Positions 1 through 64,000 of a stretch of 64,000 nt of DNA are shown one piece after another; position 1 is the stretch's first letter; the number at the start of each line of letters is the position of its first letter. The DNA is taken from NCBI GenBank assembly GCA_965205865.1, contig CBDBHR010000029.1, positions 480,001 through 544,000 on the forward strand. Reading direction: 5' to 3'. The notes below the pieces were generated by a model. That model had not been told where the DNA came from, did not search any database, and worked only from the letters and a program-made list of their open reading frames with translations. The stretch comes from a bacterium. Its GTDB lineage: Bacteria; SAR324; NAC60-12. Both the position numbers and the translations under genes were made by a program.

Positions 1-2
1 AG

Positions 3-149
3 AATCCCTGTGTTTTAGAGGGAAATTTACACCCAAGAGCAGAACGAATGATCATCGAATGGGCACAAGAACACCAGGATGAATTGCTTGAGAACTACCA
101 AAAAATGCGAAACGATGAAAAACCTCAAATAATTGAACCACTGAAATGA
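3..149 (+). CDS. DUF4160-family protein, 3' part (toxin-antitoxin partner of DUF2442)
   Basis: Frame 3 reads ...VLEGNLHPRAERMIIEWAQEHQDELLENYQKMRNDEKPQIIEPLK*, a typical DUF4160 C-terminus; ATGA overlap with the next gene. Confidence 0.8.
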   Translation, partial: NPCVLEGNLHPRAERMIIEWAQEHQDELLENYQKMRNDEKPQIIEPLK

Positions 150-460
150 ATGAACATTCCACAGTTATCGGCATCAGGGAAAATCAAGATTCAAAAAGCA
201 ATCTTGATCCCCATTTACTCGGCGTCGTTGAAGCTATTTATCTCCACGATTTCAAATTAGTCATTAAGTTTGATAACGGAGAATCACGTTTGGTCGACTT
301 ATCAGATAAAATGAGGAATGCTAAAGGGATTTTTTTAGAGTTAAAAGATCCTGAGAATTTTAAAAAATTTCAGATCAATCCTGATACAGATACGATTGAA
401 TGGGAAAACGGGGCTGATTGGTCACCTGAAACTTTGTATTTAATGGGAACCCCCATTTAG
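146..460 (+). CDS. DUF2442-family protein (putative antitoxin)
   Basis: KLVIKFDNGESRLVDL...TIEWENGADWSPETLY pattern; coupled to the DUF4160 gene. Confidence 0.8.
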   Translation: MNEHSTVIGIRENQDSKSNLDPHLLGVVEAIYLHDFKLVIKFDNGESRLVDLSDKMRNAKGIFLELKDPENFKKFQINPDTDTIEWENGADWSPETLYLMGTPI

Positions 461-1357
461 CGTTGATCCAAATTTTTTCTCTCCAATTTAGGTATGATAT
501 TTTTAAAGGGGTGAGGGAATAATTTAAATAAATCGGATATGTCTTAAACTCGACTTTGAACATTTTATCCAACTTTTGGGTTTAATAAAATCAATGTCTT
601 ACGAATCTGTATTGGAATTAATACAGGTCGTATCATCAAAAACGGAAAACAGCAACCTGTATTAATTTTTTACAGAATTTCAACCAACTGATATTATTGA
701 ATAATAAAATTAAAAGAACAAATCGAATGTCCAAAGTCCAGTCTTAAAAAAAAAGTTGATTTATTGCTAGATATAAAATATATTCCTTAAATAGTCGCTG
801 TCACGAAATGGCTTTTAGCCCTCTGCTGTCAGCTATCGGTTTTTGAATCATATTGATATACAGTTTTTTTTGTCAGTGAAAACGGTTAGCTGAGAACAGA
901 AAGCCTTAAATGCTTGACAAACATTTGCAGAGCGATTATACAATAGTTTCTTCCAGAAACGGAAGGGCAATCATGCGATCCTTTATATTGCCGCTTCCCG
1001 TACACGTGCCGTCAGGATGACATGAAAGTCTGAAAATAACCCGTTTCAAGTATAAAAAATCTTGATAATGAGGTGGATATGAGAGTAAACTCAAAACCAG
1101 TTCCCAGTAATAAGTTCCGAGCACCAAGCTCCCAATCACAAGTTCTACCCCCTTATATTATCTCGACTTCAGGGAGAGATCCCTAAGATTCCTCGTTCCC
1201 AATTCCCCATTCCCCGTTTCGGGAAGGGAACGTCAATGAATTTGGAAAATTATGGACACCTGAGTGCGTCCTGTTTTCAGTCATTAGTCTTATAAGGAGA
1301 AGCCTATGGTGAAATCAAGTCAGCCGAAAGTGAATTTTTATTCCTTCAACCTAAATA

Positions 1358-1561
1358 GTGCTTGGCAGAAAAATACTCAAATTGCTGATATTAAATGACA
1401 TTTCTTCAATTTCATAGGATGAAGATTTGTTTGATACAGTGTTCAGGTGGCCAAAATCAGCAAAAAATGAGATATTTGATGAGTTTCCCAAAATCTTCGT
1501 TTCTTGAAAATAGGTGAATACCATTAAATATCATGTAGTTATCTAGTTTTCGGCCAAGCAC
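1358..1561. mobile_element. MITE (~204 bp) with terminal inverted repeats and 6-bp target duplication
   Basis: Ends GTGCTTGGCAGAAAA / TTTTCGGCCAAGCAC (14/15 inverted match); TAAATA directly repeated on both flanks; no ORF. Confidence 0.75.
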
Positions 1562-1582
1562 TAAATAACAATAAAGGTAAAA

Positions 1583-3571
1583 ATGAAACTAATCATTAGA
1601 GAAATCGTCGAGAACCTGCTTTCGGGAATCAAAGCAGGTTTTAATAATCTTGTTTTTAATCAAAAAGCAGAAAGGAGTACCATGAATCGTCAAAATAGTA
1701 GAAACATCGTCGAGAACGTGCTTTCGGGAATCAAAGCAGGTTTTAATAATCTTGTTTTTAATCAAAAAGCAGAAAGGACTAAGATGAACCGTAAAAAAAG
1801 CAGCTCAAAATTAAGCGCAACCCTGCTGGCTCTCATCCTGGGAGCAAGCGTCTTCATGGCTGGCCAGGTCTGGGCAGCCGAGTACGTGACGGACCCCACC
1901 AACGGCAAGGTGGTGACCGCACCCGAGTATGGCGGGACATTGACCTTTGCCAAGGCGTCCATGTCGCCGCATACTTCCGTCTATCACCATGACTGGGCGG
2001 CAGAGCCCGTCAGTGGCGTTTTAGAGAAGCTAGGCATCATGGACTGGGCAATAGATAGGGACAAATATAGCTTTAGAACAACGTACAAGCCTGAGTTTGC
2101 CCTAAGAGGGCACCTGGTGGAAAGCTGGGACACACCCGACCCGCTAACGTATATCTTCCACATCCGTAAGGGCGTTCAGTGGCATGATAAGGCGCCGATG
2201 AACGGGCGGGAGCTAACTGCGTATGATGTCGAATATCACTATCACCGTTACATTGGTATAGGCAGCGGCTTCACCGAACCTGCTGAACGTTATAGCAAGT
2301 GGCCATTCGTTACTCTGCCATACGAATCGATAACGGCCACCGACAAGTATACCATGGTCGTTAAGCTGAAGAGCCCGGACCCCGAAGCGCTAATGACCCT
2401 TACCATCAACAACAAGTTGTTTATAGAACCACCCGAGGTCATAAAAGAAAAGGGCGACCTTTTGGACTGGAGGAACATGGTCGGCACCGGACCCTTTGAG
2501 CTGACCGACTGGGTCGACGGCGTCTCTTATAGCTATACCAAGAACCCCAACTACTGGGGCTACGACCCAAAATATCCGGAGAACCGCTTGCCCTATATTG
2601 ACGGGCTAACGGGCCTGATTATGCCGGATGAAGCAACACGTATAGCGGCACTACGCTCGGGTAAGATTGATGCGCTGGCTATGTTTGTCGGCTATGGTCA
2701 AATAGCTTCTATGGACCAGGTAGAGAGCCTTAAGAAAACCAATCCCGAACTGAAGATGGAGTGGATGTCATATCGGTCGATGACGTCTTGGACTGTTAAC
2801 ACATCCAGGCCGCCCTTTGATGACGTCAGGGTGCGGCACGCATTGCAGATGGCGCTGGACCTCGAGACAATTAACAACACTTACTGGGGAGGGCAGGCAA
2901 TGACGACACCTCAGGGGTATATGGGGGCAGGTTTTACCGGGTATGTCACCCCATATGAAGATTGGCCCGAAGAGATCAAGGGATACTATTCCTACGATCC
3001 GGAAGGGGCGGAAGCGCTGCTTGATGCGGCCGGATATCCCCGCGGCGCGGACGGTATTAGATTTAGTGTAGTCTTGGACGTAGGCGTACCCATTTGGGAT
3101 CCAGCCTATAACCAATTAGCCGCGGACTACTGGGCCAAGATTGGCGTTGATGCAAAAATCGTCACCGGCGAGTGGCCTGTTATTGCCGCACGCGTAACGG
3201 GAGACCGTGATTTTGACATGTACGCTTTTATTTCGGGAAACGAGTGGCACCCTTTGTCACAGGCACAACAGATGTTGTCGGACAGTACTACCAACTGGCC
3301 CGCAGTCCGGGACGCTGTTTATGAGGCCATGGTTGCAGAAGCCGCAGCCGCTACCACCACTGAGGAGCGGCAAAGGCTGTTCAAACATATAGATGCGTAC
3401 ATTACGGAAAAGCACTGGTATATATGGGGTTCCAGAGTTCCGCAGTTTAACGTGTTCCAGCCGTGGCTGGTAGGTTACGCCGGTGAAAGCGAATTGGGAG
3501 AGACTGATCGCCTACTAATCGCGGCCCGCGTCTGGATTGATAGTGCTCTGAAAAAAGAAATGGGTCATTAG
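1583..3571 (+). CDS. Family 5 (Dpp/Opp/Nik) ABC solute-binding protein; alternative in-frame starts at 1682 and 1784
   Basis: PEYGGTL, VGTGPF, PFDDVRVRHALQMALD motifs; signal peptide ending ...QVWAA. Confidence 0.92.
   Translation: MKLIIREIVENLLSGIKAGFNNLVFNQKAERSTMNRQNSRNIVENVLSGIKAGFNNLVFNQKAERTKMNRKKSSSKLSATLLALILGASVFMAGQVWAAEYVTDPTNGKVVTAPEYGGTLTFAKASMSPHTSVYHHDWAAEPVSGVLEKLGIMDWAIDRDKYSFRTTYKPEFALRGHLVESWDTPDPLTYIFHIRKGVQWHDKAPMNGRELTAYDVEYHYHRYIGIGSGFTEPAERYSKWPFVTLPYESITATDKYTMVVKLKSPDPEALMTLTINNKLFIEPPEVIKEKGDLLDWRNMVGTGPFELTDWVDGVSYSYTKNPNYWGYDPKYPENRLPYIDGLTGLIMPDEATRIAALRSGKIDALAMFVGYGQIASMDQVESLKKTNPELKMEWMSYRSMTSWTVNTSRPPFDDVRVRHALQMALDLETINNTYWGGQAMTTPQGYMGAGFTGYVTPYEDWPEEIKGYYSYDPEGAEALLDAAGYPRGADGIRFSVVLDVGVPIWDPAYNQLAADYWAKIGVDAKIVTGEWPVIAARVTGDRDFDMYAFISGNEWHPLSQAQQMLSDSTTNWPAVRDAVYEAMVAEAAAATTTEERQRLFKHIDAYITEKHWYIWGSRVPQFNVFQPWLVGYAGESELGETDRLLIAARVWIDSALKKEMGH
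1604..1792 (+). repeat. 102-bp-period tandem duplication of the 5' leader, each copy ending in RBS and ATG
   Basis: ATCGTCGAGAAC(C/G)TGCTTTCGGGAATCAAAGCAGG...GCAGAAAGGA occurs twice, followed by ATG at 1682 and 1784. Confidence 0.95.
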
Positions 3572-3583
3572 GGGTTTTAGGGA

Positions 3584-3611
3584 GAGCTGGGTGGCTCAAG
3601 CTTCCCAGCTC
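3584..3611 (+). terminator. Intergenic stem-loop between SBP and permease genes (mRNA stabiliser or attenuator)
   Basis: GAGCTGGG...CCCAGCTC stem; homologous hairpin at 50620-50661; no U-tract. Confidence 0.55.
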
Positions 3612-3649
3612 CCATACTCATTAAGCAATTAGGGGACGCGGTATCTGAC

Positions 3650-4606
3650 ATGAGAGCCTATATCATCAGGCGGTTATTGCTGATAATCCCCACCTTGTTT
3701 ATACTGAGTATCATAGTCTTTCTCTCGGTCCGCTTCATCCCCGGCGATGTAATAGACGTAATGCTGGCTAGAATGGAAGGGCTTGTCGGTGAGATTGACC
3801 GTGAAGCTGTTGAGCATATGCTGGGATTAGACGTGCCTGTCTACGTACAGTATGGACGCTGGATAGGAGGTATTTTCCGGCACGGCACTCTTGGCGAATC
3901 ACTGTATGGCCATTGGTCGGTGGAAGAGAAGATAATAGGTAGATTGCCGGTGACCATTGAGCTTGGTCTCCTGGCAATCGTAATCGGGCTGGTGATAGCG
4001 CTACCCGTCGGCATCTACTCGGCGATCCGCCAGGATACGGCCGGCGACTACGTGGGGCGCTCGGTCGCCATCATCGGCCTGGCAACGCCTAACTTCTGGC
4101 TGGGAATGATGATCATAATCTTCCCGGCAATCTGGTTCGGCTGGTCGCCGCCGATGAAGATGGTTCCTTTCACCGAAGACCCCCTGGGCAATCTAGCGGT
4201 GTTCCTCATTCCCAGCGTGATTCTGGGTACGGCCATGTCTGCAGCCACCATGCGCATGACGCGCACCATGATGCTGGAGGTGCTAAGGCAGGACTATATC
4301 CGCACCGCCTGGTCCAAGGGGCTCAAGGAGCGGATCGTGATTATCCGGCACACCATCAAAAATGCCCTCATCCCGGTGGTGACCCTGATCGGCCTGCAGT
4401 TGCCGATCCTGGTCGGGGGTGCCGTGATCATGGAGAACATCTTCAACCTGCCGGGGATCGGCCGGCTCATGCTGGATGCCCTGCAAAACCGAGACTACCC
4501 GATGGTTTCCGGAATCAACCTGTTTTTCGCCAGCGGCGTGGTGCTGCTCAATCTCATGATCGACCTGATTTATCCCTATCTGGACCCGAGAGTGCGGTAT
4601 GAGTGA
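3650..4606 (+). CDS. dppB: Peptide/nickel ABC permease, DppB/OppB-like
   Basis: YIIRRLL N-terminus; EAA-loop region RTMMLEVLRQDYIRTAWSKG; DPRVRY C-terminus. Confidence 0.92.
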   Translation: MRAYIIRRLLLIIPTLFILSIIVFLSVRFIPGDVIDVMLARMEGLVGEIDREAVEHMLGLDVPVYVQYGRWIGGIFRHGTLGESLYGHWSVEEKIIGRLPVTIELGLLAIVIGLVIALPVGIYSAIRQDTAGDYVGRSVAIIGLATPNFWLGMMIIIFPAIWFGWSPPMKMVPFTEDPLGNLAVFLIPSVILGTAMSAATMRMTRTMMLEVLRQDYIRTAWSKGLKERIVIIRHTIKNALIPVVTLIGLQLPILVGGAVIMENIFNLPGIGRLMLDALQNRDYPMVSGINLFFASGVVLLNLMIDLIYPYLDPRVRYE

Positions 4607-5540
4607 ATCAAAGCGACGGGGCCGGCTGGCGGATTTCTTCATCAGGCTTCTCAAGGAGAAGCCGCTCGGTACTGTCGGCGGGATTATCACATTGATATTG
4701 ATTCTGGTGGCGATCTTCGCTGATGTTCTGGCCCCTTATCCACATGATGAGATACACGTGGTAGACAGACTGCAGGGCTCATCAGCCCAATATATGCTGG
4801 GTACCGACCAGCTGGGGCAAGACCTCTTGAGCCGCATTATCCACGGGGCTCGTGTTTCGTTAACTGTCGGTCTGGCCGCGACGGCGCTCAATGTGCTCAT
4901 CGCAGCCCTGATCGGCGGCACTTCCGGATTCCTTGGGGGGAAAGTGGACCTGGCTGCGCAACGCTTTGTCGATGCCTGGATGGCCTTTCCGGGACTACTG
5001 CTCTTGCTGACCATCATGTCCATCGTGGGACAGGGGCTCCTCCAGATCATCGTGGTCCTGGGGGTCACCGGAGGCATCGGCGGCTCCCGAGTCATCCGAG
5101 GCGCCGTGGTGGGCATTAAAGAGAATGACTATTTTCTGGCAGCCAGGGCCGTGGGCACCCCCACGCGCCATATCCTGATCCGGCATGTCCTGCCCAATAT
5201 CATGGCGCCCATCATCATCATCTTCTCGATCAACATTGGCGGAGTTATCATTGCCGAGGCGTCGCTGAGCTTCCTCGGATACGGGCTGCCCTTCGAGATA
5301 CCCAGCTGGGGTGGCATGCTCAGCCGGGAAGGACGCCTGTACATGGAGATGGCGCCGTGGCTGGCTTTCTGGCCCGGTATCTTCCTGACGATTACCGTCT
5401 ACTCCCTCAACATGTTCGGCGATGCCCTCAGGGACCTGCTCGACCCCCGACTGCGCGGCGGAGAGGGCAGTTACGGCGCCGCAGGGAGGAAACGCAAACG
5501 AGGATTTCTCGCCCGGCTGATCAACCCCTTCAAATGGTAA
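4599..5540 (+). CDS. dppC: Peptide/nickel ABC permease, DppC/OppC-like
   Basis: LGTDQLGQDLLSR, RHVLPN, EASLSFLG, PSWGGML, GDALRDLLDPR motifs. Confidence 0.92.
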   Translation: MSESKRRGRLADFFIRLLKEKPLGTVGGIITLILILVAIFADVLAPYPHDEIHVVDRLQGSSAQYMLGTDQLGQDLLSRIIHGARVSLTVGLAATALNVLIAALIGGTSGFLGGKVDLAAQRFVDAWMAFPGLLLLLTIMSIVGQGLLQIIVVLGVTGGIGGSRVIRGAVVGIKENDYFLAARAVGTPTRHILIRHVLPNIMAPIIIIFSINIGGVIIAEASLSFLGYGLPFEIPSWGGMLSREGRLYMEMAPWLAFWPGIFLTITVYSLNMFGDALRDLLDPRLRGGEGSYGAAGRKRKRGFLARLINPFKW

Positions 5541-5672
5541 GCGGATAAAAGGAGACCGTCCCTTTTTCCTTCCTGAGAATCGCTTTTTTTTCTTCTGCGT
5601 AAAGTTTGGGCCATTTGGTAGAATCAGGCCCGAGAGAACCTCTTCCTTTTTTTAGACCTGGATTATTCATAG

Positions 5673-5794
5673 TGCTAACGCAGAGGTGAGGAGTGGCGGG
5701 GACGAGAACCTTTGAAATCAGCACTATCCTTCAACTTACTAAAATGTATCGAAAAAGCACCTATCCCGCCATCGCATCCACCGTTTTGTTAGCC
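5673..5794 (-). other. Integron attC-like recombination site
   Basis: On the minus strand GGCTAAC (contains the toxin stop)...GTTAGCA; arms GGTGGATGCGATGGCGGGA / TCCCCGCCACTCCTCACC pair imperfectly with an extra base in the first arm; 122 bp. Confidence 0.7.
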
Positions 5795-6085
5795 ATTCAT
5801 CAGTCTTTTCCTTATCCAACTTGGATTACGACGACAATCGAGTATGGCCACGACTAAAACCAGGTCTTTGGCTATTCGGTAATAGACAGCAAAAGGAAAT
5901 CGTTTGGAGAGAAGTCGATGATAGCCGAAAACCAAACTATGGATACCTCCGAAATATGAGAGAGAGTCAATATCAGAATATATCGAATCGAGAAAATATG
6001 AGCCAAGAGCAGGTGATTTCTTTTCATAAAAGCGATATCCCTCTTCAATATCTCGCTCAGCAGCATCGAGTATCCTGACAATCAT
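5789..6085 (-). CDS. RelE/ParE-family toxin
   Basis: ILDAAERDIEEGYRFYE...KRFPFAVYYR...VAILDCRRNP. Confidence 0.88.
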   Translation of the reverse strand: MIVRILDAAERDIEEGYRFYEKKSPALGSYFLDSIYSDIDSLSYFGGIHSLVFGYHRLLSKRFPFAVYYRIAKDLVLVVAILDCRRNPSWIRKRLMNG

Positions 6086-6306
6086 GAAACATTCTTTCTA
6101 ATTCTGTCCTTGGCATTTTCCCAATCAGATATACTGGCATTACCAGTTTCAATCGCTTTTTCTCGATCCTTAAGTACTTCATCATGCCAAGCCGGTGATT
6201 CAAGGTGCTCCTCATCCCTGCTCAAATCATGCCAAATAGCCTCCATTAGATTGAGCTTTTGAGCCAGCGTAAATTGTGATAAGGGAAGTAGATCAACTTT
6301 TTCCAT
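6082..6306 (-). CDS. Addiction-module antitoxin (TIGR02574-like)
   Basis: QKLNLMEAIWHDL...SPAWHDEVLKDRE...SDWENAKDRIR; ATGA overlap with the toxin. Confidence 0.88.
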   Translation of the reverse strand: MEKVDLLPLSQFTLAQKLNLMEAIWHDLSRDEEHLESPAWHDEVLKDREKAIETGNASISDWENAKDRIRKNVS

Positions 6307-6486
6307 AATCTTTTTCCTTTCAAGGGGATAATGTTCCAATCAAGTAAAATTAAAGGCTTTAGACAACACATTTCAGGTTGTGCTGTAGCTCTGGGAATTG
6401 AGTTGTTGAATTCGCTGCAATCACTCATCATCGGAGGTTAATTTCCTCATTGAATCATTGCCTCCACGTTCTCAATTTATCAATTA

Positions 6487-6505
6487 TTATCTAGAACTCA
6501 GGTTA
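6487..6505. mobile_element. Isolated terminal repeat of the TAACCTGAGTTC-type MITE/IS
   Basis: TTATCTAGAACTCAGGTTA resembles the right end at 63766-63784. Confidence 0.5.
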
Positions 6506-6507
6506 TC

Positions 6508-6657
6508 TCAGGTAAGACAAATAGACAAGACGGGGAAAGATTCAATGGCTTCATAATAATCGGCAATCCAGTCGACGACAGCTATACCATGGTGCCGGAA
6601 AGCATCCGGAGACATGTGAAAGTTTTTCTTTTCAGCATTTTCTTTTGCAATGAGCAT
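6508..6657 (-). pseudogene. 5' fragment of a PLP-dependent aromatic amino-acid decarboxylase-like gene
   Basis: Reads MLIAKENAEKKNFHMSPDAFRHHGIAVVDWIADYYEAIESFPVLS then stops next to a MITE-type end. Confidence 0.7.
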
Positions 6658-6883
6658 GGAACCGTATTGTCTTCGACAGCTATCTCAAGGCATCGGAGAC
6701 GCTGTGGCGTTCTCTCCCTGACACCCCACTAAGGGAGCACCGAGTGTGATCGAATCCGCTCCCAACGGATTCACGAGTACAGTCCGGAAAAACTATCTCT
6801 ACATTTTTCATCGGTGATCTTTCGGATTAAATCGAGCACTGGAAAGAGAGTGTTCAGACGGTGTGAGAGTCGAGCGATCCCCT

Positions 6884-7051
6884 TCATAGATAACCCTCCT
6901 CTTTGGCCTCTTCTTCCACCTCCTCATAATCCCACATCACTTTGATCTTCGCGTCGTATTCGGAGAACCCCTTTTTTTCGATCAAAAAGCGTTGCAGAGC
7001 ATACTCCATGTACATGCGGTATTCTTTGTGATAAGAATTTTGATCCTCCAC
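6884..7051 (-). CDS. Small acidic hypothetical protein (55 aa; below ORF-track cutoff)
   Basis: GGAGG RBS and GTG start; MEDQNSYHKEYRMYMEYALQRFLIEKKGFSEYDAKIKVMWDYEEVEEEAKEEGYL*. Confidence 0.6.
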   Translation of the reverse strand: MEDQNSYHKEYRMYMEYALQRFLIEKKGFSEYDAKIKVMWDYEEVEEEAKEEGYL

Positions 7052-7084
7052 CTGTCCTCCTCATCACCAGGGTTTCCCCGGATT

Positions 7085-7474
7085 CTAGTTTTTATTGATT
7101 ATCCTGCCATTTCCCCTCTTTGGCAGGGCTTGCGCTGTTGTTTTCAAAGCATTGAAGCATCGGACCAGCAAAATGGCCGCCTTTTTGCGGATGACTTCCA
7201 CTTGAGCCACGTCGGTTTCTTCGGGAAAGGAGAGTGTGAAACGAAGGTCCTGGCGTTCGAGATCAGTGAGGGTTTGATCATTTCCCACTGATTTAGCAAG
7301 GGAAATCAAACGGGAAAGAGTTCCCATGAAATATTGCTGAGCGATCAACTCCACCAAATCCGGATGTGGATCGTTTCCAGTGGAGGATCGGTTTACCGGA
7401 TGGCAAAGTTTCAGTTTTAAAACTTCAACGAGATCGACACACACCCGCTGCTGGTCGGCCGTATTGAGTGTCAT
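7085..7474 (-). CDS. Hypothetical protein
   Basis: 129-aa ORF 12 bp downstream of icmF, same strand. Confidence 0.55.
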   Translation of the reverse strand: MTLNTADQQRVCVDLVEVLKLKLCHPVNRSSTGNDPHPDLVELIAQQYFMGTLSRLISLAKSVGNDQTLTDLERQDLRFTLSFPEETDVAQVEVIRKKAAILLVRCFNALKTTAQALPKRGNGRIINKN

Positions 7475-7486
7475 CGGAAATCCTGG

Positions 7487-10400
7487 TTACATATTTCTGC
7501 GATACTGTCCTCCGTAACGATACAATTCCTGAGAAATTTGTCCCAGGGAGCAAACCTTAACGGTTTCCATCAAAGTGGCAAAAATATTCTTATTTTCCAA
7601 ACAAACGATGCGTAACTGCTGAAAAGCTTTTTCTTTTTCAGGTTCATGGAACTGATGAAATTGGGCCAGAGATGCTAATTGCATTTGTTTCTCTTCCTCG
7701 GTGGAACGACTCAATACAAGCGGATGTTCTGTTTCGGGGGGATTGGCATTAAGAAATGTATTGATGCCAATCAGGGGCAGCTTGCCGGAATGTTTCAGAC
7801 TTTCGTAATACAGCGATTCTTCCTGGATTTTATTGCGCTGGTACATGGTTTCCATGGCCTCTAATACGCCCCCACGGTCTGCAATACGATTGAATTCCGC
7901 CAGGATTGCTTCTTCGACTAAATCTGTCAACTCCGAGATGATGAAGCTTCCTTGCAGGACGTTTTCGCTCTTTGCCAGTCCCAGTTCCTGGTTGATGATC
8001 AGTTGAATTGCCAGGGCCGTCGCACCGACTCTGCAGTGGGAGTGGTGACGGCTTCATCGTAAGCATTGGTGTGCAAGGAGTTGCAATTATCGTAAATTGC
8101 GTAAAGGGCCTGCAGGGTGGTACGAATATCGTTGAAATCGATTTCCTGAGCGTGTAGCGAGCGACCCGATGTTTGGATATGGTATTTAAGTTTTTGCGAC
8201 CGTTCGTTGGCACGGTAACGCTCCCTCAACGTGACAGCAAAAATCCGTCGTGCCACCCGACCGATCACGGCATACTCCGGGTCCATTCCATTGCTGAAGA
8301 AAAAACTGAGATTGTGAGCAAAATCATCAATGGCCATACCGCGGGACAGGTAATATTCAATGAACGTGAATCCGTTTGCCAGGGTGAAAGCCACCTGTGT
8401 GATCGGGTTGGCGCCGGCTTCCACCATGTGGTATCCCGAGATACTGACGGAGTAAAAATTCTTGATCCGATTGACCGTGAAATATTCCTGGATGTCACCC
8501 ATCATCTTCAAAGCGAATTCGGTGGAAAAGATACAAGTATTCTGCGCCTGATCTTCCTTGAGAATGTCTGCCTGCACCGTCCCCCGGATCTGTTGTAGCA
8601 CTTCTTGCTTGATGTTATGGTAAATCCCCGCTTCCACCAGTTGATCTCCGGAAACTCCCAGAGTTTCCAATCCCAGTCCGTTATGCTCCTCCGGAATTTG
8701 TGTGCGATAGAGAGGGACCGACTGACCTCGTTTTTTATACAAGGTTTCAATTTTTCGTTTTGCCGGTTGCAGAAGTCCTTCCCGCCTCAGGTAGACCTCG
8801 ACTTGCTGGTCAATTGTCGTATTGAGGTAAAAAGCCAGAATCATGGGGGCTGGTCCGTTGATTGTCATGGAAACGGAGGTGTCGTGTCGACAAAGATCAA
8901 AGCCCGAATAGAGACGTTTTGCATCGTCAACCGTGCAGATCGATACCCCGGAATTTCCAATTTTGCCATAAATATCAGGACGTTGATGCGGATTTTCTCC
9001 ATAAAGCGTGACCGAATCAAAGGCAGTACTCAAGCGAGTGGACGGTTGACCGGAAGAAAGGTAGTGGAAACGATGATTGGTCCGCTCTGCCACTCCTTCA
9101 CCTGCGAACATGCGAGTGGGATCTTCATTTTGACGTTTAAAGGGGAACCCTCCCGCGGTGTAGGGAAATGATCCGGGAAAATTTTCCAACCCCATCCAAC
9201 GCACGATCGTGCCCCAGTCCTGGTAAGGTGGTACAGCGATTTTAGGAATGGAGGTGCCGGACAAACTTTCCACCCGGTTGTCCAGGGTGACGGTTTTTTG
9301 TCGAACCTTAAAACTGTATCGAGGTTTGAGAAATTTTTCACGCTCCTCCCGGAATTTCTTGTAAAACCCATGTTCTTTCAGAGAAATAGTTGATAGTCTC
9401 TCATTGTATAGATCCGCAATAGGACGCAAATTTTCTGCAAGGGCATCCCTATCGATGGGCTCAAAAGGCTCCGGCAAAGGACATTGCAACTGTTTCAGCG
9501 TGCCGTAACTTTGGTAGCAAGCATCGGCTGCCTGAGCTGTGGTTTCGATATGCCGTTTGTACCCCTGCACGGTTTTTGTGATGTCTCTGAGGTAAGTTCC
9601 CCGGTCGGCAGGAATAAATGGTTTGCTTTGGGAGAGACTGGCGGGGGGAACCGTTTTTTGCGAACGTTTCAAAAAGTTTAGTGAAACCACTTTCCGCATC
9701 AAGTTATGGTAAAACCAGTTGACTCCCGGATCATTGAATTGACTGGCAATGGTGCTATAAATTGGCAGATCTTCACCAGGGGTATCAAAATCATTGTGAT
9801 TGCGTCGGTATTGTTTTCGAACGGCGGATAAGGCTTGATCCGCTCCCTGTTTGTCTGATTTGTTGATGACGATCAAATCGGCAAAATCCAGCATATCGAT
9901 TTTTTCCAATTGCGTGGCAGCGCCAAACTCGGGGGTCATGGCGTAAACGCTCACATCTACCAATTCCGTGATCTCAGAATCCCCTTGACCGATTCCTGCG
10001 GTTTCGACAAAGATCATGTCAAATCCACTAATGCTCAACATTTTCACCGCTTCGTGAATCACGGGAGAAATCGCCGTGTTGGAATAGCGTGTTGCCATGG
10101 AACGCATGTACACGCGGTTGGTGTCAATGGCATTCATGCGAATGCGGTCCCCCAACAGCGCCCCGCCGGTCTTTCGTTTTGAGGGATCGACAGAGAGAAC
10201 AGCGATGCGCAATGCTTGAAATTCCAATAGCACCCGTCTGAGAAGTTCATCCGTCAAACAGGATTTGCCCGCTCCTCCCGTTCCCGTGATACCAATCACT
10301 GGGACGCGGGGATTTTTTTCGATATTGCCGACAACCTCTTGCAGCATGGCGGGCTGGTCAATGTATCGTTCAAGCCAGGTCAAACTGCGGGCTAGTTCCC

Positions 10401-10989
10401 CAAACGACTGCGGTTCCAGTTCGGCAAGATAGGGAATGTTATCAGCAGCGATCGTACTGAAGTCGGCTTGGCGGATCATGTCTGCTATCATTCCATCCAA
10501 TCCCAATTCCTTGCCATCGTCCGAAGAATATAAACGGGAGACGCCATAATCCATCAGGGCTTCGGCTTCTTGTGGAATGATCACGCCTCCACCTCCACCA
10601 AAAACCTTGATATGCGCCGCGCCCTTTTCTTTGAGCAAGTCAATCATGTATTGGAAAAACTCAGTGTGTCCTCCTTGATAGGAGCTGACTGCGATTGCCT
10701 GAACATCTTCCTGGATGGCGACATTCACGATTTCTTGCACACCCCGATTGTGCCCCAGATGAATCACCTCCACTCCGCTTCTTTGCAGAAGACGACGCAT
10801 GATATTGATAGAGGCATCGTGGCCATCAAACAAACTGGTTGCCGTGAGGAATCGGATCGGATGTTTCAGTTTATTGGGGATTTTCCAGAGATTTTCCTTG
10901 TTTGTACGGGTACTCTTCGAGTTTTCTGGATGTCTTATAAAACCGGAACGTTTTTTATCTCTGGTTTGCTCGTCATAGTTGGAATACAT
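7487..10989 (-). CDS. icmF: Fused isobutyryl-CoA mutase/GTPase IcmF, split by a 1-bp frameshift near 8017
   Basis: B12-binding FDGHDASIN, MeaB P-loop GTGGAGKS, mutase QADILKE and [10 protein letters not shown]-terminal GGQYRRNM; adding one G to CGGCCCTG restores [15 protein letters not shown]. Confidence 0.9.
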
Positions 10990-11032
10990 TTTCAGTCACC
11001 AAATTCCAGTCTGCTCTCAAAAAATGATGGTT

Positions 11033-11347
11033 TTATTTCAAATAATCGCTCATAGATGCGCCCGTCCGAGTCGTTTGTGGGTCGACGACGCGGGCAGCCG
11101 GGCCTTTCATCATATATTTTTCCCAGAGGGTGACCAATAAATAATAACCGAACAATCCACCCGTTACCAACATTGCAGCTCCCAATAGGCTGGAATCCTG
11201 CCCGAAATCAAAAACAATCAGGACTGCAGGAAAAAATCCTCCCAGGGGGTAGGTTTGGGCGTCCTCGGTACTGGTGAGAAACACCATAATCTTTGCGCAG
11301 ACAATACCCGCGATTGCGCCTATGAGAAAGATACCAACATATACCAT
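11033..11347 (-). CDS. Hypothetical membrane protein
   Basis: 104 aa with 3 hydrophobic segments; AGGAG RBS. Confidence 0.65.
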   Translation of the reverse strand: MVYVGIFLIGAIAGIVCAKIMVFLTSTEDAQTYPLGGFFPAVLIVFDFGQDSSLLGAAMLVTGGLFGYYLLVTLWEKYMMKGPAARVVDPQTTRTGASMSDYLK

Positions 11348-11584
11348 TGCTTTGATCTCCTAAAATACGTTTAAATTCATATGACTCTTTTTTCTCGAGA
11401 GATGAGAAGAAAGACGAAAAGTCGCTTCTCTTTTGACACAGCATGCGCGTTTCGACAAGTCATATATGCAGCGGATTTGACTTTTCCTCTCAAAGGAAGG
11501 CGTGTAGCATAAAAAATCGCAGAACTTTATAAGCAATGCCTTTCCTCCTTCAATCCATCAGATTGTTCCCATCCTGAGAGTGGG

Positions 11585-12505
11585 ATGCAAAGCATAAAAT
11601 CTCTAAAAAAAAACCCGCGCCCCAGTCCAATCAATTGGTATCCGGGGCACATGCTACGGGCTAAAAAGCAGTTGATTCGACGTTTAAAACAAGTCGACGT
11701 GGTCTTGGAATTGCGCGATGCTCGTATTCCAATTGCTTCCATCAACCCGGATTTTGAATCCATTCTCCAGCAAAAAAAACGGATTGTCTTGCTCAATAAA
11801 TCGGGATTGGCCGATGCGGCAATCTCCCGGCAGTGGCGGACTTATTTCACGCAAAACCAGCTTGCCTGTCATTTCGTGGATGTCAAGCAAAACCAAGGCG
11901 TGCAGCAAATCCTCCCTTTGACCGGGGCGATGATGGCAGAAAAATGGCAGCGTTTTCAAAGAAAGGGCATCCGTCCCCCCACCCTGAAACTGATGGTGGT
12001 TGGCATTCCCAACGTGGGAAAATCGAGTTTGATCAATAAATTGGTCAAACGTCATGCGGCCGCCACCGGTCCTCATCCGGGAGTGACGCAGCATGAAGAA
12101 TGGATCAAACTGGGAAAAGATACCGAATTGCTGGACACGCCAGGCATCCTCTGGCCACGCTTGGATCACCCGGAAACCGCCATGGCCATCGCCGTAACAG
12201 GCGCAGTGAAGGATCGAATTGTCGGAGAAGAGCGCTTGTGCCACTATTTGATTCGTTTTTATTTGCAACACTATCCCAAAGCTCTGTCAGAACATTATCA
12301 ACTGGAGCGCGGGGAAGCCAATCCTGAAAAAATTCTGACCGCCATTGCTCAAAAACGTGGCTGTTTGAAAACCAAAGGCGAAATCGACCAACCCCGTGTC
12401 GCCCGACTACTCCTTCGTGATTTTCGTATGGGAAAATTGGGAAGAATGTCTTTTGAAAAACCTCCAAATCCTGTCACAGATGGTAGTTTAAAGCGGACCC
12501 TTTGA
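11585..12505 (+). CDS. rbgA: Ribosome biogenesis GTPase RbgA/YlqF
   Basis: INWYPGHM, DARIP, GIPNVGKSSLIN, LLDTPGILWP. Confidence 0.95.
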   Translation: MQSIKSLKKNPRPSPINWYPGHMLRAKKQLIRRLKQVDVVLELRDARIPIASINPDFESILQQKKRIVLLNKSGLADAAISRQWRTYFTQNQLACHFVDVKQNQGVQQILPLTGAMMAEKWQRFQRKGIRPPTLKLMVVGIPNVGKSSLINKLVKRHAAATGPHPGVTQHEEWIKLGKDTELLDTPGILWPRLDHPETAMAIAVTGAVKDRIVGEERLCHYLIRFYLQHYPKALSEHYQLERGEANPEKILTAIAQKRGCLKTKGEIDQPRVARLLLRDFRMGKLGRMSFEKPPNPVTDGSLKRTL

Positions 12506-12538
12506 AAAGAGCTGGTATTTTTACAATTTTTTGCGCAT

Positions 12539-13478
12539 TTACCCGTTGAAAGGGTTGATCAGTCTGGCGAGCAATCCCCGTTTGCGTTTCACTGTTGCGC
12601 CGTAACTGCCCTGCCCGCCCCGTTGCCGGGGGTCGAGCAAGTCTCTGACGGCATCGCCGAACATGTTGAGAGAGTAGACGACAATCGTCAGGAAAAGCCC
12701 CGGCCAGAGCGCCAGCCAGGGTCCTGACTCCATGTATTGCCGCCCTTCCCGGCTGAGCATCCCACCCCAGCTGGGAATACCGGGGGGCAGTCCGAATCCG
12801 AGGAAGCTCAACGCCGCCTCGGAGAGGATGACCGCTCCGATGTTGATGCTGAAGATGATAATGACGACAGGCGCAATATTGGGCAGGACATGGCGGATCA
12901 GGATTCGGTGCGTGGGGGTGCCCACGGCCCTGGCGGCCAGAAAATAGTCATTCTCTTTAATGCCGATCACGGCGCCTCGCACGACTCGGAAGCCGCCGAT
13001 GCCTCCGGTGATCCCCAGCACCACGATGATCTGGAGGAGGCCCTGTCCTACGATAGACATGATGGTTAACAAGAGCAGCAGCCCCGGAAAGGCCATCCAG
13101 GCATCGACAAAGCGCTGTACCGCCAGGTCCACTTTACCACCGATAAATCCGGAAATGATGCCGATCAGGGCAGCGACCACCACATTAATCGTGGTCGCGG
13201 CCAGACCGACCAGTAACGAAATACGAGCCCCGTAGATCAGGCGGCTCAACAAGTCTCGCCCCAGGTGGTCGGTCCCCAGCGGATACTGGGCTGACGAGCC
13301 CTTCAACCGGTCTAACAGGTGCATTTTATAATGGTCATAAGGCCCCAGAACGTCGGCGAAGATCGCCATAAAAAATCAAGAGCAAGACGATCATCCCGCA
13401 AAGAACCCCCACGGGCTTCTCCTTGACCAGCCTGATCAAGAAATCCGCAAACCGGCCTCGTCGCTTGGGCTCACTCAT
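12539..13478 (-). CDS. dppC: DppC/OppC-like permease, +1 frameshift in a T-run near 13372
   Basis: Paralog of 4599-5540; 5' part MSEPKRRGRFADFLIRLVKEKP lies in another frame. Confidence 0.85.
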
Positions 13479-14433
13479 ACCGCACCCTCGGGTCCAAATA
13501 CGCATAAAGCAGATCGATCAGGAGATTGATCCCCAACACCACGGTGGCAAAAAACAGGTTGACTCCGGAGACCATCGGGTAGTCTCGGTCAGTGAGGGCA
13601 CTCAGCAAGAGACGACCTAAGCCCGGCAGGTTGAAGATGTTTTCCATGATGACGGAGCCGCCAACCAGGATCGGCAACTGCAGGCCGATCAGGGACACGA
13701 TCGGGATGAGGGCATTATTGATGGTGTGCCGGATTATGACGACCCGCTCCCGGAGCCTCTTGGACCAGGCGGTGCGGATATAGTCCTGCCGCAGCACCTC
13801 CAGCATCATGGTGCGCGTCAACCTCATGATGGCGGCAGACGAGGCTGTCCCCAGAATAAGGCTGGGAATGAAGAACATGCAGAGATTGCCCAGCGGGTCT
13901 TCGGAGAAAGGAATCACCTCCATCGAGGGCGACCAGCCCCACCAAATGGCCGGATAGACCATGACCATGATTCCCAGCCAGAAGTTCGGCATGGCCAGGC
14001 CGAGGATGGCGATGGAGCGCCCTGCGTAGTCGGCAGCCGTATCCTGTCGAATCGCCGAGTAGATACCCACCGGCAGGGTGATCACCAACCCGATGACGAT
14101 GGCCAGGAGGCCAAGCTCAAGGGTGACGGGGAGTCTGTTGATTATCTGCTCCTCTACCGCCCCTCGACCCATCAGGGATTCGCCAAGGCTGCCGTGCCGG
14201 AAAATATCTCCTATCCAGCGTGCATACTGGACGTAGCCAGGCACATCCAGTCCCAGCTGACGCTCGAGCGCTTCACGGTCAATCGTCCCCACCGTTGATA
14301 TATTTACCATCTGCCCCAGTATTGCGTCTATGACATCCCCAGAGAGGAAGCGCACCGAGAGAAAGACCAGGATGGTCAAAAGAAACAGGGTGGGGATGAT
14401 CAGCAATAACCGCCGGATGATATAGGCTCTCAT
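13471..14433 (-). CDS. dppB: DppB/OppB-like permease
   Basis: Paralog of 3650-4606. Confidence 0.92.
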   Translation of the reverse strand: MRAYIIRRLLLIIPTLFLLTILVFLSVRFLSGDVIDAILGQMVNISTVGTIDREALERQLGLDVPGYVQYARWIGDIFRHGSLGESLMGRGAVEEQIINRLPVTLELGLLAIVIGLVITLPVGIYSAIRQDTAADYAGRSIAILGLAMPNFWLGIMVMVYPAIWWGWSPSMEVIPFSEDPLGNLCMFFIPSLILGTASSAAIMRLTRTMMLEVLRQDYIRTAWSKRLRERVVIIRHTINNALIPIVSLIGLQLPILVGGSVIMENIFNLPGLGRLLLSALTDRDYPMVSGVNLFFATVVLGINLLIDLLYAYLDPRVRYE

Positions 14434-14442
14434 GGAAAGCCC

Positions 14443-16251
14443 CTACTGCCCCATTTCTTTCTTCAGCGCTGAGTCAATCCACATGCGGGAGTACTGGAGC
14501 CAATATTGACCGCTTCCCAGGTTCAGTTCACCGCTATACCCGATGACCCACGGCTGCTCCAGGTAAAAATCTGGGGCCATACCACCCCATATGTTCCAGA
14601 AATTCTCAACTGAATACATGTCCATCTCCCTGGCAAGTGCCTCGAACTCCCCGCGGGAGGCAGCCTTATCGGCGGCTTCAACCTTGGCGTCATACCACGG
14701 GTCTTGTGTGTTGGCGGAGTTCCATGTGTACCCCGAGTAAAAGGCGTTGTATTGAATGGCGAGTACTGCCGTTGTAGTCAAGATCATTTCGTAATCCCTG
14801 GCAGCATGGATAGGAGTCCATTCGGCACCGGAAGCAAGTACCTCAATCTCTACATCAACGCCAATTTCACGCCAGAACCCAGAGGCTAATTCCGCATGAC
14901 CCACCGGTATGGAAGGGTGGATTATCGACCCGCTTTTGAATCGAATACCATCCGGGCCGCGAGGATATCCGGCTTCATCCAGCAACGCCTCTGCCCCTTC
15001 CGGGTCATAGGTAAAGACTTCCTTGACCTCATCGGGCCACTCTGCAAATGGAACGTATTGCCGCGGCATCCGAGTTTTCCCAAAAGGTGTCATTAGTCCG
15101 TAACCCCTAAAGAAAGTAGAGCCAGCTGTTTCAAGGTCCAGTGCCATCTGCAATGCTTTGCGCACCCTGATGTCGTCAAAGGGCTTCTTTTGAACGTTCA
15201 TACCATACGATCCAGCCGACCGGAACGGCACCCCCGTAATCACATTGATTTCGGGGTTGGTCTGCTGAAGGCTGATTACCTGGTCAATTGCACTCATCTT
15301 ATGGCTAATATCAACCTTACGGGTGCGTATCGCCGAGATCAACGTCGTCACTTCTGGCATCATCAGGGCCCTTAATTCGTCAATATAGGGTAAGCGGTTC
15401 TCCGGGTATTTTTCGTCGGTGCCCCAGTAGTCGGGATTCTTGGTCCAGGTTGCCGAGGATTCCGCGACCACGTCAGTCAGCTCAAAAGGTCCGGTACCGA
15501 CCAAGACCTTCCAATCCTTAGCATCGCCGTGCTGCTTGATGACCTCGGGAGGGTACAAATAAGCGGTTTCGTCGTCGACGAGACCCTGCAGCGCCCCAAT
15601 GTTCGGCTCCTTTAGTTTAAAGACAACCGTGTATTTGTCTCTAGCCGTTACCGATTCGACTTTGATCGGAGCAAGTTGAGACGTCAGCTGGGGGCTTGCT
15701 TCGGTGAAGCCGCTGCCCAGACCCAGCATACGGTGATAGTTAAATACCATGTCATCCGCGGTAAATTCTCGACCGGACATCGGCGCCTTGTCATGCCAGT
15801 GCACGCCCTTGCGGAGGTGGAAGATAATGGTGAGGGGGTCCGCTTGTACCCACTGTTCCACCAGTGACCCTTTTAGGAAATCTATCGGTGGCCAGGACAT
15901 ATGAAACGGATACGTGTCTCTATTGATTCCCCAGTCCGCGACAGCCGGCTTATCCAGCACGGCAAAGACCAACTGGGACGCCGACCTGCCACCGGCCAAA
16001 GTGTCCGTATTCGCTGGCCACTGCCTCTTAGTGAAGGTCAGGCTCCCGCCATATTTCGGCGCGACTACCATTTTACCAGTAGTCGGGTCTTTGACCATCT
16101 TTTTATCAGCCCCGACGGCCGGACTGACCCAAAAGGCGGCCACCATCAGGGTGAGGGTGAGCAACAAGGATTGCATTTTTGCAGCAGACCAGAAGCCTGC
16201 CGGGTTCAGCTCCACGAGGGAGGCAACAAGTTTCATTTTTTGCGGTTGCAT
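14443..16251 (-). CDS. Family 5 ABC solute-binding protein
   Basis: PKYGGSL, VGTGPF, PFDDIRVRKALQMALD motifs. Confidence 0.92.
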   Translation of the reverse strand: MQPQKMKLVASLVELNPAGFWSAAKMQSLLLTLTLMVAAFWVSPAVGADKKMVKDPTTGKMVVAPKYGGSLTFTKRQWPANTDTLAGGRSASQLVFAVLDKPAVADWGINRDTYPFHMSWPPIDFLKGSLVEQWVQADPLTIIFHLRKGVHWHDKAPMSGREFTADDMVFNYHRMLGLGSGFTEASPQLTSQLAPIKVESVTARDKYTVVFKLKEPNIGALQGLVDDETAYLYPPEVIKQHGDAKDWKVLVGTGPFELTDVVAESSATWTKNPDYWGTDEKYPENRLPYIDELRALMMPEVTTLISAIRTRKVDISHKMSAIDQVISLQQTNPEINVITGVPFRSAGSYGMNVQKKPFDDIRVRKALQMALDLETAGSTFFRGYGLMTPFGKTRMPRQYVPFAEWPDEVKEVFTYDPEGAEALLDEAGYPRGPDGIRFKSGSIIHPSIPVGHAELASGFWREIGVDVEIEVLASGAEWTPIHAARDYEMILTTTAVLAIQYNAFYSGYTWNSANTQDPWYDAKVEAADKAASRGEFEALAREMDMYSVENFWNIWGGMAPDFYLEQPWVIGYSGELNLGSGQYWLQYSRMWIDSALKKEMGQ

Positions 16252-16273
16252 AACATTACTCCATATTACAGAT

Positions 16274-16343
16274 TGTAACTATTCAGGTCTCTGAAAAACC
16301 CGTTTAGTTAAATATCATTAAAAAAGATTCCCGGGGAAGATCC
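16274..16343 (-). promoter_or_regulatory. Conserved upstream element of SBP genes
   Basis: Near-identical to 52728-52797, at the same position relative to the SBP start. Confidence 0.65.
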
Positions 16344-16474
16344 GCTCCTTTATGATATGGATAAAGCGGAAGGAGTTATTGGGGAACAAATACGGAAGAT
16401 TAAGACAATTCTTTAATTTGCAAGAACGCTGCTTGCATATTGATCTTTTCCGTTAAGCAGAGTAGTCTGAGCGC

Positions 16475-17761
16475 TTGCTTCCCAATATTTCCCCGGAATC
16501 CGCATTGCCGCAGGGACGCGGTCTTTTTTCAAAGGGACTTGATAATTTGAATACAGCTTCCAATAAAATCCGCTTACCCTTTGGGGAATTTGTCGTCTTG
16601 ATGGCGATGATGTCGTCCTTGGTCGCGCTTTCGATTGACGCGATGCTGCCGGCATTGACGCAAATCGGCCAGGATCTTGGTGTTACGCAAAGCAACGACA
16701 CTCAATTGATTATTTCTATGGTATTTCTGGGGATGGCCATAGGGCAGATCCTCTATGGTCCTTTATCGGACAGTACAGGCCGTAAGTTACCGATTTATGT
16801 CGGTTTCAGTCTGTTTATTCTCGGTTGCCTGCTCTCTTCATTTGCCACTAATTTTTCATTCATGTTGATCGGGCGGCTTCTTCAAGGGATTGGGGCGGCC
16901 GGACCCCGCACCGTGTCGATTGTTTTGATCCGCGACGTATACTCCGGCAATGCCATGGCCCGGGTGATGTCCTTTGTGATGATGATTTTTATCCTCGTGC
17001 CGGTATTTGCCCCCGCAATCGGACAAGGCATTCTCCTTATTTTCCACTGGCGGGCAATTTTTGGTCTCTTTTCAGCCTTGGCGCTCACCAGTGGTCTTTG
17101 GTTTGCGATCCGGCAACCGGAGACGTTGCCTGCGGAGCAGCGCCAATCCTTTTCCATCAGGCGGATAATGAAAGCCATTGCTGAGGTTTGCCGCAATCGT
17201 GTTTCATTGGGCTATACCATTGCTGCCGGATTGATTGCCGGGGCATTTGTAGGCTATTTGAGTTCCTCACAGCAAATTTTACAGATCCAATATGAGTTGG
17301 GGACGAAATTTCCCCTTTATTTTGGCGTACTTGCCTTTGCGGTTGGAGTGGCTTTATTTTTGAATGGGCGGATGGTGATGCGCTACGGTATGCAGATTCT
17401 GTCTACAGGAGCCGTACTGGTTTTCAGTGGCAGTTCCATCATTTATTTTCTGTATGCATTGACCCACGCAGGGCACCCTCCTTTGTGGACGTTGATGGTT
17501 TTTGGCATGATTGTTTTTTTCTGTGTTGGCATGTTATTTGGGAATTTCAATGCTATGGCCATGGAACCCCTCGGTCACATTGCCGGAGTGGGAGCGGCGG
17601 TGGTGGGGTCGTTGACATTGTTCATTGCAGTCCCTTTGGGGGTATTGATCAGTCAGAACTACAACCAAACCGTTTTGCCCTTGGTGGGTGGCTTCGCATT
17701 ATTGGGCATGCTTTCCTCGATTGCAATTTATTGGGCAAAACAGGGACAGAAGAAAATCTGA
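16475..17761 (+). CDS. Bcr/CflA-family MFS drug efflux transporter
   Basis: ALSIDAMLPAL, GPLSDSTGRK, RLLQGIGAAG, WRAIF, PETL; true start uncertain. Confidence 0.9.
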   Translation: MLPNISPESALPQGRGLFSKGLDNLNTASNKIRLPFGEFVVLMAMMSSLVALSIDAMLPALTQIGQDLGVTQSNDTQLIISMVFLGMAIGQILYGPLSDSTGRKLPIYVGFSLFILGCLLSSFATNFSFMLIGRLLQGIGAAGPRTVSIVLIRDVYSGNAMARVMSFVMMIFILVPVFAPAIGQGILLIFHWRAIFGLFSALALTSGLWFAIRQPETLPAEQRQSFSIRRIMKAIAEVCRNRVSLGYTIAAGLIAGAFVGYLSSSQQILQIQYELGTKFPLYFGVLAFAVGVALFLNGRMVMRYGMQILSTGAVLVFSGSSIIYFLYALTHAGHPPLWTLMVFGMIVFFCVGMLFGNFNAMAMEPLGHIAGVGAAVVGSLTLFIAVPLGVLISQNYNQTVLPLVGGFALLGMLSSIAIYWAKQGQKKI

Positions 17762-17861
17762 CATTGCCCCTGCGGGAGTCATAACTCCGGAGTCCGGAAT
17801 ATATCGATAGAGAGGACGTCCCGGCCTTTTATGAGGGCGAGACCTCACACTACCGGCAGTC

Positions 17862-18419
17862 CTATATTTCTTCAAATAGCTCGAGTAACTTAAAGACGCT
17901 GCTGTGGTTTCTCACGGTTATTTGCCGGTAAACCGCTGATGCCGGCAACTTCATCATGGTAGCCCGCGTCAATTGTTGCTTGGATACCGACCAAAATACC
18001 ACACCAGGGCCTGCAGTTGCGAATTCAATTTCTTTCTTGAGCAGAGGCAGTTTTGCCAACACTGCTTCTGCAGTGATCTCCTCGAGCGTAAAGAGAGCAT
18101 TGTGTCTGAATGCGTCGTTCTTTCCCCAATCATCGGGCGCTGCTTGAAGAGCGGATTTATATTGATCAATTGAGAGGACTACGGCACGGGCGTCATACGA
18201 AAAGCGATGGGAAAGGTCTTTCTCAATCATCTTAGTCAGTTTTTTTACATCCCGTGTCTTGCTTCGAAAGAGGATATTGCCACTTTGAATGTAAGTGCGC
18301 ACGTTGGTGAAGCCAAGGTCCTCGAAAGTTTTGCGCAATTTTTCTTTTGGAATGAGATTGTTGCCGCCAACATTGACGCCGCGCAAAAGAGCCAGAAATT
18401 TCGACCGATCATTTCTCAT
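17862..18419 (-). CDS. DUF1697-family protein
   Basis: ALLRGVNVGG, VRTYIQSGN, TVRN motifs. Confidence 0.9.
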   Translation of the reverse strand: MRNDRSKFLALLRGVNVGGNNLIPKEKLRKTFEDLGFTNVRTYIQSGNILFRSKTRDVKKLTKMIEKDLSHRFSYDARAVVLSIDQYKSALQAAPDDWGKNDAFRHNALFTLEEITAEAVLAKLPLLKKEIEFATAGPGVVFWSVSKQQLTRATMMKLPASAVYRQITVRNHSSVFKLLELFEEI

Positions 18420-18481
18420 GGTGCCAGATGATTACAGAAATTGTTCATCGTTGCAGGAGTCTCTCTGAAACGCAACTCAGG

Positions 18482-21172
18482 TTATATTGTCGCATCTTTG
18501 TATGCCTTGAATCCATCAAGCAGTTGCAGAAATGTCTTCGGTGAATACTTCTGAAAGCCTTCTTCGTCAACATAAACGAAATCATACGAAACAGCAGACC
18601 GGGTTTTGTTGATATCCTCGCACCACTGTCGCAGTCGCTGCATCTTCGGTGATACATGCAGGTCTACTTGTCCTTTGGTCTCGGCGACAATGACGTGTCC
18701 ATCATTCAGTTTCACCAGAAAATCCGGGTAATAATTGGCGATTTCGCCATCGGCATTGACATAGTCGAGTGTGAAATGCACGGCCAGGTAATTTTTCGCG
18801 TAGGACACGACGTCGGGGCAGTTTTCCAGAAATCCGGCGAATTCCAGTTCAAATCGACTATCTCCAATGATTTTGTTGAATACGGATTTTTTAGGAATCA
18901 AATAGGCCTGGTCTTTGACCACGAAAGGCCGCGTGTGCCGTATTAGGATGGTGTCACTGATCTGCGCGTTGCCCTTGTCATGAACCGTGAGCGCGTTGAT
19001 AGCGTTTTTGAAGGATTGGATTACGGTTTTTGTGGCAACAGGTTCCGACAGATTGCGTAAGGTATTGGCTGAATTCAACTCCACCGTTCTGCCGAACAGT
19101 TTGTTCTGCGCAAAATCTTTCACCTTCCCGTAGAGCACGTCATAACCGCTAACCAGTCGCAGTTCATTCATGAGGGTGCGGGCAAAATAACCGATCACGC
19201 CGCGATAATCCGCGACACCGGCACCATCCAATTGCGTGGTGTGGGTAATCGCACCCGTCGTGATGTCTCTGAAAACGATCTCCCGTTGCTCCTCTTCACT
19301 GAATTGTTGATACGGCACGAACACAAAATCCAATCGGGCAACGTTCAGCTTCGCCAAATTCCCGTACTCCCGGTAAATGCGCCGCGTAAGTACGGGAATG
19401 GCAATGTCCAGCGCATCGATATCCTTTCGGGGATTGTCTTCGTCCACTTCAACCACGAGCGGCGTTTTGGGCTTGGTGTCCGCACCCATGGCCTGACGCT
19501 TCAATTCCACGCCTTCCGCTTGAATTGACTCGACGAATTCCATAAAGGCGTCGGTGCCGATGACGCTGACCGCTTCATCCTCCGTGTCGGGGTACATCTT
19601 GCGAAGCCCGCGCCCCAAGGTCTGTTCGGGTAAAATGTTACTCTTGGCGGAATAGGCTCGTAGTCCCACAATGGTAGTGACGTTCCTGACGTCCCAACCT
19701 TCCTTGAGCACCAGCACCGAAACAATGGCCTTGTACGGGCTTTCTTGCGAATCGATGGTATTCGCCAGTTTACGAAGTTGTTCGAGTTCTTCTTTCTTCT
19801 TTCCGGACGTTACTTCGGAGATTTCGCCATTTTGTTTGGTGTGAATCACCAGCACGGCGTTTTTCAGATCGGGATAGCGGTTTTCGAGATAGTCTGCCAC
19901 GTCATCGCAGTTCCGGGTGTCATCGGTCATCACGAACAGAATGGCTTTCCGGCCCATCTTTTCATGTTCCGCATACGCCTTACGCCATTCGACGACGCCG
20001 AGTTCGAGGTAGTCTGCGTATTTCTCGGTATACTTCGCGCTTTGCCGCTCGGTGAGTTTGGCTCGGCTGGGAGCATCGGGAAGTACCGGATGCTTGACCA
20101 CGTTTTGCGAGATCGCTTCCACGAGGGGGTAGTCCGCCACCGTCTGTACGAAAATCGCTCCGTTGTTGTGCCGGGGGGTTGCGGTTACGTCCACTTGCAA
20201 GGCCAGTGCGCTCTCTTTCTGTAACAAGCGGTTGTGAATGTCTTCGATGGACTTGAACCAAGCCAGCTTCGAATCGTGGAGATGGTGCGCTTCGTCGTTC
20301 AACACCATCAGTTCATCGACGTCGCGCACGATCATCCCCAGGTCCACCCGAGAATCCGTGGTTGCGCCCACAGGTCGTTTACCCAGGAAGTATTCCATGC
20401 TGTTTTCGTCATCGGGTGATGGCAAGGAGTCGTCACTGGAATAGACGCGGTGGATGTTACTCAGAAAAATATTGCCGGTGGCTCGCGTGACGCGCACCTC
20501 GTCCTGCAAGTGCAGGGTCAGTTGAAAATCGTCACGCCAATTGCGAGCCTGGTAGCCGTTTTCGGGAAGCACCGGGTCGTGAAAGAAGACCCGCAATCCT
20601 TGAAAATCCCGGAAGATACGGTCCAGCACGATGATATTGGGAGCAATGACCAGGAAATTACGTGAGAGCTCGGAGCTTTGTTCGTACAGTTTATGGAAGA
20701 AACTCCAGGCAATCACCAGGCTCATCACTTTTGTTTTTCCCGTACCCGTCGCCAGTTTCACCACGAAGCGTCGCCAGCTTTCGTCGAACATTCCGGATGA
20801 AACAACACCGGAACTGTCAAAACGCATCAGGTCGAATTTGTCTTTCACTCCCACCACGTCGTGCAAGTAGATGATGGTTTCCAGTGCCTCGCGCTGGGCG
20901 AAGTAATACTGAAACTCCGCTATTCTGCCGTCAGCCTTTGGTAACAGGTGCCGTTCCTTGAACCACCAATTCAGCAGACTCTTGCTGGTATCGCTTGCCC
21001 CCAGGTAGCCGCTCTCCCGGAATTCCTTCACCTTGCGCCGAAGCTGCGCCACCAGAGGAGGCATCAGCTTGTCCATGTTGGTGTTACCCAAGGCCTCGCC
21101 GGCCGGGAACCAGCGGATATCCGGGTTGAGTATCTTGTGAGGAGACTTGGGGAAATCAGGATGAAGTGCCAT
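18482..21172 (-). CDS. res: Type III restriction enzyme Res subunit
   Basis: Walker A ATGTGKT, DEAHH, LKEGWDV, EQTLGRGLR; C-terminal PD-(D/E)xK YYPDF...AETKG. Confidence 0.92.
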   Translation of the reverse strand: MALHPDFPKSPHKILNPDIRWFPAGEALGNTNMDKLMPPLVAQLRRKVKEFRESGYLGASDTSKSLLNWWFKERHLLPKADGRIAEFQYYFAQREALETIIYLHDVVGVKDKFDLMRFDSSGVVSSGMFDESWRRFVVKLATGTGKTKVMSLVIAWSFFHKLYEQSSELSRNFLVIAPNIIVLDRIFRDFQGLRVFFHDPVLPENGYQARNWRDDFQLTLHLQDEVRVTRATGNIFLSNIHRVYSSDDSLPSPDDENSMEYFLGKRPVGATTDSRVDLGMIVRDVDELMVLNDEAHHLHDSKLAWFKSIEDIHNRLLQKESALALQVDVTATPRHNNGAIFVQTVADYPLVEAISQNVVKHPVLPDAPSRAKLTERQSAKYTEKYADYLELGVVEWRKAYAEHEKMGRKAILFVMTDDTRNCDDVADYLENRYPDLKNAVLVIHTKQNGEISEVTSGKKKEELEQLRKLANTIDSQESPYKAIVSVLVLKEGWDVRNVTTIVGLRAYSAKSNILPEQTLGRGLRKMYPDTEDEAVSVIGTDAFMEFVESIQAEGVELKRQAMGADTKPKTPLVVEVDEDNPRKDIDALDIAIPVLTRRIYREYGNLAKLNVARLDFVFVPYQQFSEEEQREIVFRDITTGAITHTTQLDGAGVADYRGVIGYFARTLMNELRLVSGYDVLYGKVKDFAQNKLFGRTVELNSANTLRNLSEPVATKTVIQSFKNAINALTVHDKGNAQISDTILIRHTRPFVVKDQAYLIPKKSVFNKIIGDSRFELEFAGFLENCPDVVSYAKNYLAVHFTLDYVNADGEIANYYPDFLVKLNDGHVIVAETKGQVDLHVSPKMQRLRQWCEDINKTRSAVSYDFVYVDEEGFQKYSPKTFLQLLDGFKAYKDATI

Positions 21173-21184
21173 AGATCATAGTGC

Positions 21185-21661
21185 TTAAAAACGCCATTTC
21201 TCAAGTTTCATGAATCCTTCGAGATCAACACAATCCACATCGAAGTGTTTACATACATTTGGAATTTGCGCTGCATTGGGTTTGTCTTTTTCGGTCGTTA
21301 CGACACAAGCATTTTCCAGGAATTTGGCCCGCGCAATAACAAATGGATCGGCGACCGGACGTCCTTGCAGCCGCTCCTTTTTGCGGATCATCATCTGGAA
21401 GTGAGGGACATTGAATATCTTCGTGACAATCGCTAGTTCTGCTGCAGTTGGCGTTATGAATACTTTTTCTCGATTCACCTTACACCAACTTGCCAAGGTG
21501 TCCTCGGCCGCCTTCAATTCGTTAAAGACTTCTCGCGTTGAAGTGATCCTACAGTCTTCAATCATCTCGTCAAAGTGTTTCCATAGCGAGGGAAATCGTT
21601 CGCGATAAAAGTGATTGAAAAGAATAATCAGCGGACCACTATCGAATACATAGACTGTCAC
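21185..21661 (-). CDS. PIN-domain protein, DUF4411-like
   Basis: YVFDSGPLI, EVFNEL, ADPFVIARA, VVTTE, IPNVCKHF; GTG start overlaps the upstream stop (GTGA). Confidence 0.88.
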   Translation of the reverse strand: MTVYVFDSGPLIILFNHFYRERFPSLWKHFDEMIEDCRITSTREVFNELKAAEDTLASWCKVNREKVFITPTAAELAIVTKIFNVPHFQMMIRKKERLQGRPVADPFVIARAKFLENACVVTTEKDKPNAAQIPNVCKHFDVDCVDLEGFMKLEKWRF

Positions 21662-22848
21662 GTCGTAGTCCCCTGATTGAACAACCATTCTTCCAATTGA
21701 GGCACATTTTTCGTTTTTAAGTCCAGAAAGTCTGCAGTTTGCTCGACGGTAATGCGCCCCTTGTGATAATGGCTGAAGACGGCTTCAATATACTTCTCAC
21801 CAAGATAAGAACCTTTGTTCCGATAATAATCACCTCCGGAACCACCACGTTCTTTTCGTTCATTCCACCATTGCCGCGTCTTCTTTTCGTAATCCTGCTG
21901 GCTGACTTGACCCCAATCGAGAAGTCGCCGCAAAATGGTTTCTCGACTCACACTATAAAAATCAGCCAATTCTTCAATTGTACTGTCAAGAATGGGCATT
22001 CCTGCTGAACGCGATTGGAAATCCGAAGAAGGCACCAGAAACTCGGAGGCAAATTGATTGCAAAGAATTTCTGTTTGTTTGTTGTCACCGGTCAAATGCT
22101 CAATATAATCGTCTCGCCAGGTATCCACTCCACCAGTTTGCATCAGTAAATGCGCCAGCTCATGGAACAGTGTAAAAATCTGCCGGGTCTTTGTATTGTT
22201 GTTGTTGACATAGATTACCGGAAAATTCACGTCATACATGCTGAATCCGGAAAAAGAATTGGCGTCAGGCTCCGTTTTCTTCTTTCCCGGGGGATTGAAG
22301 GTGTCCTTGAATACAAAAACACCATGATCTTCTAAAGCCATCCTCCAATGTTTAAAAGCGTCATCGGTATTTTGCCAACTCTGTTGATGAGTGAGTTGGA
22401 TGCCCAGATAGCCCCGGACTCTATCTGCCATTTTGGTAGCAGCAATAGAGGTGGTGAAGTCAAGATCACGCAGTATCAGGCTGTTTCCCGGATTCACGTT
22501 TTCATACAACTCAGAAAGATTCAGTTGTAATACCTTAGCTTTACGAAGAAGGTAAAGCATACGAGATGGGATGCGTTGCAACTCTTTTTCTGGCAAAGTG
22601 CGAAACGATTGTTCTATTGTTTCCTCTTCTGGTACTTCAGGGAAAAAGAATAGAGCAATAGGGCGTTTGTAGATATCGTATGCCAGGGTTTCCAACTGGA
22701 CATAGGTTGGTGATGCCTCACCACGTTCCCAAGCCTCTATCTCAGTCACTTTTTTCTTCATTCGCTTCGCCACATCCTTCAGTGAGAGATTCAGACTGAC
22801 ACGCGCCCAACATAGTACTTTTGGATTAATAGGAATTGGCTGGCTCAT
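21658..22848 (-). CDS. Xre HTH plus ImmA/IrrE (DUF955) zinc metallopeptidase
   Basis: N-terminal HTH (IEAWERGEASPTYVQL); FTLFHELAH HExxH; EILCNQFASEFLVP. Confidence 0.92.
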   Translation of the reverse strand: MSQPIPINPKVLCWARVSLNLSLKDVAKRMKKKVTEIEAWERGEASPTYVQLETLAYDIYKRPIALFFFPEVPEEETIEQSFRTLPEKELQRIPSRMLYLLRKAKVLQLNLSELYENVNPGNSLILRDLDFTTSIAATKMADRVRGYLGIQLTHQQSWQNTDDAFKHWRMALEDHGVFVFKDTFNPPGKKKTEPDANSFSGFSMYDVNFPVIYVNNNNTKTRQIFTLFHELAHLLMQTGGVDTWRDDYIEHLTGDNKQTEILCNQFASEFLVPSSDFQSRSAGMPILDSTIEELADFYSVSRETILRRLLDWGQVSQQDYEKKTRQWWNERKERGGSGGDYYRNKGSYLGEKYIEAVFSHYHKGRITVEQTADFLDLKTKNVPQLEEWLFNQGTTT

Positions 22849-22957
22849 ACTGTCATTGCCACAATAGTCATTGTACTATTACCAAGAATGTCCACCACGT
22901 TATTTGCCTCGAAATTGCATAATAGAAGTAGCGAACAATAGATTTAATTGTCACCAT

Positions 22958-23494
22958 TCAAACCAGCAAACGTCGATTCGCTGTCAGAACGGGTATTCCC
23001 CGACCTCTGAAATCAGCATCATTTGTCATCAGTGTCAATCCCTTGCTTTTGCAGAGTTCCGTTATAACCTGATCATTGAAGTCGGAATTACCTTGGGCAT
23101 AATCATTAAGCACATCATCAATTTTCAATTTGTCAAATCCACTGTCTATCTGTGAACAATGCTTCATAAAATTCTTGACATCGGCAGTAATATTTTGAGC
23201 AACTGGTTTGAAATATGAACTCTTGCGGAAATCTTTAAATTCTTTTTGCGTTGCTTTATTTCTCCATATAATTCTGGCATAGGTGTTAATAAACTCCGAA
23301 ATGATAAGGACATCAATGTAAATACGGCTTTTGGCTTTAAGAATACGCCTAAAAGCCTTAGAATAAACCCTCACGTGGTTGGGAGCCTTTGGACTTTGTG
23401 GTCCATAAAAATACAGCCAGATATTGGCATCCAGAAACAATTTGTCTTTGGAAGTAAAATTGTAATTGTTCACCCGTATTGCTTTATGCGTCAT
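22958..23494 (-). CDS. PIN-domain ribonuclease-like protein
   Basis: Acidic motifs LFLDANIW, ISEFIN, DFNDQVI, MTNDADF. Confidence 0.88.
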   Translation of the reverse strand: MTHKAIRVNNYNFTSKDKLFLDANIWLYFYGPQSPKAPNHVRVYSKAFRRILKAKSRIYIDVLIISEFINTYARIIWRNKATQKEFKDFRKSSYFKPVAQNITADVKNFMKHCSQIDSGFDKLKIDDVLNDYAQGNSDFNDQVITELCKSKGLTLMTNDADFRGRGIPVLTANRRLLV

Positions 23495-23849
23495 CGTCCT
23501 CATCCTCCAGCGTCTCGCGAACTACCTGGTCGAATCTCTGCGGATCCTTGAAATACATTTTGGCCGTGTCAACGACGCGCTTCAACAGTTCCCGATCATC
23601 TGGCTCTATGTCTTCCACCTTCAGCAGGGAACGAATTTGTTCTTCGCTGAAGGTCCCATACAATTGACCAATGGCGGCATTCAGAAAGGCCGAGGTCAAC
23701 GTAGAAACATTTCGAAATGAAAGTGCGACCTTAAAGTGCTCTTTAAGAGCGAAATCAAGGCGGTCATAGACTTTCTGACCGTCGCCGGAAGCCACGCACA
23801 GGGGGCTGCCCACTACTTCAAATATGGCTATTGTAATCTCTTTTTGCAT
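23484..23849 (-). CDS. STAS-like domain protein (DUF4325-like)
   Basis: GQKVY...VALSFRNVSTLTSAFLNAAIGQLY; AGGAGG RBS. Confidence 0.85.
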   Translation of the reverse strand: MQKEITIAIFEVVGSPLCVASGDGQKVYDRLDFALKEHFKVALSFRNVSTLTSAFLNAAIGQLYGTFSEEQIRSLLKVEDIEPDDRELLKRVVDTAKMYFKDPQRFDQVVRETLEDEDDDA

Positions 23850-23858
23850 AGTCACCTC

Positions 23859-24731
23859 CTAAAAAATGTCCTCTTCGGTTAGCTCGGAAGCAAGGGCGTA
23901 AGACTGTGTGTCCGCCGTATTGATTTCCACACTTACTACAGTACCGGGGAAAGGATAGTTTAACGTTGAGGTAAAAATTTCCCCTTTTTCTCGCTTCCAA
24001 AAACCTGTATCTGAAACAATCTGAATGCGGCCACCATTCAGGTCAATGAACTCACATAACAACTTCAGTCCCAATCCACCCGGAACATTGCCCTGCTTGG
24101 TCGTGTTATTGGCGTTGGTAGCCCAGATAATCGCCTTTTCCGACGAAAGTTCAAGTCCGGTATGGTCTATTATATTTTGACGCATACCCACTCCTAGATC
24201 AGCCACTGTAAAATCAAGACGATGTTTAGTAGGAAAAAACTGTCCACAACTAAAGATTCCTAACTTAGTACGCGAATGCAATACGGCATTGCTGAATATC
24301 TCAAAGATGCTCTCGCGGAATTTTTTTAACAACCCTGAAGTCATTTCAGGCATTTCGGAACGGTTTATAAACTCGTTTTCAATATAACCTGCGAAATAGC
24401 GGTCATCTTCAACATCAAATCGTTGATAGGAAATGGTCGTTCCCCAAGAATCCGAGATTTGCTGCCGACCATAGTGACTCAAGAATCCGTTTTTTGAAAG
24501 AATACGTTCAACTCCGGGCCGGATATTGAGCAAATTGATTGTGTTCAAATTGTTTCCCAAGAGGTAAAGTATTGCGCCAAGTGCCGCGCACATATCAGCA
24601 TCAAACCAATGAGTTGCGCTCATGTCAATTTCGACATCAGCAAAAAAACATTCTCTGGTCCGTGCATGGAGATACGCCAATTCTTTAAAACTTTCCTCGT
24701 CATGATGAATCACCGGTAGAGGGAATCTCAT
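23859..24731 (-). CDS. STAS-like N-terminus plus GHKL/HATPase (anti-sigma-kinase-like) protein
   Basis: [18 protein letters not shown]-box [12 protein letters not shown]1 VADLGVG, G2 GGLGL, G3 GTVV; no HisKA H-box seen. Confidence 0.82.
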
Positions 24732-26941
24732 ACGGTCACCTCCACGATCGTCATGGTGTCGTTACCAAAAATGTCCACCACTTTGACGGCGAGCTTGCGT
24801 CGTCCGGTCGGACATTCGTGGGCGACGCTGGTCAATTCCAACGTCCGGTCTTTTTTGGTACGGAAACTCTGCCACTCGTTCTCGAAGACGTAATCGCCGG
24901 TCCACTGTTCTTCCCACTGACCCGTTTCGGGATCTTGCGCGCGGATGATTTCACGTTTGCTCTCGAAGTCGAAATCCACCGACCAGTAATCGATCCAATC
25001 CGTCCAGTGCCGGGTCAGCATTTCGCGTTGGACGATCCCGTTCGCATCGATTCGCACTTTGACGATCTGTCCCTTTTCCACCACGATTTTACTACCGGCT
25101 TTCCTGTTCGCCGACAAGGACGTCTCGGCAACGGCAATCGAATCCTGCGAGTAGAACACCGAAAAATCGCTCAACTCCACCGCCACCGTGGGAGACGCGC
25201 CCTTCTTACCCGCACTGACATGTGGCTTGACTTCGATGAATGCCACGTCATGGAACACCACCTGATTGCGCTCCACCGCCCGCTTGTCGAATACCTCGGC
25301 GGGAATGTATTTGGGCGCGACGTCGATGCCCCTGGCACGAGCTTCGTCCAGCACGTTGGGAAACAGTCCCATCTCGAACTCGAAGCCGAGGATGTCCACC
25401 CTGGTGATGCGATTCTTGCGGCACTCGAGGATAATTTCTTCCACGTACAACCTGGTGACGGGTAGGTTCACCGGCCCCACCGCCACCAGCCGACCCGCTT
25501 TCCTGCCGTGGAAAGCGACGAAGTGCGCAATCTTTTCCGCTTGGTAGGCGCGCAGGATCAGGTCCAGGAAGGTGGCTTCCTTTTCTTGCAATTGCTTCTG
25601 CTGCTCGGCTTCGCGCAGGTTGGGATTGACGCCGATGTAGTGTTGCCGCTCGTACTTACCGAGGTTGAGGATTTCAAAGGCGCGGTAGTCCTTACCCTTG
25701 GCCTTGAGTCGACGCTGCACGCCGATCATGCGCTTGCGCGTGGTGTGGATGGCGAACTTGCCGAGATCGCTGCAAATCCACTTGCGCCCCAGTTTCTCCG
25801 CCACCGCCGCCGTGGTGCCGGAACCACAGAAGAAATCGGCGACCAGATCGCCTTCGTTGGAAGAAGCTTTGATGATGCGCTCGATGATTTCTGAAGGCTT
25901 TTGAGTAGGGTAACCAGTCCTGTCTTTAGCAACTTGATTTAACTGTGGAATATCGTCCCAATAATCCAAACATAATGTCCCATCCTTCATGTAATAGCGC
26001 ATTACCAATTCCGGGTTTGTCTTTTCCCAATCCGGTGACACATCACGTGCTCCTTTTATAGGACTATCTCTAATAAAACGCCCAATCAATCTATAAGGAC
26101 CTTTTTCATCTTCGTATTTGTATCTTGCTTTTTGCTCATCATTTAGTGGCTTCATAACCGATTGGAAGTTGTAGATCCAACTATTAGATTTTGTGTAAAA
26201 ATATATTGTGTCATGGCGCCTACCATAAGCAACCTTAGGGATTCGACCTCCTGTATAACACCATGAAATTTCGTTTCTAAATCCAGCTTTGTCATTGTCT
26301 CCACCTTTTCCAAAGATATCATCTAGCACTAACCGAATCATGCTATTTACACGAGGATCACAATGCACATAAATGCTTCCATCTTCGGCCAGTAGATCTC
26401 GCATGAGAATCAATCGTTCGTAGATCATAGCGATGAAGGAATCCGCGCCTTTGCCCCAGGTGTCGCGGTAGGCGATTTCTTCGAGGATGTTCGGTTTTTT
26501 GGTGAAGGTATCTCCGCCGATCTCGATATCCATGGAAAAATCAGCGCCGACGTCGAAGGGCGGGTCGATATAGATCAGTTTGAGGCCGCCCTGATTTTCG
26601 ATTTCCTCGCGCAGGGGTCCGTTCTTCAGGGAGGACAAAATCAACTTGTTGTCGCCCCAGATGAGCTTGTTGGTCCAGCCACTGAGTTGGCGCCCGCGCT
26701 CATCGAAGAGGGACATCTGGGTTTGCGTGTCCTCGGTTTTTTCCGCCCTCGGCTCGTCCACCTGTTCGATGGTCTGAAAAGGGAGCACGACGTGGCAGAC
26801 CTCGTTGGTTTTGCCGTTCCAGACCAATTCCACTTCTCGTTTGTCCTCAAACAGCAGAAAACGGTACTTCTCCGGCAAGGGTTTGTCAGCTTCCAGAAAA
26901 CGGATGATTTCCTGTTGTTCCTGTTCCGTCAGTCGTGGCAT
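24728..26941 (-). CDS. mod: Type III R-M DNA methyltransferase Mod
   Basis: IYIDPPF (motif IV) before DFFCGSGTT (motif I), beta-class order; YPTQKP. Confidence 0.92.
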
Positions 26942-27065
26942 GAGTCACTATTCTAATGATTAATGGAGACCCCCCAAGTTGGGTGAATAACAATAGCAAA
27001 GTATTCAACCCGCCAGCATGGACGCCACGCGGGGGGCCAAAAATCTCGATGGCTCATTGGATATT

Positions 27066-27365
27066 TCAGAACAACGGTCTTGCAAAACGGTCGATATGTT
27101 CTTTCAATGGGGGGTGATGGATCAGTTCATACGCTTTGACGTCGACTTTATAAGGCAAACTGCTTTCTTGAAAGCAAGTCCACAAACGGTCATTCGTTGC
27201 TTCATCGAGTTTACCGTATAGCACCAGATCGATATCCGAATAACTCTTGTAAGTCCCGGTTGCCCTGGAACCAAACAAAGCTACGGATTCAACGGCAGGG
27301 GCGACGTCTTTGATAATTTCGCTGATCAAGCCGAGCTGCCTTTTGTTCAAACCATGAGCAATCAT
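27066..27365 (-). CDS. Minimal nucleotidyltransferase (MNT) antitoxin
   Basis: LFGSRATG...SDIDL...KVDV. Confidence 0.9.
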   Translation of the reverse strand: MIAHGLNKRQLGLISEIIKDVAPAVESVALFGSRATGTYKSYSDIDLVLYGKLDEATNDRLWTCFQESSLPYKVDVKAYELIHHPPLKEHIDRFARPLF

Positions 27366-27790
27366 CATTGCAACCGTCCATATTCTTCGGATAGTTTTTC
27401 ATACAACTCACCAAACAGGTTCAGATACTTTGCCTCTATTTGTTTTATAACGGAATCGAACTTACTGAAATCATAAGTATGACTCATTTTATTGCGCGCG
27501 TCCAAGGCGTTCATCCAGTCTTCTCCCTTGGACAGTAGTTTGGCAGCGACCGCTTCTTTAATTACGGCTCTCGGGGTGATTTGTTCAAAAACGACATTTT
27601 GGTTTTCCAGATAGTCTTTGACGGTCTTCCATGCGAGTTCCGTGCAGTACTCGAATCGTTGAATCAATCCTTCTTTGGCAAGTTGGTTCAGCTCTTCTTC
27701 TCGATAACTTTCCACCGCCTCTTGCAACAGAAAATACGCCCTCTTGAAATTATCGAATCGGTATTGCCAGCGTTTCTTTTCTGCCGTCAT
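27365..27790 (-). CDS. HEPN protein, HI0074-like
   Basis: GLIQRFEYCTELAWK; RNKMSH (Rx4H) motif. Confidence 0.9.
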   Translation of the reverse strand: MTAEKKRWQYRFDNFKRAYFLLQEAVESYREEELNQLAKEGLIQRFEYCTELAWKTVKDYLENQNVVFEQITPRAVIKEAVAAKLLSKGEDWMNALDARNKMSHTYDFSKFDSVIKQIEAKYLNLFGELYEKLSEEYGRLQ

Positions 27791-27827
27791 GGTAACTCCT
27801 CTTGATCAACTGAAGGAACAAAAGTTT

Positions 27828-28517
27828 TCAAATGTTGAAGCGGATTTCGATGATTTCCCGGGGTTGCACGATATAATCCCTGTCCGTTAGTTTGACCACC
27901 CCTTTTGATTTGCATTCGTTGAGATTGTGGCATCTCATATAATCTTCGAATGCAACCACGGTTCCTTTAATAAATCCCCGGGCCAGGTCGCTGTGAATTT
28001 TGGCGGCGCAGCTGAGGATGTCGGAGTTCTTTTTGACCAGCCAGGCATGCGCTTCATTAGGTGCCGAAGTGTAGAAAAACATATAGTCTGCCTTTTCCAA
28101 CGCTGACTCGATGACGGTGTTGACGGTTTCACCGCCTTCCAACTGTATGACCGGCTTGAAACTGAAGGGGGCCAAGGTACGGAGGACTCCTTTTTCCTCT
28201 TCGCTGAATCCTGCATCACAAAGCGGGATTTCCTGATCCAGCACTCGCAAACATTTATCCACCAGTTTTTTTTCACGAGGTTCCCCGACCCGGCTCAGTC
28301 GCGTTTCCATTTTTTCCATGTCCAGGATCAACAAGTCCAACAATTTGTCTTTGGGTAGCACAATGACTTCACACCGGTTGAATTCATCGCGGAACAACTC
28401 TGCAAAAAACGGGGCGATTTTTCGAGGTCTGTCTTTTTCTTGCAGCGCTGTCAGGTACTCATCGTGGTATTTGATCTTTCCTTCAGGCAATTCCATGCCG
28501 GTGAAAGCTATTTTCAT
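27828..28517 (-). CDS. DUF933-domain (YchF C-terminal-like) protein lacking a P-loop
   Basis: FFYT...EAHAW...AAKIHSDLARGFIKG...DYIVQ; no GxxxxGKS. Confidence 0.8.
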   Translation of the reverse strand: MKIAFTGMELPEGKIKYHDEYLTALQEKDRPRKIAPFFAELFRDEFNRCEVIVLPKDKLLDLLILDMEKMETRLSRVGEPREKKLVDKCLRVLDQEIPLCDAGFSEEEKGVLRTLAPFSFKPVIQLEGGETVNTVIESALEKADYMFFYTSAPNEAHAWLVKKNSDILSCAAKIHSDLARGFIKGTVVAFEDYMRCHNLNECKSKGVVKLTDRDYIVQPREIIEIRFNI

Positions 28518-28570
28518 GATCACGCTCCGCAAAAACGGGGGAGACGAAACAAATCCATATCCCCTTTTTC

Positions 28571-29830
28571 TTAAGCCAGGAATGGGATGGTCATGGGGCC
28601 TTCCGGCAAGACGGCGACAGGGGCGTCCTCACCGAGTTGACCAATTTCCTTTGCAATAAAGGCATTGATGTCTTCGATGGGCTCCATATGCGCGCGTTGC
28701 ACCTCCCCGGCATCGAGATCACTATAGACGGCCACGCGGGCCTTCAACAGAATGAGCGACAAAAGTTGATTTTGCCACTGGTCGGGTTTTTGGAATGGAG
28801 GGGTATGCAATGCTTCGAGAAATGCTTTGGGCGCGTAGTCGAAGAGCATCTGGCGAAAGCTGCCATGATTGGGGAAACCGTCATTGCAACGCGCCGCCAT
28901 GATGATCAATCCACCAGGCGCAACGATCTGCGCGGCGGCAGACATGCCTTTCACCGATTGATAAAGATTTTGATCCAGGGGGAAGCCACTGTTGCTGGTG
29001 ATCACCACCGGATACTGCCGGGAACAGGAAACCATGGCAGTTGATTTGGCAAAACGACAACCTTCTTGATGGGCTAGCGAAACGTTTCCACAAAAAAAAC
29101 GGGTGATCCGCTGTTGGTGATTCAAGGTTACGTTGATACAGAAATCAATAGGAATCAATGATCCATAACGCTGGATTTGCTCCTGGGTTGGATTATTTTC
29201 CAGCACGCCCCAAGTGCTGCGAGGGTCTTGAATCACTGAGGCGCGGTGATAATGTTGAATGGAGGCAATGTCGGCAATACCGGGAAACACGGCTTTGAAT
29301 CCTCCGGAAAATCCGGCCATGAAATGCGGTTCGATGAATCCCATGATGATCCGTTTATCGGCCTGCGCATAGTTTTTGTTCATCAATATGGGATAACCCC
29401 CTTCTCGTTTGCCGACCTCCTGTAAAGTGGAGGGATCGAAACCATTGTGATTGACCACCAGATATTGCCTCGCCACTTTTTTGCCGACCATCGCTTCAAT
29501 CTCATCGGGCGTGTTTTGACGATGGGTGCCCGTCCCGAGAACGATGGTGAAATTTTCCGCGGGGACGTGATGCAGTTCCTCGAATAACCAGGGAAGCAGT
29601 CGCTCCGATGGCAAGGCGCGTGTGATGTCCGGGATGACGACAGCTACTTTATCGTCTGCAGCGATCAATTTCCTCAGGGGGGCGCTGCCGATGGGATCCG
29701 CAACCGCTTTCTTGAATGCCCGAGCTTCATCTGGCAAGCCTGGAATGAACTGCGGACGGATTTCCCTCACCTGCTCGCTGGGAATCGTCACTTCGATGCT
29801 TTCTTTGCCATAAGGAAGTTGCGCCTTCAT
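28571..29830 (-). CDS. larA: LarA-family nickel-pincer-dependent racemase/epimerase
   Basis: LPYGK, PDITR, GTGTHR, EPHFMAGFSGGFK, DQNLYQSVKGM, DQWQ. Confidence 0.9.
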   Translation of the reverse strand: MKAQLPYGKESIEVTIPSEQVREIRPQFIPGLPDEARAFKKAVADPIGSAPLRKLIAADDKVAVVIPDITRALPSERLLPWLFEELHHVPAENFTIVLGTGTHRQNTPDEIEAMVGKKVARQYLVVNHNGFDPSTLQEVGKREGGYPILMNKNYAQADKRIIMGFIEPHFMAGFSGGFKAVFPGIADIASIQHYHRASVIQDPRSTWGVLENNPTQEQIQRYGSLIPIDFCINVTLNHQQRITRFFCGNVSLAHQEGCRFAKSTAMVSCSRQYPVVITSNSGFPLDQNLYQSVKGMSAAAQIVAPGGLIIMAARCNDGFPNHGSFRQMLFDYAPKAFLEALHTPPFQKPDQWQNQLLSLILLKARVAVYSDLDAGEVQRAHMEPIEDINAFIAKEIGQLGEDAPVAVLPEGPMTIPFLA

Positions 29831-30204
29831 CTTCGTTCTCCTTTTTCTTTCAAGACTTCTTCCAGTTTGAGAAATGCGTCCCATGCTGCAGGAAAACCGG
29901 CGTAAACGGCAACCTGCATCAATGCTTCAAAAATCTCATCGATGGTGGCTCCATTGTTGAGCGCCATTTCAAAGTTGAGTTTGAGGGCATTGTTGCGACC
30001 GAGGGCGGCCAAAATACCGATACTGCACAAAGAGCGGGTTTTCAGGTCAATGCCCTCTCTGGTCCAGAAACGCCCTCCGACGACTGCAACCACTTCCTTC
30101 TCGAAATCCGGGCAAACGGATTGGAAGCGCGCGATCAGTTGGTCGATCCGCTCATTGCCCAGCATTTTTCTGAATTGTTCCAATCCGCGTTCGTAATCAT
30201 TCAT
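29827..30204 (-). CDS. Carboxymuconolactone decarboxylase-family protein
   Basis: WTREGIDLKTRSL...ALNNGAT..EI.E...QVAVYAGFPAA. Confidence 0.88.
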   Translation of the reverse strand: MNDYERGLEQFRKMLGNERIDQLIARFQSVCPDFEKEVVAVVGGRFWTREGIDLKTRSLCSIGILAALGRNNALKLNFEMALNNGATIDEIFEALMQVAVYAGFPAAWDAFLKLEEVLKEKGERR

Positions 30205-30267
30205 CTTTGCATTCCTTTGGGAAACCCTATCATTTTTATGCTTCGAATAAAAGCGCCGGTTTTGCTA

Positions 30268-31491
30268 TATGGATCAGCCGTGCCCAACTCGCGCTGGCTT
30301 TAGCCTTTCCTTTGATCTTTTCCCTCTCCATTGGGCTCTCTCCTCTTTTTTCTTTTCTCTCCTTGCCTCGATAAGAACTGCTATAGATGCCATAATAATA
30401 AGTGATCGTTTCGTAGGGTGAGGGAAGATGGCCCTGCCAAAAGAGCCATAAACTCAAAGACTTCGTAATGGGCCTTCTTGGCGGAGGACATTTTGTTTTG
30501 TTTCTCATAAATTGTTACGGTGTTCTCCTCGGGATTATACTCCACTCTCTCTACGGAGATAGCCGCTCGGCTCATATATCTCGCAATTTTTTCAATACGA
30601 TCCCCATTGGCCCCATTTATTTTTTGTTCACTATGGACCTGAAAACCGGAGTTATACTGTGAACGGATGATTTCTTCATTTTTGTCATCCTGAGGGAACC
30701 GAAGGATCTTCTTGATTCCCATGAGATTCTTGCTTAGGCAGCCCCCTTAGCTCGGAATGACAGGTCTTTTGAAAAGTGAAATTTAAACCCGTTTAGAGTA
30801 TATGATTCCAGGACATCAACAGGTCGATGATTTCCTGGGTGATGATTTCCTGTTTGAATAAGATTGCCAACAGTCTTGCTCTGAATAGTTGTGCTATCAC
30901 ATCGGTAGAAATGGTAAACGGTTGGTAGAATGTATCGTCTTTGAGAATTCCAGCAAGAACCAGCGCATGGATGTGAGGATGAAAGTTGAAGAGAGAACCG
31001 TAGGATTGAATACAAAAGATGCCACCAGTATATTCGTCCTTCATGCCTAAGGTTTCGTGAAAATATTGTTTGATGGCAAAATTGGCACTTTGGATCAGCA
31101 ATTTTAGTAGTTTTCTGTTTCTGCGGAAATAGCCTCTCAATAATTTAGGGATCGTAAAGGTTATATGAAGGTGAGGAAACGGCTTGACGATTTCGCGGAC
31201 TTTCTCTGAAAACAGGATCGATCTTTTGGTCGCGCAACTGGGACAGATCATTCTTTTTTTGCAGGAAAACGCCACAAAAAAGTCGGTTCCACATTCACAC
31301 CTCACCCGAGCTACTCCGTTCTCAGGAATCCCACAGTCCAGATACGCGTAAATGGCTGACATGACATCTTTTCTTAGGTAGCCATAATCCTCCTCAAAGA
31401 GTTCCGGATAGTTCCTTTCAAACGCTTCAAAGTTGGCTTCAAGAATGCGATTGTATTCTGTTCTTTCCGGGTGTCTTCTCTTGTATATCAA
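30268..31491 (-). mobile_element. IS91-family (HUH/Y2) transposase pseudogene: MITE insertion, +1 G near 30431, 3' truncated
   Basis: Zn finger CECG...CKKRMICPSC, HPHIH, YMSR, YYGIYS. Confidence 0.88.
30655..30800. mobile_element. 146-bp IS630-type MITE with TA duplication and internal REP-like palindrome
   Basis: Ends TACTGTGAACGG / CCGTTTAGAGTA, TA on both sides; removing it restores transposase SWNH-NSGF. Confidence 0.88.
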
Positions 31492-31515
31492 GACATCATC
31501 CTCTTCAGTTAGCTA

Positions 31516-33349
31516 GATCCTAGCCGAAAAGGTATTTTTTAGAATTATATCTTTAACTTGAGGTTAAAAAGTGCCATAATTCATTGAAATAACTGTGAAT
31601 AACTTCAATATTAAGAATTATGGCACCCAAAATGAAACCATTCATTCGAGCAGAAAAACATCTTATTTTAAGCGCTCCTGATACAGAATTTGAAAATTTC
31701 TTATCAGAACTTGATCAATTGTCTGAGCGAGAGCCGGAGATATTGGACAAAATTGAACAGGATTTGGAGAAATACGCAAGAAATAAAAAGAAAGAGCGTT
31801 TAGAGGATAAACGATGGCAGGAAGCCCGGAATCCATGGCTTCCTCATCTTCCCGTAGAAGATGAGGAATTGAAGCCGGAAGAACTGAGGCTGGAAATAGG
31901 GTGTCCTCGGATGTCGGCTTTTTTAGTCTACCTTTTTATGATGATTCGGGGATATTTAGGAAGTATCAAATCCCAAACGGCCCAAATATTTCTTTCAGAG
32001 TCAATCACACTGCATCTGCTTCTGCTCAACCGTGGATTGAAAATGCCGGGAGCGAGTACAATCCTTGATAATGTCAATGCTGTCAGCAACGAGAGCAGAC
32101 AGTTTATTTTCGATGCTCAAATTCGAATGGTTCTCGATGAAGAGTTGGACGATTTTGATATTTTAAAACTGGATAGCACCTCTGTAAAAGGAAATACAGC
32201 TTGGCCTACTGATTCGTCGATATTGACTCGTCTCGTGGAGCGAAGCTACCATCGAGGGCGTTCCCTTGATACATTTGGAATCGCTGAGATCAGTGAAAGA
32301 AATTTTGATTTCCTCATCAAGGAGATGAATAAGCTCTCTAAGATGATGGCTTTTGAGACAGGTAAAAAGGACAGTAAAACGAAGCGAAAAAAACATTACA
32401 AAACCCTATTGAAGAAAGCTCAAAGCGCTCATGGGAAATTTTTAAAAGAAATGGCAAAGGTGGATATCCGTGCCCAAAAAGCTCTTCTCCCCCCTTCTCG
32501 GAAAACGCGTTTGATTCGCCTCATTGAAATGATGAATGAAGATATTTCTAATTTGCAACGGGTAATCATCTACTGTCATCAAAGAGTTTTTGAAGAAAAG
32601 AAGGTTCCTTCCACTGAGAAAGTATTGAGTCTTTCCGATCAGAGCTCGGCTTATATTCAAAAGGGAGATCGAGAAGCGCTTATCGGATATAAGCCTCAAT
32701 TAGGAAGGAGCGGAAATGGTTTTATTTCCGTGTTAATTACTCCGGAGGGCAATGCTGCTGATTCAGGGCAACTCGACCCTGCCCTTGTTGAACATTTGCG
32801 ATGCACCATCACCATTCCCTCTGAAGTGAGCCTTGATGATGGATATGCCAATCAGGCGATCAGAGAAAAGTGGATGGGCAAAGGCGTTAAGGTTTTTAGT
32901 ATTAGTGGGGCAAAGGGAAAAAAGATGACCCCGATTGAAGAATGGGAAAGTGAAATCTATTTGGAATCACGAAATGGAAGATCTGCTGCAGAGTCGTTGA
33001 TGTTTCATCTTAAGCATCGTTTCCATTTCGGACAAGTTATGCGCAGAGGGATTGAAAACGTTCGGGCAGAGTTGCTGGAAAAAGCATTAACCTATAATTT
33101 TTGCAAAATGATTGAGTTGAAAAAAAGACAACTCAAACAAGCGGCCTGAATATTCAATGGGGGAGTGTGAAATATGAGCAGGGGCGAGGAAAGTATGTCC
33201 AAAAAAGATTTTTTCCCTATAAAAACTGTGCTGTGGGCGAATAAAAAACAAAAATAAATCGTTTTCTCGTCATATTGAATCAAATAGAGAATCAAATAGA
33301 ATCAAATTGGTTACATTTACTATTTTCGAAACCCTTTTCGGCTAGGGTC
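31516..33349 (+). mobile_element. Insertion sequence (IS5-like/ISNCY DDE), apparently intact
   Basis: TIRs GATCCTAGCCGAAAAGG / CCTTTTCGGCTAGGGTC (16/17) enclosing one transposase ORF. Confidence 0.88.
31620..33149 (+). CDS. DDE transposase
   Basis: LDSTSVKGNTAWPTDS, SLDDGY, RSAAESLMFHLK motifs. Confidence 0.88.
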   Translation: MAPKMKPFIRAEKHLILSAPDTEFENFLSELDQLSEREPEILDKIEQDLEKYARNKKKERLEDKRWQEARNPWLPHLPVEDEELKPEELRLEIGCPRMSAFLVYLFMMIRGYLGSIKSQTAQIFLSESITLHLLLLNRGLKMPGASTILDNVNAVSNESRQFIFDAQIRMVLDEELDDFDILKLDSTSVKGNTAWPTDSSILTRLVERSYHRGRSLDTFGIAEISERNFDFLIKEMNKLSKMMAFETGKKDSKTKRKKHYKTLLKKAQSAHGKFLKEMAKVDIRAQKALLPPSRKTRLIRLIEMMNEDISNLQRVIIYCHQRVFEEKKVPSTEKVLSLSDQSSAYIQKGDREALIGYKPQLGRSGNGFISVLITPEGNAADSGQLDPALVEHLRCTITIPSEVSLDDGYANQAIREKWMGKGVKVFSISGAKGKKMTPIEEWESEIYLESRNGRSAAESLMFHLKHRFHFGQVMRRGIENVRAELLEKALTYNFCKMIELKKRQLKQAA

Positions 33350-33402
33350 TAGCTCGGAATGACAGGTCTTTTGAAAAGTGAAATTTAAACCCGTTTAGAG
33401 TA
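33350..33402. mobile_element. Right half of a second copy of the 146-bp MITE
   Basis: Matches the right part of 30655-30800; cut by the IS right end. Confidence 0.88.
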
Positions 33403-33621
33403 TATCAACGAAAGCACCCCCAGACTCCACGAGAATACGAAGAGTTTCTCCTCGTACATTTTCCTCGATCCCGAGAAGAACTGGAGACGCTCACGGAATC
33501 CTTCATGCAGGCGCGTTACGGCGTGGAAAATTGTGATCGTATGGATTTGAATCGCGTCCAAAACGCATGGAAACAACTGCGACGAGAATTAAGAAACAAC
33601 AGGGAGCGCCCGGAAACATGA
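33403..33621 (+). pseudogene. Duplicated 3' end of a DUF4129-like gene
   Basis: Near-identical to 46473-46691. Confidence 0.7.
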
Positions 33622-33678
33622 AGGTCGTAAAGTAAAATTCCGGCAGGTGAAATCCGCAGAAAGAAAACTTCGAGAGTC

Positions 33679-34689
33679 TCAGTCCAGCACTTTCACTTTC
33701 AGCAGGGAGTGATCTTTCTCCAATATTTTAACCCGGTTCTGCAAAGGGCGTCCCATCCCTTCCCAGTGGATTTCCATCAGGTCGTCCTCTTGCAGGAAAA
33801 TGTTTTCCCCGAAGCTCAAACCATCGGCTCCGAAGAAATGAATGTGAGCATCTCCGGGACGGCGATGCTTGGCGTACTTGAAATGATGGTGCTCCGGATT
33901 TTCGATGCTGTGACTCATGTTGGCATTCCCTGTTTTGATCGGTTTGGACCAGACGATTGCTCCCTGTCGTTTGATGGCAACCTCGCCTTGGACGTGATCA
34001 AGCGCCTGTCCGATGACCAATTCCGGCCCCAAGGCGCATTGCCGGAGTTTGGAATGGGTCAGGTAGAGGTAGTTCTTTTTTTCCATCACGTGGTCGGAAA
34101 ACTCATTGCCGGTGCTGAAGCCGATACGACAGGGCCTTCCTTGCGGATCGATAATATAAACTCCGGCAACTTCGGGCTCCTCACCTCCATCTTCGGCAAA
34201 GGGGAAAACCTCCAGGGCGTCTCCATGAGCCTACAGGATATCCCCTTCCCCCTTGTAGAACCACTCGGGTTGCGCCCCGGCATTTGCCGAATGGGGGCAT
34301 CCTCCTTCAACCCCCAAGTTGTACATTTTCATGCTGTCACTGGGTTCTGCATGAGCAGCTTGCCCTTTATGCATACTGTCCCGGTCCAGCGCGCTGTTTT
34401 TATGAGTCAGTCCGGTCCCCGTAATCAAACAGCGGGTCGGATTGTGCGGGAAATCGAAAGCCGGGAGTAATTTCCAATCCGACTGACCCGTGTAGATCGC
34501 GTCATAGTCCAGGCGATTTTCCGATCGATGCGCTTCAATCAAATCAGAAAGCCGCCCCTGCCGGGAAACCGACTCCCACGCCAATTCATAAGCAGATTTG
34601 TATTTTTCCAGCAAAACCAGTTCATTCGCTTCCACTCGCGCCACCCGCCGTCCATGCTCGGGGTGTTGCAGTTGCACCAGACTTGTCAT
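33679..34689 (-). pseudogene. AraD1/GguC-like (FAH superfamily) gene copy with an in-frame TAG at 34231-34233
   Basis: Same 1011-bp length and frame as 46749-47759; a Lys codon is replaced by TAG. Confidence 0.88.
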
Positions 34690-34868
34690 ATCAGGGCTCC
34701 ATATTTATGGTTTTGAAGGATTATCAGTTCGAAATATCAACAAATCCATCAGTCATTGATTATCCACAAGATTTTAAAATTCACTTTAGAAAATCATATT
34801 CAATTTGGACCATTGGAAAGAATTAAGTCAGAGAATCTATTCCATTTTTAGATCCGGATTATTCATAA

Positions 34869-34992
34869 TGCTAACGGCGAAATAACCGGTCCGCTCTCAG
34901 CTTAAAATGAATGATATTTTTTGCGCTTGCCATGCTCTCAAATCGAAGCAAAGCATGCTGTGGTAAGGCTCCGGTTGATTGACAGCTTAGCT
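34869..34992 (-). other. Integron attC-like recombination site
   Basis: Minus strand AGCTAAG (toxin stop; one mismatch to RYYYAAC)...GTTAGCA; arms AAT-C-AACCGG / CCGGTTATT with an extra C; 124 bp. Confidence 0.7.
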
Positions 34993-35280
34993 CATTCTTG
35001 ACTGCCAGTACCAAGGTTTTCGATGCATATGGGCAATCGCCCAGATAACAACTCTGTCTTTCTCTGAGGAATAGAGAATCTTATAAGGAAATTTAGGCAC
35101 ATAAGCTTTGTGAATATTATCCGATTCGATCAAAAACCAATTGGGATTCTTTTTGATTGTTTTGAGTTGATCCATTACTGATTTTTTAAATTGTTTTCCC
35201 AACCCTTTTGATTGGAGTTCGTACCATTCAATTGCTTCGTCGAATTCTTTGGCGGTCAATTCATGAATATCAATCTTCAT
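34987..35280 (-). CDS. RelE/ParE-family toxin
   Basis: EFDEAIEWYE..SKGLG...KFPYKILY...AIAHMHRKPWYW. Confidence 0.88.
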   Translation of the reverse strand: MKIDIHELTAKEFDEAIEWYELQSKGLGKQFKKSVMDQLKTIKKNPNWFLIESDNIHKAYVPKFPYKILYSSEKDRVVIWAIAHMHRKPWYWQSRMS

Positions 35281-35476
35281 GATATAGATCCTCAAAGTCT
35301 AATAATTTGGCTTTCCCTGCATTGACGGCTTTTATCCGTGCTTTGACTTCCATAATCCATGATTGACGAATTTCTTCTTCTTCGTAATCAATGCTCGCCA
35401 GAATTAATTCAGCAAAGGCAACCCTTTCGTTAGGTGGCATCTCTAACGCTTTCTCTAAAAGAATTTTTTCCATCAT
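35270..35476 (-). CDS. Addiction-module antitoxin
   Basis: ALEMPPNERVAFAELILASID...SWIMEVKARI. Confidence 0.88.
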   Translation of the reverse strand: MMEKILLEKALEMPPNERVAFAELILASIDYEEEEIRQSWIMEVKARIKAVNAGKAKLLDFEDLYHED

Positions 35477-35664
35477 GTTTCTCCTTTTCCGGGCTCCGGA
35501 CATTGAAGTAGATTTTCAGAAAGAGATTCAGACAAACATACTGTATGGTGGAGTTACCACAACAACCAAGCTTACAGGAGTTTGCCATGTTTTCTCTTCC
35601 CATTGAATCTATAATCTTTTTAGAGTCATATAGACAGTTTTTTTCTCCATCGGTTTGGGGATTA

Positions 35665-36297
35665 AGCTTGGACCAGACAATCGTTCCCTGACGTTTGATG
35701 GCAACCTCGCCCTGGACGTAATCCAGCCTCCGTCCAATGATCAATTCCGGTCCCAATGCGCACTGCCGTGGTGTAGATCGCATCATAATGCAAGCGACAC
35801 CGCGATTAATGCGCTTCAATCAAATCGGAAAGCCGCCCCTGCCGGCTGATCGCCTCCCACGCCAAATCATAAGCGGAGTTGTAATCATCGAGCAAAACCA
35901 ACTCATTCGCTTCCACTCGCGCCACCCGCCGTCTATACTCGGGGGGTTGCAGTTGTACCACACTTGTCATAACAGGACTCCCTGTTTCAGGTTATTTGGG
36001 ATTTTTTAATGTTAAAGGGTTTCATGCATGCTTCGCATTTGATAGCGTGTCAAGGACTTGTGGTAAAAAACAGGCGTAGTCATTTTAAAAGGGTATCGAG
36101 AACCCAGCGCGACAGTCAGAGTAAAACAGAAAACAGCGAAAAACAATACCAAAGTCCTTTGTGTTTCTGTTTGATTCATCAAATAAATCGTGATAGGAAA
36201 CGAGAAAATAACGAGGAATTTGGTGAAATGAAGTCCAAACTCCAGGTCCGAATTGTTTTGGAACCAAAATAATGAGAATAAAAATGGAAGAATTATA
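35665..36297 (-). pseudogene. Third, internally deleted copy of the araD1-like gene with its upstream region
   Basis: Segments match 47015-47110, 47565-47760 and 47760-48078. Confidence 0.8.
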
Positions 36298-37329
36298 TAC
36301 TTTAGACAGGTAATATTTTCATATTCATGAGATACTTTTTAAAATCTCAAATTCGAAGGAGCCTCTCATGATTAAAGTATCGTTTACTAAAGAAATCATT
36401 CGTAAGCTGGATTATGAACGCTATCATTATCCTCATCCTCAGATTCAAAGAAGGCTGGAAACGCTTTACCTGAAGAGTCGATGTTTATCTCACAGTGAAA
36501 TATGCCGTTTGTGCCATATCACAGAGAAAACCTTAAGTACCTGGTTAAAAATCTATCGAGATTCAGGTCTGGAGGGTCTGAAAATTCTCAATTACAAAGG
36601 ACAACCGAGTGCACTCAATGTAGTCCCACGCAGACCAAAGAATTTCTAAAACGAATAGGACTCAAACTTCGCAAAGTCGGACATGTGCCTGGTAAAGCTC
36701 TCAATCCGGATAAAATTCAAGAACAGGAGCACTTTCAAAAAAACAAATTAGAACCACGACTTGAGGAAGCTAAAGAAGGGAAAAGAAGCCTTTTTTTGTA
36801 GATGCCGCTCACTTTGTTCATGGAGCGTTTTTAGGCTACCTTTGGTGCTTTACTCGAATTTTTATTCCCTCTCCTTCCGGGAGAAAACGTTTCAATGTTT
36901 TGGGTGCGATCAATGCGGTGAGCAAAGAAATTATCACCGTTAGCAATCAAACTTATATCAACGCAGAGAGTGTTTGTCAGTTGTTGATTCAACTTGCCGA
37001 ACTGAATTTAAAAATTCCTCTCACTCTTGTGCTGGATAATGCTCGATATCAAAAATGCGCGTTGGTGCGAAATTGTGCCGAGATGCTGGGAATCGAACTG
37101 CTTTATCTTCCTGCTTATTCTCCACATCTCAATTTGATTGAACGCTTTTGGAAGTTTGTCAAAAAACAGTGTCTCTATTCAAAATATTACGAGACTTTCC
37201 CAGAGTTTAAATAAGCGATTGAGCAATGTCTCGAGGAGGCAAATTCAACACACCAACAGAAACTGGAATCTCTCTTGACTTGGAATTTTCAATCTTTTAA
37301 ATATGTGAATAAATCACCCGTTTTAAGTA
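36298..37329 (+). mobile_element. IS630-family element, degenerate transposase (frameshifts, premature stop)
   Basis: TA-flanked TAC.../...GTA imperfect TIRs; VDAAHF, VLDNARYQ, LPAYSPHLNLIERFWK. Confidence 0.88.
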
Positions 37330-37365
37330 TAGTTGGTCGGCGTTGAAAAAGCTGTTGAGTCCCTT
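37330..37365. repeat. 36-bp direct repeat (copy at 45522-45557)
   Basis: TAGTTGGTCGGCGTTGAAAAAGCTGTTGAGTCCCTT occurs twice. Confidence 0.9.
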
Positions 37366-37493
37366 ATCAGCTTTTGGATCATATTGGTATTACAGCTATT
37401 TTGTAACTGAAAACCCTACGCGGGCCGCTGTAGCTGAGCACTGATAGCATTTTCGCGATAGTGACTAGGTAGAGGTTATTCATTCCGCGAAGA

Positions 37494-37892
37494 ATGAAGG
37501 GCAAAGTGGCAATTGAAAGAGTCGCAGATATTACCCCAGAAACAGTCGTTCATAGGGTTGGCGGCGGAAACGCAGATAACCTGCGACTATCAATACTGGA
37601 GGAGAAATTGATGCCGCCGGGAATTTCTATCCTTTTGGGCGGGACACCTCAGCAAGCAGCTACTCAGATGAGACAAGCCTTTCCAAGATCCCGAAAGTGG
37701 CGACGTACCGCCCACACCGTTGGGACGACCACAGCGGCAGCGTTGCGACAGGCAGGCTTTGAAATTGTACCCGATTCCACGCCTCGTTTTCCCAACCATG
37801 CTCGCCTGACCCATCTCAATGGCGTGGCGGGTTTCACCAATGCTAATCTGGAAAGGTTGGCACAGACTTTTCGAGACACGAGGGGATGCTAA
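37494..37892 (+). CDS. Hypothetical protein, possible ADP-ribosyltransferase-fold toxin domain
   Basis: VHRVGG...PGIS...GFEIVPDSTPRFPNHARL pattern. Confidence 0.5.
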   Translation: MKGKVAIERVADITPETVVHRVGGGNADNLRLSILEEKLMPPGISILLGGTPQQAATQMRQAFPRSRKWRRTAHTVGTTTAAALRQAGFEIVPDSTPRFPNHARLTHLNGVAGFTNANLERLAQTFRDTRGC

Positions 37893-38281
37893 TTATGAAA
37901 CTGTATGCCAAACAATTGGTTGACCTGATCGACGCCCAACAGCGGCAGATCGGCCAAATGAAGATTGAACGCAATGAAAATCATCTCATCTTCGGCAAGT
38001 TTTTCCCAAGTTCCGATTTTTCCACCGTAAAGCGCCTCTTTGAGGATTTCGAGGAGGCGGTTAACCTTCAAGCCCTCAGTGTCGTCGATGAACTGGACAC
38101 TAAAATTGCAGCACTTGGGTTGTACTTACGTACACCGGATGGATCGCAACGTATTGAAATCTATGATGCGCAAATCTGGAGCGATGGTGACATGACATGT
38201 CAGCTGTGCGATAGAACCCTTGCTCCCATAGAAGTGCGGAAGTCGACAGAACTGATCCAAGTCACGGAACCGCCTACCTAA
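37886..38281 (+). CDS. Hypothetical protein, possible immunity/antitoxin
   Basis: Acidic 131-aa ORF overlapping the upstream gene end. Confidence 0.5.
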   Translation: MLIMKLYAKQLVDLIDAQQRQIGQMKIERNENHLIFGKFFPSSDFSTVKRLFEDFEEAVNLQALSVVDELDTKIAALGLYLRTPDGSQRIEIYDAQIWSDGDMTCQLCDRTLAPIEVRKSTELIQVTEPPT

Positions 38282-38290
38282 CCAAGCGTT

Positions 38291-38623
38291 GTGGATCCAC
38301 TTCGAAGATCTCATGGATCAGCCGTGCCCAACTCGCGCTGGCTTTAGCCTTTCCTTTGATCTTTTCCCTCTCCATTGGGCTCTCTCCTTTTTTTTTCTCT
38401 CCTTGCCTCGATAAGAACTGCTATAGATGCCATAATAATAAGTGATCGTTTCGTATGGTGAGGGAAGATGCCCTGCCAAAAAAGCCATAAACTCAAATAC
38501 TTCGTAATGGACCTTCTTGGCGGAGGACATTTTGTTTTGATAGTTCCTTTCAAACGCCTCAAAGCTGGCTTCAATAATGCGGTAGTATTCTGTTTTTTCG
38601 GGATGACGTCGCTTATAGATCAA
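38291..38623 (-). mobile_element. Internally deleted IS91 transposase derivative
   Basis: N-terminal 28 codons (..FERNY) fused in frame to QNKMSSAKK of the C-terminal part. Confidence 0.85.
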
Positions 38624-38841
38624 TGAATAATTCTCCTAATAGTTCATTATATCTTCCATCTTCAGTCTTAGAATTGGGCATTGTCAGGAAATGAATACCT
38701 CACTAAGTTCGTTTTAGGTTCCACCCACAAGATAGGCGCAGCTTTGTAATCCGGATCCTCCTACCATTCATTGGGTCGAGAATGAGTTTATCGATTGGAG
38801 AGATAGAAGCTGAAGAACACAGAAATGTTATTTATATCTTG

Positions 38842-39027
38842 CTACCCTTTCCAGCCGAGGCTGTAGAAGACCTCGCCCAGGCCGGTCAAGTCGCCGATCC
38901 ATATCGTTGCTCCGGTGGTTATGACACCCAGCGCCACCAGCCCGTACATGCGGGACATGGCGTCGGTATAGATCGCGTTGGCCTGAGTTCTGTTGAAGGG
39001 TACGCTGAAGTACTCTTGGGTAGACAT
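38842..39027 (-). pseudogene. 5' fragment of a Bax inhibitor-1/YccA-like membrane protein gene
   Basis: AMSRMYGLVALGVITTG; ends where GC content drops. Confidence 0.5.
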
Positions 39028-39163
39028 GACGAAGCGAATTCTCCTCAGATCAAGGTGTCGTCACTCCCTAAATTATAGCAAATGGATCGGCCTGACGTTC
39101 AACTCGACTCCTCGTTGAACGCTTCACGTAACAATCCGACGAGCGGTAGGCTCGCATCTTCGT

Positions 39164-40002
39164 TCATGCGGTCGTGTATACAGCCTGCACGACCCTGATG
39201 CGCCCCTCGATAAGGTTACGACGGACGTTCTCAATGCGATCCCGATAATCCGGACCGAGGAGCGCTTCGAGCGCACCCGGGTGTCTCCCCGCCCCTCTGG
39301 ACTCTACCGGTTTCAGCGCCCATTCGATGCTGTCTTGGGTGTCGTCCAGCCATTCGACCTGCGAGAGGCCGCATTCGAGGAGCGTTGCCTTCATGTGATC
39401 GGGACTTACGAGGAAGCTGTACGACGAGTTGATCGCCCACGGAGTCGGGTAATACGGAGGCAAGACGCTACCGGTCACGATTTCGTGAATGGTGAGCTTT
39501 CCTCCGGACCGAAGCACCCGTCGCGCCTCATGGTAGAGGCGGCACTTGTCGGAGACGTTCATACCTACGTGCTCATCCAGACCACGCCAAACGACGTGTC
39601 GCCATAGGACAGATCGAGGGCATTGCCGACATGTAGTAAGACGGCATCACCTAGACCGACTCGCTCAGTGAGCAGTCGGCCCGCATCCACATAGCTCTCC
39701 GTGATGTCGACGCTGGTCACATGACAGCTGTACTCGACCGCCAGCGTGCGCACCGGTCCGCCAATACCGCAGCCAACGTGGAGGACAAAAGCCCCCGGAT
39801 GAAGACCGGCGAGTCTGGCGAGGTCACGAGTGGCGGCACGACCGCGAGCGTGGAGGTTCTCGAAAGGGGCGAGGTCGTCCGACGTAAGGTTGTCGATGTC
39901 TTTCCCTCCGGCCTTCAACGCTTCTAGGAGCGCGTCGCCGAGATGCGGTCTGCCGTAGTGGGAGGGCCTCGAGGAGTCGTATGGCTTCTTGGATGCGGAC
40001 AA
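39164..40002 (-). pseudogene. Class I SAM methyltransferase, 1-bp frameshift near 39573
   Basis: VLHVGCGIGGP motif I; adding one C restores VWMQHVGMNVSDK. Confidence 0.8.
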
Positions 40003-40003
40003 C

Positions 40004-43000
40004 TCAGGAGAACGTTACTAAGTCAGGCTCGTCTGTACCCGCCTCGGATGCCGCATTCAAGACCAGCGCTCGGAATAGCTCGACGACCGTTGGGTGACAG
40101 GTGAAGACTAGCACTTGGTTGGTACTCGACAGCTCCGTGAAGGCGACGGCAGCGCGTAGCGCTCGGTCGGGATCGAAATTCACGAGGATCTCGTCCACGA
40201 CGACGGGGAGCGGCTCGGTCCGCTCTCCTAACTCGCGTATCAGCCCGAACCGGAGGGATAGGAAGAGTTGCTCCCGCGTGCCGCGGCTGAGTTCGGACGG
40301 CTGTTTCGTCCGTCCGTCGGCGTCCGTGACCGTAATCGTCTGCTCACCGAGGGGAGCGTAGACCTGCCGGTATCTTCCCTCGGTGATCTCGGTGAAGAAC
40401 TTCTCAGCGTGGCGAACGACTCCCGGCTGGCGCTCGCGCTCGAACTTCCGGCGCGCCTCACTGAGTAGACTCTGCGCGAGAGTGAGCCGCGTCCACGCGC
40501 GCGCGTGCCCCTTGATCTGCTCCAGGCGAACGTTCCGTTCCATCCGAAGTCGTGAGGACTCCTCTTCGCTGACGAGTCTATCTAGTTCGGCCCGAATGGC
40601 ACCACGCTCGGTTGACAACTCCTCCCGCCCAGCGCTGGCAACCGCCAGTTCTTCCTCCAGCGCGGCTATTGCGTCGTCGATTGACTGAGGGTCCGTGTTG
40701 GCGAGGTCGGCCTTCAGTCTTACGAGCGATTCGCCCGGGCCGCTGAGGCGCTGGAGGCGGTCCATGGCATTGTGTGCCTTCTCTTCCAGACTCGTCCTCC
40801 TTTCGAAGAGACCGGCACGCGTGCGAAACTCCTCGGCGTTCTCGGCGCCGCCGGAGCGGAGAAGCTGCCCAAGCTCCTCTTCGGCCTTTTGGAGTTCATT
40901 CCTGCGCTCTTCCAACCGGAGTTCCGCGTCTTCAAGCTCGGCCTCCGCGCCCTCTCGTTTCCTGACGCGCTCCTGGACCTCTTTCAGCAACTCGACGAGA
41001 CGATCGGCGGCCGCGGCAACGGTGCGCGCGTCGTTCCTGTCGAATGTGACATCGAAGGCCGATGAAAGAGGCTCGACGGCCTCGACGTATTCCTTGATGG
41101 CCTTCTCGATGGCCTTGATGCGCTGCTGCCAGCTTCGCACATTTTCATGGTGACTGCGTGCGGTCTTGATTTGCTCTTGAAGTCTAACGACCGTTTCCGG
41201 AGTGAGAGAGTCTTGCAGATTGTGCGCTCGGAGCCATTCCTCCCACTTCAACTGTACTGCGTCCCGATGCTTCTCTCTTTCCACTAGTTGGTGTCTAGCC
41301 TTCTCTAGTTCTTCTTCAGCGCCCGTTCGCGCTCTGACTTTCCGCTCGACCTCTCCGTGCAGTTCGATCAATATGTCCGCAACCCCGGCCACGGTACGAA
41401 GATCGTTACTGTTGAACGGAACATCGAAAGCCGTCGCAAGCGGCTCGACGGCCTCAGCGTATTCGCCGATATCTTTCTCGATAGCCTTTATCCGCTGTCG
41501 CCAAGTACGTACGCTCGATAGGTGGGTGATTCCGAGCTCTACCTTGCCTCGAAGCTCAACGACCGTATCAGGGACGAAAGTATCTCGCAGCTCCCGTGCT
41601 TGGAGCCACTGCTTCCATGCTTCCTGAACTGCTTCGTGCTGCTCTCTCGCCGCGTCAAGAGTTTCTTTGGCTTGGTCGGCTTGACGCTTCCTTTGTCCAG
41701 CCAACTCACGTGCGCGGTCGAGAACTCCTGAGAGATCGTCCCATGCTCGGATTGAAGTCTCCTGGTCGTCGAGAACCCCTTCGGCGGTTATGAGGGAAGT
41801 TGCATTAATAGTCTCGATTTCGAGAGATGCTGCGCCTAGTTTGAGGGCCGATCGGTGATCCGTAAGCTCTGTCTCGGCGCGGTTTAAAGACTCGCGGAGA
41901 GGGGAGGTAGTGGGAGCCTCGGCGTCCACGCCCGAAGACGACAAACTTGACTTGAACAGATACGCGGCAATACCGATCACTAGGCCAGCGACAATACAGA
42001 CAATACCGAATATAAGGGCGGAATCGTCGAGTCCAGCTACTCCAGCCAGAAGTGCCGATGCTCCGGCCAGAACCGTGATGCCAGCAAGAACGCCAACGGT
42101 TGCGACCACCTTGCCTGCGTTTTTACGTCCGTCGTCGGAGTCAGCCCGACTCACAAGGCTGCTAAGCTGATCCTGCAGGGTAGTGACACGCTCCTGGACG
42201 GATTGAATTTGACGGAGTCGCGAGTCCATGGCGCGAATCTGCGCGTGCTGATCTCGTATCTGTTCGGCATTCAGGCTTGGTCTATCGCTTGCATTGAGAT
42301 CCTGTTCGGCCTTGTTTTCCTCCTCAACGGCCTCCTTTAGCGAGGTTTTGGCTTGGGCGAGAGCGGTGCCGAGTCGGTCAAGCTCCCCGGTCGCATCCCG
42401 CAGGCGTTCCTGATAATGGGTAATCTCCTCTCGAACAGCTATGGACAGGTCAAAGGTTTCAAGGCGTACTTCATTCCAGTCGGAGCCCAAGTCTCTCAGA
42501 GTTTCGGACAAGTTTCTTTCATACCCTTCCAGTTCGTCCTCACGTTCTGGCAAGTCATGGACGGAGTTGTCGAAAGACGTGCGTCCTCTTTCCAAGGCAC
42601 GGATATCGTCCGAGTATGTGAGAATGGACTCATGCTTGGTAAGTTTCCCACCCGCTTTCAACGCGGCTTCAGCTTGCTGAACGTTGGAATCGGCCTGCCG
42701 AAAACGTTCCGCACTCTCTTGCAGGCGTATTCCGTATTCTCCAATCTCTTGACTTGCGGTTATAGGCAGATCGAAGGTTTCTATGCGGGTCTCGTCCCAG
42801 TCAGGGCCTAAGTCTCTTAGGGTGTCGGCCAGAGTCCTTTTGTGACCCTCGAGCTCGGTCTTCCGATCCGGGAGGTCTTGAACGGAGTTGTCGAAGGAAG
42901 TGCGGCCCCGTTCCAAGCCGCGAATGTCGGGCGAGTGTTTGAGAATATCCTCGTGTTCTACCCGCACGTCCGCCGCACGTCCAGCCTCTGCCACTCGGAG

Positions 43001-43885
43001 GCCCGTGGAATCATACTCCCGTCGCGTCGTCCTGACGCGCTCTTCCAAAGCCACCAAGCGGTTCGCTCCGTCCGCCGGGAAGTCGTCGATAACCGGCAGG
43101 GCAGCCAAGTCCTGCTCGGCAGATACGGCGTCGTTCCAGGCGTCCCAGGCTTTCCGCAGTGTGACCTGACGGGTATACCGAGATTGAATTCGCCGTCGCT
43201 GCTCAGCCAAGCCTTCGAGATCGGCTTCGACCTGCTGCAGCCGCGAGGTTAGTTCCCCATACCTCGTCGCATTGTCCGCGACCTCCCGCAGCCTATTGTC
43301 TATCTCCTCGATTCTTTCGGAGACTATGTAGGTCTTTTGGCTGCTCCTTCCACCCTTTAGGAAGAGAGACTCTCGTTCGGCTTCAATTCGCTTCATACAG
43401 GACTGAAGAGACGTGACTCCCATCCCCGCGCTGTATATCTGGCTGTTTACGTTCGCCTTGCTGAGCAAGTCGTCGCTGTAGAGCTCGTCGAGTGTGAAGG
43501 CGAAGACCTGCTCGAAGACGTTGCGAGAGTGGTTGCCCAGCAGCCTTGTCAGTTCCGTTTCGGAGAGCCTCTCGCCCGACTCCAAAGTGAGGGAAACCTC
43601 TCCGCTGAGGCTTCTCCTCGTAGTTCTGCGAACGTCGTACATGCGGCCGTCGGAGCCCTCTATGGTGATGCGTCCTCCGTAGCTTCCCCCGGCCAAAGCG
43701 GGATAGGCGTTGACCTTCCCGATCCTGCGGGGATATCCGAAGAGTACCCTGCGGACGAACTCCAGCAGCGTGCTCTTACCCGCCTCGTTCGGCCCGTAGA
43801 TGACCGTAACCTGGCGTTCCAGCGGCCCGAATTGCTTGTCGGCGAACTGCCCAAAGCCGTCGATATGTATCTGACGAATCCTCAT
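40004..43885 (-). CDS. YhaN-like AAA_27 SMC/Rad50-type ATPase with central TM hairpin and internal duplications
   Basis: YGPNEAGKSTL, LSRGTREQL, VVVDEILVNFD, FTCH. Confidence 0.9.
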   Translation of the reverse strand: MRIRQIHIDGFGQFADKQFGPLERQVTVIYGPNEAGKSTLLEFVRRVLFGYPRRIGKVNAYPALAGGSYGGRITIEGSDGRMYDVRRTTRRSLSGEVSLTLESGERLSETELTRLLGNHSRNVFEQVFAFTLDELYSDDLLSKANVNSQIYSAGMGVTSLQSCMKRIEAERESLFLKGGRSSQKTYIVSERIEEIDNRLREVADNATRYGELTSRLQQVEADLEGLAEQRRRIQSRYTRQVTLRKAWDAWNDAVSAEQDLAALPVIDDFPADGANRLVALEERVRTTRREYDSTGLRVAEAGRAADVRVEHEDILKHSPDIRGLERGRTSFDNSVQDLPDRKTELEGHKRTLADTLRDLGPDWDETRIETFDLPITASQEIGEYGIRLQESAERFRQADSNVQQAEAALKAGGKLTKHESILTYSDDIRALERGRTSFDNSVHDLPEREDELEGYERNLSETLRDLGSDWNEVRLETFDLSIAVREEITHYQERLRDATGELDRLGTALAQAKTSLKEAVEEENKAEQDLNASDRPSLNAEQIRDQHAQIRAMDSRLRQIQSVQERVTTLQDQLSSLVSRADSDDGRKNAGKVVATVGVLAGITVLAGASALLAGVAGLDDSALIFGIVCIVAGLVIGIAAYLFKSSLSSSGVDAEAPTTSPLRESLNRAETELTDHRSALKLGAASLEIETINATSLITAEGVLDDQETSIRAWDDLSGVLDRARELAGQRKRQADQAKETLDAAREQHEAVQEAWKQWLQARELRDTFVPDTVVELRGKVELGITHLSSVRTWRQRIKAIEKDIGEYAEAVEPLATAFDVPFNSNDLRTVAGVADILIELHGEVERKVRARTGAEEELEKARHQLVEREKHRDAVQLKWEEWLRAHNLQDSLTPETVVRLQEQIKTARSHHENVRSWQQRIKAIEKAIKEYVEAVEPLSSAFDVTFDRNDARTVAAAADRLVELLKEVQERVRKREGAEAELEDAELRLEERRNELQKAEEELGQLLRSGGAENAEEFRTRAGLFERRTSLEEKAHNAMDRLQRLSGPGESLVRLKADLANTDPQSIDDAIAALEEELAVASAGREELSTERGAIRAELDRLVSEEESSRLRMERNVRLEQIKGHARAWTRLTLAQSLLSEARRKFERERQPGVVRHAEKFFTEITEGRYRQVYAPLGEQTITVTDADGRTKQPSELSRGTREQLFLSLRFGLIRELGERTEPLPVVVDEILVNFDPDRALRAAVAFTELSSTNQVLVFTCHPTVVELFRALVLNAASEAGTDEPDLVTFS

Positions 43886-45153
43886 ACGTCGTCCCCGGCG
43901 AGCAGGTCGACGACGATTGCCTCCGCCTCGTCGGTCAGTGCGGCCAGATCATCGTCATCGGGAGCATCGCCCGCCAGAAGCCGGCGATAGCGACTGTGCT
44001 GATAGAGATCGTCGAGGCTGTCACGCATACGGGACAGCATCTCCGGGTCTTCCTTCGCCCGGTCCGTGGTTTGGAGCACCTCGGCCAGGAAGTCGGAGCC
44101 TTTGATGCGCTCCTGCCGTTTGAACGGCGGCCGCGTCTCGTCCTCAATGCGCTCGCACCACGCGAAGGGCGAACGACGTGACCATTCCCCTGTCATGTCG
44201 TCAATCAGGTCTTGTATGAAGTTCGGCTGCCGCAGCGCACTATGCGTACCGCTCCGTCCGGTCAACGTGATCCGCAGGACGACCGACCGACCGTCCGCCT
44301 CGGCAAGAGCGCTTTCCATGCTTTGGTGAAGACCGTCGCGCAGGTCCTGCTCGGTCTCCATCCGGGAGATATCGAGGACGGGACGCTCCCACCTCACGGT
44401 GTCCACGGCCCTGAAGTCGAGGCTGGCGTTCCCATCGTTGTCCACCTCGACGAGGTACACGCCTCGCGCGCCGGGCTCGTTCGGGTGCCTGCCCTGAGAG
44501 TTTCCGGGATAGACCACGGTTGGCGAACGGTCGCTGAGTACCTGTCGAGTGTGCACGTGCCCTAATGCCCAGTAGCTAATGCCGGAGAATACGAGGTCGG
44601 TCAGCGAACACGGAGCATAAGCGGCGTGGTCGGCATTACCGTCGACGTTGGCGTGCATCAGGCCGATGGAAAAGGTGTTTGGATCGACCTTGGCGAGGCG
44701 GGGTACAAGGTTCTCAAATACGTCGCGCGTGGGATAGCTAATGCCGTGCACGACCGCGCGTTGGGGATCATCCTCGAACACCGGCACGGCCACGAACTCC
44801 GCGCCGAAGCGCGTACAGCCTGGCGGATAGTCGAGCCGCGCCTCCCAACCGTCGAGCGGATCGTGGTTGCCGTGGCAGACGAACGAGCGAATTCCTGCCT
44901 CCTCCAGCCGCTTAAGGCCCTCGACGAACTTGAGTTGCGCTCGTAGGCTCCGGTCCGCTGAGTCGTACACGTCGCCCGCAATCAGAAGCGCGTCCACCCG
45001 CTCGTCGATGCACAACTTGATGATGTTCTCGTATGCGGCAAACGTGGCGTCGTGCAGCGCGCGCGCAACGTTGTCGGGAGCGGCGGCCTTCATGCCGACG
45101 AATGGGCTGTCGAGATGCAGGTCGGCGGCATGTACGAAACGGATACGAGTCAT
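43882..45153 (-). CDS. YhaO/SbcD/Mre11-like metallophosphoesterase nuclease
   Basis: ADLHLD, AGDVYD, GNHD, LGHVH, YPGNSQGR. Confidence 0.92.
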   Translation of the reverse strand: MTRIRFVHAADLHLDSPFVGMKAAAPDNVARALHDATFAAYENIIKLCIDERVDALLIAGDVYDSADRSLRAQLKFVEGLKRLEEAGIRSFVCHGNHDPLDGWEARLDYPPGCTRFGAEFVAVPVFEDDPQRAVVHGISYPTRDVFENLVPRLAKVDPNTFSIGLMHANVDGNADHAAYAPCSLTDLVFSGISYWALGHVHTRQVLSDRSPTVVYPGNSQGRHPNEPGARGVYLVEVDNDGNASLDFRAVDTVRWERPVLDISRMETEQDLRDGLHQSMESALAEADGRSVVLRITLTGRSGTHSALRQPNFIQDLIDDMTGEWSRRSPFAWCERIEDETRPPFKRQERIKGSDFLAEVLQTTDRAKEDPEMLSRMRDSLDDLYQHSRYRRLLAGDAPDDDDLAALTDEAEAIVVDLLAGDDV

Positions 45154-45736
45154 GTCCCTCTGTCGGCTCCGGTCGGATGGATAGGCAAGTATAGCAAACG
45201 GCACAGAGGTTCGCCAAAGTGCCAGAAGGTAACAAGGCTTCTTATCATTGTTCGGATGCGCTGCCCGCAAACAGCGCGAGAGCCGCGTTCTCAGCTTGCC
45301 ACATAGTTACTATGTAAGCCAGACAGTCTCCGGGGGTTGTGATAATAATGAAGTTTTACATATTACAAACAACCCTTTAAGAGGAGACTGTCATGAAAAA
45401 GGATAACATTGAATCATTATCAGGCCAAACCCTTTTTGTTGGCATTGACGTGTATAAGAAGAGTTTTCACGTAACCTTTCGGACCTTTGATTGCGAGATG
45501 AGCAGTCAGTTGATCCCCAGCTAGTTGGTCGGCGTTGAAAAAGCTGTTGAGTCCCTTCAAAGCGCTCGATATCGAAGCGGTCTATGGAGCGGGTTATTTC
45601 GGTTATTGTAAAGGCAAATTTCAGGGAGTCTTTTTTTGATTTTTGGGCAGATTTCTTGACGGGATGGGTGGTCTGGAATGTTTCACCGCTGGGCGGACCG
45701 GAAATGCTGGATTTCAGACAAGGGGATGCCTGAGGT

Positions 45737-46166
45737 TTAAAGGCCCCATTCGGCATCACAAAAATAAGCTTTATCTGGCGGAAAGTCTCTCCAGTCATTG
45801 GAGTCTTCCAACTCATAGCGCACGATAGCAGGGAGGGGAGGAGCCCTTTCGTTTTCTTCTCCGATATGCTTTAAAATTTTTTTGACTTCTTGATGATTGG
45901 TAATGAAAGCGATGATTTTCATTTCTTTACCACAATTGGGATATAAGAGTGGATCCACTTCGAAGATCTTATGGATCAGCCGTGCCCAACTCGCGCTGGC
46001 TTTAGCCTTTCCTTTGATCTTTTCCCTCTCCATTGGGCTCTCTCCTTTTTTTTTTCTCTCCTTGCCTCGATAAGAACTGCTATAGATGCCATAATAATAA
46101 GTGATCGTTTCGTATGGTGAGGGAAGATGCCCTGCCAAAAAAGCCATAAACTCAAAGACTTCGTAA
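45737..46166 (-). mobile_element. 3' part of IS91 transposase
   Basis: YYGIYSS...WARLIHKIFEVDPL..NCG.EMKIIAFI...RAPP; near-identical to the other two copies where they overlap. Confidence 0.85.
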
Positions 46167-46691
46167 TATCTGGGAGTTGATGGTTCTCATCCTGATTGCT
46201 ATTGCCATTTATTATTTGCGCACTCGCGCCTGGCCAGCGGAAACGTTTCGGGAAAGAATCAAGATGTGGATCCGGACGTTGCGGCAGTGGTTGCAATATC
46301 TGAATATCATGGAGAGAACGCTTTTCAGTCTCATTGCTCTGAAAAAGGAAAAAAGCCATCCATCGGGCAAGTGGCGCCTCAAAAAGAAAAAGGATTGCAT
46401 GCGCATCGCACACCCAACGCGAGGATCCGGCGGCACTACATGGCCATGCTGCGCTCGGTGGAAAAAACGAGTTATCAACGAAAGCACCCCCAGACTCCAC
46501 GAGAATACGAAGAGTTTCTCCTCGTACATTTTCCTCGATCCCGAGAAGAACTGGAGACGCTCACGGAATCCTTCATGCAGGCGCGTTACGGCGTGGAAAA
46601 TTGTGATCGTATGGATTTGAATCGCGTCCAAAACGCATGGAAAAAACTGCGCCGGGAATTGAGAAACAACAGGAAGCGACCGGAAGCATGA
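46167..46691 (+). pseudogene. 3' remnant of a DUF4129-containing (transglutaminase-like) gene
   Basis: TM segment, then HYMAML...QTPREY...LTESFMQARYG in another frame; 5' end replaced by the IS91 fragment. Confidence 0.65.
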
Positions 46692-46748
46692 AGATCAACA
46701 AGCAAAATTCTGGCAGGGGGATGCCATAGAAAGGAAAAACGGGGGGCT

Positions 46749-47759
46749 TCAGTCCAGCACTTTCACTTTCAGCAAGGAATGATCTTTCTCCAATATTTTA
46801 ACCCGGTTCTGCAAAGGGCGTCCCATCCCTTTCCAGTGGATTTCCATCACGTCGTCCTCTTGCAGGAAAACATTCTCTCCGAAGCTCAAGCCATCGGCTC
46901 CGAAGAAGTGGACGTGCGCGTCGCCGGGACGGCGGTGCTTGGCATACTTGAAGTGATGGTGCTCCAGATTTTCAATGCTGTGGCACATGTTGGCATTCCC
47001 CGTTTTGATCGGCTTGGACCAGATGATTTCTCCCTGACGTTTGATGGCAACCTCGCCTTGGACGTGATCCAGCCTCTGTCCAATGATCAATTCCGGTCCC
47101 AAGGCGCATTGCCGGAGTTTTGAATGAGCAAGGTACAGGTAATTCACTTTTTCCATCACGTGATCGGAAAATTCGTTACCGGTGCTGAAGCCGATCCGAC
47201 AGGGCCTTCCTTGCGGGTCGATGATATAAACCCCGGCCACTTCGGGTTCCTCTCCTCCATCATCGGCAAAGGGGAGCACCTCCAGGGCGTCTCCATGCGC
47301 TTTCAGGATATCCCCTTCCCCCTTGTAGAACCATTCGGGTTGCGCCCCAGCCTTTCCTGAATGGGGACGTCCTCCTTCGACCCCCATGTTGTACATTTTC
47401 ATGCTGTCACTCATTTCCGCACCAGCGCTTTCCCCTTCATGCATGCTCGCCCGGTCCAGCGCGCTGTTTTTATGAGTCAGTCCGGTCCCCGTGACCAAAC
47501 AGCGGGTCGGATTGCGCGGAAAATCGAAAGCCGGAAGTAATTTCCAATCCGATCGACCCGCATGGATCGCATCATAGTCCAGGCGATTTCCCGATTGATG
47601 CGCGTCAATCAACTCCGAAAGCCGCCCCTGCCGGCTGACCGCCCCCCACGCCAATTCATATGCGGAGTTGTATTCATCGAGCAAAACCAACTCGTTAGCT
47701 TCCACCCGCGCCACCCGCCGTCCATGCCCGGGGTGTTGCAGTTGCACCAGACTTGTCAT
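46749..47759 (-). CDS. AraD1/GguC-like FAH-superfamily protein (intact copy)
   Basis: GTGLTH, QPEWFYKG, GGEEPE, GNEFSDH..E..NYLYLAHSKLR, EHHHFKY. Confidence 0.88.
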   Translation of the reverse strand: MTSLVQLQHPGHGRRVARVEANELVLLDEYNSAYELAWGAVSRQGRLSELIDAHQSGNRLDYDAIHAGRSDWKLLPAFDFPRNPTRCLVTGTGLTHKNSALDRASMHEGESAGAEMSDSMKMYNMGVEGGRPHSGKAGAQPEWFYKGEGDILKAHGDALEVLPFADDGGEEPEVAGVYIIDPQGRPCRIGFSTGNEFSDHVMEKVNYLYLAHSKLRQCALGPELIIGQRLDHVQGEVAIKRQGEIIWSKPIKTGNANMCHSIENLEHHHFKYAKHRRPGDAHVHFFGADGLSFGENVFLQEDDVMEIHWKGMGRPLQNRVKILEKDHSLLKVKVLD

Positions 47760-48081
47760 AGGAGCACTCCTCGTTTCAGGTTAAAAGGGATATCCAATTT
47801 GAAAGGGTTCCTTGCATACTTCCAAGCTCACCAAGGACCCGTGGCAAAAATCATGCGTAGTCATTTCAGAAGGGGTATCAAGCACCAACCCGGCCATCAC
47901 ACTAAAACAGAAAACAACGAAAAACAATACCAAAGTCCTTCATTATTCCGCTTGATCAGTCAAATAAGTCGTGATTTGAAACGAAAAAATGACGAGGAAT
48001 TTGGTGAAATGGAGTCAAGACTCCGGGTCCGATTTGTTTGGGAACTACAATAATGAGAATAAGAATGGAAGGATTATAGAT

Positions 48082-48426
48082 ATGAGGAACGAGCATCAGA
48101 ATGGCGAAAAACCTGATGACAACGGGATTATCACGGGTACGGATGCAGGGCGATTCTTGGTCACGGTCGTCTGTTCGATCGTCTTGTTCGTGCTTGCGTT
48201 TCACTTTCTGTTTCCCACTATGGAAACCTTCGAAAGTGGAGGTACGGCAGTTTACGACTGGCTACAGCAACTCTCTACGAAGCTTGCCTTCCATATATTT
48301 GTCGCAGTACTTGCCGGTGTATTGGTGGGCTGGCGCTGGTCCCAGTATGTCAGGCTCCGCGGGGATTTCGAGAAAGCGAAAACAAGCCGTGGTTTGCTAC
48401 TGGTTGAAATTCGAAGGAGTGTCTGA
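48082..48426 (+). CDS. Hypothetical membrane protein (2 TM)
   Basis: Two hydrophobic segments; start uncertain. Confidence 0.45.
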   Translation: MRNEHQNGEKPDDNGIITGTDAGRFLVTVVCSIVLFVLAFHFLFPTMETFESGGTAVYDWLQQLSTKLAFHIFVAVLAGVLVGWRWSQYVRLRGDFEKAKTSRGLLLVEIRRSV

Positions 48427-48737
48427 ATCAATAGATAAATGGCTGGAAAATATGGGCCTGCAAAATGATTTAAAAAATTTGGAAAACTCAAAATCGCCCT
48501 GCACTAATTCTTTATAGGCCTCCACTCGATCTTTCGCGTTGCTTCTTTCTCGGGGTTTGCTTACCTTTTTCATACGACCTCCGTTCATTGGGTTGGGTTT
48601 TGCGTGGTCAATGAAACCACAACATAACGAATGTGAGGTCATCTTTCAATTCTCAACTAATTTTTGGACATTTCCTATGGAAAAACTCTTCATTTCAAGT
48701 CAAAGGGAAATCTCTGAGAACTTATGATAGGAGAGAC

Positions 48738-48965
48738 ATGGATATTTGGAATACATGTGAATCTGTTGAGCGGGATCCGGCGAAAGTTAGTGGAGCATGG
48801 GTTTTTAGAGATACAAGAATTCCGGTAAAGGCATTATTCGAAAATTTAGAAAACGGGGCTAGCGTTGACGACTTTCTGGAGTGGTTCCCTGGGGTGACAC
48901 GTGCGCAAGTAGATGCTGTTCTCACTCATGCAACCAAGAGTCTTGCCACATCAAACACGCGATGA
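48738..48965 (+). CDS. DUF433-family antitoxin
   Basis: DPAKVSGAWVFRDTRIPV..LFENL..GASVDDFLEWFP. Confidence 0.9.
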   Translation: MDIWNTCESVERDPAKVSGAWVFRDTRIPVKALFENLENGASVDDFLEWFPGVTRAQVDAVLTHATKSLATSNTR

Positions 48966-49279
48966 GAATCCTATTTGACCAAGGGACTCCGGTTTCACTT
49001 CGGCGGTATTTCCATCCCCATTCAGTCGATACGGTTTTTGAGCGAGGATGGTCCACGTTGGGGAATGGCGATCTTCTCGAAACAGCTATTCGGGAGGGAT
49101 ATGATGTTTTCGTTACAACCGATCAAAATCTAAAACATCAACAGAATCCAGCAGAAGTCCATCTTGGAATAGTCGTGTTGCTTTCCACTTCATGGCCTCG
49201 TATCCGTAGCAGAGTCGAAGACATCATTATCGCCTTAGAGGCAGCGACTGGAGGCAGTTTAGTCGAAGTTCCCATATGA
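48962..49279 (+). CDS. DUF5615-like PIN toxin
   Basis: MRILFDQGTP...NGDLL...FVTTDQNLKHQQN; ATGA overlap. Confidence 0.88.
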   Translation: MRILFDQGTPVSLRRYFHPHSVDTVFERGWSTLGNGDLLETAIREGYDVFVTTDQNLKHQQNPAEVHLGIVVLLSTSWPRIRSRVEDIIIALEAATGGSLVEVPI

Positions 49280-49379
49280 GGACCGGAAAAATCATTCGAT
49301 CCAACCTCGTGACATCTTGCTCACAACTCTTAGAAACGCTCAGCATTTTGGGCAGCTAACAGATGGTTGCTTGTGACTT

Positions 49380-49570
49380 GCGCAAGTTTCAGCAGGGGGA
49401 TAAGGGGTCAGCGCATCGGCAAAGATCGCCACCCCAATGAAGAGCAGGACGATGATTCGGCAGAACGTCCCCAACAGCTTCTCCTTGAGAAGCCTGCTGA
49501 AGAAATCCACCGGTCCGGCACGCCGATTGGGCTCACTGACGGCGGAGGGTGCCTCTGTGGCATGGCTCAT
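49380..49570 (-). pseudogene. Truncated 5' end of a dppC-like permease
   Basis: DFFSRLLKEK...AIFADALTPYP, then homology stops. Confidence 0.8.
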
Positions 49571-49593
49571 ATTCAGGCTTTTCGCGCCAGCGA

Positions 49594-50556
49594 CTATTCA
49601 TACCGCACCCTCGGGTCCAGATAGGGGTAAATCAGGTCGATGAGGAGATTGAGCAGCACCACCCCGGTGGCGAAAAAGAGGTTGACCCCGGAGACCATCG
49701 GGTAGTCTCTGTCATTGAGGGCACTCAGCAAGAGACGACCGATCCCCGGCAGGTTAAAGATGTTCTCCATGATCACGGTACCCCCCACCAGGATCGGCAA
49801 CTGCAGGCCAATCAGGGTCACTACCGGGATGAGGGCATTCTTGATGGCGTGTCGGATCACCACGGCCCGCTCCTTGAGCCCCTTGGACCAGGCCGTTCGG
49901 ATATAGTCCTGCCGGAGCACCTCCAACATCATGGTGCGCGTCATCCGCATGGTGGCGGCCGCCGATGCCGTCCCCACAATCAAGCTGGGAATGAGGAACA
50001 TCGCCAGATTCCCCAGCGGGTCTTCTGTGAAAGAAACCAGCTCCAGCGGCGGCGCCCAGCCCCACCAGATGGCCGGGTAGATCATGACCATTATTCCCAG
50101 CCAGAAGTTAGGCGTGGCCAGGCCGATGATGGCAACAGAGCGCCCCAGGAAGTCGGCGGCCGTATCCTGGCGCATCGCCGAGTAGATGCCCACGGGCAGC
50201 GCGATCACCAGCCCGATGAGGATTGCCATCAAACCAAGCTCAATGGTGACCGGCAGTCTCTCTAATATCGCTTCCTCTACCGATTCTCTGGAAAACAGGG
50301 ATTCGCCAAGGGCACCGTGCAGGAGAATCTCTCTCAACCAGCGTACATACTGCACCCAGACAGGCACGTCCAACCCCAGCATACGCTCGAGAGCGTCCCG
50401 GTCTACATCCCCCAGCGTATTGTACATGTCCATCCTGCCCATTATTGCGTCTATGGCATCGCCTGGGATAAAGCGTACCGAGAGAAAGACCAGGATGCTC
50501 AAGATAAACAGGGTGGGGAAGATCAGCAATACCCGCCTGACGATATAGGCTCTCAT
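49594..50556 (-). CDS. dppB: DppB/OppB-like permease
   Basis: Paralog of 3650-4606. Confidence 0.92.
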   Translation of the reverse strand: MRAYIVRRVLLIFPTLFILSILVFLSVRFIPGDAIDAIMGRMDMYNTLGDVDRDALERMLGLDVPVWVQYVRWLREILLHGALGESLFSRESVEEAILERLPVTIELGLMAILIGLVIALPVGIYSAMRQDTAADFLGRSVAIIGLATPNFWLGIMVMIYPAIWWGWAPPLELVSFTEDPLGNLAMFLIPSLIVGTASAAATMRMTRTMMLEVLRQDYIRTAWSKGLKERAVVIRHAIKNALIPVVTLIGLQLPILVGGTVIMENIFNLPGIGRLLLSALNDRDYPMVSGVNLFFATGVVLLNLLIDLIYPYLDPRVRYE

Positions 50557-50619
50557 GGCATACGCTTTCAGTCGATTGGATGAGGATGGAGTCTCCCCCT
50601 CAAATACTTCAATGAGAAG

Positions 50620-50661
50620 GGAGCCGGGAAGCGCGCTCGGAAGCGAGAGCCTCCCAGCTCC
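50620..50661 (-). terminator. Intergenic stem-loop after the SBP gene
   Basis: GGAGCTGGGA...TCCCGGCTCC on the minus strand; homolog of 3584-3611. Confidence 0.55.
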
Positions 50662-50692
50662 ACTCTACCTGAGATCAGTAGGGTAGAACCCC

Positions 50693-52702
50693 CTAATAAC
50701 CCATTTTCTTCTTCAGATCCTGGTCAATCCAGAGGCGGGTAAAAATGGACAATATTTGACCGTTTCCCATCCAGCTTTCACCGTTAAAACCTATGATCCA
50801 CGGTTGGACCGCGGTATACTGTGGAGCGCCAGGAGTGTATATCGACCAGAACTTCTCAATCCCATACTGATTCAATTCCCGAACTAACCGGTACTGCTCC
50901 TCAAGAGTGGCAGCGGTTTCGGCGGCTTCAAACTTGGCTGTATAAAACGGGTCGTCGACATTGGAGCTGTTCCAATGTGCGCCTGGCGTATAACGTTTAG
51001 TGCCGGGCCCCAATGGATCCCCCCACCAGGCGCTTTCCGTATTCATCATTTCGAAATCCCTCGCCTTCCTTCTAGCGGACCAGTTAGCCGGCACTTCTTC
51101 TACACTAATCTCTACTTCAACGCCAATCTTACCCCAGTATGAAGCGACTAATTGCGCATAGTTCAAATCTGTCGCGAGGTGCATCAACTCGGTCTTGAAC
51201 CGAATGCCGTCCGCGCCGCGGAGATATCCGGCCTCATCAAGCAACGCTTCGGCCCCTTCCGGATCGTAGTTAAAGACCTTCTTGACATCTTCGGGCCAAT
51301 CTTCGAATTGGATGACCGCCTTTGAGGACCGGCTTAGCATCCCCTGAGGTATCGTATCGGCATAACCCTTATAGTAGGCACTGTTAATTTCTTCGATATT
51401 GATGGCCATTTGTATGGCCTTGCGCACTCTGATGTCGTCAAAGGGCTTTATCTGAACGTTCATGCCATAAGCATTATCATTCCGAAAAGCAAACGGCCAT
51501 ATCACGATATCGGGGTTGGTCCGCTGGAGGCTCTCTACCTGGTCGATAGTCTTCAGTTGAGATCCCCCGAGCGAACCGATGTAATCAACCTTACCCGTGC
51601 GCAGTGCCGCCAGTTGTGTTGCCACTTCGGGCATAGTCAGGGACCTTAGCTGGTCAATATAGGGTAAGCGATTCCCTGGGTATTTCTCGTCGTGGCCCCA
51701 GTAGTCAGGATTCTTGACCCAGGTGACAGAACTGTCCTTGGTCCAGTCCGTCAGCATCATGGGGCCGGTACCGACCAGGTTCCTCCAATCCGTAACGTCC
51801 CCGTGTTCCTTGATGACCTCGGGGGGGTATATCCGGGCAGCCCAGTCGTCGAGGATAGAAGCCAGCGCACTGAGCCTTGGCTCCTTCAGCTTAAAAACAA
51901 CTGTCGATTTGTCGGTGGCCGTGATCGATTCCAAGTCCCAACCTTTGAAGCTGGAAGCGTTAGGGCTTTTTTCGGCGAAACCGCTACCCATACCCAACAG
52001 ACGATGGAAGTTGTACTCGATATCCTTGGCCGTCAATGATCTGCCATTCATCGGGGTTTTCTTGTGCCAGTGAACGCCCTGACGGATATGGAAGGTATAG
52101 GTGAGGCCGTCCGGGGAAATATCCCAGCTTTCAGCCAGCGCCCCTGTCGTGTTGGCTGGAGGGAGGAGTTCATAGACGCCGAAGGAAAACTTGTCCCTGT
52201 GTATTGCCCAGTCCGCGATGCCCAGCTTCTCTACAACGACACCGGCGGTGTTATGCGCCCCTCCACCCTGGGCCACATGGTCAGGACCCGGCCACTCTCT
52301 TGATAGGGCGAAAGTTATTGTCCCGCCATACTCTGGTGCGGTCACCATTTTTCCGGTGCTTGGGTCCGTCACCATCTTTTTCTCAGTGGCCACGGCTGCA
52401 GGGCTGACCCAGAAGGCGGCCACCATCAGGGTGAAGGTGAGCAATAAGGATTGCGTTTTTGCGGCAGATAAGGCGCCTGCCGGGTTCTGCCCAACGATGG
52501 GGGCGAGAAGTTTCTTTAGAATACCCATAGTAACCTCTTTCAATTGAGGGTGAAGAGAACGATTCACTCGCCATTGAGTGAATTGGATCCCCGCTCCCCG
52601 CTTTCGCGGGGACAAGTTTGCGAGGACAAGCTTTTGTATAGCAGACACGACGTCTGCCACGTTTAGCCCCACGATTGGGGCCAGGAATTGTTTAATATCC
52701 AT
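50693..52702 (-). CDS. Family 5 ABC solute-binding protein; second in-frame start at 52528
   Basis: PEYGGTI, LAESWDISPDG, VGTGP, PFDDIRVRKAIQMAIN. Confidence 0.92.
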   Translation of the reverse strand: MDIKQFLAPIVGLNVADVVSAIQKLVLANLSPRKRGAGIQFTQWRVNRSLHPQLKEVTMGILKKLLAPIVGQNPAGALSAAKTQSLLLTFTLMVAAFWVSPAAVATEKKMVTDPSTGKMVTAPEYGGTITFALSREWPGPDHVAQGGGAHNTAGVVVEKLGIADWAIHRDKFSFGVYELLPPANTTGALAESWDISPDGLTYTFHIRQGVHWHKKTPMNGRSLTAKDIEYNFHRLLGMGSGFAEKSPNASSFKGWDLESITATDKSTVVFKLKEPRLSALASILDDWAARIYPPEVIKEHGDVTDWRNLVGTGPMMLTDWTKDSSVTWVKNPDYWGHDEKYPGNRLPYIDQLRSLTMPEVATQLAALRTGKVDYIGSLGGSQLKTIDQVESLQRTNPDIVIWPFAFRNDNAYGMNVQIKPFDDIRVRKAIQMAINIEEINSAYYKGYADTIPQGMLSRSSKAVIQFEDWPEDVKKVFNYDPEGAEALLDEAGYLRGADGIRFKTELMHLATDLNYAQLVASYWGKIGVEVEISVEEVPANWSARRKARDFEMMNTESAWWGDPLGPGTKRYTPGAHWNSSNVDDPFYTAKFEAAETAATLEEQYRLVRELNQYGIEKFWSIYTPGAPQYTAVQPWIIGFNGESWMGNGQILSIFTRLWIDQDLKKKMGY
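52585..52630. repeat. REP-like palindromic repeat inside the extended SBP reading frame
   Basis: GGATCCCCGCTCCCCGCTTTCGCGGGGACAAGTTT matches 63687-63721. Confidence 0.8.
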
Positions 52703-52727
52703 GATTACCTTTATAATGAAAGAGCAA

Positions 52728-53165
52728 TGTAACTATTCGGGTCTCTGAAAAACCCGTTTAGTTAAATATCGTTTAAAAAAGATTCCCGGGGAGGATCAAT
52801 CGTTTTCAAGTCCTCTCACGATATTGTTCAATCGATCGGGAACCCTCTCATTCACTAAAACAACTTAATAATGGCATGATCCTAGTACAACACGATGTAA
52901 TATCAACCCCCTAATGTAAAATAAATGCGGGATTCGCAAAAAAAAAAATCAATAAATCTGCTCAAATCCGGGGACAGTCAGAAGCCGTTCAGTTCAATAA
53001 CGTTGAAAAAAGATTCCCGGGAAGGATCCATCATTTTCACATCCTCCCAGGGTATTGTTCAATCGATCAAGCGGGAACCCTCCCACAGCTAATTTTGAAT
53101 CAAACGAGCGGAAATCCTCTCCTTCCCTTAAACAACAAGGCATGATTTTAGTACTACTACGCGGC
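52728..53165 (-). promoter_or_regulatory. Conserved SBP upstream element, present as a diverged tandem pair
   Basis: AAAAAAGATTCCCGGG..GGATC, TATTGTTCAATCGATC and GGCATGAT..TAGTAC each occur twice about 230-270 bp apart. Confidence 0.65.
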
Positions 53166-53547
53166 GCAAAGCCTATAGCAAATAAGGATGGGTGTGCTGT
53201 TTTGAGCAAACATCTCTGAAATATCCAACCCTGACCGCTTTTTCTGCTGACCAAGGGATATTATGGCACCTCGCTGGAGTTTGTTGAAAAAGTATTGGGA
53301 CTGAAACTCGACATCGCAAAAGGAATAAAGGGCAATTTGGTCCTCTTGAAAAAACGTTGGATTGTGGAGCGGACATTCGCATGGTTCGGGGGATTCAGAA
53401 GATTAGCCAAAGATTTTGAAATCCTCCCACAATATCATCTGATCGATGGTGTGGGAACCCTCACAAACACTGCTGAAAATATGATTCGTATTGCCATGAT
53501 CAGAGTTACCGTAGCCAAGTGTGTTTGTTAACCAAACGGCTTCTAAG
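53166..53547 (+). mobile_element. IS5-family transposase 3' remnant
   Basis: ADQGY, KRWIVERTFAWFGGFRRLAKDFE. Confidence 0.85.
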
Positions 53548-53637
53548 CGATCAGAGATAGCCGGAATTACTTTTCCCTTAAAATGGATTATATTGACATA
53601 CTTTGATGCGATCGAATCATTCCATCTCCCATGTTCC

Positions 53638-54114
53638 ATGCAAATGCGCCAGCTCTTGAATAGGAGGAAGAAGATAGCTATTTCCTGGTCGGCTTCCATC
53701 ACCTTGCCTCTTGATGAAAAAGAGCTGATGGAGTACCTGCAGAGTTTTTTAGAAACCCTTGGCCATGCGGAGCGTACGATTTCACTTTATTTCACGGATG
53801 ACCATGAAATCCGGGAATTGAACCGCCGCTACCGCGATCACGACAGAGCCACCGACGTGCTTTCCTGGTCTTACTGGGAAAGCGATCCTGAGAGTGAGAT
53901 GCTTGGAGAAATCGTGATTTCCATGGATCGTGTTAAAGAGCAGGCGCGGACTAATTGTTTGTCCGAAGATGCTGAATTGATCCGCTTGCTGGCTCATGGC
54001 TGTGCCCATTTGGTTGGTTATGACCATGAAGGTTCCCTCGAGGAGGAAAAAAGAATGCTGGCTGTGGAAGCAAAGATGTTGGGCAAAGTTGGTTTTGGAT
54101 ATATCTATTCTTGA
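53638..54114 (+). CDS. ybeY: rRNA maturation RNase YbeY (start uncertain)
   Basis: LNRRYR..D.ATDVLS, LGEIVIS, HGCAHLVGYDH. Confidence 0.92.
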   Translation: MQMRQLLNRRKKIAISWSASITLPLDEKELMEYLQSFLETLGHAERTISLYFTDDHEIRELNRRYRDHDRATDVLSWSYWESDPESEMLGEIVISMDRVKEQARTNCLSEDAELIRLLAHGCAHLVGYDHEGSLEEEKRMLAVEAKMLGKVGFGYIYS

Positions 54115-54237
54115 TTTGGCGCAAAGAACTTGTAAAATCAGGTGTCGTCGGCCAAGTTCTCTCACTCACGCCCCAGTGTATATAAATTATTGGTGAGTCC
54201 GTGGGCTCAATCGATTTTTCAGGAAAAAGGTTTTGTG

Positions 54238-54594
54238 ATGGCGCCATTGTTTGTTTTTTATGATGAAAGCTGTGGATTCTGTTGCGGAGTCGCGTCCGTG
54301 CTTTCCAAATTGTCACCATCTGCGGTCGTATACCAAAAAGCAGCCGATATGGAGCAATTCAGCCAGCACGCCAAAGCCTTGCAGAATCGATACCGCGATC
54401 TCCATGCCGTGATGGGTGACAAGGTGTTCCGGGGCTACGACTGCTACCTGCAAATCGCGGAAAAAACTACCCTGCTGAAACCCCTGTCTTTTATGATGAG
54501 GTTGCCCCCGGTTCGCTTCATTGGAGAAAGAGTCTATCGTCACATTGCTGACCACCGTAAGTGTGATACCAACCCCCTGACGCGTTCCGGATGA
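54238..54594 (+). CDS. DUF393/DCC1-like thiol-disulfide oxidoreductase
   Basis: [17 protein letters not shown]. Confidence 0.85.
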
Positions 54595-54601
54595 AGGAAT
54601 C

Positions 54602-56425
54602 ATGACCAACCCCCGGCAACTACTCCATACGGTTTTCGGCTATGAAACATTCCGCAACAAGCAGGAATCTGTCGTCCGGCACCTGGTCGATGGCAGAGAT
54701 GCTCTGGTGCTCATGCCGACGGGAGGAGGAAAATCCTTATGTTATCAAATTCCCGGAATCCTCCGTGCCGGCGTGGCGATTGTGGTCTCCCCCCTGATCT
54801 CCCTGATGCAGGACCAGGTGGAGGCGCTTTTACAACTGGGAGTGAAAGCCGCCTATCTCAACTCCTCGCTTTCCCGGCAGGAAGCCCTCTACGTGGAGCA
54901 TCAATTGCAACATGAGGAAATCGATTTACTCTACGTCGCCCCCGAACGTCTGCTGAGCGAGCATTTCCTGGAATTGTTGAACCGAACTCCGCTTGCTTTG
55001 TTTGCCATCGATGAGGCCCATTGCGTTTCCCAATGGGGACATGACTTTCGTCCCGAATACATCCAATTGAACATTCTTCATGAACGCTATCCCCAAGTCC
55101 CTCGCATTGCATTGACGGCAACTGCGGACCATCCGACGCGACATGAAATCATTGAAAAGCTGGGACTGGAAGGCGCCCGGATCTTTTCCACCGGATTTGA
55201 CCGTCCAAATATTTATTATCGCATCACCCTGCGAGAAAATATCAGAAAGCAACTGCTCGAATTTTTGGAAAACGAACATGCGGAAGATGCAGGAATCGTT
55301 TATTGCATGACACGCAAAAAAGTGGACGAGATCGCCCGGTGGCTCGTCGATCGAGGGTGGGATGCCCTGCCCTATCATGCCGGGCTGGAAACAGGGATTC
55401 GACAACAAAATCAAAAACGATTCCTGCAGGATGAAGGAGTGATCATGGTCGCCACCATCGCCTTTGGCATGGGAATCGATAAATCGAATGTACGTTTCGT
55501 TGCGCATCTGGGGCTTCCAAAAAGCCTGGAAGCCTATTACCAGGAAACAGGTCGGGCGGGACGAGATGGCTTGCCGGCCGATGCATGGATGCTATATGGC
55601 TATCAAGACCTGGTGATTTTGCGCCAGATGATTGCCGACTCCGAGGCGGGAGAACGGCGCAAAATGATCGAGCAACGGAAACTCAACGCTATTCTGGGTT
55701 TTTGCGAAACCACCGTCTGCCGGCGTCAGGTGTTGCTCAATTATTTTGGAGAAAATCTGGAATATCCCTGTGGCAATTGTGATACCTGCACGACTCCCGT
55801 GGAAAGCTGGGACGGCACCGTAGCGGCTCAAATGGCCCTTTCCTGTGTTTATCGCACCGGAATGCGCTTTGGAGTTCATTACCTCATCGACGTATTGCTG
55901 GGACACCGGACGGAGCGAATCCATCGCTTTCAACATGACCATATCAGCACCTTCGGCATTGGCGGGGAATTGTCCAGGCAACAATGGTTTTCCGTTTTCA
56001 GGCAACTGGTCGCCATGGGTTTGCTCATGGTCGACGTGGAAGGATACGGCACGTTGCAGCTGACAGGAAATGCTCGTTCAGTGCTCCGTGGTGAGCAATC
56101 GCTGCGTTTTCGCAAAGATCCGGCTCCTGCTGAAAAAGCTCCAAAACATGCCAGCAAAAAAGTATCGGTTTGGGACGATGCGAACGATCAGGCATTGTGG
56201 GCGGATCTGCGTCAATGCCGGCTGGATCTCGCACATGAACAGGGAGTGCCGCCTTATGTTATTTTTCACGACAGTACGCTTGAAGAGATGGTATGTCGCA
56301 AACCCGGAACCTTGCAGGAAATGGGACAACTATCCGGTATGGGTGAGCAGAAGCTGAAGCGATACGGCACCGCCTTTCTGGAGGTTTTGGAAGAGCATAT
56401 TGCTTATCAATGGGAGGAAAGATAG
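54602..56425 (+). CDS. recQ: DNA helicase RecQ
   Basis: [42 protein letters not shown] Cys cluster, HRDC. Confidence 0.97.
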
Positions 56426-56449
56426 TTCCCTGAAGAGGAGGAGTGCTCA

Positions 56450-57850
56450 CTATAGATGAATCGGACGATTGTCGGTTGCAGCCAGACAGGCTTCTTTGAA
56501 AGCTTCGGTGAAGGTCGGATGCGCATGCGAAATCCGCGAAATGTCCTCGGCGCTGGCCCGGTATTCCAGAGCAACGACTGCTTCGGCAATCAAATCGGCA
56601 ATCCGCGCGCCAATCATATGCACCCCCAGAATCTCGTCTGTTTCCCGGTCGGCGAGAACTTTGATGAAACCGTCCGTATCATGTGCTGCTCTTGCCCGTC
56701 CGAGCGCCTTGAAGGGAAAGGTACCCGACTTGAGGGAACGCCCCGCTTTCCTGAGTTCTTCTTCAGTGTGCCCCACACCGGCAACTTCAGGCCAGGTGTA
56801 AACCACTGATGGAATTGCCCGGTAGTTGATGTGGGGTTTTTGACCGGCCATGATTTCTGCAACATAGATTCCTTCTTCTTCGGCCTTGTGCGCCAACATT
56901 GCTCCACGGATCACATCTCCGATCGCATAGACGCCCGGAACAGAGGTTTCCAGATGGTCGTTGACCGGGATCGATCCCTTTTCGGTTCGGATGCCAATGT
57001 TTTCCAATCCCAGCTTGTCGGTATATGGACGTCTTCCTACGGCCACCAGGCAATAATCCCCGTTGAAAGAGACCTCCTCTCCTTTCTTATTGTCGGCTTG
57101 GAGCAGCACTTTTTTGCTTTGCGCTTCCACCCTCTTGACCGTGTGGTCGAGGTGAAATACGATGCCCATTTTTTTGAGGATTCGTTGCAGTTCTTTTCCC
57201 AAAGCACGATCCATTGTTGGCAGGATGCCGTTCAAATACTCGATGACTTGGACTTTAGTACCGAGGCGCGCATATACTTGTCCCAATTCCAAACCAATTG
57301 CGCCTGCCCCGATGACCAGGATTTCTCCAGGGACGTCTTGCAGGGTCAGGGCTTCCGTGGAAGTGATGATGCGTTTTTTATCAATTTCCACTCCCGGCGT
57401 GGTCGAGGGCTTCGATCCGCTGGCAATGATGGTTTTACGGGTTTCAATAGTTTCTTTGGATCCGTCCGCATTGGCAATTTCGATCGTGTTGGCATCGACG
57501 AACGAGCCATGTCCCTGATGAACAACGATTTTATTCTTCCGCATCAGGTACCCGACTCCTTCACACGTTTGACGGACCACATCATCTTTACGCTTCATCA
57601 TTTGCGAGAAATCGGCTTTCAGACCTGAGAATTCGATGCCATGGATGGCAAAGGAATTCCGGGCCTGGTGGTAGTGTTCCGAAGAATCCAGCAAGGCTTT
57701 GGATGGGATACATCCCACATTCAGGCAGCTCCCCCCCAAGGTTGAATAGCGTTCGATGATTGCGGTTTTCATTCCCAACTGCGCGCATCGGATGGCTGCC
57801 ACATATCCTCCGGGGCCCGAACCGATGACGGTGACATCATAATTCATCAT
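56450..57850 (-). CDS. lpdA: Dihydrolipoyl dehydrogenase
   Basis: GSGPGGY, GGSCLNVGCIPSK, HAHPTFTE. Confidence 0.97.
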   Translation of the reverse strand: MMNYDVTVIGSGPGGYVAAIRCAQLGMKTAIIERYSTLGGSCLNVGCIPSKALLDSSEHYHQARNSFAIHGIEFSGLKADFSQMMKRKDDVVRQTCEGVGYLMRKNKIVVHQGHGSFVDANTIEIANADGSKETIETRKTIIASGSKPSTTPGVEIDKKRIITSTEALTLQDVPGEILVIGAGAIGLELGQVYARLGTKVQVIEYLNGILPTMDRALGKELQRILKKMGIVFHLDHTVKRVEAQSKKVLLQADNKKGEEVSFNGDYCLVAVGRRPYTDKLGLENIGIRTEKGSIPVNDHLETSVPGVYAIGDVIRGAMLAHKAEEEGIYVAEIMAGQKPHINYRAIPSVVYTWPEVAGVGHTEEELRKAGRSLKSGTFPFKALGRARAAHDTDGFIKVLADRETDEILGVHMIGARIADLIAEAVVALEYRASAEDISRISHAHPTFTEAFKEACLAATDNRPIHL

Positions 57851-57876
57851 TGTTTTTCCATTGTTACGCGTTCCTG

Positions 57877-59103
57877 CTAAACCCCCAAAAGCAAACGTGC
57901 AGGATCTTCCAGGAATTCCTTGACCTTAAAAAGAAAGCTGACGGATTCTCGTCCATCAATGATACGGTGGTCATAGGAAAGCGCCACGTACATGACGGGG
58001 CGAATTTCCACTTGTCCATTGATCGCAAGGGGGCGCTGCGTAATATTATGTATTCCCAAAATAGCGCTTTGCGGTGGATTGATGATCGGAGTGGAAAGCA
58101 TGGAGCCGAAAATTCCCCCGTTGGTGATGGTGAAGGTTCCCCCCGTCATTTCGTCAATCGATAATTTGTTATCGCGCGCTTTAGCGGCAAGCCTTAAAAT
58201 TTCAGCTTCGATTTCAGCCATAACGAGCAATTCGGCGTTGCGGATGACAGGCACCACCAATCCTCTGGGCGCGCTGACCGCAATTCCCATGTCGACATAG
58301 TCATGAAAAATGATCTCATCCGCTTCAATGGCGCCATTGACCGCAGGAAATTCCTTGAGTGCTTCCGTGCAGGCTTTTGTAAAGAAGGACATGAAACCCA
58401 GTTTGACCTCGTGTTTCCTGGCGAACTTCTCTTTGTACCTGCTACGGAGTTCCATCACCCGGGACATGTCGATTTCATTGAAAGTCGTGAGCATTGCGGT
58501 TTCGTTTTTAACTGCAACCAGCCGTTCCGCAATTTTTTTGCGAAGCCTCGACATTTTTTCACGGCGTATGTTTCTTGTTCCGGTTGCCGGAGGTCTCGCC
58601 GGCGCTTGGGTTTCCTCCACTGGTGACTGATGTGCCGCTTTGGAGGATGTTTGCCCGGAAATCCGCGCCACCACATCCGCTTTGGTGACACGCCCTCCTT
58701 TGCCGGTTCCCGGGATTTTTCCCGCATCCAACCCTTTTTCGGTGATGATTTTTGCTGCTGCAACCGAGGGCGCCCCGGCTGCGGGAGAGGAGACGGGTGG
58801 TGATTCAACAACCGACGAAGAAGGAGCAACGGGTTGCAGTTCGGCAGCAGACGCCTCGAGGGGCGCATTACCAGGCGTGATAGTACAAAGCGCATCACCG
58901 ACTTTGGCCTCTTGCCCCTCCGAGATGAGGATTTTCAATATTCCGGAGACCTCTGCAGGGAATGGCAAAGTGGCCTTGTCGGTTTCGATCTCGCATATAA
59001 TCTCGTCAACCTCTACGTAGTCACCATCCGCTTTCAGCCACGATTCAATCACCACTTCGCTGATCGATTCGCCGGGACTGGGAATTTTAATTTCAATACT
59101 CAT
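57877..59103 (-). CDS. sucB: 2-oxoglutarate dehydrogenase E2
   Basis: Lipoyl [22 protein letters not shown]. Confidence 0.97.
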
Positions 59104-59201
59104 GATCAGTAGTTATCAATAAGGGGATTTCGATGCAACAGAAATCATATCATACCCCTTTCTCTTAATTCAATCAATTCTGTTGCCTGATTTTTTTAAT
59201 A

Positions 59202-59295
59202 TAACCTGAGCTCGAGATAAGAATTTAATAAATTCAATATGTTATAGAATCTTCATATCTTAGAGAAACCTTGTCATTCCAGCGAAAGCAAATCT
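59202..59295. mobile_element. Truncated left part of the 220-bp MITE, between sucA and sucB
   Basis: Near-identical to 63565-63655. Confidence 0.85.
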
Positions 59296-59311
59296 GCAGG
59301 CTCGTAAAAAT

Positions 59312-62029
59312 TTATTGCTTCCCGAAAGCCATATCCAGAATCTCCTGCTGTTCGCGCTTGTGCAATTTCATGAATCCAGTAGCCGGTGAAGCGCTTTCTT
59401 TCCGCGAAACCCGAGTGAGAGGAATCATTGTGAATTTACGCAAAATAAAAGGCCAGGGGCCCATATTTTCCGGTTCTTCCTGAACCCAGTAATATTGTCT
59501 GGCATTTTCATACCGCACCAGGATTTCTTCCAGGTGCCATTCCGGAAATGGATAAAGTTGTTCTACTCGAATGATGGCAACATCCCTGCGTTTCTCTTTT
59601 TGCTGTCGCTCCAGCAAATCATAGAAGATTTTTCCATGGCAAAATAGAAGACGTTCGGCAAACTGCGCAGTTGCATAGGGATCGACGATTACTTCGAGGA
59701 ATCGTTTCCCCGTGAAAAAATCTTCGGGTACGCTGGCGCATGATGAATGGCGGAGCAGACTTTTGGGACTCATCAATACAAGAGGCTTGCGAAAAGTGCG
59801 AGCGAGTTGTCGTCTCAAGACGTGGAACAGGTTGGCAGGCGTAGTACAATTGACGACCTGCAGGTTGTTTTCTGCGCACAATTCCAGATAACGCTCCAGG
59901 CGTGCTGAAGAGTGTTCAGGACCTTGTCCTTCAAATCCATGAGGCAGGAAAAGTACCAATCCGGACATGCGCTGCCATTTTGTTTCTGCCGCTGCCAGAA
60001 ATTGATCGATGATGACCTGTGCGCCATTGGCAAAATCTCCAAATTGCGCTTCCCAGATCGTCAACCCCTGTGGAACCGCAAGGGAATATCCGAATTCAAA
60101 ACCCAGAACCGCATATTCCGAAAGCAGGGAATTGTATATACTAAAAGGAGCTTGATTTTTACTGATATGCCTCAGGGGAACATATTCCTCTTCTGAGTCA
60201 GGCAGTTTGACCAGAGCATGACGCTGGGAAAAGGTTCCCCGTTCCACATCCTGTCCACTGACACGCACGGGAACCTGTTCGACCAGCAAAGATCCATAAG
60301 CCAACAGTTCCGCCATGGCCCAGTCAATTTTTCCATTGTCGCCAAGCATCTCGCGCCGGCCATTGAACAATCTTCTCAGTTTGGTAAAAAACTGTTTCTC
60401 TTCAGGAACCTGCGTGATTTTATCGGCAATCATTCGTAAAGTTGTTTCATCGATTCCAGTTTCGGGCGAGCGGTTAAAATCTTCTGCAACTGCCACGCGA
60501 AGGCCCTGCCAGTCTCCTTCCAGAAAAGAGGTGACCTGAGCAGTTTCCTTTTGCTTGGCTTCGATCAGTCGTTGTTGCAATTCTTCTCTGAATTCCAGTT
60601 CCATTTCATTCGCAACATGGGCGCCAATACTTCCCTGTTCGATGAGTTGGTTTCTATAGATTTCCCGGGGGTTGGGATGTTTAGCAATGATGTCATACAA
60701 GATAGGCTGAGTGAAACGGGGTTCATCGGATTCGTTGTGTCCATGTTTACGGTAAGAGACAATATCGACGAAAACATCCTGGTGGAATTGCTGTCGATAT
60801 TCCAGGGCCAAGCGGATCACATAAGAGACGGCTTCAATATCGTCTCCATTGATATGAAAAATGGGAGAAAGGGTGGTTTTGGCCAAATCGGTACAGTATG
60901 TGCTGGAACGGGCATCGAGATAATTGGTCGTAAACCCGATTTGATTGTTCAGTACGACATGAACGGTCCCTCCTGTCCCGTAGCCTCGGAGAGTGGACAT
61001 TTGAATCACCTCATAGTTGATTCCCTGACCAGCAATAGCGGCGTCTCCATGGATTAAAACGGGCGTGATTTTATTAAAGTCTCCCCCATATCGAAAATCG
61101 GCTTTTGCCCTTACAATGCCTTCTACGACAGGATTGACCGCTTCTAAATGAGAAGGATTGGGGGTGAGGCTCAAATGCACTTTTTTGCCATGCTCGGTGA
61201 ATTTATCACTGGAAAATCCCATGTGATATTTCACGTCTCCCGAAAAAAGAGCATCTTCCAGAGACTTTCCTTCAAATTCCGTAAAAATGGAATCGTAGGT
61301 TTTTTCCAGAATATTGGCCAATACATTCAAGCGTCCCCGATGTGCCATGCCGATGACGAATTCTTCGATTCCCAAATCGGCCCCTTTTTCCACAATTGCA
61401 TCCAGCGCCGGAATAACGCTTTCTGATCCTTCCAGGGAAAAGCGCTTTTGACCTGCAAATTTGGTATGGAGGAAATTTTCAAAAATGACTGCCTGATTCA
61501 ATTTATGCAAGAGACGTCTTTTCTCACCAGTGGAGAAATGGGGCTTGTTGCGGCAACTTTCCATTTTTTTTTGGAGCCAGGCGACCGCTTCCGGTGGACG
61601 CATGAATACATACTCCACACCGATAGCGCCGCAATAGGTTTCCTCCAGATGGTCGATGATTTCCGCCAGAGTGGCATTTTCCAGCCCGATGCGCATGCCT
61701 GCCTGAAAAACAGTGGGCAAGTCCGATGTGGTCAGTCCAAATTCCTTCACGTCGATGGGCGCGCCGTGCTGACGACGTGGACGCACCGGGTTCGTATTGG
61801 AATAAAGATGACCCCGCTGCCGATAAGCCCCGATTAAATTGATCACGGCCACCTCTTTCCGGAATCCGGCGAAACGTTCTTCTTCTCCGAATCCGTGTCG
61901 GGAAAAATCAAATCCCTCGAAAAATCGCTGCCATTCTTCATCTAAGGAAAGGCGGTCCGCTCGAAATTGATTATACATATCCTCGATCACCGATAAATCC
62001 GCATTGCTCAAGAAAGAATAGGTATCCAT
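59312..62029 (-). CDS. sucA: 2-oxoglutarate dehydrogenase E1
   Basis: GMAHRGRLN, GDVKYH, HGDAA, GQGPEHSSAR. Confidence 0.97.
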   Translation of the reverse strand: MDTYSFLSNADLSVIEDMYNQFRADRLSLDEEWQRFFEGFDFSRHGFGEEERFAGFRKEVAVINLIGAYRQRGHLYSNTNPVRPRRQHGAPIDVKEFGLTTSDLPTVFQAGMRIGLENATLAEIIDHLEETYCGAIGVEYVFMRPPEAVAWLQKKMESCRNKPHFSTGEKRRLLHKLNQAVIFENFLHTKFAGQKRFSLEGSESVIPALDAIVEKGADLGIEEFVIGMAHRGRLNVLANILEKTYDSIFTEFEGKSLEDALFSGDVKYHMGFSSDKFTEHGKKVHLSLTPNPSHLEAVNPVVEGIVRAKADFRYGGDFNKITPVLIHGDAAIAGQGINYEVIQMSTLRGYGTGGTVHVVLNNQIGFTTNYLDARSSTYCTDLAKTTLSPIFHINGDDIEAVSYVIRLALEYRQQFHQDVFVDIVSYRKHGHNESDEPRFTQPILYDIIAKHPNPREIYRNQLIEQGSIGAHVANEMELEFREELQQRLIEAKQKETAQVTSFLEGDWQGLRVAVAEDFNRSPETGIDETTLRMIADKITQVPEEKQFFTKLRRLFNGRREMLGDNGKIDWAMAELLAYGSLLVEQVPVRVSGQDVERGTFSQRHALVKLPDSEEEYVPLRHISKNQAPFSIYNSLLSEYAVLGFEFGYSLAVPQGLTIWEAQFGDFANGAQVIIDQFLAAAETKWQRMSGLVLFLPHGFEGQGPEHSSARLERYLELCAENNLQVVNCTTPANLFHVLRRQLARTFRKPLVLMSPKSLLRHSSCASVPEDFFTGKRFLEVIVDPYATAQFAERLLFCHGKIFYDLLERQQKEKRRDVAIIRVEQLYPFPEWHLEEILVRYENARQYYWVQEEPENMGPWPFILRKFTMIPLTRVSRKESASPATGFMKLHKREQQEILDMAFGKQ

Positions 62030-62302
62030 CGTTTTTCTCCTTCAGTCAGTGTGAGAATCCGGTGTTGCCCGAATGGTGAATTGCTCATATCCCCTTTTGA
62101 TTTATAACAAGCCCGAACATGAATGAAAATAATTTTCTCCCTGTTCTCGAATCAACCCACTTTTCATTGGTTTTTTCTGATGCTCGAATCAGACGAGAGA
62201 CAGCGTTCAGGTTTTGCTCTCAGGGGATCATTGTAATAATATTCGAGATTGGAAGACTCTATCAAAAAGAAATAACTTTGAACCTATCTCGAAGGAGCAG
62301 TC

Positions 62303-63422
62303 ATGTGGAAAGTGTGGATTCTGATAGCATTGATTTGGCCGCTGGCGGTGTTTGGACAAGCAGACAGTAGCTTCAGTAATTTATGGAAACAAGAAGGGTG
62401 GACCAACACGAACTTCGATAAAAAAACGGTACCTTTTGGAGAGATCATTTCCGGAGGTCCGCCTCGGGATGGTATTCCCCCGATTTATGAACCCAGCTTT
62501 CAGACGGTAAAAGAAACTCTCGGAATGGCTTCCTGATTCAGAACCCGTGATCGTACATCAACAGGGAGAGGAAGTGCGGGCATATCCGTATCGCATTCTG
62601 ATCTGGCACGAAATCGTCAACGACGAAATCGACGATAAATCATTCATTGTGACCTTCTGCCCACTTTGCAACAGCGCCATCATTTTCAACACCCATTTCC
62701 AGGGGGAAAATCATAAATTCGGTGTCAGCGGCAAATTACGTAACAGCGATATGGTGATGTGGGACCACACGACTGAATCCTGGTGGCAGCAATTGACCGG
62801 AGAGGCAATAGTCGGCGACGCGGTTGGAACTTTCTTGGAGATGTTGCCTTCCCCGGCCATTTCTTTCGGGGAGTACAAAAACATATTTCCCAATGGAAAA
62901 GTACTCTCCCAAAATACCGCGCACCACCGACCATACGGACAAAACCCTTATGTCGGCTACGATAGTTCCAGGACACCTTTTTTGATGCGGAATCCCATTG
63001 ATTCCAGACTCCCCCCCCTGTCCCGAGTGATTGGAATTGAACGGAATGGTTCCTTTTATACCCTCCCTTTGGGTTCGGTTGCCGAGCAAAAATGGGCGAG
63101 GATTCAAGGGGAGGATGGGACGGAAATGCTGATATTGAATCTCTCCTCGGCCAACTCCGCCTTGGATGACCGCAGCATCGCCGGTTCAGCGCTCGTGGAT
63201 CAGGTAACAATCTGGGAAAATCCGGATCATTTGGAATTTAACTGGGATGGCTTCCAGTTGCGGGATACCTCCGAGAACAGGAATTGGAATTCCCTGGGAC
63301 AAGGATTTGAAGGGGAGCAATTGCAATCCCAGCTCACTCCCGTCAAATATGGTGTCCATTTTGCTTTTGCCTGGCTTGCTTTTCATCCCGATTCCATTTT
63401 TGTTGAAGTATCGGAATGGTGA
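62303..63422 (+). CDS. DUF3179-family protein, +1 frameshift near 62522
   Basis: GGPPRDGIPPI, WHEIVND, TFCPLCNS, FGVSGKL; removing one G joins the two ORFs (..TLEWLPDSEPVI). Confidence 0.85.
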
Positions 63423-63564
63423 CCCACCGTTCTCATCGCCTTCATGAGAAAGGTTTTTGCCGGTTACGGGGTATTGTCTTGACCTTCCATACGATCTGAT
63501 AGAACATTTAAATTTCTTATCTGCATCATATCCTGGCATTTCAACTCCAGAACCCTCCTCTATT

Positions 63565-63784
63565 TAACCTGAGTTCGAGATAAAAATTTAATAAATTCAA
63601 TATGTTATGGAATCTTCATATCTTAGAGAAACCTTGTCATTCCTGCGAAAGTGGGAATCTGGAGATATGCAGCCAGACTGAAATCCGGATCCCCGCTCCC
63701 CGCTTTCGCAGGGACAAGTTTCGCGAGGATGACATATACGATAGGATACTCATATTATTGAAGATTTATTTCGAACTCAGGTTA
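63565..63784. mobile_element. 220-bp MITE with 20-bp TIRs and internal REP-like doublet
   Basis: TAACCTGAGTTCGAGATAAA / TTTATTTCGAACTCAGGTTA (19/20); inner GTCATTCCTGCGAAAG...TTTCGCGAGGATGAC. Confidence 0.88.
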
Positions 63785-63817
63785 TATACAAATATCCTTG
63801 TCCCAATTTAGAAAGCC

Positions 63818-64000
63818 ATGAAGTGTCTTAACTGTAAGATGAAAAATGAGGATGTCGCCGTCTATTGTCAGCGATGCGGCGCGTATCTTCCTCTGGAAAA
63901 AACAACTGAATATATGGACACTTTGAAGGCTCTACTTCTGGGACTGACTGTCACCGGTGGTTTCTATATCCTTTATTTGCCTGTCACTGACTACTATCAG
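63818..64000 (+). CDS. Zinc-ribbon-domain membrane protein, 5' part
   Basis: MKCLNC...YCQRCG followed by a hydrophobic segment; runs off the window. Confidence 0.7.
   Translation, partial: MKCLNCKMKNEDVAVYCQRCGAYLPLEKTTEYMDTLKALLLGLTVTGGFYILYLPVTDYYQ

Follow-up and report, generated by a model that had tools for sequence, protein, structure and literature searches.

We identified three tightly linked genes at positions 22958..24731 of the window (the whole stretch of 64,000 nucleotides that was analysed) as, very probably, a VapKSC module that is carried as cargo in the mod-res gap of a type III-like restriction-modification (R-M) operon. VapKSC is a type II-like toxin–antitoxin and abortive-infection system under the control of a kinase. 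The identification was based on the gene order, the folds, the conserved residues and the homology to the solved VapS and VapC proteins, and all functional steps for the window's copy were assigned by homology to a distant Escherichia system. The vapKSC operon was described by Chambers, Rani, Min, Villa and Corbett (EMBO J 2026; PMC13373217; PDB 9z7o), and our literature search for VapKSC, VapK and CapK found only this paper and its preprint. The system has thus had a name since 2026 and the triad is an ordinary VapKSC member rather than a new system; the original prediction, which knew of no characterised system with this architecture, was out of date since VapKSC matches it. Its mechanistic reasoning from the raw sequence was nevertheless sound: a partner switch that acts in defence with a PIN protein as the output instead of a sigma factor holds by homology to VapKSC. 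The remaining value of the locus lies in its context: mod and res enclose the triad in about half of the loci sampled, and the VapK subfamily concerned is large and strongly conserved.

The operon and its cargo contain the following features, listed 5' to 3' along the minus strand.

mod, 24728..26941, minus strand: type III-like DNA methyltransferase of 737 aa, with which the operon opens
vapK, 23859..24731, minus strand: protein of 290 aa with an N-terminal STAS-like domain (about residues 1–89) and a SpoIIAB-like GHKL domain (about residues 96–275)
vapS, 23484..23849, minus strand: DUF4325/STAS antitoxin whose C-terminal region is helical and which has an acidic tail; 121 aa counted from the ATG
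vapC, 22958..23503, minus strand: PIN-domain toxin (by homology) of 181 aa
mod 3'-end remnant, 22846..22901, minus strand: GTATGA junction as in mod, directly preceding the ImmA cassette
HTH_3 and ImmA/IrrE (Peptidase_M78) protein gene, 21658..22848, minus strand: 396 aa, leading a second cargo cassette
DUF4411 PIN-like protein gene, 21185..21688, minus strand: 167 aa, predicted to be the toxin that pairs with the HTH-ImmA protein
res, 18482..21172, minus strand: type III-like restriction helicase-nuclease of 896 aa, with which the operon ends

The triad lies on the minus strand, and its coordinates and junctions were as first reported (an ATGA overlap with mod, a 9-nt gap and then an overlap). 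The mod gene ends in GTA TGA and vapK starts at the ATG within that ATGA, while the vapK end at 23859 is followed by 9 nt containing GGAGG, a Shine-Dalgarno sequence, and then by the vapS ATG at 23849. As listed, the vapS ORF runs up to a GTG at 23855 and encodes 123 aa; given the position of the ATG after GGAGG, the true product is likely to be 121 aa. The vapC ORF overlaps the vapS stop by 20 nt, or by 11 nt when counted from the second vapC ATG. The three genes are co-oriented and tightly spaced in the order kinase, STAS and PIN, with the 9-nt gap followed by an 11–20-nt overlap. We surveyed the genomic context of metagenomic relatives with 60–77% identity, using the best 80 of 140 confirmed relatives, in which the STAS gene was 3' of the kinase gene in 72/72 evaluable loci and the PIN gene was next in order in 60/60. 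The triad is thus no chance juxtaposition, and its co-occurrence elsewhere, for which the original prediction had proposed a neighbourhood survey, was confirmed.

The host operon was classed as type III-like from matches of mod to Pfam N6_N4_Mtase (E 5.9e-41) and PADLOC MTase_III (E 3.3e-109) and of res to Pfam ResIII (E 3.3e-15) and PADLOC REase_III (E 1.2e-20), with a further match of res to the NCBIfam BPTD_3080-family restriction endonuclease (E 9.2e-77, 258.9 bits) falling below the 800-bit cut-off of that model. The restriction genes and the toxin module are co-inherited and probably expressed together, and we infer co-transcription of the triad with mod and res. Scans for promoter-like sites (11 against 11.6 expected) and terminator-like sites (7 against 12.1 expected) were uninformative on operon structure. 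Two metatranscriptome runs, in which 6–7% of the words were present and positions 21170–23388 lay under no contig, were likewise uninformative on expression. DNA contigs from two runs spanned res-DUF4411-ImmA-vapC and vapK-mod, and as these bridging contigs may derive from the window's own source sample they do not count as independent support.

VapK had been described as a STAS-like plus GHKL protein with no H-box, and structural analysis bore this out. The AlphaFold2 model (pLDDT 94.1, pTM 0.91) was divided by VIA-align into two domains, where residues 96–275 were aligned to SpoIIAB (1l0o_A; Z 12.9, rmsd 2.8, 136 aligned) and residues 1–89 to STAS antagonists such as RsbV (6m36_B; Z 10.3, rmsd 1.9, 86 aligned). 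The Pfam HATPase_c match at residues 138–257 (E 5.6e-5, 24 bits) was below the 26.4-bit gathering cut-off. No DHp or His-phosphotransfer domain was found in the 290-aa model, and no Pfam HTH match was obtained for VapK or VapS; in the VapK model the STAS fold already begins at residue 1. ATP-site residues of GHKL proteins are conventionally assigned to the N, G1, G2 and G3 boxes, and in VapK the site residues E144, N148, G180, G218, G219, G221 and G263 were invariant in 50/50 diverse homologues, with D178 kept in 47/50. The position of W42 was also aromatic in 47/50 of these homologues (W 34, F 11, Y 1 and H 1), and this residue is a putative counterpart of the aromatic residue at the predicted ssDNA site, F54 in Escherichia VapK and W68 in CapK. 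When the whole VapK model was searched against the PDB by Foldseek, only generic GHKL matches with low TM-scores were obtained, and both domains were separated only with VIA-align. A weak PADLOC match of VapK to DrmA (E 3.8e-4) was discarded as generic GHKL similarity. The predicted VapK-VapS complex was weakly supported, with a score of 0.41 against 0.00 for the best of three controls, on a scale where 116 of the 157 solved complexes but just 2 of the 215 mismatched pairs passed the mark, and where scores of 0.60 or less were given by just 18 of the 157 solved complexes and by both passing mismatches; at least 90% of the contacts agreed between runs and the partner pLDDT was at least 80.

The second protein had been read as a free DUF4325-like STAS protein with an LTSAFL motif, in agreement with its Pfam match to DUF4325 (E 3.1e-16). 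Its closest match in the PDB was Escherichia VapS (9z7o_A, E 2.4e-15), to which residues 4–119 of 123 were aligned with the C-terminal region included. The Ser of LTSAFL is S55 in the numbering of the 123-aa ORF and S53 when counted from the ATG, and this position was Ser or Thr in 74/74 homologues (S 73 and T 1). It was aligned with the Ser of FASPFF in 9z7o_A, which corresponds to Escherichia S48 by a count of the 18-residue tag offset, and the LTSAFL Ser is accordingly a predicted phospho-acceptor. The acidic catalytic set reported for the PIN protein was confirmed as well: VapC matched Pfam PIN (E 1.7e-8), and its acidic residues were conserved in 59–61 of 61 homologues (D25 in 59/61, E70 in 60/61, and D141, D144, D162 and D164 in 61/61). 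Its closest match in the PDB was Escherichia VapC (9z7o_C) at a modest E of 8e-5, in which D25 was aligned with the catalytic D28. Neither PADLOC (2023) nor NCBIfam contained a model matching VapS or VapC.

According to Chambers et al. (PMC13373217), toxicity, neutralisation and phage protection are known for the system of Escherichia sp. E4736 only. There, the crystal structure of VapS2VapC2 was solved, VapC was toxic and its toxicity was lost in D28A, and VapS neutralised VapC unless it carried S48E or a C-terminal deletion. The Escherichia vapKSC operon gave ~2-log protection against phage Bas42, which was abolished by VapC D28A, VapS S48A or VapK F54A. In the authors' proposal, ssDNA triggers VapK, which then phosphorylates the conserved VapS Ser and thereby frees VapC; VapK was insoluble in that work, and the model of an ssDNA-activated kinase was extrapolated from CapK and the behaviour of mutants. 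For the window's copy, VapS-VapC binding, toxicity, neutralisation, the loss caused by Ser-to-Glu and phage protection are carried over from this published system. In the proposed mechanism, the PIN nuclease VapC would be kept inactive in complex with the STAS antitoxin VapS, and VapK, combining a STAS domain with a SpoIIAB-like GHKL Ser kinase, would sense ssDNA arising from DNA damage or phage infection. The ssDNA-activated VapK would then phosphorylate the Ser of LTSAFL in VapS, and because that Ser sits within the VapS-VapC interface, VapS would dissociate and the released VapC would halt growth, presumably via RNA cleavage. Both this kinase step and the response of VapK to ssDNA are inferences, in the paper as well as in our analysis.

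The likeness to the published VapKSC covers the presence and order of the three genes, a VapK of STAS and GHKL domains without an HTH, the VapS Ser and the catalytic Asp of VapC, the difference being that mod and res enclose the window's copy, as they do about half of its subfamily, with an ATGA overlap between mod and vapK in the window. CapK-CapS, as described in the same paper, also pairs a homologous STAS-GHKL kinase with a STAS protein, which becomes phosphorylated on a conserved Ser, and CapK is ssDNA-activated and often located just downstream of R-M systems; however, CapK has an N-terminal HTH and CapS is a wHTH repressor, whereas the window's pair has neither and its output is a PIN toxin. 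SpoIIAB-SpoIIAA and RsbW-RsbV gave the best structural matches to the VapK domains and likewise pair a kinase with a STAS protein phosphorylated on Ser, but in the window's system there is no sigma factor, the kinase has a STAS domain of its own and the STAS partner would sequester a nuclease. As in VapBC, a PIN toxin would be neutralised through direct binding by a small protein, although a STAS protein takes the place of the DNA-binding VapB as the antitoxin and release would occur by phosphorylation instead of proteolysis. Escherichia VapS is reported to leave the active-site Mg2+ of VapC in place (PMC13373217).

VapK relatives (E of 0.001 or less) were numerous, falling into 1,784 clusters when grouped at 50% identity, and a scan of genome contigs for related loci gave 6 loci. 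In the context survey (best 80 of 140 relatives), a homologous mod was directly upstream in 35/70 evaluable loci, and res was directly downstream in 25/54; among the 49 loci evaluable on both sides, both genes flanked the triad in 23 and neither side belonged to this R-M family in 24. For the stand-alone triads, 107 of 120 flanking ORFs from 17 loci were scanned, the 13 dropped being from duplicate loci, short, or the triad's own extended ORFs. An R-M system is not needed for VapKSC function, given that stand-alone triads make up about half of the close relatives and that the Escherichia operon by itself protected E. coli against a phage. From the analysis of the window, we consider that the triad may nonetheless be functionally linked to restriction, and the locus offers a natural system in which to test the coupling of front-line restriction with a DNA-damage-sensing toxin module. 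A restriction-coupling idea is raised for CapKS by Chambers et al. (PMC13373217).

The gap between mod and res also collects other toxin cassettes. The mod remnant ending at 22848 was detected by tblastn to mod residues 720–737 (72% identity, 13/18) and was ∼80% identical to the true mod 3' end over ∼55 nt in a DNA alignment; it can be read as a scar of cassette stacking by recombination. Directly behind it, the HTH-ImmA protein matched Pfam Peptidase_M78 (E 6.5e-19) and HTH_3 (E 2.6e-6) as well as PADLOC RmrA (E 3.3e-24) and capP (E 2.2e-21), and its neighbour matched Pfam DUF4411 (E 3.8e-32); a literature search for RmrA/DUF4411 gave no explanation of the PADLOC name RmrA. An HTH-DUF955(ImmA) and DUF4411 pair is part of a predicted three-component toxin–antitoxin-like module in Matelska et al. 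(2017, PMC5499597), and the second cassette of the window matches that module, being separate from the triad and relevant to it only as a sign that the gap collects toxin cassettes. The mod-res slot takes unrelated cargo as well, namely DUF488, KilA-N, DUF4258/DUF2442 and ImmA/DUF4411, which points to a site that is generally permissive to insertion and not to specific wiring. Tentatively, the gap may be a recombination-driven cargo slot in which the lodged VapKSC forms an integrated two-stage defence, where cutting or failure of Res would produce the ssDNA or damage signal for VapK, both stages would be encoded on one transcript and fire in sequence, and the mod 3'-end scars would mark cassettes stacked or swapped between R-M alleles by recombination in the conserved mod and res ends.

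A closer dependence, in which VapKSC is wired to Mod and Res and either fires when an anti-restriction factor disables the enzyme or is silenced by contact with Mod or Res, rather than responding to generic damage, appears unlikely. It would account for the conserved nesting, in which the mod stop and the vapK start overlapped by the identical ATGA in 27/35 mod-linked loci (best 80 of 140 relatives), and for the VapK tree, where embedded copies formed a largely separate clade (38/46 rows in the window's clade against 4/35 in the other, with a split support of 99). VapK and Res also co-diverged, with a Spearman coefficient of 0.71 between their pairwise identities over 66 non-independent pairs from 12 loci. 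The layout resembles that of prrC in the EcoprrI hsd locus: PrrC is reportedly encoded by a latent RNA-targeting toxin gene between the R-M genes of this type Ic locus, and is said to be an ABC-ATPase anticodon nuclease silenced by the R-M enzyme itself. The PrrC system, however, consists of proteins unrelated to those of the triad and is silenced by R-M contact. The context survey also weighs against such wiring, with the 24/49 both-side-evaluable loci lacking this R-M family, as do the at least four changes between the embedded and stand-alone states that are forced on the VapK tree, the acceptance of unrelated cargo by the slot, and the phage protection of E. coli by an Escherichia vapKSC cloned alone (PMC13373217).

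It is rather improbable that the triad serves mainly in post-segregational killing or as a stabiliser of the R-M island, with phage sensing being incidental. The toxin–antitoxin architecture and the sporadic distribution, with a full-length VapK relative in 2/88 genomes of the phylum and 0 in a same-genus genome (93% complete), would fit such a role, as would the two further toxin–antitoxin-like pairs nearby (HTH-ImmA/DUF4411 and MNT/HEPN) and a triad GC lower than the mod GC in 14/14 loci. On the other hand, simple addiction needs no kinase input, the family was rare on plasmids (1/72,556 records), and the ~2-log phage protection by the characterised homologue needs VapK and the VapS Ser (PMC13373217). 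A CapK/CapS-like transcriptional controller, in which the kinase-STAS pair regulates res or its neighbours and there is no toxin switch, is very improbable, for although CapK/CapS are homologous and located directly downstream of R-M systems in 88/443 cases (PMC13373217), the 121-aa VapS has no HTH or wHTH and is aligned end to end with the antitoxin VapS, VapK lacks the N-terminal HTH of CapK, and the PIN gene was always next (60/60, best 80 of 140 relatives).

Under the VapKSC identification, the R-M nesting goes beyond the published account as far as this is searchable. The terms ‘type III’ and ‘methyltransferase’ were absent from the main text of Chambers et al. by term search, no ‘RM_type_III’ entry was found in 11 supplementary files (PMC13373217), and a literature search on type III R-M and toxin–antitoxin systems found no description of a mod-triad-res architecture; a BREX paper and a jumbo-phage paper contained nothing on STAS-GHKL-PIN systems. 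The neighbourhood table of Chambers et al., which is based on PADLOC, seems to have missed the nesting since this R-M family went uncalled, as in Poribacteria WGA-3G, whose genome is entered as ‘--’ with no PADLOC hit. On the WGA-3G contig, mod and res adjoin the triad and are each 72% identical to those of the window, and the triad itself (L002) is 68/65/60% identical to the window's. Dataset EV3 of that paper includes both WGA-3G and Deinococcus gobiensis I-0, a link made by organism. The triad on plasmid P5 of D. gobiensis I-0 (L098) showed 34.9/40/29% identity to that of the window, where VapK was aligned to the plasmid-encoded ATP-binding protein with 34.9% identity and E 3e-47.

The minus strand of the window was found to carry a single closely packed string of seven genes running from mod through res, in which the genes for a STAS-GHKL kinase, a STAS protein and a PIN protein (vapK, vapS and vapC, the triad) follow mod directly.

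Genes of the string, from mod to res
24728-26941, minus: mod, 737 aa; Pfam N6_N4_Mtase; PADLOC MTase_III, E 3.3e-109
23859-24731, minus: vapK, 290 aa; Pfam HATPase_c, E 5.6e-5, below the gathering score
23484-23849/23855, minus: vapS (STAS); Pfam DUF4325, E 3.1e-16
22958-23503, minus: vapC (PIN); Pfam PIN, E 1.7e-8
21658-22848, minus: HTH-ImmA/IrrE gene; HTH_3 and Peptidase_M78; PADLOC scores RmrA or capP
21185-21688, minus: DUF4411 PIN-like gene
18482-21172, minus: res, 896 aa; Pfam ResIII; PADLOC REase_III, E 1.2e-20

Reading the sequence bore out both the triad and its junctions as originally described: the mod stop and the vapK start have an ATGA in common, 9 nt including GGAGG lie between the vapK end and the ATG of vapS, and the vapC ORF start overlaps the vapS stop. 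Because its ATG sits after these 9 nt, VapS is most likely 121 aa long; the automatically called ORF would give 123 aa. PADLOC had no model matching the STAS or PIN protein of the window.

Searching 1.84 billion cluster representatives without a profile returned 1,784 VapK relatives at E ≤0.001 and 339 at E ≤1e-30, and a word-indexed search returned 1,687, the best 120 of which were 68–100% identical and, in all but one case, 289–293 aa long. The AlphaFold2 model of VapK, with 50 diverse homologues as input, was confident (pLDDT 94.1, pTM 0.91) and was compared with 48,161 PDB representatives. Residues 96–275 had SpoIIAB as the top match (1l0o_A; Z 12.9, rmsd 2.8, 136 residues), followed for residues 1–89 by STAS anti-sigma antagonists, including RsbV (6m36_B; Z 10.3, rmsd 1.9, 86 residues) and many others. 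A DHp or His-phosphotransfer domain is absent. The ATP-site residues E144, N148, G180, G218, G219, G221 and G263 were invariant in 50 of 50 homologues. 

The architecture of the triad is that of VapKSC, defined by Chambers et al. [quoted passage not shown] That study reports 289 operons, 36% of them ≤10 kb from a PADLOC hit. For Escherichia sp. E4736, the VapS2VapC2 crystal structure was solved; VapC is toxic and D28A abolishes the toxicity, and VapS neutralises VapC, an activity abolished by S48E or C-terminal deletion. The operon gives ∼2-log protection against phage Bas42, which is abolished by VapC D28A, VapS S48A or VapK F54A (PMC13373217). As VapK proved insoluble, its activation by ssDNA was extrapolated there from the biochemistry of CapK and from a model made with AlphaFold 3. 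The belief that no system with such an architecture had been characterised is therefore superseded, VapKSC having been characterised and named in 2026 (PMC13373217), and the proposed mechanism, a kinase-STAS switch with a PIN output, was well guessed and would correspond to the published one.

The best solved relative of the window's VapS was Escherichia VapS (9z7o_A; E 2.4e-15, residues 4–119), with the Ser of LTSAFL aligned to that of FASPFF, which is S48 as counted from the tag offset. For VapC it was Escherichia VapC (9z7o_C; E 8e-5), with D25 aligned to D28. In homologues from the fetched loci, the predicted VapS phospho-acceptor position was Ser in 73 of 74 and Thr in one, and VapC E70, D141, D144, D162 and D164 were kept in 60–61 of 61. 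VapC D25 was kept in 59 of 61, with Asn in L044 and L045, two near-identical fetched loci, whose VapC may be inactive judging by this substitution. VapK W42, aromatic in 47 of 50 homologues, is a candidate counterpart of the published F54. The predicted VapK-VapS complex, scoring 0.41 against 0.00 for the best of three controls, weakly supports the pair; 116 of 157 solved complexes passed the score mark, as did 2 of 215 mismatches, and scores ≤0.60 included only 18 of the 157 but both passing mismatches. Two organisms of Dataset EV3 (PMC13373217), Poribacteria bacterium WGA-3G and Deinococcus gobiensis I-0, carry related triads: that on the WGA-3G contig (L002) was 68/65/60% identical to the window's, and that on D. 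gobiensis plasmid P5, annotated ‘ATP-binding / STAS-like domain-containing / PIN domain-containing’, was 34.9/40/29% identical.

For the neighbourhood survey suggested by the original prediction, metagenomes were scanned with aligned close homologues of VapK. Of 140 confirmed relatives, the survey took in the best 80 (60–77% identical), some identical pairs being present in the sample (75 different VapK sequences in 81 rows); neighbours were scored by tblastn with the window's proteins, and denominators are loci with enough sequence. Triad order was kept throughout, the STAS gene following the kinase in 72/72 evaluable loci and the PIN gene coming next in 60/60. In 35 of 70 loci a mod homologue (segments 49–94% identical) ended ≤200 nt from the start of vapK, 27 of these having exactly the overlap of the window, and a res homologue started 7–354 nt past vapC, mostly 7–22 nt, in 25 of 54. 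Both flanks could be evaluated in 49 loci, of which 23 had mod and res, two had only res, further downstream, and 24 had neither. Surroundings were mixed in 17 stand-alone loci examined, about half having defence- or toxin-type neighbours and the rest housekeeping genes; the defence- or toxin-type neighbours were a helicase with an MTES_1575 nuclease domain, a ResIII-like protein and a HIRAN protein, SIR2 and CHAT-AAA_16-TPR proteins, an Eco57I-type methylase with an SNF2 helicase, and ParE, RadC and Uma2.

A quick IQ-TREE of VapK gave two clades (SH-aLRT support of the split, 99). The window's clade comprised 46 rows (38 embedded, 8 alone) and the other 35 (4 embedded, 27 alone, 4 unknown). 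The embedded label changed 10 times on the tree against 27.3 in shuffles, none of 500 being as low, and the starred branches force at least four changes of state. VapK and Res pairwise identities were correlated (Spearman 0.71), with a p-value that is overstated because the 66 pairs from 12 loci are not independent. This co-divergence, the clade structure and the stop-start overlap of mod and vapK speak for a possible functional coupling of the triad to the R-M system. Against it speak the half of the subfamily that stands alone, the protection given by the Escherichia operon by itself (PMC13373217) and the unrelated cargo taken by the mod-res slot. We regard a PrrC-like guard role as unlikely and a mainly addictive role as somewhat less likely still; neither role excludes the VapKSC reading. 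A CapKS-like transcriptional role is very improbable; the triad is not a CapK-CapS pair, since both proteins lack an HTH. The triad very probably acts in the manner published for VapKSC and rides as cargo in the R-M operon.

The nesting goes beyond what Chambers et al. report in the text and supplements as searched: ‘type III’ and ‘methyltransferase’ did not occur in the main text of PMC13373217, nor ‘RM_type_III’ in a term search of its 11 supplementary files as far as searchable. The WGA-3G entry of Dataset EV3 is without a PADLOC hit, yet on contig L002 the triad adjoins a res and a mod gene, both with 72% identity to their counterparts in the window. Literature searches found no other description of the mod-vapKSC-res nesting. 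The conserved operon and its cargo-slot behaviour are of modest novelty.

In the window's phylum, a res homologue was found in 6 of 88 genomes, the window's own included, and was absent from a 93% complete genome of the same genus; a full-length VapK relative was found in 2 of 88. The GC content of the triad was lower than that of mod in 14 of 14 loci (0.427 versus 0.520 in the window), and contents varied among related R-M operons.

Contents between or beside mod and res in fetched loci
L095: plain mod-res, gap ∼130 nt
L094: ImmA fragment and KilA-N fragment
L096, 8845-9659: DUF4258 and DUF2442 pair
L044: KilA-N
L008, 7646-8608, and L014, 11886-12812: DUF488 proteins after vapC
L002, 4900-5784: Mrr_cat nuclease gene between res and mod

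In L044 and L045, the triad (∼2593-4381 and ∼2893-4681) lies ∼5.4 kb upstream of the mod-KilA-N-res operon, not inside it.

The mod-res gap of the window holds a second toxin-type cassette (21185-22848, minus), the HTH_3 and Peptidase_M78 (ImmA/IrrE) gene followed by the DUF4411 gene; Matelska et al. (2017) predicted a toxin-antitoxin-like module that this cassette matches. The 109-nt spacer between vapC and this cassette ends in a mod 3'-end remnant (22846-22901, minus) directly before the HTH-ImmA start, identical at 13 of 18 positions to the last 18 codons of mod (residues 720–737) and ∼80% identical over ∼55 nt of DNA, into the same GTATGA junction. This remnant implies that recombination placed the ImmA/DUF4411 cassette behind vapKSC and that its source was a different mod-cargo-res allele. 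Short res 5'-end and mod 3'-end fragments were repeated beside embedded triads (L020, 3359-3643; L028, 2-166 and 1956-2254; L068, 1848-2112; L085, 1877-2253), which fits a recurrent exchange of cassettes at these gene ends. The simplest reading of such traces would be that R-M alleles recombine within the conserved ends of mod and res and in this way stack and exchange their cassettes. We also found an HTH-ImmA and DUF4411 pair in L004 (9803-11433), after a truncated vapK (residues 1–110) and a mod-like fragment.

Directly upstream of mod in the window, an NTP_transf_2 nucleotidyltransferase and NTase_sub_bind (HEPN-type) pair was found (27066-27790, minus), and a 34–36% identical pair is likewise upstream of mod in L008 (2213-3075). 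Split IS91-type transposase ORFs (Zn_Tnp_IS91, and Y2_Tnp in two pieces) and a DDE_Tnp_1 transposase occupy 30381-33149, ∼3.5 kb beyond the island, where GC falls to ∼0.40. VapK relatives were detected in 3 of 50,697 phage records (MT837343.1, MK448860.1 and ON170258.1), and in the table of PMC7924643 a 293-aa hypothetical protein of Francisella prophage KIRK adjoins a 112-aa DUF4325 protein, beside the genes for the repressor and the integrase; prophages therefore carry the kinase-STAS pair too.
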